NCBI GenBank assembly: GCA_027923505.1
Contig: BROI01000006.1
Span: 558,001 to 622,000 of the forward strand
DNA: 64,000 nt
Direction: 5' to 3'
DNA from: Mayamaea pseudoterrestris
Taxonomy: Eukaryota
Below are positions 1-64,000 of this stretch, in pieces; within the stretch, counting starts at the first letter, position 1, and each line of letters begins with the position of its first letter. The position numbers were made by a program, and so were the translations under genes. The notes under the pieces are model-generated. The model made no database searches. It was not told the origin of the DNA and saw only the letters and a list, made by a program, of their open reading frames with translations.

Positions 1-560
1 GCTCCTTGTGCATTTGCAGCTGCTGCGTGAACGATTCCTTCACACTGCCGCTTTAACAATCGATCGTACACTTGCTCACGCTTCAGTCCAGTCGAAGGCT
101 CCCTTTTGCAGCAGCAGTACCAGCATACAAACAGAATCACAAAGCAAGTATACAGCAGCAGATAAGGCCAATACATGAACAGGAGAACTGGAAGCAATAC
201 GAGAAACGCAATGAACACCAAGCAGTAACCGACAAGGCGCACCAAGCAATTGTTTCGAACAGTATAATGATGTTGAGCTTGTCGTCGATTTACTAATGAT
301 GGAGCGTCCGAAAGCGATCTGCGGGACAAGGGTTGAGAAGGAGGAGACGCAACTGATTGATTTGTTGCAGTGTTACTACAAGTTCTGGTAGTAGTTTCAG
401 TAGCAGTAGCAGTGGAATGTAGTGGCAGCTGCGTGGAAGATGATGATGCACCAATCGCCGGCGGACAAATAATGTTTTCGGAAAAAGCCAAGGGAGCTAG
501 TTTATCAGATGCCGCCGCCGCCTCTGCCGGCAAGCATCCACTCTCAGTGCTGCTACTCAT
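1..560 (-). CDS. Partial hypothetical membrane protein; runs off the window start
   Basis: ATG at 560 opens a frame (MSSSTESGCLPAEAAA...) with no stop before position 1. Two hydrophobic stretches (LVGYCLVFIAFLVLLPVLLFMYW, YLLLYTCFVILFVCWYCCC). Not in the ORF track. Confidence 0.6.
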   Translation of the reverse strand, partial: MSSSTESGCLPAEAAAASDKLAPLAFSENIICPPAIGASSSSTQLPLHSTATATETTTRTCSNTATNQSVASPPSQPLSRRSLSDAPSLVNRRQAQHHYTVRNNCLVRLVGYCLVFIAFLVLLPVLLFMYWPYLLLYTCFVILFVCWYCCCKREPSTGLKREQVYDRLLKRQCEGIVHAAAANAQG

Positions 561-937
561 TGTATTTGTCTTGAGGAGTCAATTCGCAAGTCGATTCTCT
601 CCATGGAGCGAAACGAATTCTCGTTCGATGAGTTTTTTCATAACCGCTCCGACACCTGAACGAGTACCAGTGCGTCGCAAGACCTAGTCGTAGAAATGGC
701 GCGCCTTGTTCGCTTTTCCTCAAAACACTCCGCGTTGCCACAGACACGGCCATCAACAAAAGAGCTGATTAAATTGAGATACAAATCTAAACTTTCAAAG
801 GAGAGAGGCAAAGCATTTTCGACGAACGACTGCAGCAACAAAGAGTGACGTTCACAGAGACAAGTGACTGATCCAGATAGCGACAGATTTTCGGAAGATC
901 CATCAGCTTTTTGCCCCTATCGTATTCTACGTCAAGC

Positions 938-3358
938 ATGACCAACGTCATGGACGAACGCAGCAACTATCTAGCCGCCAATCGCGCGCGACGAGCCAGC
1001 TTGACGTGCATTTCACGGGGCGTTCCGAATGCGACGCATCGTTTGCCGGGCAAGCCCACGGACGTTGCCACCCGGCGGCGCTTGAGCATGACGACGAGTA
1101 CAGCAGCTGATTTGGATTGTCCGGGGTTTCTGCGCAATGGATTCAACGTGAATCATGCAGCAGCAGCAGCAGCAGCAGCATCGACGACGACGCGAAGCAA
1201 TAGTCCAGTGCGCGGCGTGCGACGAACTGCTTCGGGGCTGCAGCAGCAGCAGCCATCGGCCTCCAGGCGCAGCAGCCACCATGTGAAATCTTCCTCGCAC
1301 CCTCGATCCACTGCAAATGCTTTACAAGGCAACAGTGCTACGAGTACTTCAAATGGCAGGCACGAGAGCCGGCGTCATGGCGCCACTAAGAGCAGCTCGC
1401 ATCACGACGGTGTGGCGCAACTATTGACGAAACACTTGTCACACCGAAACAACAACAGCAGCCGACGAAGCCGCCTGCATCGATCGGCGAGCATGTCGAG
1501 CATTGCCAGTGGCGCCGCCAAGGGGTGCACGGCAGTGGCAGCGAAACCGATAAGTGCATCTTCCGTGAGTCCCAGCAATCGGGGCCGCCGCCGCAACAGC
1601 ATGCTGGCGGCCGCTGAAAGAGGTTCATCATTGCATCAAGATGCGCCTACGATGCGAGGTACAGTGTCAACGAAATCGAATACACCAGAGATTGTGCCGA
1701 AAACCAGTTATTTGTACGAGTTTGACGATGACAATGACGATGTCGACGTGGAAGAGTTTGCCGGAGACAATGTTCCAGAGGAAAAAGCTTGGTTGAGTCC
1801 ATTTGAAGCAAACCCAGAGACGCAAGACGATAATGCCGACACGAACAGTGCTGCCATTGTGCAAAAGTTGCGTCGACTGGAGCGTCAGCGCATGCGCAAC
1901 CCGGCGGCTGCGGCCGCGTCGACGGTACTGAATACGCGTCGAGGTAGGGCGCCCGAGCGAGCGGCGAAACCATCATTGCCGTTGGAAACAACTACAACAG
2001 CAACCAAAACATCAGCTGCCGCTGCTGCACTGCTGTTGGAGCCTGCTGCGACACCTCCCAAACGCTCGAGAAGTGTACAGCCGCCGTCTAGTCACGCGAC
2101 AACAAAAACAATGCTGCAGACTACAGGCGATAGCAATACGGATCCTCACGTACGACGAGATTCGTCGACGCTATTTACGTCAATGGCGTTTGGCATTATT
2201 CCATGGACGGAGCCAAAGAAGGAAATTCTATTTACACCCACGCCACAGAGGAAAAGCGTAGTTACATTATCGCCGAGCGATCATGGAGAGCAGGCGGCGG
2301 CACTCTTTTCGGATAACATTTTGACGCCCTCGCTGCACCGCCGCACGCTGGCGCAGAAGCAAGCGCCAGTGTCGGCGTGTGCGGCATTGGGAGCCAAGTC
2401 GCTTTTGATGCGAAGCAAGTCGTTGGATGGAGTTGGAACAATCAATGATTTCTTGGTACCAAGTCTCCAGAGTCCCTCATCGTCAGCTGCGGCAAGTCCA
2501 CAAACTCCTTTCACCGCGACCAGTCCGGGTTCGAAACACTCCAAGACGCTCTCGAATCGCTCCAGTCGATCCACAGTATCCACGTCGAGTCGTGACAGCA
2601 AAACGAGTAGTAGCGGCAGCAAGGAAGGATTAACCTTGGCGACGCGAAGGAGAGAGTCAAGCGGAGCAGCGCATGCCACACCAAGGTCGTCGAAAACGCC
2701 CATACCCCGCGCCAAGTCCATGGATCAGTACACGACGCGCGACTTTTTGATGCTGAGCCCACTGAGTGCCATGTCTAACAACAGGTCAAAGGCGTTGGTT
2801 CCAGCCTTGAGCAGTCCCAATTCTGCGGCATCGCCGACTGTTGCGTTTGATACGGATGAGCCGCCATTGAGCAAAATAAATAAATTGAGCAGCAGTCATG
2901 AACATTTATCGTTGAAACATGAATTGTCATTTGACCAACAAGATGATCCATCGACCACGACGACGAGCGCTTCATCGTCCGACAAGAATACGAGTCCCAA
3001 GGTCCCGCGAGTGACAAACTCGAGCCGCAGCTGTCGATCTCGGCGAGCGTCAACGGGCGAAGATGGGCAATTGCATCGCCACATGCGTCGATCGAGCAAA
3101 AGTGATGATGCGCAACCAACTACTTGTCAACAACCATCCGTCGCGACTGCAGCCAGACAGCGTCGTCGCCAGTCCTTGTCACATGCACCAGCGAGCGCCG
3201 GCGCTGCTACGAGCATGCCGCGGAATAGCCGGCGAGTCTCCATGTCGTCGGGTGCAGCGGCGGTGGATGGAAATGTGACTGCGGTAGTGACGACCATGAC
3301 TCGCATGACCAAGCAATCGCCGGCGAATGCATCTGATGTGCACATGATGAACTGGTAG
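938..3358 (+). CDS. Hypothetical Ser/Arg/Ala-rich, probably disordered protein (~800 aa)
   Basis: Long ORF (track 911..3358), first ATG at 938; many RRxS motifs; no recognisable domain. Confidence 0.7.
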   Translation: MTNVMDERSNYLAANRARRASLTCISRGVPNATHRLPGKPTDVATRRRLSMTTSTAADLDCPGFLRNGFNVNHAAAAAAAASTTTRSNSPVRGVRRTASGLQQQQPSASRRSSHHVKSSSHPRSTANALQGNSATSTSNGRHESRRHGATKSSSHHDGVAQLLTKHLSHRNNNSSRRSRLHRSASMSSIASGAAKGCTAVAAKPISASSVSPSNRGRRRNSMLAAAERGSSLHQDAPTMRGTVSTKSNTPEIVPKTSYLYEFDDDNDDVDVEEFAGDNVPEEKAWLSPFEANPETQDDNADTNSAAIVQKLRRLERQRMRNPAAAAASTVLNTRRGRAPERAAKPSLPLETTTTATKTSAAAAALLLEPAATPPKRSRSVQPPSSHATTKTMLQTTGDSNTDPHVRRDSSTLFTSMAFGIIPWTEPKKEILFTPTPQRKSVVTLSPSDHGEQAAALFSDNILTPSLHRRTLAQKQAPVSACAALGAKSLLMRSKSLDGVGTINDFLVPSLQSPSSSAAASPQTPFTATSPGSKHSKTLSNRSSRSTVSTSSRDSKTSSSGSKEGLTLATRRRESSGAAHATPRSSKTPIPRAKSMDQYTTRDFLMLSPLSAMSNNRSKALVPALSSPNSAASPTVAFDTDEPPLSKINKLSSSHEHLSLKHELSFDQQDDPSTTTTSASSSDKNTSPKVPRVTNSSRSCRSRRASTGEDGQLHRHMRRSSKSDDAQPTTCQQPSVATAARQRRRQSLSHAPASAGAATSMPRNSRRVSMSSGAAAVDGNVTAVVTTMTRMTKQSPANASDVHMMNW

Positions 3359-3407
3359 GGGTGACATGTCTTTGACAATCGTATCATTGCTAGAGCCATG
3401 TATTCAC

Positions 3408-4889
3408 TCAACCAGAGATCATGAGTTTGTCATGCAACACTGCCGTTGCCGCTTGTAAACATCGAAGTGTTCCAAACGGATTGTGGTCAAGTAGCACGAA
3501 TGGAAGCTGCTCCGTTTCGGCAATCTCGTCCAAATAGTCAAGAGAATAAGTGGTACCATCTGCACGTTTACTTGAAATTGAAGCATCCTCCGCAAGCAAT
3601 AAACTTTGGGCAAGCACTCGTTGCCCAACGTGTTGAAACATTGTCGAACCTGTAAACGGAAACGGTGGCAACAGGGGCCCAAGCTCGACGCCATGCTCGT
3701 ACCGCCACGAAACACGCACACGTTCCGCATACAATCGACAACACTCTACATTGCCCGCCACGGGAGGAGCACCAAAGGTCACAATGGCGGCCAAGTCAAT
3801 TTTGTAGGCGAGTTGCAAGTGCAGCGCCAGCAAGTGTGCAACGCCGCCCCCGAGCGAGTGTCCCGTCGCGTACAGCTTGATTCCTTGCCGAGACAGGTAG
3901 CGCAACAACTGAACGACGGTCACCGTTCGCACCTTTTGCTGCTTTTGTTTCGTCTTTGACTTGGTGGTTGACGTTGATTTTTGCTCAAACTGCAAGTGAC
4001 TATTTCCAACGTGCAGCATGGCCTTCCAGTACGCCTCGCGCACGGTGGCAGTAGTTGTGGACGGCGCGTCGAAATGATCGTGAATGTCAATCACTTGATC
4101 ATCCAGCAACAGTTTCCACCAGTCATAACCACCAGCAATTGGATTAATGACTACGACGGCCCAACTTTGGTGCAAAAGGACGTGCACCAAGTTGCATTGT
4201 TGCGTCGTGTAGTAGGTGGTGCCGGGAAACATGCCGTCGTGAATGCATGGCCGAATGAGTGTTGGATGATAACTTAATATGTTCATGCAAAGTAGTGTTT
4301 GCGACAAGTGTAGATTGTTGATGGATGCGGTAGTCGTGTTTTTAATGTCGTCGTCGTTTTCGTTTTCGTCGTCATCCGACATGTACACAACTTCTTGTCC
4401 ACTTGGTCCTTTCGACAAGGCATTGGAGTAGAAGCAATTGTCGGATACGTAAAAGGAGCCAGACCCCATTCGAATCGCGTACTGAGCTGGTAGCCGCAAC
4501 AATAAATGTAAATCGTTGTAGTACTTTGTATTCTTGCAAAAGGTGAGCAACACCACGACAAATAGTTCACAGAGGGCAAAGAATGCCAATGGATGTGGAC
4601 TCGCACAAAGCAACAATATAGGCCAGTAGTAGCTTCTCACAAAGTTGGCGACTTTTCGCGGCAGCACTGACTGAACAAACGGTCCAACGACGTGGCGCAG
4701 CACTCCGTAGCAAACCAGCATGGTTGGTTCCAAAAGTGGACAAACCATGGTTCGTAGAAAGGATTGCACGAGCGAAATACACAGAAACGCCGACCATGCC
4801 TGCAGTAACAGGCTTTGTAATTTATACCACGCATCGAATAGTATAAAGTGAGACGACTTTGATGAATATGGATCAGTATAGGCTGTCAT
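3408..4889 (-). CDS. Class 3 lipase-like alpha/beta hydrolase with N-terminal hydrophobic segments
   Basis: LYATGHSLGGGVA nucleophile elbow, VTFGAPPVAGN motif, C-terminal LDH; first ATG at 4889. Confidence 0.8.
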   Translation of the reverse strand: MTAYTDPYSSKSSHFILFDAWYKLQSLLLQAWSAFLCISLVQSFLRTMVCPLLEPTMLVCYGVLRHVVGPFVQSVLPRKVANFVRSYYWPILLLCASPHPLAFFALCELFVVVLLTFCKNTKYYNDLHLLLRLPAQYAIRMGSGSFYVSDNCFYSNALSKGPSGQEVVYMSDDDENENDDDIKNTTTASINNLHLSQTLLCMNILSYHPTLIRPCIHDGMFPGTTYYTTQQCNLVHVLLHQSWAVVVINPIAGGYDWWKLLLDDQVIDIHDHFDAPSTTTATVREAYWKAMLHVGNSHLQFEQKSTSTTKSKTKQKQQKVRTVTVVQLLRYLSRQGIKLYATGHSLGGGVAHLLALHLQLAYKIDLAAIVTFGAPPVAGNVECCRLYAERVRVSWRYEHGVELGPLLPPFPFTGSTMFQHVGQRVLAQSLLLAEDASISSKRADGTTYSLDYLDEIAETEQLPFVLLDHNPFGTLRCLQAATAVLHDKLMISG

Positions 4890-5093
4890 GAGACTGAATG
4901 TAGTGAGACGACGCAGCAACAATCACAAGCGTCGCCTCATTCTTGCTCCTCATATATTGCGAAGGCGAGACGATTCGAAGTTTTGTCCCTGCGTGACAGT
5001 ACCAGTACGACAGAATGAGTAACGATGCGTTGTGTGACAAGCGCGCGCCGCGTTGCGCGACCAACCATCCGTTTCCATTACTTCGTTGCGACC

Positions 5094-6380
5094 ATGGCGC
5101 CTCCGCAAGCCAACTCCCAACAATCCGCTTTTCCGCAAACGTCATCGTCTCGCAAACGTACCAAGCGTGACGAAAAGATTGAGCGCAGCAAGAAGCGAAA
5201 GCTAGAAAGGACAAAGACTACGGCAGCGTTAACTGCAGCGCCACACAACACTGCAACGCCTGACGACAATGCCTCGGAATGGAGCAAGAGCAAAAAGAAG
5301 CGCATGAGAGCCAACAAGGCCAAGATTGTCAAGCGAAACGATAATGGCGCCAGCAGAGAGCATGGTGGAGGAGAAGCAGCTGTCGACGTTGCGACTCGCA
5401 CGCAGCAGCGGAGTCCAATGGCAACGTCCAAGAACGATCAACGCGACAACTCGTTACACGCAGACTCGATAGCTAATACAATGACCAAGCAGCCATTGAC
5501 AACAGCATCATCTACGTTATCGAAATACCAAGCGCGTCTGCAAGGTTCCCGCTTTCGCGTTTTGAACGAACAACTCTACACCATGCATTCCAAGCAAGCC
5601 TACGCGCAATTTTCCACAAACCCGCAGCTGTTCCAAGACTACCACGCTGGTTTCGCCAGTCAAGTGGAGCACTGGCCCGTGCAACCAGTCGTTGTTGTGG
5701 CGGATGAATTAAAGCGGTTGGTAGTTGATGTTGCTGGTGGTGGTGAAACAGCCAGTAAAAACAATAGTAGGGGCGCTTTTAGGAAACAATTTCCAATCGT
5801 CATTGCCGACTTTGGTTGCGGCAAGGCCGAGCTTGCGCAAGACCTACTAAAATTCAAATCCTCCAGCAGCAAGGATGCTGCTGCTGCATGCCCCTTTCAA
5901 GTACATTCGTTCGATTTGGTGGCCAGCTCCAGCTTGGTGACGCCGTGCGACATGTCCAAAACGCCACTTGACGTTGGCATTGTGGACGTTGCCGTCTTTT
6001 GCCTCAGCCTCATGGGAAACAACTTGGCCGATTTTATCCGCGAGGCGCATCGCGTGCTGAAACCGAGTGGAATTGTCAAGATTGTGGAAGTGCGGTCCAG
6101 GTTTGAAACGACGGGAGACGAAAGTGGTGCTGCTCCTGATGCTCGTTCCAAAAAAGGCAAGCCAGGAAGGAATCACAATAATGAAAACACGGCACCACCG
6201 CCAAAGCCAATTTCTGAATTGAAGCGCTTTCTGAATGCCCTCGATCAACTTGGCTTTGAGTGTGTCAATTTGGATCGATCCAACAAAATGTTTTTCGTGT
6301 TGGATTTGCGGAAGAATGGCAAGCATCCGGATATGTCTCTGGAGTTTACGGCCAAGCCATGCATTTACAAGCGTAGATAG
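5094..6380 (+). CDS. RRP8: rRNA-processing protein 8 / nucleomethylin rRNA methyltransferase
   Basis: LQGSRFRVLNEQLY, FQDYHAGFASQVEHWP, IADFGCGKAEL, HSFDLV, DVAVFCLSLMG and C-terminal KPCIYKRR; basic N-terminus. Start is 5094 or 5025. Confidence 0.92.
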   Translation: MAPPQANSQQSAFPQTSSSRKRTKRDEKIERSKKRKLERTKTTAALTAAPHNTATPDDNASEWSKSKKKRMRANKAKIVKRNDNGASREHGGGEAAVDVATRTQQRSPMATSKNDQRDNSLHADSIANTMTKQPLTTASSTLSKYQARLQGSRFRVLNEQLYTMHSKQAYAQFSTNPQLFQDYHAGFASQVEHWPVQPVVVVADELKRLVVDVAGGGETASKNNSRGAFRKQFPIVIADFGCGKAELAQDLLKFKSSSSKDAAAACPFQVHSFDLVASSSLVTPCDMSKTPLDVGIVDVAVFCLSLMGNNLADFIREAHRVLKPSGIVKIVEVRSRFETTGDESGAAPDARSKKGKPGRNHNNENTAPPPKPISELKRFLNALDQLGFECVNLDRSNKMFFVLDLRKNGKHPDMSLEFTAKPCIYKRR

Positions 6381-6578
6381 TGTAAGTGTGATTTTTGATA
6401 ATTTCATGCTTTGCGCTAGAGTATGTAGCCTTCCTTAGTTTGCAACACTGAAGAATAGCTACTTTACGATTAACTTGCGCTCAATGCATCCGTTCGGATA
6501 TGGCCGCTGTCTTGCAAAACTATCAAGTGACGTAGAAAACCAACAGCGTACACGTGAAAAAAAATGATGTTTATTATG

Positions 6579-9563
6579 TTATAGAAAGCTAGCGTCTTCA
6601 TCTTCATCCTCCTCTCGATTGTCTTTTGGAAAATATTTCTGTTCGTCGCCGCCAACGTTAACGGACATGGGTGAATTCCGTCGGCTAGACTTGCCGCGAA
6701 GAAATGACATCTTTTTGAGCTTCTCCTTTAGACTCTTCAACGTGCTCTTTTGTTCATATTTCTCCTTCTTGCTGCTTTTCGGAATTGGCATGGCGGCCTT
6801 CGCGACAGCTTTCACTGCTGCGACTGGCATCGACTGCTTCGGTCGCGGTACTTGCTCCGGTCGTTGCTCTTCCTTGAACATGGCGCTAAACTTCTCCGGC
6901 TCCTCTGCGGGCGCCGGTAGAGGCTGAACTGGCAGCTTCTTTTTCTTCAATACTTTTCGCCTTCCAGGTGGGGGGCGTGCGGCTTTACGAGTTGCCTTGA
7001 CACCCGCATTGTCAGTAGCACCAGGGGCTGCTGATCCCTTCTTTGTAACCTTCTTCTTCCTAGTAGGTTCCGCTGCCTTTGCTCGCTCGCGTTCACTCTC
7101 TTCAGTGACACCTTGTATTATCTCTTCATCCAATACAACTCGAGTTATGTCTGTTTCGTTCTTTTCCTGAGCCGCAATCTCAGCCGCCCGAGCTAAGGCA
7201 ATTTCCATCTCCGCCAATTCTTGTTCCTCGGCAGTCGGAAGTTTGTTCTCGTCTGCCATCTTTTTGGCAAGTTCGAGTCGCAGACTGGCGGCCCACTGTG
7301 CAAGAGGATCAACATGAGCATCAACTTGCGAGTGGAGATGGGTATTGGCAGTACTGACAGACGACAAACTTGGCAAGGAGGTAACACCGCCAGGCGTGTT
7401 GGGAGGTATTGGGTAAATTGCCGCGTCTATTCCTGGTTCATCAAAATCGTCGTCGTCCTCCTCGCTCTCATCATGTAAATCGTCATTCTCGTCGTCAAAT
7501 TCGTTTCCTCGCTTGCTTCCTGATTCCTCGTCAACATGATCCTCATCAGCACCACTCAAATCGCCTTCGTCCGGAACGCTTCTTCCGGCTCCGCTTAACT
7601 CGTCTTCTGCCGGAATGTGTCCATCAGCAATGTAAAAATCTTCCACTTGTTCCACGTCTCCGTCGTCATCTACAGAAGCGTCGTCAAGTTCGTCATCAAG
7701 CACGTCTTCCTCTTGCTCGCCATTGCTCACGGTATCATCCTCAACCACGCCTTCTTCTTCAATGAGCATTTGCCTCGCCCTCAAACCATTCGTGATGCGG
7801 CCCAAGAATGCAGACATTGGATCGTCATTGTCGGGAGGCTCGTCCTTGACGACAAAATTCTTCGCAGTCGATATTATCGATTGAATATCTGTAACCTCAG
7901 ATAGCAGACTGCTAAACGACGAGTCCATCAACGTGGGCATATTCTCAACCACAGACTGTCCATCAACGCTTATTGATTGATTTGGCTTTTTGGGAGGCAT
8001 CGACGCACGTCCATAGGCTTGCACGGTCGGGTCATAACGGCGATCTTCGTCCTCGCTGCTGCCCTGCTCGTCGTTATCATGCATGTTTTGCTGTCTGGCA
8101 CTACCGGTAGACTTTGCATAATATTCTTGGATACCAATCGAACCTGAGCTGCTAGTGGTAGTACTCATACTGCTTATCATTTCCTTTTTGTTAATCTTTG
8201 ACTCATCATTCTCAGTTTCAAAGTCGACTGTCGATGCGGAGGTGGCAGCAGTCATCTTGCTTTCCGCCTGATGTTCCCCGTCGCAAGTCTCTGCTAGCAA
8301 GTTTTCAGCAATGGAACCCAAAAACGCTTGCATCGGATCATTCGCTGCTGGTGGTTGTACCACGTAGTTATTGGCCGACGTGACTGCCGTATTCAACGTG
8401 AGATTGGTCATTTCCGTTTGAATGCTAGAAAAACTGGAGTTCATGAGTGGTGGCAAAGCTCCATTGTTGATTGCTCGTTGCTCCTTTTCCTGCTGCATGG
8501 CCTTGGCAACGGTGGGCGGCAAAACGTCGCGGGTTGCAATGCTGTCATGATCCTCGTCGTCGTTTAAAATGTCGTCAATGCCCTTCCAGGCGCGCTGCTC
8601 CTTGGTCAGTAATAATTGGTTCGACTGGACGCTCACATCATCGTGCGCTGACTGTTTCTTTAATGAACGTTGTCGAGGTCTATCAACGTCGTAGAGTTTA
8701 TTGTTCGAATTCTTGACTGGAACTGCCATGGTGGTTGTACTGGAAATGCCAGTGCTCTTGACAGTCGTGCATAGGGTGGATGGTTGCGTCGGTGTCGCAT
8801 GATTCGCTGTTATCGTGTCTCCTCGTTTCGGTCGCTCCCCTGCGGATGCGCTCGTTTTGCGGTGACTGTCGCGCGACGTGCTTCGATCTCGCCGGCTCGC
8901 GGATGACCGAGGCGTTGCATTGGTTTTCGGTCGCGAATTACTTCGTCGTTGCTGTCCCCTTGGAGCGGAACTTTTGGATCGTGACCTACTACGCTGTCGT
9001 CGTCGCTCTTGTTCCTGCGAATCTTTGGAAGCGGATGTTTTGCTCGCTGCTGCGGAAAATTCTCGGGATGCATTCAGGGAGGATGTTCGGCTACTGTTCA
9101 GCGTGTCCTTGGAAGCATGTAGCGCATCTTCCGTTGGTCGCTTCTTTTTTCGCTTCAACGTACTGGATGGCTTATGGTCTTTTGTATCGGAACTATTCAT
9201 GGCGTTGGGCGCATTCAAGTGATCATGATTCTTGCTCATGGTATTACTGCTGTCAGCATGCATTGACGATGACTTTTTCCTCGTGCTTCGTTTCTTGCTT
9301 TCACTACCTGCTGCTGCTGTAGTCTTTCTAGACGTTCCAGCTGCAACCACATGATCACTCGAATGGTTCCGTCGAACGTTTCGACTTGACTCCCGACTGC
9401 TGGCGCGCTTTCCGGTCGAGGGTGACCGATGGGGCCTTCGTCTGCTGGTAGTTGCGTTGTTGCTGTTGCTGTTGGGATCAAACTCTATGTCGGAAACAGA
9501 CTGCGAAAGTCGTTCGGTCGCTGCAGATGCTTTTGAGCGGCGACGGGGTTCCGCGTTTGACAT
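6579..9563 (-). CDS. Hypothetical low-complexity protein: Arg/Ser-rich N-terminus, acidic middle, Lys-rich C-terminus
   Basis: Track ORF of 1047 aa; first ATG (MSNAEPRRR) at 9563; no known domain recognised. Confidence 0.7.
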   Translation of the reverse strand: MSNAEPRRRSKASAATERLSQSVSDIEFDPNSNSNNATTSRRRPHRSPSTGKRASSRESSRNVRRNHSSDHVVAAGTSRKTTAAAGSESKKRSTRKKSSSMHADSSNTMSKNHDHLNAPNAMNSSDTKDHKPSSTLKRKKKRPTEDALHASKDTLNSSRTSSLNASREFSAAASKTSASKDSQEQERRRQRSRSRSKSSAPRGQQRRSNSRPKTNATPRSSASRRDRSTSRDSHRKTSASAGERPKRGDTITANHATPTQPSTLCTTVKSTGISSTTTMAVPVKNSNNKLYDVDRPRQRSLKKQSAHDDVSVQSNQLLLTKEQRAWKGIDDILNDDEDHDSIATRDVLPPTVAKAMQQEKEQRAINNGALPPLMNSSFSSIQTEMTNLTLNTAVTSANNYVVQPPAANDPMQAFLGSIAENLLAETCDGEHQAESKMTAATSASTVDFETENDESKINKKEMISSMSTTTSSSGSIGIQEYYAKSTGSARQQNMHDNDEQGSSEDEDRRYDPTVQAYGRASMPPKKPNQSISVDGQSVVENMPTLMDSSFSSLLSEVTDIQSIISTAKNFVVKDEPPDNDDPMSAFLGRITNGLRARQMLIEEEGVVEDDTVSNGEQEEDVLDDELDDASVDDDGDVEQVEDFYIADGHIPAEDELSGAGRSVPDEGDLSGADEDHVDEESGSKRGNEFDDENDDLHDESEEDDDDFDEPGIDAAIYPIPPNTPGGVTSLPSLSSVSTANTHLHSQVDAHVDPLAQWAASLRLELAKKMADENKLPTAEEQELAEMEIALARAAEIAAQEKNETDITRVVLDEEIIQGVTEESERERAKAAEPTRKKKVTKKGSAAPGATDNAGVKATRKAARPPPGRRKVLKKKKLPVQPLPAPAEEPEKFSAMFKEEQRPEQVPRPKQSMPVAAVKAVAKAAMPIPKSSKKEKYEQKSTLKSLKEKLKKMSFLRGKSSRRNSPMSVNVGGDEQKYFPKDNREEDEDEDASFL

Positions 9564-9926
9564 GGTTTGATGCAGATTACTCGACGAATATGTCGTATAA
9601 AATGACCTTTGATAATTGCTGTGTAATTTTGACACGGCTTCCTGGCAACCAATCTTCGCAATCGTTCCGTTCAAGTGAGATATTTCCCACAAGCCTCTGG
9701 ACTTGGTGGTTTCGACAAGCACGAGACGTAGCTTGCAGAATCAATATGAATCTTTACGTAAATTGTCGGCTAAACGTGTTTCAAGTTTCGGCTGCTTTCC
9801 CATGGTGTCGCCTCGAGGTTGCGCCAAGGCACACGCGGTGTTCTGTTTGGTCATAGCGGTACTCTCTGTATCGTACCGGTACTAAACCAAACAACGCCAC
9901 GTTCATTTTTCGCTGCACCATCGACC

Positions 9927-11015
9927 ATGACAACTCACGACCATCATCAGCAAACTCGCCCTAGCTTGGCAAATTACCTTTTCGAAAACAGTCACAACGT
10001 CTTTTTACTAGACGGCGGAACAGGCGAAGAACTCTTTCGTCATGGCGTTCCAGACGACCGAACGCACTGGAGTGCCGAGGCTCTCATGGATCCCAACTAT
10101 CATTCAATATTATACCAGGTCCATGACTCCTTTCTGCAGGCTGGATCAAGTGCTGTCACGACGAATAGCTACGGATGTGTTCCTGGCGTTGGATTTACGA
10201 TAGAAGAACTGCAAGGCCTCTGCGCAACGGCTGGAAGGATTGCTCGTAGTGTTGTTCATGACGAACAATCAAACGCGCCAAGACCACTATACGTTTTGGG
10301 AAGCCTTGGTCCACTCGTCGAGTCGTATCGAGCTGATACAGTCATGGAGCATGAGCAAGGTGTATTTTACTATGAAACCATGTGCAGCGCCATGCTACCC
10401 TTTGTGGATTGCTTTTTGGCGGAAACCATGAGCTCGGTGGAGGAAGCCACGCAAGCGATTGACGCCATATCAAGAATCAGTGAACAAACAACTGATCCGC
10501 AGCAACAACTGCCTTGCATGGTTTCATTTTCGTTGCAATCTGCATCAGCGCGACTATGGTCGGACGAATCTCCCTGCCATGCGTTGGATCAAATCTTGGA
10601 GTACTGCAACACCAAACAAGTGCAGCTGCTGGGAGTTCTCTTTAATTGCGCCACGCCGGAAGCAATCACGTGGGCTCTCGAGGAGATGCACAACCATGAG
10701 CAACTACGCAAACAGCTGCAGCGGCAGCGTGTTCGTCTCGGCGCCTACGCCAATCGACTCACACCCGTGCCATCCAATTGGAGCTTGGCAACACACTTCA
10801 ACGCACCACAGCCACTCCGCACCGATCTTGATCCAAATCGATACTATAACGACTTTGTGAAGCACTGGGTGACAAATTTGGGCGTTGGAATAGTCGGAGG
10901 GTGCTGCGGCGTGACGCCTGAGCACGTTTCACTGCTGCGAGACAAACTACTGGTGGGGCCGCGGCAGACGCAGCAATTAACCGAATGCTCAACGCAATCC
11001 TTGATTCTGTGTTAG
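9927..11015 (+). CDS. Homocysteine S-methyltransferase family protein (HMT/MmuM/BHMT-like)
   Basis: LLDGGTGEEL, VHDSFLQAGS, GSLGPLVESY, LAETMS, Zn ligands LFNC and GGCCG, GAYAN; first ATG at 9927. Confidence 0.88.
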   Translation: MTTHDHHQQTRPSLANYLFENSHNVFLLDGGTGEELFRHGVPDDRTHWSAEALMDPNYHSILYQVHDSFLQAGSSAVTTNSYGCVPGVGFTIEELQGLCATAGRIARSVVHDEQSNAPRPLYVLGSLGPLVESYRADTVMEHEQGVFYYETMCSAMLPFVDCFLAETMSSVEEATQAIDAISRISEQTTDPQQQLPCMVSFSLQSASARLWSDESPCHALDQILEYCNTKQVQLLGVLFNCATPEAITWALEEMHNHEQLRKQLQRQRVRLGAYANRLTPVPSNWSLATHFNAPQPLRTDLDPNRYYNDFVKHWVTNLGVGIVGGCCGVTPEHVSLLRDKLLVGPRQTQQLTECSTQSLILC

Positions 11016-11459
11016 CAACTATGCTTGATTTCTCGGTCTTTTCTGTCCTGCACCGAATCGTTTCATGTGCAGCGTGTTGCTGCAAAGCCGCATCGGTTGT
11101 CACCGAACACTTTTGACGTTTGTTGCAAACAAGGTGGCGAGTGTCGGCTGCGTTGCTGGATGAAAGAAGAATGTTGATAATAATATGGTCGCTGCTCCAT
11201 AATGCGTACAATCGTGGTGGCTAATCTTGTGTTCACACATGTACATACCCGCGCATCTTAGCGCTCAAGGTTATTGAACGGGTTTGATGTCGCTCAATAG
11301 ATTGTGGCCTCCATAGTGCACATGGCGGCAGCACTTTTAAACAAACTAGTTGAACTCATAATCATGTTTTATTTTATATTTGTAGTTTAATGTTCGCCTA
11401 TTTTTCAGCTTACATCGAAGCATTTTACGAGAATTTCAACCTACCCTATCATGTCCATG

Positions 11460-13322
11460 TTAGAGTCCAGCGTCAATAAACAATGTAGGATAATCCATCT
11501 TGCGAACCAACTGACTTCCACTCGCTTGCTCCGACTGACATTGTTGTAGAAGAATCGCGTGCGGAATACCCATCTTGTGCTCGTACATGAGGAAATGCAG
11601 CAAGCGCCGGTTCTCCTTGTCCAACAGATCAGCTTTGGTTACCTTTTTCTTCTCGCGCACCAGCACCAACAAGTCACGTCGACGCGGAAGAGTGACACTG
11701 CTACTTGACTGAGCCCGACGCAACCGCGGTCGGCTCCCATCCTCGACGGGCCGCGATGGTTGCTCCGGTGGTACGACTTGCCTCACGCTGGATCCCCGCT
11801 GCATGCGGAACCGGCCAGACGCTCGCGTCGTTGTGTGCCTTGAACTCGACGAGTCGAGCCCCTGTGCGTAGTCTTCCGGTGGTTTCACGTTTCGCGTCGA
11901 CATGGCTCGCTTCAAGACACCTCTGCGAGGGTCTTGCTTCGTCGCTGATGAACGCCGGCTACTACTATTTGCGTTATCCTGACGTTTGCCTCCACTGCGA
12001 ATGCGAGAAATTTGACTGCTTCCATGCACCGTCGTTCCAAGGTCTTGACGAGGGCCGCTACCAAGCTCTGTTCCATCAAAACTCTTGGTGCGAGGAACGT
12101 GGCGTCCGGCGCTACCTGGACCCTTGGAGCGAGACGCTGATGCAGAAGTGTCAACATGAACGGTACTTGCCAGTTCATCTTTTCGCGCCGATGCTCGTTT
12201 GCGCGTCCGATTGCTTTCCAGGTTACCATGACACGACGCACTTAGTTCGTCCTTGCCCGCCGCAGCAACATTTCGAGTGCTTGCGGACGGCGTTGTACGC
12301 CTCGGCGCAGCTTCCTCCTTGACGAGGTTGCGCTTGCTCGCACCGCGCTGTAGCTTTCCCGACTCTGGTTGACTAGGATCAGCCACTGGATGGTCAGCCG
12401 ACCGTGCATTGTTTGTCCGTCGCTGGCCTCGGCGAGGTTCATTCTGCTGCTGGCCATTGCTTTTATCGTGACTGCCATCGTCGCTGACCGACACTCCGTC
12501 AAGATCCATGCTTTCGTCCATGTCCTTTCGATTCCAGGCCAGCATGCTATTGTAGCCACTGGCACTCCCTCGCATCGAGTTGGCGCTAATTGCGTCGTCC
12601 TTTGGAAGCGATGATTGCTGCTGCTGCTGCACCAAGCGTGAGGCGACGCTCACCTGGTGATGGAGATTCTTGTTGGGCGTCGGCTTGAAGTCGGGTCGCT
12701 TCTTGGGCGGACTCTCCTGCAGCATTTCATCCTCGCAGCGCGGATCCGTCACTTCCTCATCGTCGTCGTCGTCGACTCCAAACGACGCTCCACTCTCCGA
12801 GCTGTCTTTACTGCTGGCCGCGCTGGAACTACTGCTACTGCTGTTGCTACTCGAGCTGTCGTCGTCGTCATCGTCGTCATCATCCGAATCATCCTTGCTT
12901 GCTTTGTGAGTATTTTTGGATATTGCTGTCGCTGCTCCTGCTTTCGCTGCCGTTTGGTGAAAACTAGTTGATCCTGTCGTTTGTGACTCTTCATCAAACG
13001 CCTCGTGCTCGACGAAATTTGGATCAAAGTATTCCTCGTTGATACGTTGCGCCTTTTTCGTCGGCCGCGTATTGCTGGCGCCGTTCCAGGCGCATGGCTC
13101 CTCGAACGGCCACGTTTTTGCGGCACTACTCGATGCACCAGTTTTCGACATGTGTACATCGCCTTGGTCATCCACGAGCGAAAGGTCCTGCAGCTTGGTG
13201 GCCGGAGACGCGGAATCGTCCTTCCAATCCTTGCCCCGCTCGAACGCTTGCGTGTCCCATGAACTGTCGCGCGCAGCTGAGGCTTGCTTGGTGATGGAGT
13301 TGTTCGAAACGTCCGAGGTCAT
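11460..13322 (-). CDS. Hypothetical disordered protein with a short, possibly helical C-terminal domain
   Basis: 620-aa ORF with poly-D and poly-S tracts; C-terminus RRDLLVLVREKK...LLHFLMYEHKMG looks ordered. Confidence 0.7.
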   Translation of the reverse strand: MTSDVSNNSITKQASAARDSSWDTQAFERGKDWKDDSASPATKLQDLSLVDDQGDVHMSKTGASSSAAKTWPFEEPCAWNGASNTRPTKKAQRINEEYFDPNFVEHEAFDEESQTTGSTSFHQTAAKAGAATAISKNTHKASKDDSDDDDDDDDDSSSSNSSSSSSSAASSKDSSESGASFGVDDDDDEEVTDPRCEDEMLQESPPKKRPDFKPTPNKNLHHQVSVASRLVQQQQQSSLPKDDAISANSMRGSASGYNSMLAWNRKDMDESMDLDGVSVSDDGSHDKSNGQQQNEPRRGQRRTNNARSADHPVADPSQPESGKLQRGASKRNLVKEEAAPRRTTPSASTRNVAAAGKDELSASCHGNLESNRTRKRASARKDELASTVHVDTSASASRSKGPGSAGRHVPRTKSFDGTELGSGPRQDLGTTVHGSSQISRIRSGGKRQDNANSSSRRSSATKQDPRRGVLKRAMSTRNVKPPEDYAQGLDSSSSRHTTTRASGRFRMQRGSSVRQVVPPEQPSRPVEDGSRPRLRRAQSSSSVTLPRRRDLLVLVREKKKVTKADLLDKENRRLLHFLMYEHKMGIPHAILLQQCQSEQASGSQLVRKMDYPTLFIDAGL

Positions 13323-13897
13323 AATGTGTGTGTTTTGTTGTTGCCTCGTGCAACAAGTGCAAGGACGTTCAATGTGCAGTAATTATGCGCTTCAAGCTCG
13401 GCTGATTGGTCACAAAGGTCCGGATACGTCAATCTATATATCTATGAACACTTTAAATCAAGGTCCTTGAGAGTATAAAAGGTTTCTCACTTGCCAATGG
13501 ACACTAAACAAGAGTAATGTGCTATTCTTGGAATGACCTCGTGACAGATGATCGCTCAGAGGAAAGAGTCACAACTCGATCGACTGCTTCACAAGTAAAT
13601 TGTACAATTGTTGTTCCAGGATCTCTCTCTATCTCTTCAGGCACCTTGAGTTCGGCCGTTAGCAGCAAACAGCACCATCAATCATGCCCATGGCACGGCG
13701 GTCATTTATCATGTCGGCGTCTCGAACCGGCGGAAAATGACTTGCGTGTCGCAGTGGTGTAAATGTAAACCGCTGCGACGTCTTGCTCATTCGTCACGCT
13801 TCGGCAGCTGCACCTTTCACCATGGCAGTCAGTCAGTGATGCTTTGTCGCTCGCTGACATTGCTGCCGTCTAGTTTCTTGAAAGAAGTGATCGAAAC

Positions 13898-14578
13898 ATG
13901 ATATCATGCTCACGACTGGCTGAAATGATTAGACGAGCCTCACTATGTCGCTTTTCACCGAGGCTTGTTCACATCGGCAAGAGCAGACTGCTGCACCTTC
14001 ATTGCGCGTCTTGCCGTGAAGCGCTACAATTCCATGCTCCTTGCCATCGCTCCTTTCACTCATCTCCAATATACTGCAAGAGACAGAGAAAATGTCCGCA
14101 TTCCGTCTTGGGCGTCCCAAAGCAGGCGCCGCTGCCAGAAGTCAAGCGCGCCTTTTTGCAGCTCGCTTTAATGCATCACCCCGACCGAGCGGAAACCAAG
14201 AGCTCGGAACGCTTCATTGAAGTACGCCAGGCGTTTGAGGAAATTGTCAGCAACAGCAACAGCAATGGCAATAACAACAATAGCACTACAACTCCCAACG
14301 GCTGGTCGAGGGAACACATTCAAGACTGGTGGAAGAGTCAACATCATGACGCAGCAACCACCACGGATTTTGTCAACTTTGACATGACGGACGAAACGCG
14401 CCACGAAGTCATTCAAGTCTACCGCACCATGGCGGCGGGTGGTAGAGACAAGGGTGGCTACTGGGACATGGCGCGACAATTGGCGGAGCGAGAAAGTGCG
14501 AATGATGGCGAGCCGCCGCCGACGCGACTGCTGGAAACAAGCGAAACGACGACGCGCAGGCGGCGGAGGAATCGATGA
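13898..14578 (+). CDS. DnaJ (J-domain) protein, possibly mitochondrial
   Basis: PHSVLGV...EVKRAFLQLALMHHPDR...FIEVRQAFEEI is a J-domain with HPD; Arg-rich N-terminus. Confidence 0.85.
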   Translation: MISCSRLAEMIRRASLCRFSPRLVHIGKSRLLHLHCASCREALQFHAPCHRSFHSSPIYCKRQRKCPHSVLGVPKQAPLPEVKRAFLQLALMHHPDRAETKSSERFIEVRQAFEEIVSNSNSNGNNNNSTTTPNGWSREHIQDWWKSQHHDAATTTDFVNFDMTDETRHEVIQVYRTMAAGGRDKGGYWDMARQLAERESANDGEPPPTRLLETSETTTRRRRRNR

Positions 14579-15179
14579 AAGTGATAAAGAGAGGAGTAGG
14601 CAGCTGCGTGGCATGAACGGTCGTGGCAAGAACCAGTCGGCGTCATCCGATTGTCAGTGTTTGATGAAGGATTATCAGTACTACTGAGTATGAGCGACAG
14701 GCATGATCGGCCTGCCAGTCTCACGAAGTTTAATCGAGTACTCATCAAGCAAAGCCAATACAAAACTAATTTGCTTGCGATCGCTTGATCATGAGGGGCA
14801 TTGTGGTGCGGCAACTCTGATTTTGCAGCTCTAACTGCTCCTCTTGCTGCAGTGCCAATCTCGAGTTTAACTGATAAAGTACAGCGCATTTATATTGATC
14901 ATATCTGGCCTGGTATCTGAGCTTGTCAGTTCTACAGTAGCAATTGCGTGGTCGCATAATATAGCCCCAGCATTGTCTAGGTGCAGACGAGCGGATGCGT
15001 AACATAACTGTTTTATAATTCATGCCTACTCGAGGACATGGTCAATGCCATTAACGCAATTTAGAATACGCAGAGTAGAAGCGTCTGGTAGCCTATGCTG
15101 CAGATGTTGAAATTCGTTGACGTACATGTGCACTGACAGGCTTTATGTCGACTCTCTTTCGCTTTGCATGTTGATGCAA

Positions 15180-15630
15180 CCTTTCGTCCAGGTTCGAAAT
15201 ATTGGAGAAGGTGCTTTTGGCGTATTCATGGGCCTTATCGTCTACAAATTGACAGGACCGGTCAGAGCCGTCTCCAAATTCTTTGTTCGCCGAAATGCAA
15301 AAGACGAACGGCTCGAAATAATGTGGAAAAGTGGGACGTCACCAATGCGGTCGATAAAGTTGAACTACGCCTTGCACGACCATGGAGGTGGATGCAAGAG
15401 TAACTATCCAAAAATTATCACGTTGTCCACAACGAAGACATCGATTAGTCGGATTAAAAATAATTAACGGCATGCAAAAAGTACGTGGAACTCGAAGCGG
15501 ACGAAATTTTAAGCGTGCGCGCTACGTACAGCATATGGCTGTGCAACAGCTACTGGCTGTAAATGTAGAAGCCATCTGCTTTGCGGTCTGCTACGTCGTA
15601 AACATATTCAAATCGAACGAAAAGCCGCCG
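15180..15630 (+). pseudogene. Degenerate CAMK/CDPK-like protein kinase fragment
   Basis: IGEGAFG (G-loop), YKLTGPVRAV, NYPKIITL, then in a second frame QQLLAVN and EKP. Motifs are in kinase order but frame-disrupted and catalytic residues are missing. Confidence 0.45.
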
Positions 15631-16084
15631 TCATCGGTAGTGGTGTCTCTGCCAGCGAATCGATTCAACGTACCGAAGGAATCGCTAGATGACGCAAACG
15701 CAAACCCGCATTGCATGTCTCTTCACGATTTATTTCAGCGAAATCTTGAACGATTTTCGCAGCGTGTTCAATCCACGCCGCCCCTTCACTACACGGTCCA
15801 TCTCCTTCATGAGCAGCCGTGTTAACAGCAGCCGTGTCTAGGAACGCCATCATGGGTGAAGCATGCTCCATGGTCACAAATCGGTCCGTTTGATTGCGTT
15901 GACGAGTTTTCAGAACGCTCGCCAAAAGTCATCGCGCCGGGCGGCTAATTTTGTGACCCATCGCCTTAATTATCGGACTGATCGGCGTTGAGTCTTTCGA
16001 AACATTCTTAAAATTTATCAGCGCGGTCAAGCCACCGGTCGGCGTCACATTTTCTCATCCATCGGCAACGGATCGCTCATCAGC

Positions 16085-17640
16085 ATGACCATGACGAAAC
16101 GACGGAATGCAGCGGCTGTTGCATTGGGAGCTTTATTTGTTGTAGCAGCAGTGATAGGATTATACTCGCAATACTCTGCAAGCCAAACAAGCGGCGAAAA
16201 TGCGGTAGTGCAGCGTTTTCTGCGTGACACACCGCGTCGGCGTGAGCAAAGCACGATAACTTGTGCGCTCTCGCGCGTGGAAATGCTAATAAGCATTCAA
16301 CCCATGCAATCCCAAGACGTATTCCACTGCAATCCTATTGTCGATGGAGTAGAGACGAGTGATGCTCATACACTCGAGCTGGACGAGGCGACGGCGCAGC
16401 TCTATAGCAGTCGTGCTGAAGGGGGACAGGATGTGACAGCGACAATCACGAACGCGTATATTGATGACCTTCAAGCGCAAGTCATCCTTTCTAGCGACTC
16501 AACAATAACATTCCTACAAGCAGACTTTCGGAAACGAAGACGCAAGCTTATCGAGTCCACGGGAAGCTACTCGATGCTTGTAATTCGGGTCGAGCTGATG
16601 AATGCCGCGCCAACGTTTTCCGCATCCCAGCTCTACAGTTACATTTTCGCACAAGCCGTCTCATTAAAGAATCAGTACTATGCTTGTTCAGCTGGAAAGC
16701 TTGTTATCTCTCCGGCGCCCGCAGGCGCCATCACCGTCCGCGTCAGTCTGAGCACTGGCAACTCGCAGCAGTCGGTCGTGAATGCAGCGCAAACCGCCGC
16801 TGTCAGCTACCTGAATAGCGTCTACGGGCAACGGTACACTGACCTTCACGAGCATGCGGACATGTTTATGTTTGTGTTGCCGTACATGGGAAATTGGTTG
16901 GCCTACGCTACTGTTGGAGGCAGCACGTCGGTATACAATGACAAGTGGGGTGGCTACGTTGCCTCTAATATGCACGAGACTGGGTACGTTACTCTTATCT
17001 GACCTTTCTGCAACCGATCAATGTTACACTCTCTTACACTCTTGTCGTCCTTTGTTTTTACAGTCACAACTTTGGGTTGCTGCATTCACACGAAGGAGCA
17101 GAGTACCTTGATTACACTGGATACATGGGCGGCGCCGTGATCGGGTACCACGACCAAGTTGGCTTTCCTGCCATGTGCTACAATGCAGCAGATTTATGGC
17201 AGCTCGGTTGGTATTCTGACCGAACGGTTGCTGTCAATCTCTTTCGACCAACGTTGATCAAGCTTGCCGCTTTTCCCGACTACTCCAAGACAACAGCCGG
17301 CGAGCACTACGTTGTAGCCCGAACTGGAAACGTTTACCTTCACTACAATCGCGCCAAGGGGTACAACATTAATACATACGAGTATCAAGATGCCCTGACT
17401 ATCTACCAAAAGATTAGTTCAGGTTCTTATCTCTTTGCGGCGCTGTCGTGGACTGGAACCACGGCGTACGCACGGACATTTGCGGCTGGCACGTGGCGGG
17501 CCGAGATTTGTGACAAGGTTGACGGCAATGGCTACTCGACTCCAGACTATTTGGTTGTGAGTGTTGGATTTGGTAACTCGCTCTGCGGAGCATACGCCGC
17601 TGACCCATGGACGGCCTTGAGCACGTATCGGCCAGTGTAA
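16085..17640 (+). CDS. Peptidase M11 (gametolysin)-like zinc metalloprotease; 2 exons, intron 16984-17063
   Basis: Removing the GT..AG intron joins HETG and HNFGLLH into HExxHxxGxxH; YLDYTGYMG Met-turn-like motif; CYNAA..WQLGW; N-terminal membrane anchor; RRRKL possible pro-site. Confidence 0.82.
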
Positions 17641-17964
17641 ATGCACCATCACCTTTGCTGGCTCATTGTCACTCTCTCTCTCGGCCTTGCATACCGCACA
17701 CCAGCGGAAGCACTCTGGCATTTTCGCATTGCGTTTTTGCAATGATTTTACCATGTAGATATTATCGTAAAATATTTACTGTACTAATTGAAAGTTACTT
17801 TAGCCAAGGATATCTTGCATCTCTAAAGACAGTATCATGTACCAATAGATCGCCGCCATGCGATGAGCCAGAGTCGGTACCGCCAGGGTCGAGCGAGAGC
17901 CGCAATGTTTAACATCATTAAAACGTTGCTACGTACTATCAGCGCTGCCGTTGCTTATTGGAGC

Positions 17965-18894
17965 TCATGAGTCTACGTCATTCGTCATCCAACGCAGCTC
18001 CAGCTCAAACGTTCGCTCACCCGCCTTTTGGTACTTTTCTTCAAAGTTGGTCCACGGCGGTTCCTCTTGCAACCGTTGGCGAGGTCCAGAGACTGTCAAA
18101 TTGCCGTCTGCGGTGGACGCCACTTCTTGACACTTCCAAACTTGATTCGCCATTTCCGCCGCCACGGCCATTTCCTCCAAATACTGCTTCCAGTTGGATC
18201 TAATGACAAGATGCGGCGAAGATTGCAGCAGCAAGGGAAAGGACGGGTGCGCGTACCAGCGCTGCTGGAGTCGCGACTGCTTGGGATAGGGGTTGGGATA
18301 AAGCATAAAGTGCTTGTCAAAGACCAGGTTGGCCGTTCGGGCGCACCGCCAAAAGTCCACGAGTTCGGCGCGAATCAACCAAACATTGTATGCGACTTGC
18401 TGAAACAAGGGATAGTCGTCAGTTACTGTCTGATCTTCTTGCGGCTGCAACAGTGGCCTGCTGGAATATGGATTACGCTCAAGCCGCGCCAAGGATCGAT
18501 CGACGCCAAGCACCACCGCGTTGGGATACGTTTCACCCAATACGAGCGACGACCTTCCCGTGCCGCATCCGCTATCCAATATAATGGATTCTCGTGACTG
18601 CAGCTTGATTTCGCGGTCGGCGAGCTGAAAGGCAGCTAGCGTATGCGGAGCCATTGGTTTGCGCGCAAGGTACTGGTCCAAAGTTGAAACGTGCTTGCTC
18701 ACATGGCGATGCAAGGTATCGGGATGCGTCGCTGGACACTCTATCGTGTAAGCTGTAGCTGTAGCGCCGGCTGTTGATACGAGACGCAATGCTTGTCTTT
18801 GCTGGTTTAAAACTGATGCTGAAAATGCCGATGCAGCGTGTCGCAGTGTTTGCGACGACATGAGCATCGTCATCAGAATCTCCAAGACTTTCAT
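17965..18894 (-). CDS. TrmB-like tRNA (guanine-N7) methyltransferase, probably plastid-targeted
   Basis: ILDSGCGTG, GVDRS, YPNPYPK..RLQQRW, IRSNWKQY, TNFEEKY; presequence ending ASAF. Confidence 0.78.
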   Translation of the reverse strand: MKVLEILMTMLMSSQTLRHAASAFSASVLNQQRQALRLVSTAGATATAYTIECPATHPDTLHRHVSKHVSTLDQYLARKPMAPHTLAAFQLADREIKLQSRESIILDSGCGTGRSSLVLGETYPNAVVLGVDRSLARLERNPYSSRPLLQPQEDQTVTDDYPLFQQVAYNVWLIRAELVDFWRCARTANLVFDKHFMLYPNPYPKQSRLQQRWYAHPSFPLLLQSSPHLVIRSNWKQYLEEMAVAAEMANQVWKCQEVASTADGNLTVSGPRQRLQEEPPWTNFEEKYQKAGERTFELELRWMTNDVDS

Positions 18895-19155
18895 ATCCGA
18901 ACACTAATCATGTCTTCTCTAATAGAATAAAATGATTGTCATCGCTTTATTATGATCGATAAATAGAGCTGAGAAGGAAGGACGCACAAATTTTTTTTGT
19001 ACGACGAGACATGCATTTGTTTCGCGAATGAAATTGCGTGTCGTACCGGTTATCTTGCCGCATCGGTACTCACATCCGACTGACGTCAGTTTTCAAATTT
19101 TCTTGTCACGCACCATGGTGGCTCCCACAACTTCGATCGTCTTCCTCCAGTCACC

Positions 19156-20250
19156 ATGAAGATATTTTTGGCGCTGTTGGCGCTCCTGTGCTTGTCGGTA
19201 AAGGGTTTTGCACCTGCTTCTGTGCCGCGTCCAAGCCTAGTGTCGCTTCAAGCACAAACAGACAGCAGCAATGATTTATCGTTTCTTTCGAAGCGAATCG
19301 TCGCCACGACTGCGGCGACCATGCTGAGTATTGGCCTACTAATGGGCGGCGATGTCATGCCGGCCATGGCTGCCACAAAGACTGCTCCAGTCGTGGAGCA
19401 GGTTGCGGCGGCCAAACCGAAGAAACAACCCGCTGCTCCAGTGGCTCCGGAAAAGAAGGCCGTCGACACTGCTCGCGCTGCCGTCGACGCGGCCAACGCC
19501 AAGATCGCAGCCGCCAACAAGGAAGGTGCGGCCGCCAAGGCTGCCAACGACAAGGCGACTGTCTTGCTGAAAAAGTGCGAGGCCGCCGTTGTTCAGGCTA
19601 AGAGTCAGTATCTGAACGAAAACGACAAATTGACCAAGGCCAAGGGCAAGAATGCAAACACAAACTTTATCGTGCAGGAACAGCAAAAAGTTGGTACGTC
19701 GACACGTAACTGGATGAGGATTATCATGTGATATATAGGATATTTCTCATTCAACTCATGTTTTTTTCTCTATGCAGCTGATTTGAAGGAGGCCGAACGC
19801 ATATCCCAGATCCAGCTGCAAAATGCCAAGCTCACCAAGAAGAATGCAGCCACCCGACTGGGACAAGCGGATAGCAACTTGAAAGCCGCTACCAAGCAGC
19901 GTGAACAAGCACAAAAGAATTTTCAAAATGTTGAAAAGAAGTACCAAAAGTATTTGGCGGAAAAGACAAAGCAAGAAAAGGTTCAAATGAAGCGACAAAA
20001 GGAGCAAGAGGCAGCGAAACGCAAGGAGGAGCAGAAACAAAAGGCAATCGCTGCGGAAAAGGCCAAGAAGGAAGCTGCGGAGAAGGCCCTTCGTCTCAAG
20101 CAGGAGGAAGCCAAGATCAAGGAGCTCCAGGCGGCCCGCGATAAGGCATTACAATTGCAACAAGAATCAGCCAAACAAGCTGCCGCGAACCAAGCTAAAC
20201 TCGAGGCAGAAGTCAAAACACTTGCCGAGCTAAAGAGGAATGCAAAATAA
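19156..20250 (+). CDS. Plastid-targeted Ala/Lys/Gln-rich coiled-coil protein; 2 exons, intron 19694-19777
   Basis: Signal peptide plus VKG-FAP; second hydrophobic segment ending PAMA; GTACGT..CAG intron joins two ORFs in frame. Confidence 0.75.
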
Positions 20251-20432
20251 TGACGACTTGCAACGAATGATGCGTCCCTGCCACGACGGCAAACGTTTAC
20301 GATCCATGAGGTACTGCTACGAATCATCCTTGCCGGCGATGTTAAAATGCTTGTAAAATGAACTGCTATAGAATAATGTTAATTGATTTCAGTATCGTTG
20401 GACGTTGTGGTAGTAGATGACGGACTGCTCGA

Positions 20433-21623
20433 TCATGGGGTTTGTAGCTTCACGTTATCCTCCGTACTTGATGTAGGGCTTGCATCGCCGTTGACGGCAT
20501 CGCTCTTGTGCGACGGCAGCAGCCACTCGTCAAGTTCATGCTGCGGCAAGTCCAATCCGCTCTTCCCAAACTCACCGACAACGCTCGTGAATGCCTCTGA
20601 AAACTCGACTGCCGACGCGTAGAAGCGACCCGGCCAGTACGTGTGCGCCACAACGTTTCGTCCCGAAACACGCATACCAATGACTGGATCCGAGTGCCAC
20701 AAGTGGTGCGCCCCATGCATGGCCATGAACTGAATGGGTCGCTTGGCCATTTTCGCTAGAAACTGTGCGCCGCCAAAGATGGGCAAGAGTCCCAGTTCCG
20801 GCGTTGGATTCAGTTGACCTTCCGGAAGTAAACCAATGTCGAAACCATTTGCTATACTTTGCTTGCACTGCTTCAATAACGTTTTGAAGCTCGACTTGTC
20901 GTATTCATTGTTGGTTCCGTTTCCGTTATCCGCCATGCTCACGGCAATGAAGCCAGCCTGTCGAAAGAGTAGGCGCGTGACTGGATTCTTTTCCAAGTCC
21001 TTCCAGTAGACAATCTGAATGGGCCGTCGATTCAAGCCACGCAGTCGCTTATCGGCCGCCAGGAGCAAAAAGACGTCGAGCATGCTCGTGTGGTTACACA
21101 CCCAAATCGTTGGCACGGGATTTTCTTGGTAAATGGTCGCGCCGGTGGCGCAGACTGCCTTTGTGTCGATGCGACAAAAGGGAATGATTTTGAGCAACTG
21201 GCGCGCGCAGAACTGGCCCGTCAGTAGCGCGAGTCGCTGGCGTTTGGCGTGAGGCCATTTTGTCGTTGGAACGACGCGGCCAATGTATTTGAGTGGCAGC
21301 AACGTGACGGGCAAGGCAATGCACATGCAGCAAATGTAGAGCACCATGCCGGTGCGCACCAAGGCAGCCTTCCAGCGAGGATAGTGGGGGAGGGAGTGAT
21401 GAATAGTCGTATCGACGTTGCTTCGTTCAGCCGACATGGAAGGACTCGACTTGAGCGAAGGCAATTTTGGTCGCTGCGTCTGCAATGCAAACTTATTGTG
21501 ATTCAATATTGTTGCCGTCTGCAACGGTCGCGATGATTGCCTTTGTATAGGCGTGGCTGTAAACGCCGTTGCCATTCTCTCGCAACAAATCGTTGTCACA
21601 AAGAAGCAGAAGAAGAGTCGCAT
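20433..21623 (-). CDS. 1-acyl-sn-glycerol-3-phosphate acyltransferase (LPAAT/PlsC family), plastid-type presequence
   Basis: NHTSMLD (HxxxxD) and LLPEG motifs; ATA-F presequence; one transmembrane segment. Confidence 0.85.
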   Translation of the reverse strand: MRLFFCFFVTTICCERMATAFTATPIQRQSSRPLQTATILNHNKFALQTQRPKLPSLKSSPSMSAERSNVDTTIHHSLPHYPRWKAALVRTGMVLYICCMCIALPVTLLPLKYIGRVVPTTKWPHAKRQRLALLTGQFCARQLLKIIPFCRIDTKAVCATGATIYQENPVPTIWVCNHTSMLDVFLLLAADKRLRGLNRRPIQIVYWKDLEKNPVTRLLFRQAGFIAVSMADNGNGTNNEYDKSSFKTLLKQCKQSIANGFDIGLLPEGQLNPTPELGLLPIFGGAQFLAKMAKRPIQFMAMHGAHHLWHSDPVIGMRVSGRNVVAHTYWPGRFYASAVEFSEAFTSVVGEFGKSGLDLPQHELDEWLLPSHKSDAVNGDASPTSSTEDNVKLQTP

Positions 21624-21927
21624 GTTTTAAAGTACAGCAGTGCAGATTCAGGGTTATTTAGGTAAAATTCTTGAGGCAGTCCTCCGAATCCTCATGGTCG
21701 AGCCTTCACAGTCAAGGATCATTGAATGACACCGAAACGGCTGACTTGATTCGTTGAAACGATAACCAATGTGACGTCTGCAAACGTTGGCAGAGCGGGA
21801 CGCTAGCTACCGTACTAATGTTTAGAACAATACTCGACGAAGACAACCAGCAAATCAAAAACGCTTTCGTAGGACCAGCGACCATGTGCAAACAGTAGTA
21901 AAAACGTATTTTTAGCAGCTCGACGTC

Positions 21928-23880
21928 TTATGTCTTAGATTTGATTGGAGCAGGGCTCGTCTGAAGGTCTTCAATGGCGCGCAGTGACATGACAGTCTGC
22001 GGATGGTCCGGTCCTAGCGACGACCGCCAAGCATCGCGAGCCTCTAAATAATTCTTCATAGCCCCTGGAACATCTGCTTGTTGCTGCTTCACCAAGGCTA
22101 TGTTGTAGTAGGACGAACCAACGTACGGATGCGTCTCGCCCAAACTTTCTTTGAAAGCGTCCTTCGCGATCTCATAGTGCTTTAGCGCTCTCTCGTATTG
22201 ACCCTTCATGGCGTAAATCAAGCCAATATTGTTGTGGCTGCTTGCAACATCCGGATGGATCGAGCCGAGCGACTTTTCAAGCATATCATGAGCAGTTTGA
22301 AATTCTTTGAGAGCATCATTTAACTTTCCTTGCGCCTTGTAAACGTTGCCAATGCCTCCAATCGTTACCGCAAGCATGGGGTGTTCGGCGCCGAACAACC
22401 GCGTCTGTAGATCACGTGCCGCTTCAAACGACTCGAGCGCGTCCGCATGTCGGCCAAGCTGCAGTTGCGCGAGAGCAATGTTGTTGTAGCTGGAGGCAAC
22501 GTCAGCCGCCAGTTCAGGCTGATTGCCGCTCTTATCGAGTGCCTGCTGTAAGATACTCAATCCCTTTTCGTAAAGTTCCAGTGCATCAGTATACTTTTGC
22601 TGCTGATACATGACTGCTCCCATGTTGTTGATTGTGCTGGCCGTCACTGGATGTAATCGGCCGTAAATGCTTTCCTGGATTGCCAGCGCTGCTTGATATT
22701 GCTCCATACTAGCTTCCAACTCATTGATGGTACTTAGCAGCTGCGCGAGCGAGTAGTGCGAAGCCGCCACATCCGGATGCTCGTTGTTGTGGAGCGCTTT
22801 CCGAATCTGTAGGGCCTTTTGAATGAATTCCAATGCCTTGCCATAGTCGCCCTTGTGTTTGTAAGCAATTCCAATATTGTTATACGACCCGGCGGTATCA
22901 ACGTGCTCTTCGCCGTGCACTTGACGGTGAATGTCAAGCCCTTGCTGGTAATATTGTATAGCACCGTCGTAATCGCCCTTGCTATACAAAATGGCGCCCA
23001 AATTATTGAGCGACGCTGCAACGACTGGATGTTCGGGTCCGCAGTAATCCTGCTGCAGCTTTAGCGCGCATTCGAACTCGTGAAAGCAGCCGTCAATGTC
23101 GCCTTTGCGATTCAACACGGCCGCCAAGTGAATGTGCGCCGCCGCAAGCACATTTTTGCTGGATGAAACATCCTTGTGCAACCTCACAGCGTGCTGCAAG
23201 TGGACTTGCGATGATTCCAAGTCGCCGAGGCGGTAGAACAATGTTCCAATGAGAGTGTGAGTCTGTGCCTGATCTTCAGGAGAGTTTGCTTGTATCAAAA
23301 GTAGTCGTTCGTAAACCCTCAGTGCGTATTGTTTTGCCGACACAGACTGCTCCATGAGGCTAGCCAGTTCCATGAGCGCCGTTGCATTTTCGTTGGTAGT
23401 GACATATCTCGGCCAAAAAGATTGATCAACTGTATTTGCAGCCTCGTTCCAGTGCTCTATCCAAGCTTGCTGCAGTGCTGAATGTTGTACTTGCGTCGCT
23501 GCTTCGTCGGGAACGTCGACGGAAACAAGGTTTTCGCCGACTGACACGGAATCATTGACGGAGCAATGCCACTCCAAAACAAGACCAGCTCGTGGTGCGT
23601 ACACATCGACAGCAACATTATTGGCATCAGCGACGCGACCAATCAGTTGGCCGTCCTGAACGCGCTCTCCCGCTTGGACCGATTGCTCCTTCAAAGTGGC
23701 GCGATTTTGATTCGTTCCGTCATGTTGCGGCAAGCTGACTAGTTGAATGGTTTGAATTCGCAACACTGGCGACTGCGAATGGAACGGACGAAACTGTCTT
23801 TTTAACAGTATTCGACGTGACGTGCCAGAGACGGAGCGAATGAACATGATGGCGGCTATTTTGCGTCGAATGTATCCCAT
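21928..23880 (-). CDS. Lipoyl/biotinyl-like domain fused to kinesin-light-chain-type TPR repeats
   Basis: N-terminal V.AGERVQ.G..I...VYAPRAG.V...SV.VGE.LV; about ten ~42-aa repeats of the form HPxVAxSxNN(I/L)G. Confidence 0.8.
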   Translation of the reverse strand: MGYIRRKIAAIMFIRSVSGTSRRILLKRQFRPFHSQSPVLRIQTIQLVSLPQHDGTNQNRATLKEQSVQAGERVQDGQLIGRVADANNVAVDVYAPRAGLVLEWHCSVNDSVSVGENLVSVDVPDEAATQVQHSALQQAWIEHWNEAANTVDQSFWPRYVTTNENATALMELASLMEQSVSAKQYALRVYERLLLIQANSPEDQAQTHTLIGTLFYRLGDLESSQVHLQHAVRLHKDVSSSKNVLAAAHIHLAAVLNRKGDIDGCFHEFECALKLQQDYCGPEHPVVAASLNNLGAILYSKGDYDGAIQYYQQGLDIHRQVHGEEHVDTAGSYNNIGIAYKHKGDYGKALEFIQKALQIRKALHNNEHPDVAASHYSLAQLLSTINELEASMEQYQAALAIQESIYGRLHPVTASTINNMGAVMYQQQKYTDALELYEKGLSILQQALDKSGNQPELAADVASSYNNIALAQLQLGRHADALESFEAARDLQTRLFGAEHPMLAVTIGGIGNVYKAQGKLNDALKEFQTAHDMLEKSLGSIHPDVASSHNNIGLIYAMKGQYERALKHYEIAKDAFKESLGETHPYVGSSYYNIALVKQQQADVPGAMKNYLEARDAWRSSLGPDHPQTVMSLRAIEDLQTSPAPIKSKT

Positions 23881-24238
23881 GGTCGCGACAAAACTTTCGT
23901 CGCTTTAATGCGGTACTCAAAAGTCGTAGCGGTTATGTCACGCTCGTCTGCAAAAACTACGACGTAACCGCTATCTACCGGTATACCTATCATTAACATG
24001 AACAAAAGGAGCAGTAAGAAATATTCTATTTAACATTCGTTGCGAAAAGTATTTGAGCTTGCAAGATTGTGATGCGAATGCCGGGGACGAGCGATTGTAA
24101 GAATTCACAGTCCATGGTTCGGTGAATGACGGTACAAAAGCGCAAGTCGTGTCAAGTCGAGTGCATGCAAGCTGATTTTACTCCCTTGTAGATGGCTTGA
24201 TGAATCTGCGGCCTATACTTTGTTTAAAGCCATTTCGA

Positions 24239-26134
24239 TCAAGACTGACGTGATGGAGTGCCGATGGGCGCCTTGGCAACATGGCTATTTGCGTTTGATT
24301 CTTCATAGTGCTGACCACCACTACCTTGCATCAGCTCCCTAGGTGGTGTCGCTGGATCCAACGAGATTCCCTCGTGAGAAGCGTAATGGTGTTGGGAATC
24401 TGCAAGTGGTGGTCCTGGTGAATACACAGAAGGAGGAATTGCTGTTGAAGGCAGCACCATGCGTTGGTTCATCATGCACTGCGCCTGCCAAACGCTTTGC
24501 GCGGATGGACCTCGGACTGTGACAATTCGTGATCGAGTGCCAGGCATATACTCGCCTCTTTGGCTGACGCGAATTCTGGTGCCGGAAAGCATTTGCAACT
24601 CTGCGAGTGCGGTGCCAGCCCGACCAAGGATGGATCCCACCATTTGTTCGGGAACAAGAGCTTGCGCAATGAAGCAATCTGGCGCAGTCAGGACTGGTGC
24701 TTGAGGTAAAAAGCCTTCCAGCGGATGGGGAGGAGCGACCATCGAATGGGTCGTCGGCTGTAAGGTTGTGAAAGGTTGCTCACTTTTTAATGGTGGGTTT
24801 GATATGTACATGGATTGCTCGAACTGGAAAGCCAAAAGATCTGGCGCAGAGTGACTGTGGTGCACTTGTAGGGAACTTCTATCTATCGCAACTTCATCTC
24901 TGTTAGTTCTTGGTCGCAAGGTTGTTTGCTGAGAAAATGACGATGCATGTAATGGCTGCGGACCCGGTGGCATAAAAGTCGCCGGAATGGGCACAGACGC
25001 TGACGATTGAATCGTATCGCCGTGCAGCGCATTCTGCACGAAGGGTAAGGGGCGTTCCACGGCTGCTGTCGGTCCTGTTAGAGGCATCTGATAGTCGTGG
25101 AGCTGCACTTGTGAAGGGTGACCTTGCGTGAAGCCGGCGAGGTTGGGCGCAGAAACAAATCTTCTTTGCATGCCAGGGTGGCCGTATGGAAAAATGCCCT
25201 GACTGTGCAATCGCCAAGGATCTTGTGAGAGCGCATGGCGAGCGCGCATCTGGTGGGCCAAGTGCAGGCCGTTGCCACCATGGATAGGAAGCGCCTGAGA
25301 CAGGATTCGAGCATAGCTTGTTGTCAAATTCGTATACTGACATATATCAGGTTGAGTCGCCATACTGTCGACAATAAGAAAAAGACATTGGGTGGTGTGG
25401 TCAAGATGCGCCGCTGTCACTGTGACGATCCGCTCATTGGTGGCAGCGGCTACTGGAGTCGGGTAATTAGCATCAATCTCGTCTTTCGGAGACAACCGTA
25501 CAGACGTAACACCAGTTGATTCCTCCAGATACTTGATGTTTGCACCAGCCTTGCCTATAATCATTCCACAGCAGGAATTTGGTACGAGCAGCCGGGAAAT
25601 GAAGACGAAGGGATGCCTTGATTCGCTGCCTTGCTGCTGCTGTTGCCACGATATGTGCTGCGCATACTGGTGCTCCTGCAGCGCGAAAAGTCGTTCAAGC
25701 AACAATCGCAGAGCAGCTTTGACGTTTTCGGTTTCTCCTTGCACGAGACAAACTCTATCTTGCGTTCCAGGGAAGAAATCTCCCGACTGACTCAGTTTTA
25801 TCCGCGTCCTGGATTGTGCTTGCAATTCGGAGACGGTTTGGCCAGCGCGCCCAATGATCGAAGCTGCGACATTATTCGATACTAGAAGCTTGATAGCGGA
25901 GGGGTAATTTGCGGGATTGTATCGCTGCGGAGATGGTGGTGAATGTCCTGTATGATTCGCCAAGCTCCCCTGTTCTTCGAAGTATGGTGGATGCCCTAAT
26001 ATCCGTTTTTGCTGTGGCGATGGTGTGTGGTTGGGCCCGTACAAAGGCGTGGTCCTCCAGGCAGGTTCACTTTGAAAGCTGCCATGAGAAAGATCTGGTG
26101 GATGGACATTATGTCTGTCACTTGTGTTGTCCAA
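24239..26134 (-). CDS. Three-KH-domain RNA-binding protein (Nova/BTR1-like)
   Basis: IIGRAG, IIGKAG and ILGRAG GxxG loops; SQSGDFFPGTQDR and SQRGEYMPGTRSR are Nova-like loops. Confidence 0.88.
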   Translation of the reverse strand: MDNTSDRHNVHPPDLSHGSFQSEPAWRTTPLYGPNHTPSPQQKRILGHPPYFEEQGSLANHTGHSPPSPQRYNPANYPSAIKLLVSNNVAASIIGRAGQTVSELQAQSRTRIKLSQSGDFFPGTQDRVCLVQGETENVKAALRLLLERLFALQEHQYAQHISWQQQQQGSESRHPFVFISRLLVPNSCCGMIIGKAGANIKYLEESTGVTSVRLSPKDEIDANYPTPVAAATNERIVTVTAAHLDHTTQCLFLIVDSMATQPDICQYTNLTTSYARILSQALPIHGGNGLHLAHQMRARHALSQDPWRLHSQGIFPYGHPGMQRRFVSAPNLAGFTQGHPSQVQLHDYQMPLTGPTAAVERPLPFVQNALHGDTIQSSASVPIPATFMPPGPQPLHASSFSQQTTLRPRTNRDEVAIDRSSLQVHHSHSAPDLLAFQFEQSMYISNPPLKSEQPFTTLQPTTHSMVAPPHPLEGFLPQAPVLTAPDCFIAQALVPEQMVGSILGRAGTALAELQMLSGTRIRVSQRGEYMPGTRSRIVTVRGPSAQSVWQAQCMMNQRMVLPSTAIPPSVYSPGPPLADSQHHYASHEGISLDPATPPRELMQGSGGQHYEESNANSHVAKAPIGTPSRQS

Positions 26135-27344
26135 TGCGACTCCATTGTCAACGCTAGTAGGTGTTGATGTTGTCCCGGTCGTTTGCCCGGATGAATGCGC
26201 CGGCGATGGAGACTTTTCTGTTCTTTCAGGCAGTGGTGTTTCTCTAAGCGTACTACCTTCGGGGATAGTGGATATATGTTGCTGAAAAGGATTATCGAGT
26301 GGAGTGCTTTGAAAATAGTTCGGAAAACCATTCTCATAAAATGTGTACGGATCTTGGGGATCAATGGAATGGCCTTGGTGTTGGCGCTCTTTCTTTGGGA
26401 ATGCATAGAATGAGGATCGTTAGAAGATATATACCAAAGAGCCACTGATATGCTTTATAACAACTTACTTCTTGGTGATGCTCCATGTCGATTGGCGTTA
26501 GGATCGGTAAATTGACGCGTCCCGCCAAAGTTTGCGTTGACCTGTCCGAGACAGCTGATAAGATGATATTTAGATGTCGGGACTAGTGAACATCTCAGGG
26601 GACCTTTCCTGTAATCGACTGGTCGTAAGATAAAAAAAGCATCATGAATGAGAGATCTGTCGCATGTCGCATCGACCGTAGTCGGAAACGGGAAATAACA
26701 AGATTCAAATCTATGTATGTATACAGATTCAGCTTCTCTCACAGACACTCGAAAATATGCAGTTGCTCTGGTGTCAGTTGCAAAGCTCCGAGACCGAAAA
26801 ATCGTCTTTCGAGCTACCGTAGTACCATTTGGCAATGACGATTCCAATGCTTTTCCAACAAAAATGTGGCCCTCAACCAGCGCCGCACCTCACTTCCGTT
26901 GGCCTGCACCCCTTGGCTGTCCTCCCTGCACTCTGCTTTATCTTTTCCGTGTCATACAAATCTTGCTACGTACCCGTCGATCAAAAAATGATCATCATTT
27001 TGGGGGATGCTTTCGCATCCAAGTCGATGTCGCCCATGGTTTGGCTTCCGCGATGAGAAGACTGACGTACTGCAACTCGCTACGTAGTTCCTACGACGAT
27101 TGTGTACCGAGACGCTTGACGCTGGTGACGTATGGCAACTCTTGCATCGTATCGGTTCTCATTTTTTCGCGCCAAAAATTCTTGGCGAGGCCTGGTTTTT
27201 GATCGACCGCTGCTTCGTGACATCTTCACTTCTCGTCGTCGACCGTCGAAGCTGCTGCCACAGCTGTCAAACAGTCCTTTCTTGCTCGTGCTAGACTCTC
27301 TGCACTAACTATCTTCTCGTCTCCATCAACGCTGCACTAATAAC

Positions 27345-28201
27345 ATGTCGTCAGCAATTCAATACGCTCGGTCTTTGTCTGGAAGCAATGTGAGCGAAAA
27401 TTTGCCTCCAAGAACTCTTGCGCGGCTGTCTCGCGAAGTTCGAGATTTGCATCAAAAACCACCAGAAGGCGTTTGCATGATTGTCGATAGCGACACTGGA
27501 TTGCCATCCAACCTTGGTGAGATTATGGTGAGTCGCAACAGACGAGGAGATCCCATGGTGGCAAAACGACAGCAATCGACAGCGGCGGCAGTCTTTGACG
27601 CGTGCTCCCAACGGCTGCTACTTAAGGGTTTCATGAAAATGCGAGATAATTAAATAAGCCCTTAACTGACAATGACTTTTTTCCCTTCTCGTCGAATCCG
27701 CAGGCGGAGATGGAAGGTCCCGTGGATACGCCGTATGAAGGCAAGTTCTTTTTGCTCAAGCTTGTCTTTGGCCAGGATTTTCCGCATACACCGCCGAGGG
27801 GTTTTTTCTTGACGAAATTGTACCATCCGAACGTTGATATTTCGAATGGAGGGATCTGTGTCAACACTTTGAAGAAGGATTGGACGCCCGACACTTCTAT
27901 CAGTCATGTCTTGGCGGTGATTCGCTGCTTGATGATTATTCCGTTTCCGGAGAGTAGTTTGAACGACGAAGCAGGCAAGCTTTTCATGGAATCATACGCG
28001 GAGTATGCCAAGCGAGCTCGACTCATGGCGGATGTCCATGGCCGCACCGAATCGGCGTGCGCCAAGGATAGTGATCAACAAAAGAAGCAACCAGACGATC
28101 GTGTTTTGAAGAGTTCGAGTGACAATCCGCTTCGTAGCAACAATACGAGCAAGCCGATGAAGAAGGAACTTAGTAAGAAGAAGAGTTTGAAACGTTTGTA
28201 G
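27345..28201 (+). CDS. UBE2S: Ubiquitin-conjugating enzyme E2 S; 2 exons, intron 27528-27703
   Basis: EGPVDTPYEG, HPNV..NGGICVNTLKKDW, PFPESSLNDEAGKL, C-terminal KKSLKRL; in-frame GTGAGT..CAG intron. Confidence 0.92.
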
Positions 28202-28917
28202 CATGCGAGTAGAGCGACTCGGTGTAAATTGGGATTAGAAAGCCAGTTAAGCTTTATTCGTCTTGATTTTTTGTATTCACGGAAATAGCGCATCCATTTG
28301 TAGCGGCAATGCTTCATTACAACCATGCTCCTACTACCGCAGTAGGTTAGAGCAATGCACATGTTGCCTCCCTCTATCCAGATCCTTGCTGCCAATCTAG
28401 ATACTTCCGCTACAACTGCAGTGTTCCATCGAGGAGCAAGAGCGTCGGTCGGTATGAAGAGGCAACACCGTCACTCTGACAAGTGACCATGCTGGGACAG
28501 GGAGCAGAGCAAAGAAGTTGCCCATTGACATTCCTCGTGTCTAATACTCTGAGGCACTACATTGTGCCAGATGGATGTGAGATTTACCACCCGCAATCAG
28601 ATGAAGCCGAGCAGTTCAAGCTGCAGTGTTAGCTACCGAAAGTCGGACACTCGAGCCATGCGACCTTTCTCAAAACCGTTGCGACGTCTTGCACGTTCGC
28701 CTATTTCGGACGACGGACGCGCGTCACGTTCCGAACCGCTCGCCATGGAGATGAGCATTTCGACCAAGGGCCAGCATCAAGGAAAGCAAGAGGTTCAAGG
28801 CTTGAAACAGACGTGCAGCATAAGAATCAAGCGAATCGGCTGACAGCTTGTTGGTTTTGCGAAGAAATTTCTTCTCTATTTGCTACCGCTATTTGAGTAA
28901 GCGTTGATCGCATCAAC

Positions 28918-31900
28918 ATGAGCTCGCCGCCGCCCAAGCCAAAGAAACTGCACCCCAGGCTGCTCTTCGACTACGACAAGGTTCCACCCAAGCCGCAGTT
29001 TGAACCGCCCCTTCCCACCTCGGATGCCGCAATCAACCATGTTCCGAATCCCTACAAGAACTCGAGTCTGGTGCATGAAAAGATTCAAGCCATTCGCGAG
29101 CGCAGCACCATTAGTGGAAACCGACGCGACGAGATTGATTGGAACCAGCAAGAATCACTAGCGACTGATAACCATCCTGCCGCCTTTCCATACTTTGTGC
29201 GAGGCCGCGATAGTGTACGCTCGTACTTGAACGAGTTGTTCCAAAAGCAGATTGTCATTTACGACGGCGCCATGGGCACCATGATTCAAAACTACTCGAA
29301 ACGCAACAAGCTGGAGGAGGAGGAGTATCGGGGCGACCGCTTTGCCGATTGGACCTGCGCCGTCAAGGGGAACAATGATATGCTGAGTATCTCCCAGCCG
29401 CAGATTATTAGTAACATTTACCGCGGCTACTTGGAGGAGGCTGGCTCCAACTTGATTGGAACAAACACCTTTTCGTCAACCACCATTGCCATGGCTGATT
29501 ACGCCATGGAGGCCTATGCCTACGAGTTGAACTATGAAGGCGCCCGCTTGGCGCGAGAAGCTTGTGATGCTGTCACTGCCATGGATCCCACCAAGCCCCG
29601 GTTTGTGGTGGGAGCCATTGGTCCTACCAACAGGACTGGGTCTATTTCTCCGAGTGTGGAGGATCCTGCCGCTCGTAATGTCACCTTTGATGAGTTGGTG
29701 GAAACATACTTTGAGCAAGTGGTTGGATTGGTGGATGGAGGATCGGATATTCTCATGGTGGAGACCATTTTTGATACATTGAACGCCAAGGCGGCGCTTT
29801 ACGCGATTGGCGAGTTTTTGGAGATGAGTGGACTTGATATTCCAGTCTTTGTGTCTGGGACACTGGTGGACCAGTCGGGACGAACACTATCTGGTCAAAC
29901 TGGAGAAGCCTTTTACGTTTCTATTCGTCATGCCAGACCATTCTGCGTCGGTTTGAACTGCGCTCTGGGAGCCTCGCACATGAAACCCTTTGTCGAGCGC
30001 CTTTCCAAAGCTGCCGAATGCTACGTTCACGTGTACTCGAACGCTGGTCTTCCCAACGCCATGGGTGGTTATGATGACACTCCTGCAACCATGGCGGAGC
30101 AAAACAAGGTTTTCTTTGAGAATGGATGGCTCAATATGGTTGGCGGCTGCTGCGGGTCGACGCCTCCTCACATTAAAGCCATTGCAGACGTTGCTAAAGA
30201 GTTTGCGCCGCGGAAACTGCCCGATCTCGGTCGCCCAAAAATGTGGCTGAGTGGACTTGAAGACTTAAAGGTGGAAGACTCGCATAACCACCTTGGTCTG
30301 CCGTTTTTGAACGTTGGTGAGCGGTGCAACATTGCCGGCAGCATCAAGTTTAAAAAGCTCATGATGGCTGGAGATTATGGAGCGGCAATGGATATTGCCA
30401 AGCAGCAAGTTGAGGATGGCGCCAATGTGATTGATATCAATGTTGACGACGGCATGCTGGATGGCCTTGCAGCGATGCAGAAATTTGTCAAGATTGCCGT
30501 TACGGAGCCAGAGATTGCCAAGGTCCCTTTCATGTTGGACGCTTCGAAATTTGAGATTGTCCTGGCTGGCCTTAAATGGTGCCAAGGAAAGTGCATTGTG
30601 AATTCTATCTCGCTCAAAGTTGGAGAGGAATTGTTTATAGAGCATGCAACCCTCTTGAAGAAGCATGGTGCTGCTGTAGTGGTCATGGCCTTTGACGAAG
30701 AAGGGCAAGCAGCCACCGAAGAAGAGAAGGTTCGCATTTGCAAGCGCTCCTATGATATACTGGTGGACAGAGTTAAGTTTCCTCCGGAGGATATCATTTT
30801 TGACCCAAACGTGCTGACCATCGGTACGGGTATGGAAGAGCATGCCAACTATGGCGTAGACTTTTTGAGGGCAACCAAGCGCATCAAGGAGGTGTGCCCC
30901 TACGTTAAGATTAGTGGAGGCATCTCCAACCTTTCCTTTGGTTTTCGCGGTGTGACGAAGGTTCGCGAGTCGATTCATGCCGTGTTCCTGCACCATGCGA
31001 TTCTGGAATATGGCATGGACGTTGGAATTGTAAATGCGAAGGAGATGCTTGGCATTGAGGACCTTCAGAATGATATGCTCACGCTCTGCGAGAATTTGGT
31101 GTTTAACAAGACGCCAGCTGCGACTGACGACATGCTCGAGCGAACAGAATACGAGCGTGCTGTCATGGATGCTAAGAAGAAGGGACATCCGCCTCCTCGA
31201 AAGCCGCGAGGAACTGTCACAAATCTACCGCGCTTGACCTTTCCTTATGACGAAAAGGCGCCCACGCCGCAATTTGAGCCTCCGACTCCCACGTCGGATG
31301 CTGCTATAAATCATTGGCCGAATCCGTACATGAACTCGAGCTTGGTGCACGAAAAAATCCAGGCTATTCGCCACAGGAGCACTATGACTGGAGAACGCCG
31401 GCAACAGATTGACTGGGCTCAAGCAGGTGACTCCGCACCAGCTACATTTCCGTATTTCGTCAGAGGGCGTGACAGCGTCAGAACGTACCTGAACGAGCTT
31501 TTCAAACGACAAATTGTTATATACGATGGAGCTATGGGAACCATGATTCAAAACTACGCCAAGAGGAACAAGCTCGAGGAGGAGGAATACCGAGGAGAGC
31601 GATTTAAGGATTGGAGTTGTAATGTGAAAGGAAACAATGACATGCTTAGTATTTCGCAGCCTCAAATCATCAGCGCTATCTACAGAGGGTATCTTAAGGA
31701 AGCTGGATCGAACCTTATTGGGACGAATACATTTTCATCGACGACGATTGCCATGGCGGACTACAAGATGGAAGCTTTTGCATACGAATTAAATTACGAA
31801 GGGGCTCGGTTGGCTCGTGAGGCTTGCGATGCAGTGACGGCTATGGACCCGACGAAGCCTCGCTTTGTTGTCGGAGCTATCGGGCCGACGAATCGAACTG

Positions 31901-34900
31901 GATCGATTTCGCCCAGTGTTGAAGACCCGGCGGCGCGAAACGTAACATTTGACGAGCTTGTCGAGACTTACTTTGAGGAAGTTGTTGGTTTAGTTGACGG
32001 TGGGTCGGATATTTTAATGGTGGAGACCATCTTTGATACTTTAAACGCAAAGGCAGCCTTGTATGCTATTGGGGAATTTTTGGAAATGAGTGGTCTTGAT
32101 ATCCCGGTCTTCATTTCGGGAACGTTGGTTGATCAGTCTGGGCGGACGCTTTCTGGCCAGACTGGAGAAGCTTTTTATGTGTCTGTCCGACACGCGAAGC
32201 CGTTCTGTGTTGGTCTCAATTGTGCCTTAGGAGCATCACATATGAAGCCATTTGTTGAGCGACTGTCAAAGGCAGCGGAATGTTATGTCCATGTTTACTC
32301 AAATGCGGGGCTGCCTAATGCGATGGGAGGATATGATGATACGCCTGCTACCATGGCCGAACAGAACAAGGTATTTTTCGAGAATAGCTGGCTCAACATG
32401 GTCGGGGGTTGCTGTGGCTCAACACCGCCCCATATTAAGGCCATTGCCGAGGAGGCCCGTAACTTTGCTCCTCGCAAACTACCGCACCTTGGTCGTCCGA
32501 AAATGTGGCTGAGCGGCTTGGAGGATTTGAAAGTGGAAGATACCCACAATCATCTTGGCTTACCATTCTTGAACGTTGGCGAACGGTGCAACATTGCGGG
32601 CAGCATCAAGTTTAAGAAGCTGATGATGGCTGGCGACTACGGTGCCGCGATGGATATTGCCAAGCAACAGGTTGAAGATGGGGCGAACGTTATCGACATT
32701 AATGTCGATGATGGTATGCTTGACGGCCTTGCGGCCATGCAAAAGTTTGTAAAAATTGCGGTGACTGAACCAGAAATTGCGAAAGTGCCGTTTATGCTGG
32801 ATGCCTCCAAGTTTGAGATTGTTCTCGCTGGGTTGAAGTGGTGTCAAGGGAAGTGCATCGTTAACTCCATCTCATTGAAGGTTGGCGAAGCGCTTTTCAT
32901 TGAGCATGCTACTCTCCTAAAGAAACACGGAGCCGCCGTCGTCGTGATGGCTTTTGATGAAGAAGGCCAGGCTGCAACAGAAGAGGAGAAAGTCCGCATC
33001 TGCAAGCGCTCGTATGATATTCTTGTGGACAAGGTCAAGTTTCCACCCGAGGACATTATCTTTGATCCTAATGTGTTAACTATTGGGACTGGCATGGAGG
33101 AGCATTCGAATTATGGTGTTGACTTTCTTAAAGCAACGAAGCGCATTAAAGAAGTCTGCCCATATGTGAAGATCAGTGGTGGCATTTCCAACCTGTCATT
33201 TGGGTTCCGAGGGGTGACAAAGATTCGGGAATCCATTCATGCTGTCTTTCTCCATCACGCCATTTTGGAGTATGGCATGGATGTTGGTATCGTTAATGCT
33301 AAGGAAATGCTTGCTTTGGACGAAGTCGAGCCTGAACTTCTTGAAGCGTCCGAGAATCTGATATTTAATAAGAATCCTGAAGCGACTGACGTTATGCTTG
33401 AGCTCACAAAGAAGGAGAAAGAGGCTATGGAAGCGCTTAAGAAGGGGGGTGGTGCTCCGAAAGAAGCCAAGTCGGCTTGGCGCGAGCTTGAGCCGAAGAA
33501 GCGACTCGAACATTCTCTCATCAATGGAATATCCGAGTACATTGATGCGGACGTGGAAGAGGCGCGACAGCTTTGCAGCAGACCACTTGAAGTTATTGAA
33601 GGCCCCTTGATGGATGGCATGAATATTGTCGGCGACTTGTTTGGTTCTGGAAAGATGTTTTTGCCTCAGGTCATTAAATCGGCTCGCGTGATGAAGAAGG
33701 CGGTTGCATATCTGCTTCCTTTCATGGACAAAGAGAAGAGGGATAACTTGATAGCTCAAGGACTGGACCCGGACTCGGTCGATGAAAATGACGATTCCAA
33801 TTTCAACGGCAAAGTTCTGATGGCCACGGTCAAAGGCGATGTCCATGACATTGGCAAAAATATCGTCGCAGTCGTGCTTGGATGCAACAATTATAAAGTG
33901 TTTGATATCGGCGTCATGTGCTCGACGGAGCTGATTCTCGAAAAGGCTCGCGAATACGATGTGGACGTCATAGGGCTCTCGGGCCTTATCACACCATCGC
34001 TAGATGAGATGGTTGTAGTTGCAAAAGAGCTTTCGAAACGCGGGTTTAAGCAACCATTGCTGATTGGCGGCGCGACGACGTCAAAGATGCACACAGCTGT
34101 GAAAATCTCGCCGAATTATTCAACTGCCGAGCATCCAGTCATCCATGTTCTTGACGCGTCGCGTTCTGTGACTGTCGTCTCTTCGCTGCTGAACGAGAAC
34201 AAGCGAGACTTCGTGGAAGACTTGAAGGAAGAGTACAACGAACTGCGCGAGGACTATTATGCTGGACTTGAGGACCGATATTTCCTGACGCACGAGAAGG
34301 CTATGGAGCAGAAGATGCCAATTGACTTTACTGCGCGACCCCCTGCGCCTTCGCCCAACCAAATTGGTGTGACTGTCATTGACTCGGTAAGCCTCGTTGA
34401 CATCGTCCCTTTTATCGACTGGAATCCCTTCTTTCAGACTTGGGAGCTTCGTGGCCGCTACCCAAATCGTGGCTACCCCAAGATTTTTAATGATGAATCG
34501 GTCGGTTCCGAGGCCAAGAAGCTTTTTAACGATGCGCAAGCATTGCTGAACAAGATTATCGCCGATGGTTCAATGAACGTGAAAGGAGTTGTTGGTTTGT
34601 TTCCGGCAAACAGTTCGAATGGCGGCGAAGATGTTGATGTGTTTGCAAGCGAAGCCGAGCGCGAGGCTGGCAACAAACTTGCTACCTTTTGCATGCTTCG
34701 TCAGCAGGCCGAGAAAGAGTCCTCAGACCCCTACCTGTCTCAAGCGGATTTTGTCGCTCCACCTGGCATCAAGGACTATCTTGGAATGTTTGCCGTTTCT
34801 TGTTTCGGTTGCGAAGCTCTCGTGAATAAGTTCGAAAGTGAGAATGACGACTACAACAAGATTATGTCACAGGCACTTGCGGATCGTTTTGTTGAAGCCT

Positions 34901-35289
34901 TTGCAGAGTACTTACATCGCGAAATTCGAATGAAACTGTGGGGCTACGCCCCCAACGAGCAGTTGAACGAGGTTGATTTGTTAAAGATTAAGTACGACGG
35001 CATTCGCCCTGCTCCTGGATACCCGTCTCAGCCTGATCATACCGAGAAACTTACAATGTGGCAGGTACTGCAAGCGGAAGAGCTGGCTGGGATAAAGTTG
35101 TCCGAGTCTCTTAGCATGGTTCCTGCCGCGTCGGTTTCTGCGCTTGTTTTTGCTCATCCAGATTCGGAGTATTTTGCTGTAGGCCAGATTGGTAAGGACC
35201 AAGTAGAAAGCTACGCTGCACGCAAGGGAATGCCGCTTGACCAATGTGAAAGGTGGCTGTCGCCAATTCTAAACTACGAAAGAGATTAA
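28918..35289 (+). CDS. METH: Cobalamin-dependent methionine synthase with tandemly duplicated homocysteine- and folate-binding modules (2123 aa)
   Basis: [29 protein letters not shown] and SNLSFGFRG each occur twice. [13 protein letters not shown] cap, DVHDIGKN B12 motif and RPAPGYP reactivation domain occur once. Confidence 0.97.
28966..33400 (+). repeat. Intragenic tandem duplication: unit 1 ~28966-31140, unit 2 ~31240-33400, offset about 2262 nt
   Basis: Matching motifs are offset by 2262 nt (IVIYDG at 29251 and 31513; GGCC at 30142 and 32404). Protein near-identical, many third-position differences. Confidence 0.95.
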
Positions 35290-35377
35290 GTTGGTAATCA
35301 CAACTAATACGTCTATCGCATGCTACGTATCTAGCCTGTCTTTGTAGCGAGACTATGTAGTATTTACGGAAGCAAAA

Positions 35378-37698
35378 TTAAGGTTCCAATTTCTTTCTCG
35401 CCGGCCGTCGCTGCGAGAAGAGGTCATACTGATCCGATGTGACAGCATGCTGGAGTAAAGTTTTTCGCTCCACGTGAAAGTCTCCTTTGACAATTGCAAA
35501 GGTATTGTCGCGAAGATCCAAAGGTATTGCTGAGTCCCACAGAGCACGGACAAAACCGGGGTTTGCGTTGTGTACTGTTCCGTCGTCTGAGTGCGCGTCA
35601 AGTGTATTGTCGATAGCTTCTGTCTCGTCCTCGTCGTACCCACCTTCATCGCCGCTGTTCTCTTCATCGTCGATTTCATCTGCTCCTTCCTCTTCCTCAG
35701 TAATAGGATCAGGTCGCACCACCGCATCATCTTCTTCAAACGAATCAAGCGGACTTTCGTCGCTTTCTAGACTTGAGTTACGAGAGTGCTTACTAGAAGC
35801 CTTGAGTGCCGCAGCTGCGGCCCCATGGTTAAAGACGGAACCGAGTGTTTCCCATGTTTCCAAGCTGCCGTCCGCCGAGTCAAGCGTCGCCATTTCAACC
35901 TCGTAGCGTTCCGTCGAACACTTGCTTGCGTCGTCCTTCCAAAATCGACCACCACGCCCAACGCGTCGAGTATGCCACTTCATGGGCATTTGATTGAGCG
36001 ACCTCGTGCGCGCTTCGACCGCCTGTGGCGAATAATCGCTGTGCGGGAACACATAAATGTGCACCACAGCCGCCACAAACATTTCAATGCAAATCATGTA
36101 GTCCTGAATGCCCTTGGCAACATCTTCCGCCGACAAGTTGTACTGCTCGCCAACGGTGTAGCTCGGCATCATTCCTGCCTGGTATAGCATACTAATGGCG
36201 ACACTTTGCCACCATGTGAAAAAGACCAGCGCCTTGACAGAAAGGAACTTCCCAACCGGATTAATCGCGCTCAGCTCGTTGTGCGTCGCATAGTAGAAGA
36301 TAATCAAGCAGTACAGCGCCCAGCATTGACTGAGATTTGTGAATATACAGATATACAGATACGCTCCCTTCCACGAAAAATCTCCTTCCTTGTACAAGCC
36401 GCGCCATTCCAGTAGTAGCACCAGCACCGAGCACAGAATTTTGAGCAAAACATACTGCAAAACACCAAACTTGCACTTTATGAAAAAGGGCGACTTCCAA
36501 TGAATCTGCTTCAGCGCCCGCCGGCGTCCCGACTCGTCGTCGTGCTCGTACACGGTCCTTCGCACCGGCTGACCCATGAGCCACGGCTTGACGCACCACT
36601 GAAGTCCCCACATGTGGGCACCTCGCGTCGGGCTCTTGTCCTTGAGCATTAGCACGAGCGCTTCCTCGCCGCCAAGTACTTGAATGAGGAACTGCAAAAA
36701 CGAGTAGAGAACATAGGATTCGTAAAAATCGCGGAGCGTTTCAATGTAAATTGCTTTATTGTGAAACCTCATGGCAAGCCAACTTTCAACCGAATATATG
36801 GGTACCATGAAGAGGATCCTAACAACATAGACTTGAACGTGCGGTTGATTATAGTTTGCCAGCTGCAATATAAAGAGATGTGAAACGTTGGTGGAGGTGA
36901 GTTGAAACCCGCGACGATGCAATCAACTCGAGGTGAGGTTCGCTCGTCCTCTCTGCAAGCCTTCAGCATCTTCTATCAGGACAGACGCAATTACTACAAT
37001 CGCAATCAAATTCACGTACATGCCCGACAATGCCCCACATGCTAATGGGAAAACCCATGAGTACAAAGGCGCCAGCCGAAAACCACGCGATTAAATGAGG
37101 GTCAGTGCTGCGAATGCAAGAGGCACGAACATGTGAGACGTAAGAGCGAAGCAAATTCAACTTCCTAAACTTGTTCGGCTCGCAAAAGTAGACAAGACTC
37201 AAATTCTACGAATCTGATAGTCATCAAAAGTCGCGTTCGTCATTCAGTTACATACCCATGATTGAACAACTCGTACGAGTACCAAACAACGGCAGCCGCC
37301 AGACTGACAAAGGTACTCCACAGCAGCATTTTGGCCATGCAGTTCATGCACGAAAGGGTCGACTTGGATCGACAGCAGGCGCATGGCAGGCGCTGCGGCT
37401 TGACTTGGACCGAGTGCTGGTTGTGACGCTTGCGGCGTCGCTTTTCCGTCGTTTTGCGAGAGCGAAAGAGTGATTGCTTATTGTGAGTCGGGTTTTCGAC
37501 TAGTGCAGACGTAGATGAAGATGAGGGAGGTCCTAGCAGAGGCTGCAGTATTTGTTCGCTCGCAGTTTGGTCAATTTCGTCGTCTTCCTGGGGGTTCCGG
37601 CTGCTGTTGGCGCTGTCAGTCGTAGCAGCGATGGCGATATTTGCTTCGGAAGGCAGTCCAGCAGCCATCAAATCCTCCTCATTCATGGCCTGAAGCAT
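35378..37698 (-). CDS. TMEM184 / organic solute transporter alpha family protein; 3 exons, introns 37108-37255 and 36863-37019
   Basis: VVRILFMVPIYS, LRDFYESYVLYSF, KFGVLQY, KFLSVKALVFFTWWQ, QDYMICIEM; GT-AG introns keep the frame. Confidence 0.9.
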
Positions 37699-38755
37699 GA
37701 TGCAAGTCTCTTCCGATGATTATAGGTTGTAAATATGTGAATGAATGGACTTCTGGTCATCAATGAAACATGCACAGTCACCGCATCGTTCGTCGAGGAG
37801 CGGTTCTGCATCCAATCGCGCATGAAACGAAAAAATGTGTCGCACCAATTCTCAGTGACGCAGATGTACAATTTTTATTATTGCCCAGCGCTCCTTGGGA
37901 GGTTGGGCAATCAATACGTAGTTTGTCACGAAACAACATGTACTGTATGAAGGAAATGATCCTGCTATAGTGAGAGTGTTAGGATTGTGATGGATTTTAA
38001 CTGAGTTATGCTAAGCAGCTTCAAAGGGGTGTCTGCCATTTAGCTAGGGCAACAAACACAACAAGTGCGCCGCCGGAATCAGTTCAACGGACTCGAAAGC
38101 TGACTGGCGCGCTGAAATTGAGCGAGAACTTGAGTACCGAAGCGATAAGCTAAAAAATTCGTCGCCCTTTCGACTCCTCGTCCGCCTCCAATGCGGCGCG
38201 GCAAAACGAGACGCACGACAAAGGAACCAAGTTGATCCTGGAGCGTGACAAGAAACGAAAGAACAATTTGAATTGCGTTTTTGTCTGTCACGCTATTGCG
38301 AAACAATACTGCTGCTCGCTCGAGCCCTCATTGACGACGACAACGGCCGCCCCTCTATCATCTGCACCGCCGCTTCCCTTGTGACACCCTCTCGCCTCGT
38401 TCCACCATTCCTTGGCTCGCAGCGAAATTAGCGTACAGCGAGAACTAGTCAAGAAAAAGTAGCAGGTACGTGACAGAAGCGTCTGCAATACAATCAGAAT
38501 TACTAAATAGTGATGCTGCTGTCCAAGGAATAATCGTTGCAATGCTTTGCGATTGATTTTTCGTGTCAATGGTTTCGTCCATGGTCCGTTGATGCAGCAG
38601 CAGGCAGCGAGGCATTCATGGTTTCGCTCGCTGTCAGCTTTTTGCAGTTAAATGACGACAAGTTTGACATTTTCGATGCCTTGCAATTTATTCTTACAAT
38701 CTCGCTCACCGTTTTGCCCTAAATATACTAATTAGGTATCACCAAAAAAGACAGC

Positions 38756-41467
38756 ATGTTGACGACGCTTGCTTCACTGAGTGATGTTTGCACTCCGGCA
38801 CGAGCCGAAACTAGCGATTCCAATGCAAAATCATCGGACGCTCCATTTACTTCCAATGGAGCTCTTTGCAATACTGTTACTCCGTCGGAACCCAAGGATG
38901 CTGCAATAGACGAAGAGCAGCAGCCACGAATTGCAGCATCGACCCTTGCAACAAATAATGCAGCTTCTGCTGAAGACGACGGAACTACCTCCGCTGCTAC
39001 ATTGACAAGTTCAAATACTACTACAGTAACTTCTAGCAAGGATACTGCTTCATCGTCTGCCTCCAAACGAGGCCTCGTTTCGCGACGAGGAAGGGGATTG
39101 GGAAATCCTGGCCAGCGAGGCCGCTGCAGTCGTTCCGCCGACTATGATTTGCAGACTGAAAATGTTTTTGAAACGCCAATGCTTCAGCGAAGCTCGGTGA
39201 CATTTTCACCGGAGCGGGATTACGAGGAAGATGGAGGAGCATCATTGGATTTGCAGCATGAGGTGTGTTGTGGCTGACTAGAAGGCTTGTGTTTCGTTGC
39301 ACGGGAGATGCTCACCATTTACATTCGCTTGTATTTGCAGTCTATGGATCCCATTAACGCTGGATCGGTCCTCAACAGTCAAAGTCCAAATCCAGAAGCA
39401 TTTTTGGGGGGTCCGACAACGCCATGCCGGAACAAGGACGCCGCAAAGAAACACGACTTCAAGTTGTCGCCTCCTGCTCGGCAAGGTGAGCTTGACTTTT
39501 ACGCTTCCACTCCGACTGATTTTGCGCTAGACTATGGGAAGCACTATCCTACTTCGTTCGACACATCCAATGTCCTTGCTTGGCTTAACTCCCCAAATCC
39601 AAATCAATTGTTTTCGCCTGGTGGAGGCTTGTCCTCCATGATGAATTCACCTCGATTTGCTCCTCGAACACCCCGAACACCGACCATTAGCATGTCATTT
39701 TTCTTCTCGGACGTGGCGGGTTTACCCAAGAACAAGGACAGTGGCGTCAAAGAGGGAAATGGCGGCAGAGATCATATTATTTGCATTTCTCCCTTGGCGT
39801 CAAAGACGAACGCGGTGGCAAGTCCCATGAATCTTAAGGATGTGTTTAACTCGCCACCTCGACCCTGCAACGCTTCATTACCAATGTTAGCAGACGATAC
39901 TCCCATGGCCAAGCCGCATATCGGAGTCATGGCAAGCGACAATGATAAACTGCTTCAAAGTGGACGGAAATCTCTAGAGCAAGTCGAACGCGATCTCATG
40001 GAGGATGAAGATTTGAGTGTGCTGCTACAACTGGCGGCGAATACTGCGGCAGCTGCCACCAAGTCATCCTCAAGTCCAAGTCGGCCTCACGACGGAGCTT
40101 CAGTCTTTCGAACGCAATCAGAAAAGTCAACTGACATGCCAAATTTGCACCTTCCCATGATTCTTGGAAACGGCAAGACAAGCGACAATGTCGAAGCTCC
40201 TCCTAAAATTCTTCGAAAAAAGTCGAGCTCGCGAGACGACGATGATCATCATCGCCATTCAGGCTTGACGCCTCCGACGCTGGGCATGCGATCCATGTCA
40301 TCGTCGGGAGGAGTGCATCCAAACGAGTTTTTCGGCGGCGGTGACAGCAGCGGATCAGTCGAGAATGGCGGTGCAGGTAATATGAAGCTTAATACAACGT
40401 CCACACTGGACGGAGCAAAGAAAGAAGACAATTTAAGCAAGCTTGCCAGCCTCTCAGCCGCAGCAGCTGCGGCCACAACTCAGTCATCAAATTATGCTAA
40501 TGCAAGTCCGTACCCGCTCACCTTGAGCATGTTGAATGGACACGACGTTGGCCACTACTACAATGTGAATTCTGGATCGCAAGGAGCACATCCAAGCACA
40601 ATGTCTCCTAGTGGCATACCTCCTGGTGCCGCAACGGGGACTCTACGTATGGTTGTTGGCGGACCGCCACCTCCAAATTCACAGCCTGATGTTCATGGTT
40701 CCATGATGGGCGCGGGTAATAGTTCAGCTACCAACAAGACTCAATCGCTTTACCATGGTGACTATACGAATGGATTGCCAACGTCGTCCTACCATCATCC
40801 TGGAATGTATCCGCATCCCCATTTTGGACCGCCTCCCATTGGCTATCCATACCCACCTCCAGGGCATTTTCCTGTTCCTAGTCGTGCCGGAGCACCCGCA
40901 CCGTTGGCGCCACAGTCCCACATGCCCTTGTTTAGCTCTCCGCTAGCTTTGGAGAAGAAGAAGGGCCAAAAGAACAAGACACCAAGGTCTGCTGCTGGAG
41001 CCAAGCGACCGTCGCCGCCAACGCCACACCTTGACGAATCTGGCCAATTTTGTAGTCCCGACAAGAAGTCTAAAAAGTCTCGCGGCGGCGGCGATAATGG
41101 CAGCGCCAAGCGAAAGAAGAATCGCTCGCCGCAGGTTGCCGATATGCAAAAGTGCGCCGAAACGATACTGGCCGTCAATGCCGCGAGCGGTGGCAAGCAT
41201 GACAAGGAGGCGGAACTGGCTGCCGCCATCATGCGGGGCGTTACCATGCGACCATCGGGCAAGTGGCAAGCCCAGCTATACTATTCTGGAAAGTCGCGCT
41301 ACATTGGGGTGTTTGATTCGCGAGAAAAGGCTGCTCTTGCCTATGAAATTGCTCGCGAAAAGCTCAAGGCGGCTGGCAACAAGCGGGATCCCGAGTCGAC
41401 GGAATTGCTGGTCAACCAGGCCCGAAAGGCTGCCTTTGATGGAGTCAATGAGCAGCTACCGGCATAA
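38756..41467 (+). CDS. AP2/ERF-domain transcription factor; intron 39263-39340, 5' end uncertain
   Basis: C-terminal RGVTMRPSGKWQAQLYYSGKSRYIGVFDSREKAALAYE; in-frame intron joins ORFs 38756 and 39287. An acceptor-like TAG at ~38735 suggests a possible further upstream exon. Confidence 0.85.
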
Positions 41468-41887
41468 AATTGCGGAAGGAACACTTTTGGGGGTTGGACT
41501 TCCGATGTAAAGTAACATGATAGATCACGCGTCACAATCTGCTCCCGCCTCATGTGTGTAGGCTTGTCTTTGCATATAGACCACTTCTATATTCGCAATA
41601 GCTACTTCTTGCTTGGACAATCAACTGATTCTTACTCGTAGTTAGCTTCCTTGTATATATTATATGTTCTGTCCATGGCATGATAGCTGGAAGGATGTCG
41701 ACATGGCGTGACTGAGATGACGTACTCGCAGAAGGTTCGGCCTCCTTGGTTCGAAAGAAAAAAGTGAGCGACACCTCTTGTCATTCTTCGTCCTCCCTCT
41801 TGTGAATGGCCGATTGGAACATTAGGGCGAGAGGTGCTGGCATTTCTTAAGCTGCGCTCATTGATTCTGCTATCAACGTATTAGATA

Positions 41888-42904
41888 ATGAGGTTCTTGC
41901 TGCATCCCGTCAATGTCAAGTCGCGCGTCAATGCGAGTGCTGGTCGTCAAGCACTGACAGCAGTTGTCAACCATCAAGGAGGCAGTAGTGCAAGGGCCTC
42001 ATTGCCAGCACCCTCACCAACATCGATACCTCCTCCTACACTAAAACCAAACGCATGGGGCCAGCAGTGCAGTCCCAACTGCGGCTGCGTGCTGCGCTTC
42101 GAAGCCACCACTTGCTCCGCCACGAATCAAATTATGAATGCTTCCTACACGGCCAAGCGAGTGCTGACGGACGCGCACGGTTGCGTGCAGCTCACCAATC
42201 GCACCAAACGCCCCATGATGACCGATTGCAACTGCGATTCGCTTCACTACTTGGCGCATGCCGTCGTGCAAGAGTTTCTACTGAATTCTACTGCTTCGAA
42301 GAAAGTGACATGGCAATATATCAAGTCGCAACTCGAGTTTGACGCGACGCGATCGTCACCAGCATTTGCCAAGAGTGTCTTGTATGCGCAAAATCTGCCC
42401 TTGACATCGACTGGATGTTTCGATTTGGTGGAGGAAGCGCTGACCGGCATGCTCAAGGGCTACTTGCCAAAGCAGCGACGAATTTCACAAAATGATGTGT
42501 CGAGGATCATGTCTGCTGAGGATGATGACGACGAAGCAGCTCAATTCAAACCTGCCAATTCACATGCTACATTGCCAGAATCTACTACGCAACAAGATTA
42601 TGACTTTACCATGTTGACTCATCACAGTTACCAGCAGCAGCAACACGATTCAGCGGACAATTTTCCCTTTGCCTTTTGGAAGGACGAGGACAAGCCGACG
42701 GAAAGACAAACCATGCTCGAATATGTCGATGAGCAGCAGGCAAAGATGGTTGCCGCTGCCAAAGGCAGGAATGGATTGGGCAAGCAGCAGCATGTGCCGA
42801 AGGATTGGGTCGACTATGTCGATTGGCTGCAACAACAGGAAGGAGGAGAATATGGGACACGAGAAGGCTCGGGGATGGTCAATCAGCAGCAGCAGTCAGC
42901 GTAG
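41888..42904 (+). CDS. Hypothetical protein with a divergent IscU/NifU-N/SufU-like domain
   Basis: PNCGCVLRF...QIMNASYTA...CNC...LP..TGCFDLVEEAL..MLKGY parallels IscU PACGDVMKL...IIEDARFKT.GC...LPPVKIHCSILAEDAIKAAIADY (alignment by eye). Confidence 0.55.
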   Translation: MRFLLHPVNVKSRVNASAGRQALTAVVNHQGGSSARASLPAPSPTSIPPPTLKPNAWGQQCSPNCGCVLRFEATTCSATNQIMNASYTAKRVLTDAHGCVQLTNRTKRPMMTDCNCDSLHYLAHAVVQEFLLNSTASKKVTWQYIKSQLEFDATRSSPAFAKSVLYAQNLPLTSTGCFDLVEEALTGMLKGYLPKQRRISQNDVSRIMSAEDDDDEAAQFKPANSHATLPESTTQQDYDFTMLTHHSYQQQQHDSADNFPFAFWKDEDKPTERQTMLEYVDEQQAKMVAAAKGRNGLGKQQHVPKDWVDYVDWLQQQEGGEYGTREGSGMVNQQQQSA

Positions 42905-43248
42905 CGGGAAGATGAGTGCTATGAATGTATATAATGTAGAGTAGTTCAGTTTATCAGGAATTATGCGAGTTGTGCTATTTGTAGAGCAGCGCTGAACGAG
43001 GAGATGGTTCGTGTGTGCGCATTGTCCAGCGCTAGGAGCGGATGGGCAAATCCACGCAAGCGGATTTTGACAATGCAACTATTTAACATACAGTATCCAT
43101 TTACAAATGAATATATAAGGCTTGACTAATTAAATTCTGTAACAGGAGAGAGTCACCGACTGATTTCAAATTTCGAAATCATAAGAGCAGCTTTAGCCAT
43201 TCGAACCAACGGCAATACCATATCAGTAACACCAATCAATCTCTTATC

Positions 43249-44148
43249 TTAATGCGCCAACTTTTTCTTAATCTGCGCAATCGCCTTGGCCGGATTCAAA
43301 TGCTTGGGACAAACCTTGGTACAGTTCATAATCGTATGACAGCGATACAACTTGAACGCATCATCCACATTCGCCAGTCGCTTTTCCGTGGCAACGTCAC
43401 GCGAATCCTGAATCCATCGATACGCCTGCAGCAGCACGGCCGGTCCCAAGTACTTGTCGGCGCTCCACCAGTAGGACGGACACGCCGTGCTGCAGCAGGC
43501 ACATAGAATGCACTCGTACATGCCATCGAGCTTGGCGCGGTCTTCGCGCGACTGCAAGTACTCGGCCTGGCCTGGCTCCTTGGGCGGCGCCTGCAGCCAC
43601 GGCTCAATGGAACGATACTGCTCGTAAAAGTTGCTCATGTCGGGCACCAAGTCCTTGACGACATACATGTGCGGGAGTGGATAAATCTTGCTCGCTTTGG
43701 AAGTATCTTGCTGAATGTAGCTCAAGCAGGCCAGTGTGTTTGTTCCGTCAATGTTCATGGCGCAGCTGCCGCAAATGCCTTCGCGACAGCTGCGGCGAAA
43801 GGTTAATGTAGGGTCTTGCTCGTTTTTGATTTTGATGAGAGCATCCAACACCATGACGCCGCAATCGTTCAAATCAACTGGATAGGTGGAAAGGTAGGGA
43901 GCCTGCGAATGCTCGGGATCCCAGCGATAGACTTTGAAATACTTGATGCGCTCCTGCTTTGGCGGAGACGTTGATTCAACCTTGGTGGAAAAGAGGCGAG
44001 GAGCATGGCTTCGCGTCAAGAACTGCGAGGAAGGACGAGAGCGAAAATGGCCGATGAGAAAAATCATCCTCCGGCAGTAAATAAAACTCAATCGCATTCA
44101 TGTTCTTACCGTCGCTACGTTTGTCCGAGACAGCTTAGTTGCAAGCAT
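43249..44148 (-). CDS. SDH2: Succinate dehydrogenase iron-sulfur subunit, mitochondrial; 2 exons, intron 44023-44109
   Basis: [29 protein letters not shown] and [14 protein letters not shown]; exon 1 [13 protein letters not shown] starts at 44148. Confidence 0.97.
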
Positions 44149-44737
44149 TGTAAGCTGAGTTTAAGAAAGCGTATGGAGTAAAGACAGTGTATCGTAATTT
44201 GGTTTTGTTTTTCAACAGAAGATGGTCATGGTGGCGAGGCAACTGATTCACTCGGATGGACGAGAAGCCAGCGATCTTGGAGGTTCGTCGTAGGATCCGT
44301 ACGGGGTTCCACGTAGGAATTGCGTTCGGATCTTGCGCCAAGTCACTGTACCAAAGAGTGTAGGCTTTTCAATCACGAGTTTGTTTGGTCGTGTAAGAAA
44401 TGTCGTAGCGTTATTGAAGCAGGCTTGACGGAGGGACGAACAAGTCAACCGACAACATCACTTGGACCATGATGGAAGCTTTATGCGAGGCTTGTTTCAG
44501 ACTTGCAATGTACAGAATCATGACCAGGAATCACTAGAGAAAGAAACTAGGATTCAAGGCGACAATCATTTCTCTTTTGGTAGCTTTTGCGTACAGGACA
44601 CGTTTCTGGCTACAACCTTGGTTGACTTGCTGTCAATAACTCGGACAGTCAAATTGTTCGATCGAGATATCGATCAACTCAGGTTATACACACGGTCAAC
44701 GGTCCCAATACAGTTGAGTCCTACTGGCGAGTGGAAA

Positions 44738-46379
44738 ATGCAGCAGCAACTCAGCATGAATGGCGGAAGCATGACGAATCCAGAGCATCAGCCTTTGATC
44801 ATTGAGAATGTAGAGATTCTAGAGCGAGATAAAAGGTAAGCTTCATGCAATGTCTGAAAGGATTCCGAGTGATGGCTTTCATTTGATTCATCACATATCT
44901 TTTTGTTTCATGTGTGTCAGAATCGAACAGAACCGGCTCGGAAACGACCATTTCCGGAGTGACTCGTCGAGCGAGGCATTTCTTGGCACTGCGCGAAACT
45001 CGCCATCGGATGCACCTGCTGTGGCGCATTCACAACCTCCACCTCGAACGACTGCAATCAATTATGGTACACACAACAATTTGCAGGTGTATTCTCCGCA
45101 ACAAACGAGGAGCGACGCTCTCAGCCGAGCTAACAGTTATCAACCTTCTCGGCTCGCCAATGGTATTTCAACATTTCAGAGTCAGCATGCTCCTCCACCG
45201 TATCCTCATACGTCTCGGTCATCCAAGCGCGCCAGATCCATTGTATCTGAACCTGCCTTACCGATAGCGCAGCCGGTCACTCAGGAACGAGTGTCGATTC
45301 TCTCAATGGATGATATCGAGCAAGCGTTCCAGGTTGCACTGAACGATCAGCAACCCGATTATCACCAAACAGATTCTTCTCCTCAGTGGTCTTCGGCTGA
45401 AGGTACGGGAAGAGGTGATGTTTACATGCATCCTTTGAAGCGCGATGCGCCGTTGCGGCAAAATCGAAACTATGGATCGATACCGGCAGCGCCCGTGAAT
45501 GCTGCTACCAAACGACCACCCTCGCCAAACGCCCGACCGCCGTCGCCCCATCGTGGTCTAGCGGCGTTGAGCATTCCAAAGGATCATGGAAGGACACGGT
45601 CGGGCAGTCCGGCTAGGCAAGTAAATAAAAGTAGGAGCTACACGGAAACGTCACCGCAGCAGTTGCAACGGAAACAACTTGACGTTGTTCTCGCGCAACG
45701 TCGCCGCTCACTGGATGCCGGTACGGGCAACAAAAGCCCAATCAAGCAATTCCAGCACCAGCAGACGCGACAAGTTCTCTTGTCGTCGCCGTCGCAGCAT
45801 GGTCCGCAACACCGGCGACACGCCTCGTTACAGTCCAGTCATGGCGACAGCGTTAGATCCGATGTTTCTCTCATGTCGTACAGGTCCGACATTCGAAAGT
45901 CTACATACTTTGACGAATTTGATTCACAGACAGGCAAGGCAAAGCTCAACTATCCAAATTCCCACGTGCACTTGGTAATGGACGAAAGTCGCTCCTTGGT
46001 CTACGGCCACGTTTACGCCGTGCCAGTGCATTCAAGTGTATACGACGAATATTACGCAGCCCTGCAAGATCAGGAAGATGGTAGCCTTGGTTTTGATTTC
46101 GACGTTGGTAATCTAAACTATTGCGGATGCGATTGCCCCAACTGCGCCACTTGTCGCGGCAAGACTGCGCTGCCACCGCGATTCTACGCCATTTCCGTGC
46201 GAAACGACTTGTATCGGCACGTCGTGGACGAAATATCTCTATCCAGATCCATGCCTTGTGGCTTGTTCTTCTGTGGCTATCATGAAGATGTCAGTCGGCC
46301 TTCCATTTTGATTGCTGTTGTGGTAATTGGTTTGTTGCTCGTGGGCATGGTTGTTGCCGCGTATCTGGTAGCTGACTAG
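44738..46379 (+). CDS. Hypothetical protein with a Cys cluster and C-terminal TM helix; intron 44836-44920
   Basis: In-frame GTAAG..CAG intron; CGCDCPNCATC and PCGLFFCG..ED motifs; C-terminal hydrophobic anchor. Confidence 0.7.
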
Positions 46380-46659
46380 TGACGGGTGCTTGATCACTAT
46401 AGCACTGCACATATTGTTCATAAGCTTCGTAAATAATGATACGCTAATAATACTATAGTCAGTTTCCCATGTGCAAAACGGCGCTTCATGTCCAAACGAC
46501 GTCGGTCCGCGACCAGAATTAGCCAATCATATCGCGTAACAAGTGTGACTGCCGAAATCGGATCCGTTTCCGACGGCGCAGTTTTACTTCTCATCGTAGC
46601 TGATATCTATCTTAAACATTGTTCATGTATGTCTTGTTGACTGTCGTTGATCTCACGGG

Positions 46660-47191
46660 ATGAAAAAGAAGAACAGCGACTTTGTGCTTCCTCGACAAAA
46701 CCGGCGGGAAAGAATCGCTCAGCATGTCTACAACAGCGGTCCATGGAGCGAGGAAGAGCGACTATTTTTATTGAAAGGCCTTCGAAGACATGGAATTGGG
46801 AGATGGAAAGAGATTGGAACACTCGTGACGACTCGGTGAGTCACTATACGAAACAGTTAGAGCGGTGAATGGTATCTGGGAATGGCTCATATTTCTCACA
46901 TCGAGCACATACGCATTCAGGGATGCTACGCAAATCAAAAGTTACGCACAAAAACTTGTCCAGAAGATGCGACTTGGGGTAAATATATTCGCCGAGTTGG
47001 AGGATGCTGAAAAGCGAGGGACAGATCCACCAACTCCACCCAATGCGCCATACAGGCTGCGGAACGGAACGCCAGCAACATTTTCGCAGCAAGATGACTT
47101 CGCAACTACCAACACAACACAGATTGACGATGCTGACGATACAATATCGGCAGCCACAGCACTCTGTCATTTCAAACTAACTACGCGATGA
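46660..47191 (+). CDS. Single-repeat Myb (SHAQKYF-class) transcription factor; 2 exons, intron 46836-46920
   Basis: Spliced product reads SGPWSEEERLFLLKGLRRHGIGRWKEIGTLVTTR|DATQIKSYAQKL; GTGAGT..CAG intron; 148 aa. Confidence 0.85.
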
Positions 47192-47333
47192 GCCGGCCTA
47201 AAGCCGTCAACGAAACAACATCGTTTTCACAGCAATCACAATGGACGGACTGATCCGCCAATCTTTCCTTTAAAAGAGTAACAATATAGATAGCGCAAGC
47301 TAATTGATAGTATCATGATTCTTTTTTAAGTCT

Positions 47334-49415
47334 TTAAATGCTTTGATATTCACCTTTGACAGCTCGATCGCCCTGAGGCACAAGATTCTCTAGGCGACGA
47401 ATCAGTCGCTTCTGCAAACCTTGTTGGCTATCCAGCGCTCCCAGCATGGCTGGTTCAACACATGATGCAATATCACCTGCGAATGCATACATTAGTAAGT
47501 TCCGCGCCATTTGGCGATCCAAACCTCGTGCCCGCAGATAAAATAGCTCCTCCTCACTCAGATCGGATACGGTTGTCCCGTGAGCGCACTTGACATCATC
47601 GGCAATGATTTCCAAGCTCGGAACGGACCAAGCGCGTGCCTTGTCACTCAGTAGCACCGTCCTTGACAGTTGCTGACTGTCTGTTTGCTGAGCGCTCTGT
47701 TCAACTCGAATACGTCCTCGAAAGGAACCCGTCGATCGACCACCAACCATGTTCTTTTGCGTTTGCCGACTGACAGTCGCTTGCGCAATGTGATGAATGT
47801 TTGTCTTCATATCAGTTCGTTGTGAACCACCCGATAGACTGAATCCATTCACCTCGGCCCTGGTGCCCGAGTGAAGCAAGGTGGCCGACACGCCAATGCG
47901 CACGCGGCCACTCCCGCCAACACTCATGACTGTTCCTCGATAATCGGCATCTTGACCCATGCAATGTACGTCAATCGCTTCCAAATGAGTATCCTTTAAT
48001 GCCGAACGGTCAGCTTCCGCGACGCGAGGTGAAATGACGGATTCATCGGATAGCTCATCGTCACTTAGTTCGACACCTGCAGTGACCATACCACCAGATT
48101 CCTCTAGATAAGAGTGAGTCACATTGGCTCCTGCCTTCAGAAAGACTTGAGTATAGCCATTATATAGCTTCGGGTTGCTGCCGTCACTTCTATCGTTCGC
48201 ATTGCCAGTTGTTGTTAAATCGACTGTAGATTGAACAACAGATAGACGCGAGTGTTCATTAGCTACGATCAATGTCCGCGGATGTAGACTCGCTCCCATG
48301 CTATTGTCTACATTAGACGCCAATCCCAATGACGGTGTCACTGTATTAATGATCAAGACTGGCTTGGGAAGTGGAGCTGTCGCTTTTTCCTCCTCCGTCA
48401 GTGGCGCACCGGCTGGTGCGGAAACGAATGCAACTGCTCTTGCCTTTATTGTATTTAATGCAGCAAAGCAGGCTGTTCCTTGCTGCGTATTGATTGCAAA
48501 TTGCGAGGTTGGAGCGCCAACATTGTGGTTTGGGCCGCTCAGTTTCTCAAAGGACGAAATGGTGGATTCGCCATTGGCAACGGGACAAGCAAGCTCATCC
48601 GTAAAGCCGTCTGTCAGTCGCGCCAAGTATTTTGTCAGCTCTTGGCTTTCGGCAATTTGTGACTCGTCTTGAATATTGTAAACATGCTCGGAAGGTTTCG
48701 ATAGCTCGTCAACGTAGTATCCATTGACATAAACGAGGCGAGCCGCGCATTCGTCATCGTCAAGCCATCCTCCCTGCGCCAACAAGTCTTGCTGAATAGA
48801 ATGGCATCGCTCGCTTGACATTTCTATTGGCTCAGCAATTTGCGAATAATCCTGCGCAATCATGCCTGGTACATCAAATTGTCTCCATGTTTCCGCGTTT
48901 CGTCGAGGCGTTGGAATGCCAAACTGCTCCAAGCCAAACGACGGCACCAGCGGCGTCCAAGGCAGCTTGGTTGTCACGTAGGGAGTCCATTCGACATCAT
49001 CCGTATCCTTCTCCAAATCATTGACTAGTTCCACTGGAGTTTCGAGGATTGTCCGTGTCTGCTGGGCTAGTGACTTGAGAATGCCATCCGCAGCATGTGT
49101 TTGCAAAAGTCCTTCGTACCACTCGTCGCAGGCTTGATCGAGCTTGGTGCGTCGGGACAATCGATATTCCTCATGGTTTGGAATCTCGTATTCAAATTCA
49201 GTCTCATCGCCTGCTCTTTGCGACTGTTCCTCCTCCTTGCTAGGGCCCAGGCCGATACTGACTGCCAAAGTTGTCGTTGATGGCGAAGAAGATGCAATGG
49301 AATTTGGAGCTATGTTTGCATGGTGTTTCTTTAACGACGAAACGACAAAGGCTAGCGACGACTCGAATAACTGTGAGCTCGTTAGCGTTAGCAAGAGTAT
49401 GCAGCTAGTCTTCAT
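47334..49415 (-). CDS. sufD: Fe-S cluster assembly protein SufD, plastid-targeted
   Basis: ETWRQ, LVYVNG, FRGRIRVEQSAQQTDSQQLSR, PSLEIIADDVKCAHG, LFYLRARG; signal peptide plus SLA-F from ATG 49415. Confidence 0.9.
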   Translation of the reverse strand: MKTSCILLLTLTSSQLFESSLAFVVSSLKKHHANIAPNSIASSSPSTTTLAVSIGLGPSKEEEQSQRAGDETEFEYEIPNHEEYRLSRRTKLDQACDEWYEGLLQTHAADGILKSLAQQTRTILETPVELVNDLEKDTDDVEWTPYVTTKLPWTPLVPSFGLEQFGIPTPRRNAETWRQFDVPGMIAQDYSQIAEPIEMSSERCHSIQQDLLAQGGWLDDDECAARLVYVNGYYVDELSKPSEHVYNIQDESQIAESQELTKYLARLTDGFTDELACPVANGESTISSFEKLSGPNHNVGAPTSQFAINTQQGTACFAALNTIKARAVAFVSAPAGAPLTEEEKATAPLPKPVLIINTVTPSLGLASNVDNSMGASLHPRTLIVANEHSRLSVVQSTVDLTTTGNANDRSDGSNPKLYNGYTQVFLKAGANVTHSYLEESGGMVTAGVELSDDELSDESVISPRVAEADRSALKDTHLEAIDVHCMGQDADYRGTVMSVGGSGRVRIGVSATLLHSGTRAEVNGFSLSGGSQRTDMKTNIHHIAQATVSRQTQKNMVGGRSTGSFRGRIRVEQSAQQTDSQQLSRTVLLSDKARAWSVPSLEIIADDVKCAHGTTVSDLSEEELFYLRARGLDRQMARNLLMYAFAGDIASCVEPAMLGALDSQQGLQKRLIRRLENLVPQGDRAVKGEYQSI

Positions 49416-49968
49416 AGTCAAAGGTGCAATGTGTTTGATCCGTTGTTGCTGCTCGTTTTTGGATCTCAAAGAATGTGATGGTTCATGGTCGCGAGAGCCA
49501 TCGCGGTTGATGCGTGACGCACTTTCTGCCACTGCGACAGCTAGCTAGCCCTTTGCATAAAAGCGCATCAGGAAGTTAGCTGCGAGTAGCCACTTCACAG
49601 CAGGCTTGAAAAAGGATAGGTAAGAGAAACTGACCAAATACTGCTTATCACCTTTTGACTTGACGTCAAACAAGTTTATGGACATGAATAGCCGATTTAA
49701 CGGCCTCCAGCATTGCAGTCTGATTCAACGTCTACATTTCGGTCATTCCGACAAATCATTTGTCGGGAACTAATTGGGTGCAGGCCAAAGTATTCGATAA
49801 ATGCTATAAAATGCGACGAAGAAGGGATTCACAACTTGTTACGCTCTCGACGAGCGGCGAGCAGGCTAGCGAATTGACTTTCAAATTTTTCAATTTATTC
49901 GTTATGCGTAACTATAATTATATATCTCATGCAGTTTCATATCTAGCGCAGATTGCTGCTCTTACCCA

Positions 49969-50484
49969 TCAGTGCAAAACGTAAACCATTACGAAAATGA
50001 GAGCCAGCATCACGGTTGGCATTTGTAGGCGTTCCCAGTACATGAGCGCTTCGAGTATAGCCATGAGCAACAAAATCTGACGCGCAATGTAGAGAAAATA
50101 AGCAAGAAAATATGAAAATATTTGGTCGGCATCGTTCGGATTCGCGCCATCCTTGAGTAGTTCTTCATTGGTCAGAAAAGCCACAAATTGCGAGACTGCG
50201 ACGAACATAAATGGCGACATCAAAAATCGTTCCAAGAATGGCTGTTTCATGCAAACAAGACTTCCATCCGGATTCATGTACTCGATGACTGGTTGATTGC
50301 AGCGAGGGCATCGGCATTGTCCGACGCAGGCAGCCTTCCACTGGAGGAAACACTCGTGATGGAAATCATTGTGACCGCATGGCCGCGTTCGTCCGCTCGT
50401 GCCTGAAGCAACCGCCTCCAAACAGACGCGACATTCAGTGTCATGGTCTTTCTGTGGCTCGTCAAAGTTCTGAAAGATTAGCAT
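49969..50484 (-). CDS. Small RING-H2 finger protein with C-terminal TM segments
   Basis: CRVC...PCGHNDFHHECFLQW...CPRC; hydrophobic C-terminal half. Confidence 0.75.
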   Translation of the reverse strand: MLIFQNFDEPQKDHDTECRVCLEAVASGTSGRTRPCGHNDFHHECFLQWKAACVGQCRCPRCNQPVIEYMNPDGSLVCMKQPFLERFLMSPFMFVAVSQFVAFLTNEELLKDGANPNDADQIFSYFLAYFLYIARQILLLMAILEALMYWERLQMPTVMLALIFVMVYVLH

Positions 50485-50725
50485 GGCGGCGTTGGTAGTA
50501 GGGAGAAGGCTGCTTGTCGTCGTGGTCGTTCGGAATTGTGATTGAAACGGAGCCTCGCCAACTGGAGGGCGTCGGCAGTGCCGTTCGGACGCAATAAATG
50601 TCTTAGCGGTTCATGAGAGAAGCGCAAGCCGCGCCGCGATCCTCGACCGTCACAACATCAACCGAACGACGACCACGAAAGCTGCTCGTCTCTCCTTCTC
50701 CATAAGACTACGTTAACGTCCGGCC

Positions 50726-52093
50726 ATGACAGTCATTCGAATATCGGGAGCATCTTCTCGACTTCTTTCATATCATGTCTGCATATTGACGCTTTTCATC
50801 ATCCTAACGATTTCGGTGTCAAGTTTCACTTCGCCTCTTCGTCAATCAACGATTTATGCTCGTCACAACATGGCTGCCAAGAATGCAGAGGAAGATCTCG
50901 AGCTGACTCGACAAATTATCCTTGGTCACATTGTGACTTCAGACTCGCCAGAATCCAAGGATGATACAAACCCTTCCTCTGACCGGCCCGTCAATGATTT
51001 GATGATTCGAGCGGCAATGGGCGAAACGGTGGAGCGAACGCCCGTTTGGCTGTTTCGACAAGCTGGTAGACACTTACCAGAGTATCAAGACTACAAGAAG
51101 CAACTTGGAAAGAACTTTTTGGAGCTACTCGCCGATCCCATGGCTGTGGCTGAATGTACACTGCAACCTGTTCGAAGGTATCCATTGGATGCTGCCATAT
51201 TGTTTAGCGACATTCTCGTCCTGGTCGAAGCCTTGGGCATTCCGGTAACCATGCCGGGCGGAGTTGGCATACAAGTCCCAGAGCCTCTCCAGAGTCCATC
51301 CGAAATTGAAACGCGATTGGTAGAGAAGTCGCAAATTACGCCAGCTTGGGTCAGAGACAATCTTGGTCACGTTTTGGCGGCGGTTCGACAGATTCGATCG
51401 CATATGAAGGCCGAGGCAATTAGTGTTCCACTCATTGGATTCTCTGCAGCACCTTACACCTTGCTTTACTACATGATTGGTGGGTCATCAAAGAAGAATA
51501 ACGATATTGGAACCAAGTGGTTGACAGAACATCCGGAAGAGTCTAAGAAATTGCTCGACAAACTCACTCTCTTGGTTGTCGAATATCTATCGGCACAAGT
51601 CGAAGCAGGCTGCCACATGCTTCAAATCTTTGAGGCCATGGGCATGATGATTGATGATGCAAACTTTGAAAAGTTTGCCCTGCCATGCCTTGAATCCATT
51701 GGCACGCAGCTCAAGGAGCGTCATCCTAACATTCCACTCATGGTGTTTTGCCGTGGCGCTTGTCAAATGAACGACAAGGTCGCCGCTCTTGGATGCTATA
51801 ACGTTATAACCATGGATGGCTCTGTCGATCGTACGACAGCCAGAAGTGTCGTAGGTTCCAATGTATCGTTGCAGGGCAGCTATGATCCAGCGGAGCTCAT
51901 TGCCGAAAATGGCAAGACAGCCGAAACCGTTCGCAACACTGCAAAGCAATATCTTGAAGATCTAGGACCGCAGCGATTGATTGCCAACCTCGGAGAAGGT
52001 TTGGGCGGAAAGGAAAGTACGGATCTTGTCGATGTCTTTGTCCGCGCCATTCATGAAGAAAGCGAGGCGATGATCAAAGCGGGAATGCAATGA
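50726..52093 (+). CDS. hemE: Uroporphyrinogen decarboxylase, plastid-targeted
   Basis: PVWLFRQAGRHLPEY, DAAILFSDIL, PLIGFSAAPYTL, LQGSYDP, IANLGEG; SS-F presequence. Confidence 0.95.
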   Translation: MTVIRISGASSRLLSYHVCILTLFIILTISVSSFTSPLRQSTIYARHNMAAKNAEEDLELTRQIILGHIVTSDSPESKDDTNPSSDRPVNDLMIRAAMGETVERTPVWLFRQAGRHLPEYQDYKKQLGKNFLELLADPMAVAECTLQPVRRYPLDAAILFSDILVLVEALGIPVTMPGGVGIQVPEPLQSPSEIETRLVEKSQITPAWVRDNLGHVLAAVRQIRSHMKAEAISVPLIGFSAAPYTLLYYMIGGSSKKNNDIGTKWLTEHPEESKKLLDKLTLLVVEYLSAQVEAGCHMLQIFEAMGMMIDDANFEKFALPCLESIGTQLKERHPNIPLMVFCRGACQMNDKVAALGCYNVITMDGSVDRTTARSVVGSNVSLQGSYDPAELIAENGKTAETVRNTAKQYLEDLGPQRLIANLGEGLGGKESTDLVDVFVRAIHEESEAMIKAGMQ

Positions 52094-52652
52094 TTGTTTC
52101 CGGCAACATTTAGCTAGCAGTTCTACTTTAAATCCCTGCTATTGATGCAGTTATTTATAAACTTTATCGTCTGTGTGTTGCTGGCTAAAGCGTGCCAATT
52201 GATTCATGCCACCAACCGCCACAAAAGCTTTCAAAACTGGCAAACATGTCTGCTCCCCTTTCGCACTTCAGCCATCGCACCGACTGGACCAAAAAAGCTA
52301 CCTACCGTAGCCTTCAGAAGGCAAAACGACCGGTCCGCTCGGGGAATCGAGCACGGGATTTCTCACCATTTCCCGTTCGAAACGTGGTTCAAAAATATTG
52401 CTTTCAGAGAAGCCAAAAAAGTCGGAAACAGCACCAAGGTGCTAACATTCTAGGTTCTGCCTGAGTCTTATCCCTGTATGTACGTGTTCTTCTGGACATG
52501 TAAGATGTAGTCCCCTGGATGCTCCTCGGGCACCTCGACAGCATGCATTGAGACAGCCAGCAAACACGCCCAAGTTCCCTGGGAACTCCGATTCTTTTTT
52601 ATACATAGCAAAAGTGATTTCACCCTGGTTAGGATTGTTTCAGGGGGCAAAA

Positions 52653-52724
52653 GGTCCGCTTGGGGAATCGAACCCCAGACCACCTCGACCCGAACGAGGT
52701 ATCATACCACTAGACCAAGCGGAC
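52653..52724 (-). tRNA. tRNA-Pro, anticodon CGG
   Basis: 72-nt cloverleaf GTCCGCT-TGGTCTAGTGGTATGA-CCTCG TTCGGGT CGAGG-GGTTCGATTCC-AGCGGAC-C, followed by a TTTT Pol III terminator. Confidence 0.93.
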
Positions 52725-52998
52725 TTTAGAATGAAGATGAGGGAAATTGAAATAAGAACCTAGCAGTTTTATTTTCAACTACCATCATCCTCTGACATTA
52801 AATTAAGGACTTTGTGAACATTTAAAGATGAGGCAGGATGTCCTCATTATTACGTTGCTAGTGTGTCAATATGTGCAAGGTCTAGGCAGTGATATGATAC
52901 GGACTACGTAGCTACGGTGCAGTGGCTCGCTGATTTTAGATCAGTACCGGAAAGACGGACGACATTTTCATTCGGTTGGATCAATTATTGCGACCGAG

Positions 52999-54567
52999 AT
53001 GACCACCAAGATCGGCACTTCATTCAAAATATATTTTTCCATTCCGCAACACCACGGCAGTATGTCTGTACAAAGAAGCCACAGGATAGTTAGGCAAGAT
53101 GTATTACAGTCATTTCTTATGCTTATCTCGTTGCTACGCCTCAGCATTCACGCCCGAGTCGCAGATCCCTCCAATGCCAGCAACAGCAACAACAATCATT
53201 GCTTTGGCCATTCACTAAAGGTGCCATCGAAAAGTCTGAAGCAACACTTTGTCATTGCACATCGCGGAGCATCCGCTCATTTACCGGAACACACGCTGGC
53301 AGCCTACCAGTTGGCCCTTGAGCTTGGCGCAGACTTTATTGAACCCGACCTAGTATCCACAAGCGACAATCAACTCATGGCAATGCATACTTCGGATCTA
53401 AACATTACTTCCAATGTCTTTGAAGTGTTTGGTGATTCACGCGAGCCATGGTTTAGTCCCTTTGCCAATCGATCCAGCTACTGGGCCTTCAACTTTACGG
53501 CGGACGAGATTCGCCAGTTGCGGGTCAAGCAGCGACTGCCAAGTGCAAGGACCAGCATGTACGACGGCATGTTCCAAATACCAATGCTCAACGATATTTT
53601 GGAGTTGCTGAATGTTTACAATAGCAATACACTATCGCAACTTGTTGTAACAGCAAGTGCTACCAAAGATGCAAAAGTCGACGCGTCGAATCTTCGTCGA
53701 GTAAAACTCGCGCAGGCGGGCTTGTACGCCGAGCTCAAGGATAGTGTTTGGCTAAAAGAGGAGGCGAACATTGACTTGGTGCAGCTGCTACTTGATCATG
53801 TGCAAACCAACCAGGAGTCATGGGATCCACTGCTAAAGTGCCAAACTGGCTTCAAGTACGATGAATACAAAGTACCTGGTTTCATTGTTCAATCGTTTGA
53901 TCCAAACGCCTTGGAACGACTCCATGATCAGTGGGCAGATACGCTAACAGCAACCTACGACTATCCGATGCCACCATCCATATTGCTTGTTTCGGCACCC
54001 GACTGCTGGGCGGATGACTTTTGGTTCCAATTGGGCGAACACTGGCGCGGCTACGTGGATGGTTTGGGACCCGACAAGCGGTGCATGCTCGACGACCAAA
54101 CGCGACAAGTCTTTTTGGAGAAGGCGAGAGAGTTTGACATGGTGCTGCATCCGTGGACGGAGCGACCAGAAACAATCTACTTGGCGAATGGATTTGACAG
54201 CATATTGGATGAGACCAAGCATTTGTATTGCATGTGCGGAGCGCAAGCGGTCTTTTCGGAAAGTGTATCCACGGCTGTGGCGGCGATTGCACTTGGTTGC
54301 GATGACTTAATTGAGAATGGAGCTTCTCCAACCGTCTCGTCAAATGATGCCGACTCGAACAAGACATTGCCAGTCTCCGCAACATCAGTATGCGTCTATG
54401 ACGACATCGCAGCATCAGAGATATATCTTACAGCTTCAGCGTTCATCGGAGGCATTGTTGCTACGCTATTGGTCAGCTGCTTGATTCGTCGACGTGCGGT
54501 GCAAAAGCAACAATTTCTAGGGCGTCGGAGAGTGCCAAGCTACGAGAACGAACTAGAGTTGACGTAA
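52999..54567 (+). CDS. Glycerophosphodiester phosphodiesterase (GDPD) with C-terminal TM helix
   Basis: IAHRGASAHLPEHTL, GADFIEPDLV, YAELK, VQSF, HPWT; N-terminal hydrophobic segment and C-terminal TM. Confidence 0.9.
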   Translation: MTTKIGTSFKIYFSIPQHHGSMSVQRSHRIVRQDVLQSFLMLISLLRLSIHARVADPSNASNSNNNHCFGHSLKVPSKSLKQHFVIAHRGASAHLPEHTLAAYQLALELGADFIEPDLVSTSDNQLMAMHTSDLNITSNVFEVFGDSREPWFSPFANRSSYWAFNFTADEIRQLRVKQRLPSARTSMYDGMFQIPMLNDILELLNVYNSNTLSQLVVTASATKDAKVDASNLRRVKLAQAGLYAELKDSVWLKEEANIDLVQLLLDHVQTNQESWDPLLKCQTGFKYDEYKVPGFIVQSFDPNALERLHDQWADTLTATYDYPMPPSILLVSAPDCWADDFWFQLGEHWRGYVDGLGPDKRCMLDDQTRQVFLEKAREFDMVLHPWTERPETIYLANGFDSILDETKHLYCMCGAQAVFSESVSTAVAAIALGCDDLIENGASPTVSSNDADSNKTLPVSATSVCVYDDIAASEIYLTASAFIGGIVATLLVSCLIRRRAVQKQQFLGRRRVPSYENELELT

Positions 54568-54634
54568 CATATCTGCGGTGGGCGCTATGGCCATTATAAA
54601 CATATAAACCACGGACGAATTGAGTCGCTGATGC

Positions 54635-56439
54635 TTAATACTTCATCAACGTTTTTAATGAAGTCGGTTTTCCAGTGCTATCCACGCTGCAATTTGCGTT
54701 TCCAATAAATAGTTGGGCTACATGCTCCGTTGAATTTACACTTAACATGGCAACATTTCTCTTGCGCGATGACCTGACTCCGTCCCACAACAATTCATGT
54801 CCGGTCAGGTTCATAGCTCGAATTTCCTTCAAAGAACTAGTCAAAAATTGGACAAGCGACTTGGCACTTGGTCTGTTCGCTGGCTGATGGCGATATGCTC
54901 GACGCATGGCTTCCAGCAAAACGTGTACCGCCGGGTCTGGATATTCTTCGATACAATGGGGAATAGGAGGAAGTGCTCCAGTTGATCGCTTCAAGTGAAC
55001 GATGATAGCCTTTTGTTTTGGCGTTACTTTATGAGTATGCGGTACCTTCCAAGGAGTGGAACCAATGGCAAGACGATAAAAAATATTGCCCAACGCATAA
55101 ATATCAACCTTTTCCGTCCCACGAGGCGGATTATGCGTTGATTCATCCTCGCTTGCAACTTGCTCCTCTGGTGCCCGCCATCGTGGATTCGGAAAACGGC
55201 TTAGAAATGGACATGGTTCATTAGTCTCATTGTGTTTCATGAGCAAGACTGCGATATTAAAGTCATTCAAAACGGCGCGATTATCTTGTGTAAGGACAAG
55301 GTTTGCGGGATTCAAGTCATTGTGAACAAGACTGGGCATATTCGACGTAATGCCATGCACATCAGCGACCCCTTGAGCGACTTGAATAGCCATTTTTAAT
55401 CGTTGAATCGAGTCCAGTCGATTCACGAGGGTCTCGAAGTTTTTGCCAGCAAACTCGGTCACAACAGAGGTTCCGCAAATGGCGTAAATGTCGATAATAT
55501 TACGTGAGGCCGTCAAGGTTTCCATAGCAACCGCATCAACTCGATTGTGCTCGTAGTAGGCTTCGTCAAAGTTGTGCTCGATTCTGCAAGGCAAGAAAGG
55601 TGCGATACGACGGCGTCAGATAAAATGCGCACAGGAAAATTGAACCACAAACTCTATTGGAAAACTCACTTCAACGTTTTCCACACGGTAACATGTATGC
55701 TGCCAACACTGCCGACAAGATTTTCTTGCTGTTTCCACGCGAGCCGCCAAAATCCCTTGGACGAGAGGACACTCAGCGATTGGTCCAGCAATTCTTCAAC
55801 CATACTATGCGCGTGGATGTTGTTACAGACGGGATAAAAAGTGCTTTGCCAGCTCGGATCAATCGGTTCGCAGTGCGGATCGTACTCATGCTTCGGATAT
55901 AGTCGACGCTCCTTCGAATCTGAATAGAATCGCGTTGGATCATGCTCGGAAGCAAGCGAAGAGACTGTACGCGGAGGCTTGATGGGGTACAACGATTCTT
56001 CAGGATGTTCATACTGCGTTTCCCTTAAAGAAGCGACGGAGTAAAGTATCGGCTGGCATTGAAGATGGCCCGAGATTGCTGCAGGGGCCGAGTGATTCCG
56101 GTCATCCAGCCTGCAAAGCATAATGCGCGGAAACGTCCTTTGGCGCAGTCTCATCGAAGCTTCCTTCACGAGTAATTCTCGTGGTAAGGAACGCTCCATA
56201 TATCGCGAGAAGGAGAAGAGAACGACAATTGTTCCCGCTAGCAACATGGTGTTCAAAATGCGAAAGACTTGATTCATTTTGAATATTGGTCGTCGCGGTT
56301 CCTTTCGCACCATGGCTGGGCGAGGCTCCTGAGCATGAGTAACGTTGCTAGCAATGACATTGCTTGTTTGCTCGACTAGGTCATTGCTCGTGGCAACTAG
56401 ATTGCGATGCGCCATGAGAGCAAACAAGTTCGAGGGCAA
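54635..56439 (-). CDS. Membrane-anchored atypical protein kinase; 2 exons, intron 55584-55669
   Basis: SKGFWRLAW G-loop, VWKTL, HNDLNPANL, NDFN, WRAPEE, KVDIYALG; N-terminal TM (LLAGTIVVLFSF). Start may be the ATG near 56415. Confidence 0.82.
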
Positions 56440-56763
56440 TGGTTATTATATCTAGCGCAAACATCGTGTGACGATTCTTCCCGGCTACAACCTGCTGCCG
56501 CGCAAACGAGGGATGCGTTTTATCTGTCTTTGTTTCTCAATGGACGATTCGTGACGGAAACAGACCGTTTCGTATCGTTCAAGTACAGCACCTCCTCGGC
56601 ATGCGATCGGTTAAGCTATGGAAGAACTACGACAGCAGTTTGCTCGCAGCGGTGATGTCAGGTTCCACGTCGAACTTGCTTCTGACGTCATTGGCGTCAT
56701 CTTTGTGACACTTGGCTAGAAAGTACTCAGTGACGCAACGACATTGAAGAACACGTCTGATGC

Positions 56764-59055
56764 ATGAGCGAGCGAGCGAGTCAACGACCATGGGAGAAGG
56801 GATCATTTAAGACTCCGTCTCCGCCGCTAACTGTAAACGAGACGCACATTCCTGCGACTCCCATCGCTAATCCCTCGCGCAACCCGTGTCTCAAACGTAA
56901 AATTTCCCATATGGAGAACTTCTTTCGCGAACTATTTCAGCAGCGAGCGCAGGCACAGGCACCTCCTGGTGCGGCTGGCGGAGACGATAACAACTCCGGC
57001 GCGAATAACAACGGAGCGATTGCGCCAGACGTTAATGTAACGGCTAATGCGGATGCTGAACCGAATGCTGTTCCCGTCTTTGTCTTTATGAGTCCCGATT
57101 ACATTATGGCAACCATTTTCGGCGGCCCCATGGGAGGCATGCCAGCAATGCCTGCTGGTATACCAGTCCCACCCAATTTCATGAACGCCGCCATGGCTGC
57201 CAGCATGATGCAGGAGCAACCAACGGGGTCGCCTCCAACGTCGGCCCGCGCCTTGCAGCAGCTGCCAATCATTTCCGTCACCTCGCACGATTTGATCGAG
57301 CCTGTGAATCGCGAGTGCTGCATTTGCTTGGCGGAGAACGAGTTGCACTCCAAAGTCCTGCGACTACCCTGCGCGCATATTTTGCATCCCGACTGCGCCA
57401 AGCAGTGGCTCACCAAGCATAACACTTGCCCAGTCTGCCGGTACGAGCTACCGACTGATTGTCCTCAATATGAGCAGGGTCGACTGGAACGCATGCGTAG
57501 TCGCAAGCCGCGGTTTGCCCGACATGAACTCGACCGCTTGAGCATTCGCGAACTCAAGGAATTGTTGAAGCGAGAGGATGTAGCGTCAGACGTGAGCAAG
57601 TACCATCCAGTTGACAAGAATGACTTGATCCAGTATTTGATTCAGTCGAATGTGATTGATTTAATACCGTCTCCACCACCAGTCGAGTATTGCTACACGG
57701 AGCTAAAGCAAATGAGCATTTCGCGTCTCAAGGAGGTGATGAATGACGCTGGCGTGTTTTTCAGCAAGGAGGATGTCGTTGAGAAGGATGATTTATTGCG
57801 TCTCTTTCTCATGAGCGGTCGCCTCACCGTTTTGTCCGAGGAAGAGACATTGCAAAAGCAAACGTCGCCAGATGGAAAGCCGACTGATGCGACAAAATTG
57901 CGCGAGCATCGCTCTCCTCCGCTCGTAGAGACTGTTTTCGACGATTCGGATGAAGAAAATTGCGACAATATGGATGAACGGGCGGATGCGGATCTGCTCA
58001 TGGAAGAGAATGATTCGTTTGAGCCAGCTGCTGCTCCAGACGGCATGATGGCCGAAACTGGCCAATACGAGGACGCCGACGAAATTCAAGTTGTACATTT
58101 GGGAGCTAATGATGCGGACATGGATGATATCATGGATGTTGACGAAGAAGAGATTCAGCGGGTCCAGTCTTCGTCCGGTGATTTGCAGATTTCTCAGTCG
58201 GTTGGCACGGAAACAATTCTAGGTGTAGCATTCGATGCCAATGAGCCAAGTCAAGGCACTGACCAAGCGGCTTCACGCACTCGCGTAATTTCGGATGCTT
58301 CGGTGGCGACGACAAGCAGCTCTGGCGGAGAAGTCAGCGAAGATAATGTTCGAATTGAAGATAATGGATTAAGCCAAGGAGGAAATTTGGATGGCGAGCA
58401 TGTGGACTATGACCACAATGCGAACGATGCATCGCTCTCTCGTAAACGCCAGCGCCGGTTGGACGAGGCCGCCATTTCCTCATTGACAGAAGAGGAAGCA
58501 TGCGACGGGGACGGCGGTGGCATGGAGGAGAACCAACAGACTGTTCATCAAAATCAAAGTGTTGAGATTCAAGTCACCGAACCTCCTTATCCGACCATGG
58601 ATCATTCCGAATCAGAAATTGTCCAACGTTTTCAAGCACTTGGCATTAATCAGTTGCAAGTCCTCGCACGAGAATACTCGGTGGACACGACAAACTGCCT
58701 CGAAAAGGGTGACATTATTGATCGCTTGGTAGCATTCGACCAGTCCCGCGCCGTCAACACCACGTTTGAAGATTGGGGCTGCGGTGAAATGCGCGCTCTT
58801 GCGTCCCTAGTCGACGTTGACTTGTCGCAAACAACATGTCGCCACGAAATGATTGGAACCTTGCACGACGAAGTGAGTCGCCGACCCCATGCTGGTCGAT
58901 ATCTATTGGCACTGGCTCCACTGGCGCGCTTGACCACGGCCCAGCTGCAGGCGGTCGCCCGCGCGTGGGTGGTGAATGTTTCCGATTGCTTGGAGCGAGG
59001 TGAAATTATCCACCGCTTGGTGTTTGCGGCGCAGAATCGCGAGTATGCTCGGTAG
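56764..59055 (+). CDS. RING-H2 E3 ubiquitin ligase with repeated SAP-like helical motifs
   Basis: ECCICL...LPCAHILHPDCAKQWL..HNTCPVCRYELPTD; repeats such as LSIRELKELL..DKNDLI and CLEKGDIIDRL. Confidence 0.85.
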   Translation: MSERASQRPWEKGSFKTPSPPLTVNETHIPATPIANPSRNPCLKRKISHMENFFRELFQQRAQAQAPPGAAGGDDNNSGANNNGAIAPDVNVTANADAEPNAVPVFVFMSPDYIMATIFGGPMGGMPAMPAGIPVPPNFMNAAMAASMMQEQPTGSPPTSARALQQLPIISVTSHDLIEPVNRECCICLAENELHSKVLRLPCAHILHPDCAKQWLTKHNTCPVCRYELPTDCPQYEQGRLERMRSRKPRFARHELDRLSIRELKELLKREDVASDVSKYHPVDKNDLIQYLIQSNVIDLIPSPPPVEYCYTELKQMSISRLKEVMNDAGVFFSKEDVVEKDDLLRLFLMSGRLTVLSEEETLQKQTSPDGKPTDATKLREHRSPPLVETVFDDSDEENCDNMDERADADLLMEENDSFEPAAAPDGMMAETGQYEDADEIQVVHLGANDADMDDIMDVDEEEIQRVQSSSGDLQISQSVGTETILGVAFDANEPSQGTDQAASRTRVISDASVATTSSSGGEVSEDNVRIEDNGLSQGGNLDGEHVDYDHNANDASLSRKRQRRLDEAAISSLTEEEACDGDGGGMEENQQTVHQNQSVEIQVTEPPYPTMDHSESEIVQRFQALGINQLQVLAREYSVDTTNCLEKGDIIDRLVAFDQSRAVNTTFEDWGCGEMRALASLVDVDLSQTTCRHEMIGTLHDEVSRRPHAGRYLLALAPLARLTTAQLQAVARAWVVNVSDCLERGEIIHRLVFAAQNREYAR

Positions 59056-59335
59056 ATTTGTAGTAGTGTAGCACATGTAATTAAAATGTAAAGCATGAGA
59101 CAGATGATTGCGAGCGTTAACTATCGTCGTTTGAGAGACTTTTTATACGATACTTATAGCGCAGTATCGCCAACTTGCAAGCACTGCCAAGGTAGCTCTT
59201 GGTCACACTGCGACGTGCACAAGATTTTCGGCGTGACAACCATCGATCCATTCGCTTCGACAGCTGGCGACTTGCTCAGCTCACTGTTTCTGCAATTATC
59301 AATCAATTCTCCATCTTATTTAACTATTTATTTTT

Positions 59336-61213
59336 ATGAAGAATCTTGTCGCTGCTGTAGCGTTTCTGACGTTTGGCTCCGTCGACGCCTTTGTCAGTTC
59401 AGGGCGCACCGCTTTGACACCGCGACGCCGCTACTCCTTGTTAACTCCGCGACACGTAGCGACAACACCACCGGCACCAATTCTGGCAGCCCAAGATGCT
59501 CACGATGACGACTGTCCATACAAGGATACATACGAATTGAACAAGGCGCTGCGGAAACTAGCGAGTCTCAAGGGCGATGCAGACGATCATGTTGATGACG
59601 ACGAAACGGAATCGCACGGCAAACGCTTCGACCACGCTGATACATCAGCGTCCATGATTGCTAAAGCCGCATCCTGTCAGGAGGAATGGGAAAAGTATAG
59701 GTTTCGGCAAAATGGCAGCGTTCAAGCCGACTTGTTTAGTTTGAATACCGTGCTCAAAGCGTGGAGTCGGTGCGCGCAATTTTTGGCCGAGCAGCGTTCG
59801 CATAGCGGCAGCAGCGGCAGTCAGCAGCAGCCGGTATCTATGGATCGCACCGTGAACAATGCTGTTTCCGCGCAAGCAGTGACTGCGAATGGATTAAGTA
59901 GCAGCAGCAAGAGCTTGTCCATTTACTCTATTTACACGGCGCAGGAGGCAGCGCAGCGGGCGACGGACTTGCTGGTCCAGCAGGAGAACGAGGCCAAGGC
60001 AGACAAGACTGCATCCATCGCTGCTCCAAACGCTGCGTCGTACAATATCTGCATGGATTGTTGGAGCAAGTGTCGAAGACCAGAGAGTCCCGATCAAGTG
60101 GAGGAGTTGTTTGAGCGAATGCAACGCAACAAGGCACTGCAACCTACTGTGATGACATATAATGCACTGATAGAAGCGCATGCTCATTCTGATAGACTAG
60201 ATCGCATGGAGCGAATACTGGAGTTGTGGAAGGAGATTGATGATGCTACTGACATTCAGCCGTCCGTTTGGACCTTTAATGCATTATTGTATGCCTATAG
60301 TCGAGCTGGAAAGATGCAATACGACAAACTAAAGCAACAGCAACAATCATCATCGGAAAGTGTTATCGAAATGAGTCCTCACTACGCAGCAAAGGAATGT
60401 CTTTTGCTTTTGAAGCGAATGAAAACGTCGTTTGCTGAAACAAACAGCACCGACGACCGGCCCGATATCATGACTTACAGCATTATCATTGAAGCACTAG
60501 GCCGATGCGGGTCGCCCGACATGACGCGCAAGGCCGAGGAACTACTGGAGGAAGTCAAGCGGATACCGTACTTGCAACCAACCTCGTACACGTACGCTGG
60601 TGTGTTGTCGGCTTGGGCGCGCACGAGATTGCCAGAGGCGCAGGAACGCGCCGATGCCTTGCTGCAGGAAGTGTTGGACAAAAAGTTGGCAAATACAAAG
60701 ACCTTTACAACAACCATACAAGCATGGAGTCGATCGGACTCACCAAAAAAGGCTGCGCGATGTCTCGAGTTGTTGAAGCAAATGAAGGAGATGAAAGCCT
60801 CCGGAGTAAGAGTGGTTTCACCAGACTCGTTCGCCTATCAAATTGTCATTGATGCTTGCGCAAGCGTCAAGGGCAACGCGATTCAGCAGAATGCAGCGTT
60901 GCGAATTGCATTTGCTGTGTTCAAGTCGATGCAACTCGATACAAGCGTTCATATTGGCCATTCCATTTTCTCTAGTCTCTTGAATGCAGCAGCCCGACTT
61001 CTTCCGCCTGGCGAGGAACGAAGTCAAGTTGCATCTGCAGTCTTTGAAAAGGCAATCGCCGCGCAGAAGGTGGACAATCGAGTGATTTGGTCCATGCGGC
61101 AGGGAGCGGACGCAAGCACCGTGCAGAAACTCTTGGCTTTGACGGGAAGTCAACCAGATACGAGCGTTGTCAAGAAACCATCAAGCACCACTTGGCAAAG
61201 CCGGACCAAGTAA
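59336..61213 (+). CDS. Pentatricopeptide-repeat (PPR) protein, plastid-type presequence
   Basis: Repeats SLNTVLKAWS, PNAASYNICMDCWS, PTVMTYNALIEA, PDIMTYSIIIEA, PTSYTYAGVLSAW; VDA-F presequence. Confidence 0.88.
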   Translation: MKNLVAAVAFLTFGSVDAFVSSGRTALTPRRRYSLLTPRHVATTPPAPILAAQDAHDDDCPYKDTYELNKALRKLASLKGDADDHVDDDETESHGKRFDHADTSASMIAKAASCQEEWEKYRFRQNGSVQADLFSLNTVLKAWSRCAQFLAEQRSHSGSSGSQQQPVSMDRTVNNAVSAQAVTANGLSSSSKSLSIYSIYTAQEAAQRATDLLVQQENEAKADKTASIAAPNAASYNICMDCWSKCRRPESPDQVEELFERMQRNKALQPTVMTYNALIEAHAHSDRLDRMERILELWKEIDDATDIQPSVWTFNALLYAYSRAGKMQYDKLKQQQQSSSESVIEMSPHYAAKECLLLLKRMKTSFAETNSTDDRPDIMTYSIIIEALGRCGSPDMTRKAEELLEEVKRIPYLQPTSYTYAGVLSAWARTRLPEAQERADALLQEVLDKKLANTKTFTTTIQAWSRSDSPKKAARCLELLKQMKEMKASGVRVVSPDSFAYQIVIDACASVKGNAIQQNAALRIAFAVFKSMQLDTSVHIGHSIFSSLLNAAARLLPPGEERSQVASAVFEKAIAAQKVDNRVIWSMRQGADASTVQKLLALTGSQPDTSVVKKPSSTTWQSRTK

Positions 61214-61795
61214 TTGAAATCATGGCTCTGACTTCCTTTCTAAAGTCATTGTGTGGCCCAACTACATCACATCACACGGCAGTAGTGAAGGTTGGGGCAA
61301 AGACGTGTGGACGCAAATCGTCAGATTGCGCAAGCCAACGGACAAGATAAAAAACGTTTAAATGGTCGCATGTGCATCATTCCGCAACATTCCTGTGCTA
61401 ATCTGCAAGAAGTGCTTCCTGATATGACTGTGAAGTAATTTATGTTTCACCGGTTAGCATACTTAATCAAGTGTTAATGTCAGCAATTTTTATTACAGCA
61501 ACTACTTTGCTGTTGCCACTGGTTCTCATACAAAGCAAGCAGCCAATGGAATACACAGTTACGTTAGTTTACTTCGCTGCTGCCACACGTTACAAACAAC
61601 AAACGATGAAATATGGAACTGAAAGTTTATACGCGCTAATACTACGATTGTAAACATATGACCAAACTTGTGATTTACCGTAACGAACAGATCAAAGGGA
61701 TGCGAAAAACTGGACGGATGCGTTAAAGCTGCGGTTGGAGACTGTAGCCGCTGTTGCAACATAGATTAATAGATATCAAACGTATTAAAGCGTCG

Positions 61796-62357
61796 CTAGT
61801 TTCGATCATCCTCCTTTTGACCCTTTTTGGCGTCTTGATACATGGGAGCCACGCGAAAATCCAATCGTTCCACTCCCAAGTAACCAATGAAACATATCAG
61901 AGTGACAAACTGCGCCGCCACCCGATACTTCATCATTTTCTGACTTCGCACTGGATCGCGTTTCTGAAAGCTGCGAATACCCGAAATCAAAAAGTATGCC
62001 GTTGCTGCACATCCTATCGGTACGAGTGGTTGCTGGCGAAACTAAGAATTAGAGATACAAGAATGCGATTGGTGAGAAAGGAAAGAAAACAAATGTGACA
62101 CGCAAATTGCCGTTCATAACGAAGAAACTGCAGGCTCACAAAGCCCTTTGACCGATAAGCCAGTCTTATCGTTCTCCAAGCATCGTTGTCATTTTTCTTC
62201 ATACCTTTCTATACATCTTTTCCTCGTTTGTCTCGACTTTTCGTAGCGTTGGCGGCGGTGCTGCTGCGCCGCTTCCATAGAAAGGATCGCTATTGGACTC
62301 GCAGTATGCGCGCGGAGCTGGAGACAATATCCCTCGACTGCTGTGCGCTGACCCCAT
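61796..62357 (-). CDS. HIG1-domain / Rcf1-like mitochondrial protein; 2 exons, intron 62042-62204
   Basis: Spliced product EEKMYRK|FRQQPLVPIGCAATAYFLISGIRSF...SQKMMKYRVAAQF matches the HIG1 consensus. Confidence 0.88.
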
Positions 62358-62959
62358 GATATGATTGCAAAGTAGCTTGTTCAAAGACGAGCTGGCTGCC
62401 AGTTTTATCGCCCTCAACGAACACGATCAAAGCAAGCGAATGTGAATGAGTCGACGGATCGTCGTCGAAACTAAACGTCACAGCGGTTCTGATATTTTCG
62501 CGCCCATTTTGAAGTGCGATCTTGGTGCCGCGACGGCGCGAAAACGGACGCGCGCCATGCGCCCATTTCCATAGCATGCAACGCCAACCGCAGCAAGTCT
62601 CGCCACTTTAAAGTGGCTGCCAACGCCCAAATTGTGGACCACCAACGACGGCTTGGCGACTCTCATCGTGCACTGCGTGCCAAAATGACTGATACTACTT
62701 GTCCGTCGATGAGGACAAGATTCATTATTCAAGTCATAAGCAAGCGACCGCCAACTGCGCCGACTGTAATCGCGTGCAACAACGACTTGATCTTGTTTAC
62801 ACGTTAACCATCAAGCTGCGAGTTGCATTTATTTGTAAACGAAACGATATTTGACGAGTCAATCAGACTGACTGGCAAGAAAGATCTCTTCAAACGACTC
62901 TGGCAATCGTACTGCCTTCAGAACAGCAATTTCCGACTTGTAAACGTTTGCGCTTTAAC

Positions 62960-63385
62960 ATGCCACCTTTGGAGCGATTCCCCTCAACTCTTGACACGTC
63001 AAGCTTTCTTTCCGTAGTTGACAGCCAGAGCCACTCGAGCAAGTCTTGCCATGAAACATTTACACGCATAGATCTTCGGAAAGTTGCAGTGCATGCTCAT
63101 CGAGACTTGGTGTGCAAGACTAATCCACTGCTTGAAACACGGTCGACTCAACATACGTCTGAAAAGGAACAGGACACCAACATGGATTGGGTAGACTTGT
63201 TTACGACGTGGTGCTCCTGTCGACCAATGTCGGAACGTCCGCGCAAGCGATCGGCTGTTGGAAGCACCAAGAATATCATGTATCCAGTGGCTCGATACCC
63301 AGATCGTTTGAACAGTCCACATTTGGTGCAACGCAGACGAAAGAGTATTGAACAGCACCTAATGTTTCGGCCAGTTGTGGAATGA
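62960..63385 (+). CDS. Possible small hypothetical protein
   Basis: ATG-started ORF of ~141 aa between two genes; no motif recognised. Confidence 0.3.
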   Translation: MPPLERFPSTLDTSSFLSVVDSQSHSSKSCHETFTRIDLRKVAVHAHRDLVCKTNPLLETRSTQHTSEKEQDTNMDWVDLFTTWCSCRPMSERPRKRSAVGSTKNIMYPVARYPDRLNSPHLVQRRRKSIEQHLMFRPVVE

Positions 63386-63580
63386 GAAAGTGCGCTTGTG
63401 GAATAGTTCACGGACATTGCGGAGAGCGATGTGGCTTGCGCTTAAGAAACAACGTGAGATCCAAATGTATACTGAGTATAACTTGCTATGATGCGCAAAC
63501 TAATAAATGTAAATTAAATGTCTAGGAATTTGGAGTAGATGGTCACACTGGGTGACCACTGTAGTTTAAGAAGCGGTAGC

Positions 63581-64000
63581 TTATGCGCTGATTGCGCCGG
63601 CAGTGGCTCGCATTTCATTCTTCATTTCCTCTTCACCTTCCCATCCTTCAAACCACGCAACACCATGCTTTCGTGTGCCATCAAACACGTTGCGTCCGTG
63701 CATGCACTTGTAGTTGTCGAGCAATACAACATCGCCGTGCCTCATCTTGATGAAGCGAACATTCTTCATGGTAACTTCGTCAAGGTGCTTGAGCTGCTCG
63801 TCCGTCAATTCACCGTCGTCGCCAAAGAACATGTCAGACTTGTTGATTTGTGATGCACCATCCTCGAATCGCTCGGCGCCGTATCTGCAATCAAATTAAA
63901 TTAGCAAGATTAACAACGGAACACGCTATGCCATGCCATCATCGCATGGTTATACTCACATTGCTTCACGATCCTTTCGCAGCTTGCTCGAATGCGAATG
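63581..64000 (-). CDS. Partial (3' end) TauD/clavaminate synthase-like Fe(II)/2-oxoglutarate dioxygenase; intron 63885-63959
   Basis: FFGDDGEL...GDVVLLDNYKCMHGRNVFDGTRK C-terminal motif; gene continues past the window end. Confidence 0.78.

What the first reader, a model, noticed from the sequence alone, without database searches (positions are those of the whole stretch)
28918..35289. Methionine synthase (MetH) with two homocysteine+folate modules and one B12 module
Seen: one intronless 2123-aa ORF arranged [extension-Hcy-folate]x2-cap-B12-reactivation. Both copies keep the Zn ligands (GLNC, GGCC) and the folate-domain motifs ([23 protein letters not shown]). The copies are near-identical in protein but differ at many synonymous sites (CAGATTGTCATTTACGACGGCGCC vs CAAATTGTTATATACGATGGAGCT). 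Known: canonical MetH (E. coli, human) is about 1230-1270 aa with one copy of each module, and the B12 domain shuttles between them. Inference: an old duplication held by purifying selection, in which one cobalamin could be served by two substrate-binding modules. That might economise scarce B12 or pre-load substrate. I do not know whether this architecture has been described.
Basis: partly seen in the sequence, partly recalled or inferred. Interest (0 to 1): 0.92.

Follow-up and report, generated by a model that had tools for sequence, protein, structure and literature searches.

The report
Methionine synthase with doubled substrate module
A diatom-type vitamin-B12 methionine synthase really does carry two complete homocysteine-plus-folate modules in front of one B12 module; this layout is widespread in algae, was noted once in 2015, and has never been tested for what it does.

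Summary
Window 28918-35289 (+) is one open 2123-aa frame reading [N-extension, Hcy, Fol] x2, then Cap, B12 and activation domains. The two units are 88.9% identical in protein and 72.9% in DNA. Synonymous sites are saturated and pN is 0.080. Contigs of two studies carry both units with no joint.

It is not unique. Of the 120 best homologues, most carry 2, 3 or 4 units: diatoms, labyrinthulomycetes, pelagophytes, green algae and a dinoflagellate. Bromke et al. 2015 (PMC4523565) already remarked that the Phaeodactylum tricornutum METH model hides an in-frame '2,280-long intron' encoding a second copy, and called for experimental verification. Nine literature searches found no other description.

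The evolutionary reading needs correction. The junction is ancient, because internal and last tails cluster by position across stramenopiles. The unit cores cluster by species, which is concerted evolution.

All units keep the Zn and folate-site residues. Each unit is predicted as a self-contained folded module, joined to the next by a short Pro-rich hinge.

Working idea, untested: several substrate modules serve one cobalamin. I rate it a variant of a known enzyme, noted before but uncharacterised.

The parts
28918..35289 (+). Whole MetH gene: one intronless 2123-aa ORF (stop included), about 235 kDa
   Evidence: Contigs of runs X1 and X2 span it with 0-1 differences and no joints. The X3 contig covers 28769-35316 and the X4 contig 28773-35259.
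28918..29232 (+). N-terminal extension of unit 1 (aa 1-105), an ordered strap with no Pfam family and no solved counterpart
   Evidence: no family. PDB matches start at aa 98-103; pLDDT 92-96 for aa 11-60 with no preceding unit in the model.
29233..30207 (+). Homocysteine-binding barrel of unit 1 (aa 106-430), with the Zn-ligand motifs GLNC (aa 345) and GGCC (aa 409)
30238..31152 (+). Folate (pterin)-binding barrel of unit 1 (aa 441-745), with DINVDDG, NSIS, FDPN and SNLSFGFRG
31153..31494 (+). Inter-unit linker (aa 746-859). It holds the end of the position-specific internal tail helix, the Pro-rich hinge (PPPRKPR at aa 758) and the second copy of the N-terminal extension.
   Evidence: pLDDT 67-76 for aa 751-770 and 81-96 for aa 771-860; aa 757-770 are below 50.
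31495..32469 (+). Homocysteine-binding barrel of unit 2 (aa 860-1184), with GLNC (aa 1099) and GGCC (aa 1163)
32500..33411 (+). Folate-binding barrel of unit 2 (aa 1195-1498)
33415..33483 (+). Last-unit tail (aa 1500-1522, [13 protein letters not shown]...AWR), which leads into the cap domain
33478..34227 (+). Cap plus cobalamin-binding domain (aa 1521-1770), single copy, with DxHxxG at aa 1641
34363..35247 (+). Reactivation (AdoMet) domain (aa 1816-2110), single copy, with RPAPGYP at aa 2030

Best explanation
This is a genuine cobalamin-dependent methionine synthase (MetH/METH) of a diatom-type nuclear genome. Its N-terminal substrate half (extension strap, homocysteine barrel, folate barrel, tail helix) is present twice in tandem, ahead of one cap-cobalamin-reactivation half.

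Shown here:
- Both units are intact, fold like the human MetH N-half, keep all Zn and folate-site residues, and have each been under purifying selection long enough for synonymous sites to saturate.
- Units are predicted as rigid, self-contained modules joined by a Pro-rich hinge of about 15 residues.
- The layout, with 2, 3 or 4 units, is shared by many algal and labyrinthulomycete lineages.
- Its junction is ancient, while the cores evolve in concert through gene conversion and/or unequal crossing-over. That process also accounts for the 1x and 3x relatives.

Inferred, not shown:
- The single cobalamin domain, tethered to the last folate barrel, can dock on the folate and homocysteine sites of either unit.
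- The cofactor would then more often meet a substrate-loaded, product-free site, and the enzyme would turn over more methionine per bound B12 and per reactivation domain.
For: Architecture and reality:
- searches give the ORF, domains and repeat.
- contigs of 21 kb (X1) and 17 kb (X2) span both units with 0-1 differences and no joints. Contigs of 6548 nt (X3) and 6487 nt (X4) begin about 149 and 145 nt before the ATG; X3 ends 27 nt after the stop and X4 ends 30 nt short of it. Their library kind is not on record.
- Bromke et al. report ESTs covering the supposed intron.
- transcriptome-derived 2x homologues exist (P0025; P0037 of Mucochytrium quahogii).

Canonical MetH content:
- TIGR02082 covers aa 863-2088, which is profile positions 2-1182 of 1182. 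Unit 2 plus the C-terminal half is therefore a complete MetH, and unit 1 is extra.

Both units functional:
- pN 0.080 against saturated pS.
- Cys(GLNC) is kept in 109/110 non-last, 109/109 last and 7/7 single units. The first Cys of GGCC is kept in 110/110 and 109/109. The D/N of DINVDD, N of NSIS, D/N of DPN and R of FGFRG are kept in essentially all units.
- the window's 45 u1/u2 core differences sit at variable columns (mean entropy 1.9 against 0.71). No position-specific core residue appears before aa 716.

Fold:
- TM 0.91 to the human MetH N-half (9ssp, 4ccz).
- ordered strap, disordered hinge.

Distribution:
- of 121 proteins (120 hits plus the window), 50 are complete 2x, 28 are 2x lacking the activation end, 13 are complete 3x, 2 are 4x and 7 are complete 1x. 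The list is ranked by bit score, which favours multi-unit proteins, so this is not a prevalence estimate.

Evolution:
-.

Recalled, not read here:
- The isolated N-terminal fragment of E. coli MetH is reported to exchange methyl groups with free cobalamin (Goulding, Postigo and Matthews 1997). If so, a substrate module need not be the one directly tethered to the cofactor.
Against: - No biochemical or proteomic evidence was available that the 235-kDa protein exists, or that the distal unit is used.
- Single-unit genes occur in close relatives. P0092 (1367 aa) forms a near-trichotomy with the window's two units. L001 is an uninterrupted 1377-aa ORF on an 81.5-kb contig. The second unit is therefore not indispensable in every lineage.
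- The architecture occurs in species recalled to possess MetE as well (P. tricornutum, Chlamydomonas), so it is not tied to strict B12 auxotrophy.
- The fold tool reports pLDDT and pTM only, with no coordinates, so the models say nothing about whether the cobalamin domain can reach unit 1.
Confidence: 0.5

Rival explanations
1. The extra unit is carried along by the repeat dynamics (unequal crossing-over or gene conversion) and adds little or nothing to enzyme performance. Only the unit next to the B12 domain works in catalysis.
For: - 1x forms nest among 2x forms: P0092 beside the window, and P0105 beside the P0038/P0005 clade.
- 7 complete 1x proteins are in the list, and L001 and L006 are intact 1x genomic ORFs. 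Loss is therefore tolerated.
- Concerted evolution alone can keep repeats alike.
Against: - In this window the units have not been homogenised for a long time: pS is saturated in every 50-codon window. Yet core identity is 93% and pN is 0.080, so each unit has been conserved by selection on its own.
- Catalytic residues are kept in 109/110 non-last units.
- The junction has persisted across diatoms, labyrinthulomycetes and pelagophytes.
Confidence: 0.2
2. The distal unit works apart from the protein's own B12 domain. It could act in trans on the cobalamin domain of a second polypeptide in an oligomer, act on free cobalamin, or serve as a folate or homocysteine buffer.
For: - Units are self-contained modules on a flexible hinge.
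- The isolated N-terminal fragment of E. coli MetH is recalled to react with free cobalamin. That is recalled, not read here.
- More distant proteins (P0135, P0183, P0213, P0143) show two Hcy and two pterin stretches and no B12 or activation domain at E<=1e-5.
Against: - There is no position-specific divergence of the core between first and last units in 74 2x proteins, which argues against a separate job for unit 1.
- No evidence of oligomerisation was sought or found.
Confidence: 0.12
3. The gene yields two isoforms. An in-frame 2,280-nt interval bounded by GT..AG (window 31162-33441, phase 0) could be spliced out to give a canonical 1x MetH, as in the old Phatr2 gene model.
For: - Such a GT..AG pair exists and would remove almost exactly one unit.
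- Bromke et al. describe a model with a 2,280-nt in-frame intron.
Against: - 16 GT..AG pairs at that spacing are found against 12.7 expected by chance.
- No joint appears in any of the four runs laid, and the gene-length contigs of X3 and X4 are continuous.
- Bromke et al. report ESTs covering the 'intron'.
- Contigs drop rare variants, so a minor isoform is not excluded.
Confidence: 0.08
4. Assembly or annotation artefact: a collapsed or falsely joined tandem copy.
For: None found.
Against: - The units differ at 27% of nucleotides, so they cannot be confused by an assembler.
- Contigs of two studies agree.
- Dozens of homologues have the same layout.
Confidence: 0.01

Closest known systems
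Canonical cobalamin-dependent methionine synthase (E. coli MetH, human MTR; NCBIfam TIGR02082 / PRK09490)
   Same: It has all five modules in the canonical order. The full equivalog profile is covered by aa 863-2088. The fold of a unit matches the human N-half at TM 0.91 and 53% identity. The Zn-ligand cysteines, folate-site residues, DxHxxG and the activation-domain motif are present.
   Different: A complete extra Hcy-Fol module sits in front, so there are two substrate modules per cobalamin. Each unit also has an N-terminal strap of about 100 aa with no Pfam family and no solved counterpart. Among the 150 best representatives at 50% clustering, nearly all are single-stretch proteins of about 1150-1290 aa.
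Phaeodactylum tricornutum METH, Phatr2 protein 23399 / Phatr3_J23399, as described by Bromke et al. 2015 (PMC4523565; passages read)
   Same: It is a diatom METH with a second MetH and pterin-binding copy, encoded in frame by a '2,280-long intron' of the gene model and covered by ESTs. Here the unit period is 2262-2274 nt, and a phase-0 GT..AG interval of exactly 2,280 nt removes one unit.
   Different: I did not establish that the window is that gene. The paper treats the doubling as a single-species oddity 'to be verified experimentally'. It does not report the 2x-4x family, the conserved junction or the concerted evolution.
[quoted passage not shown]
   Same: It is another methionine synthase built by tandem duplication of a barrel module.
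   Different: From recall: in MetE the N-terminal barrel has lost the catalytic residues and supports the C-terminal one. Here every unit keeps its catalytic residues, and the families are unrelated.
Modular or split corrinoid methyltransferase systems (MtaABC-type; split MetH / MtgBCDE of marine roseobacters, PMC12478193, seen in search listings only)
   Same: Methyltransferase modules dock transiently on one corrinoid-binding domain, so a module need not be covalently adjacent to the cofactor.
   Different: Those are separate polypeptides with different donor modules. Here identical modules are repeated in one chain.

Membership tests
Cobalamin-dependent methionine synthase MetH (TIGR02082) | Full-length match to the equivalog profile above its curated cut-off | tested here: met
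   TIGR02082 scores 2451 bits against a cut-off of 1010.85, with the best stretch at aa 863-2088 covering profile 2-1182/1182. PRK09490 scores 2740 bits against a cut-off of 1497.
Cobalamin-dependent methionine synthase MetH (TIGR02082) | Homocysteine barrel with three Zn-ligand cysteines | tested here: met
   GLNC plus GGCC are present in both units. Which residues are the ligands is recalled from E. coli MetH, not tested here.
Cobalamin-dependent methionine synthase MetH (TIGR02082) | Pterin-binding barrel with conserved folate-site residues | tested here: met
   Pterin_bind is found twice, and DINVDDG, NSIS, FDPN and SNLSFGFRG are each present twice.
Cobalamin-dependent methionine synthase MetH (TIGR02082) | Cap plus Rossmann-type B12 domain with the DxHxxG lower-ligand motif | tested here: met
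   B12-binding_2 and B12-binding are found, with DVHDIG at aa 1641.
Cobalamin-dependent methionine synthase MetH (TIGR02082) | C-terminal AdoMet-dependent reactivation domain | tested here: met
   Met_synt_B12 at aa 1826-2104 covers profile 2-273/273.
Cobalamin-dependent methionine synthase MetH (TIGR02082) | One copy of each module (canonical 1:1:1:1 stoichiometry) | tested here: not met
   there are two Hcy and two Fol modules. This departure is what defines the variant; it does not remove the protein from the family.
Cobalamin-dependent methionine synthase MetH (TIGR02082) | Methionine synthase activity with bound cobalamin | not testable with these tools
   This needs an enzyme assay.
Multi-unit algal METH (2x-4x), as delimited here | Stramenopile-type internal tail and Pro-rich junction (P.P.KP[RK]) after the non-last folate barrel, and an SWR[D/E]-type tail after the last one | tested here: met
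   PPPRKPR at aa 758 and AWRE at aa 1520; the junction motif is in 68/131 internal tails against 1/119 last tails, and the SWRD-type tail in 0/131 against 112/119. One search gives the tail tree.

The most novel reading that the evidence does not exclude
Multi-module METH is an adaptation of B12-scavenging eukaryotes. By offering two to four pre-loadable homocysteine/folate modules to a single cobalamin-reactivation half, it raises methionine output per molecule of scarce vitamin B12. Selection for interchangeable modules is then what keeps gene conversion or unequal crossing-over homogenising the cores while the ancient junction stays fixed. If so, unit number would be an evolvable dial on cellular B12 demand in major ocean primary producers.
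Probability: 0.25. Interest if true: 0.85.

Novelty: new variant of a known kind. Interest (0 to 1): 0.6.

Why it matters
MetH is the textbook case of a modular enzyme in which one cofactor domain shuttles between substrate modules. It is also the enzyme that sets the vitamin-B12 demand of a large share of marine phytoplankton.

A natural form with two to four substrate modules per cobalamin gives enzymologists a ready-made experiment on what limits turnover: domain docking, or substrate loading and product release. It gives algal ecologists a possible molecular handle on B12 quotas.

Practically, older gene models can hide a unit as an 'intron'. Published METH lengths, expression counts and polymorphism statistics for diatoms may therefore rest on a wrong model.

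The family is also an unusually clean example of concerted evolution inside a single enzyme gene, with a fixed ancient junction.

Tried and rejected
- RNA evidence: no RNA holder was listed for the stretch. The gene-length contigs of X3 and X4 look transcript-like, but their library kind is not on record.
- Dating by dS: every comparison, within the gene and between species, is saturated (pS about 0.7-0.9). dS therefore gives no dates.
- Metagenome DNA scan: the 22 loci are mostly 1x genes or fragments. Only L010 and L014 gave a short overlap of two units, so the synonymous-site test could not be repeated in other species.
- 50% representative library: multi-unit algal forms collapse into few representatives, so no copy-number census was possible.
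- GT..AG pairs 2,280 nt apart: 16 found against 12.7 expected. This is not informative on its own.
- Whole-genome search of the window's own assembly: none is held. I could not ask whether MetE or a second MetH is present.
- Earlier scan notes: the eight returned findings all concern bacterial split corrinoid systems, and none bears on this.
- Independent re-duplication in each lineage, as the cause of within-species similarity: rejected. A fresh duplication would copy the last-unit tail, whereas internal tails are position-specific and conserved.
- Subfunctionalisation of the units: rejected for the core. Only columns at aa 716, 720 and 723 are position-specific in 74 2x proteins.
- Supplements of the papers were not opened. 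Supplementary figure S2 of PMC11439496 (METH domain plots) might show repeated domains.
Full report
1. THE OBSERVATION

Window 28918..35289 (+) is a single open frame of 2123 codons. Pfam finds two stretches each of S-methyl_trans and Pterin_bind, followed by one B12-binding_2, one B12-binding and one Met_synt_B12 domain. With the window's own domains as queries, the layout is:
- Hcy1 at 29233-30207 and Fol1 at 30238-31152
- a 114-aa linker
- Hcy2 at 31495-32469 and Fol2 at 32500-33411
- Cap plus B12 at 33478-34227
- the activation domain at 34363-35247

The NCBIfam metH equivalog is covered end to end by aa 863-2088. Unit 2 plus the C-terminal half is therefore a complete canonical MetH, and unit 1 is an added module.

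The quoted codon example is correct.

The neighbours are ordinary eukaryotic genes: a UBC-type E2, an OST-alpha-like transporter, and KH-domain and AP2-domain proteins. The two antisense ORFs inside the gene match no family.

2. DIVERGENCE OF THE TWO UNITS

Units aa 4-764 and 759-1518 share 673 of 757 residues and 72.9% of nucleotides. Nei-Gojobori gives pS 0.93, which is saturated, and pN 0.080. No 50-codon window shows low pS, so there is no recent conversion tract in this genome.

dS cannot date anything, because between-species comparisons are saturated as well.

One oddity concerns synonymous sites. Four-fold sites at identical residues match in 44 of 233 cases against 24.9% expected. Identical codons number 247 of 673 against a permutation mean of 270.7 (z = -2.25; 63 of 5000 permutations were as low). 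I treat this as unexplained and possibly chance.

3. IS IT REAL DNA AND RNA?

Four runs from two studies were laid on 28700-35500.
- X1 (a 21-kb contig) and X2 (a 17-kb contig, possibly the source of this DNA) span the whole stretch with 0 and 1 differences.
- X3 and X4 each give one contig bounded by the gene: 28769-35316 and 28773-35259.
- No joint, insertion or deletion was reported.

The X3 and X4 contigs look like transcripts, but the library kind is not on record, and X1, X3 and X4 come from one study.

Bromke et al. state that ESTs cover the region. Transcriptome-derived 2x homologues exist in other species (P0025 and P0037).

4. IT IS A FAMILY, NOT A ONE-OFF

The 120 best homologues were dissected with the window's domains. 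Of 121 proteins including the window:
- 50 are complete 2x, 28 are 2x without the activation end, and 13 look like N-truncated 2x
- 13 are complete 3x and 2 are truncated 3x
- 2 are 4x (Bryopsis, Haematococcus)
- 7 are complete 1x (1360-1367 aa)
- 6 are other fragments or odd layouts

The ranking is by bit score and so favours multi-unit proteins. This is presence, not prevalence.

Named sources are:
- the diatoms Epithemia and Nitzschia inconspicua
- the labyrinthulomycetes Hondaea and Mucochytrium
- the pelagophytes Chrysophaeum (3x) and Aureococcus
- the chlorophytes Chlorella, Volvox, Chlamydomonas incerta and C. eustigma, Dunaliella, Trebouxia, Myrmecia and Botryococcus (3x)
- the dinoflagellate Polarella (3x)

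No listed protein is more than 90% identical to the window's, and the best full-length hits are about 82% identical.

In the 50% representative library the top 150 relatives of a single unit are almost all one-stretch proteins of about 1150-1290 aa.

Genomic 1x genes also exist. L001 is an intact 1377-aa ORF on an 81.5-kb contig.

5. HOW IT EVOLVES

A tree of 226 units shows that in 76 of 91 multi-unit proteins the protein's own units are monophyletic. Of the 15 exceptions, most sit in small clades of 3-7 units, where those inspected show close relatives paired by unit position (P0038 with P0005). In two green-algal 3x proteins (P0077, P0080) the first unit is very divergent. In 74 2x proteins the two units differ at only 0.5-3% of core columns. 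In L010 the units are 90% identical in DNA (296/329 nt), and in L014 82/91.

The junction, however, is position-specific and shared across stramenopiles:
- After a non-last folate barrel the tail reads ...ERTxYERAVxDAKKKGLPPPRKPR...
- After the last folate barrel it reads ...ELTxKEKEAxEAxKKGGG...SWRD.
- P.P.KP[RK] occurs in 68/131 internal and 1/119 last tails. The SWRD-type motif occurs in 0/131 and 112/119.

Two trees of 192 stramenopile-type segments make the contrast formal:
- On the 48-aa tail tree the label 'internal vs last' needs 8 changes (shuffled mean 63.2, minimum 52). Only 2 of 82 proteins have their own tails as sisters.
- On the 265-aa folate-core tree it needs 81 changes, and 69 of 82 proteins have their own cores as sisters.

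The conclusion is one old duplication junction, followed by homogenisation of everything from the N-extension to about aa 715. The mechanism would be gene conversion and/or cycles of unequal crossing-over. Such cycles would also produce the observed 1x and 3x relatives. Fresh re-duplication cannot explain the pattern, because it would copy the last-unit tail.

Green algae have a different linker of about 65 aa and their own position-specific signature: R[DE]DSTER after unit 1 against CENATER after later units. Polarella differs again. Either multiplication arose more than once, or the linkers have diverged beyond recognition.

For the window itself, u1, u2 and the single unit of P0092 are about equidistant (93.0%, 92.0% and 93.7% identity). 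Informative sites split 3:2:1, and 18 states are shared by all three against other diatoms. The last homogenisation was therefore around the split of those two lineages, and the window's pair is among the more diverged (tree distance 0.096 against a median of 0.033).

6. STRUCTURE

AlphaFold2 models were made of aa 441-1540 (pLDDT 80.6, pTM 0.70) and aa 1-770 (pLDDT 83.3, pTM 0.87).
- The Hcy-Fol module superposes on the human MetH N-half (9ssp, 4ccz) at TM 0.91 normalised to the target.
- The N-extension of about 100 aa has no Pfam family or solved counterpart. It is nevertheless confidently modelled both as a linker (aa 771-860, pLDDT 81-96) and at the free N-terminus (aa 11-60, pLDDT 92-96). 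It is therefore an intra-unit strap, not a floppy tether.
- The tail after the folate barrel is a long helix (aa 735-755).
- Only the Pro-rich junction is poorly ordered: aa 757-770 are below 50, and aa 751-770 score 67-76.

The protein thus reads as two rigid modules on a short hinge, followed by the canonical cobalamin half. No coordinates or PAE were available, so the reach of the B12 domain could not be judged.

7. MECHANISM

Shown: both units are intact, individually conserved and catalytically equipped.

Inferred: the single cobalamin domain uses either unit, which raises turnover per B12. I give this about 0.5 for 'both units are used in cis' and about 0.25 for the stronger B12-economy reading.

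Rivals are a passenger unit (0.2), use in trans or as a buffer (0.12), a spliced isoform (0.08) and an artefact (0.01).

8. PRIOR KNOWLEDGE

Nine full-text searches and term look-ups (passages only) inside eight papers (PMC11197592, PMC4523565, PMC3476827, PMC11439496, PMC11244166, bioRxiv 10.1101/176008, PMC7779022, PMC12614181) found one description.

Bromke et al. 2015 (PMC4523565) describe a P. tricornutum METH model with a 2,280-nt in-frame 'intron' encoding MetH and pterin-binding domains. They call it 'probably a result of a mutation-duplication' and say that it 'has to be verified experimentally'. The geometry matches this window, but I did not establish identity.

The library lacks most subscription-journal papers, so this is no proof that nothing else is in print.

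VERDICT

The architecture has been noted before, but it remains uncharacterised and is much more widespread than reported. The function is still open.

Noticed in passing
window 9927-11015 (+): A stand-alone homocysteine S-methyltransferase ORF (362 aa; PF02574, E 1.2e-45) lies about 18 kb upstream on the same strand. It is only 22% identical (65/293) to the MetH Hcy barrel and falls below all NCBIfam cut-offs. It is therefore a separate HMT/MmuM-like paralogue, not an offshoot of the MetH units.
   Followed up: partly
window 28927-33471 (the two units): Synonymous sites of the two units are slightly less alike than chance. Four-fold sites are identical in 44/233 cases against 24.9% expected. 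Identical codons number 247/673 against a permutation mean of 270.7 (z -2.25). GC3 is 0.583 in unit 1 and 0.513 in unit 2. This could be chance, codon-usage drift along the gene, or selection against repeat identity. It could not be repeated in other species.
   Followed up: partly
P0085, P0073, P0077, P0075, P0087 (chlorophyte 3x METH proteins): Several green-algal 3x proteins begin with a long hydrophobic stretch that looks like a transmembrane segment, ahead of the first unit. Chlorella and Bryopsis have only a lead of about 36-39 aa. This is either a membrane anchor or a gene-model artefact.
   Followed up: no
P0135, P0183, P0213, P0143 (representative library): These distant relatives (33-40% identity, 1243-2076 aa) each show two S-methyl_trans (one in P0143) and two Pterin_bind stretches, but no B12-binding or activation domain at E<=1e-5. 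P0183 also has a KR domain. They may be cobalamin-domain-free tandem Hcy-Fol proteins, or truncated models.
   Followed up: partly
window 31696: A single A>G difference in unit 2 is seen in the contigs of runs X2 and X3 but not in X1 and X4. It is a strain or allele polymorphism.
   Followed up: no
literature: bioRxiv 10.1101/176008 (passages read): That study reports that MetH (Phatr3_J23399) accumulates non-synonymous polymorphisms in all ten P. tricornutum accessions. If the gene model used treats one unit as an intron, this statistic may deserve re-examination.
   Followed up: no
P0001, P0002, P0006, P0089 (stramenopile 3x forms); P0092, P0105, L001 (1x forms): Unit number varies (1, 2 or 3) among close stramenopile relatives that share the same junction motif. 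This is what unequal crossing-over would produce.
   Followed up: partly
window 30265-31188 (-) and 33196-33846 (-): Long antisense ORFs (307 and 216 aa) lie inside the MetH gene and match no Pfam family. They are probably by-products of the codon composition of the sense strand.
   Followed up: yes
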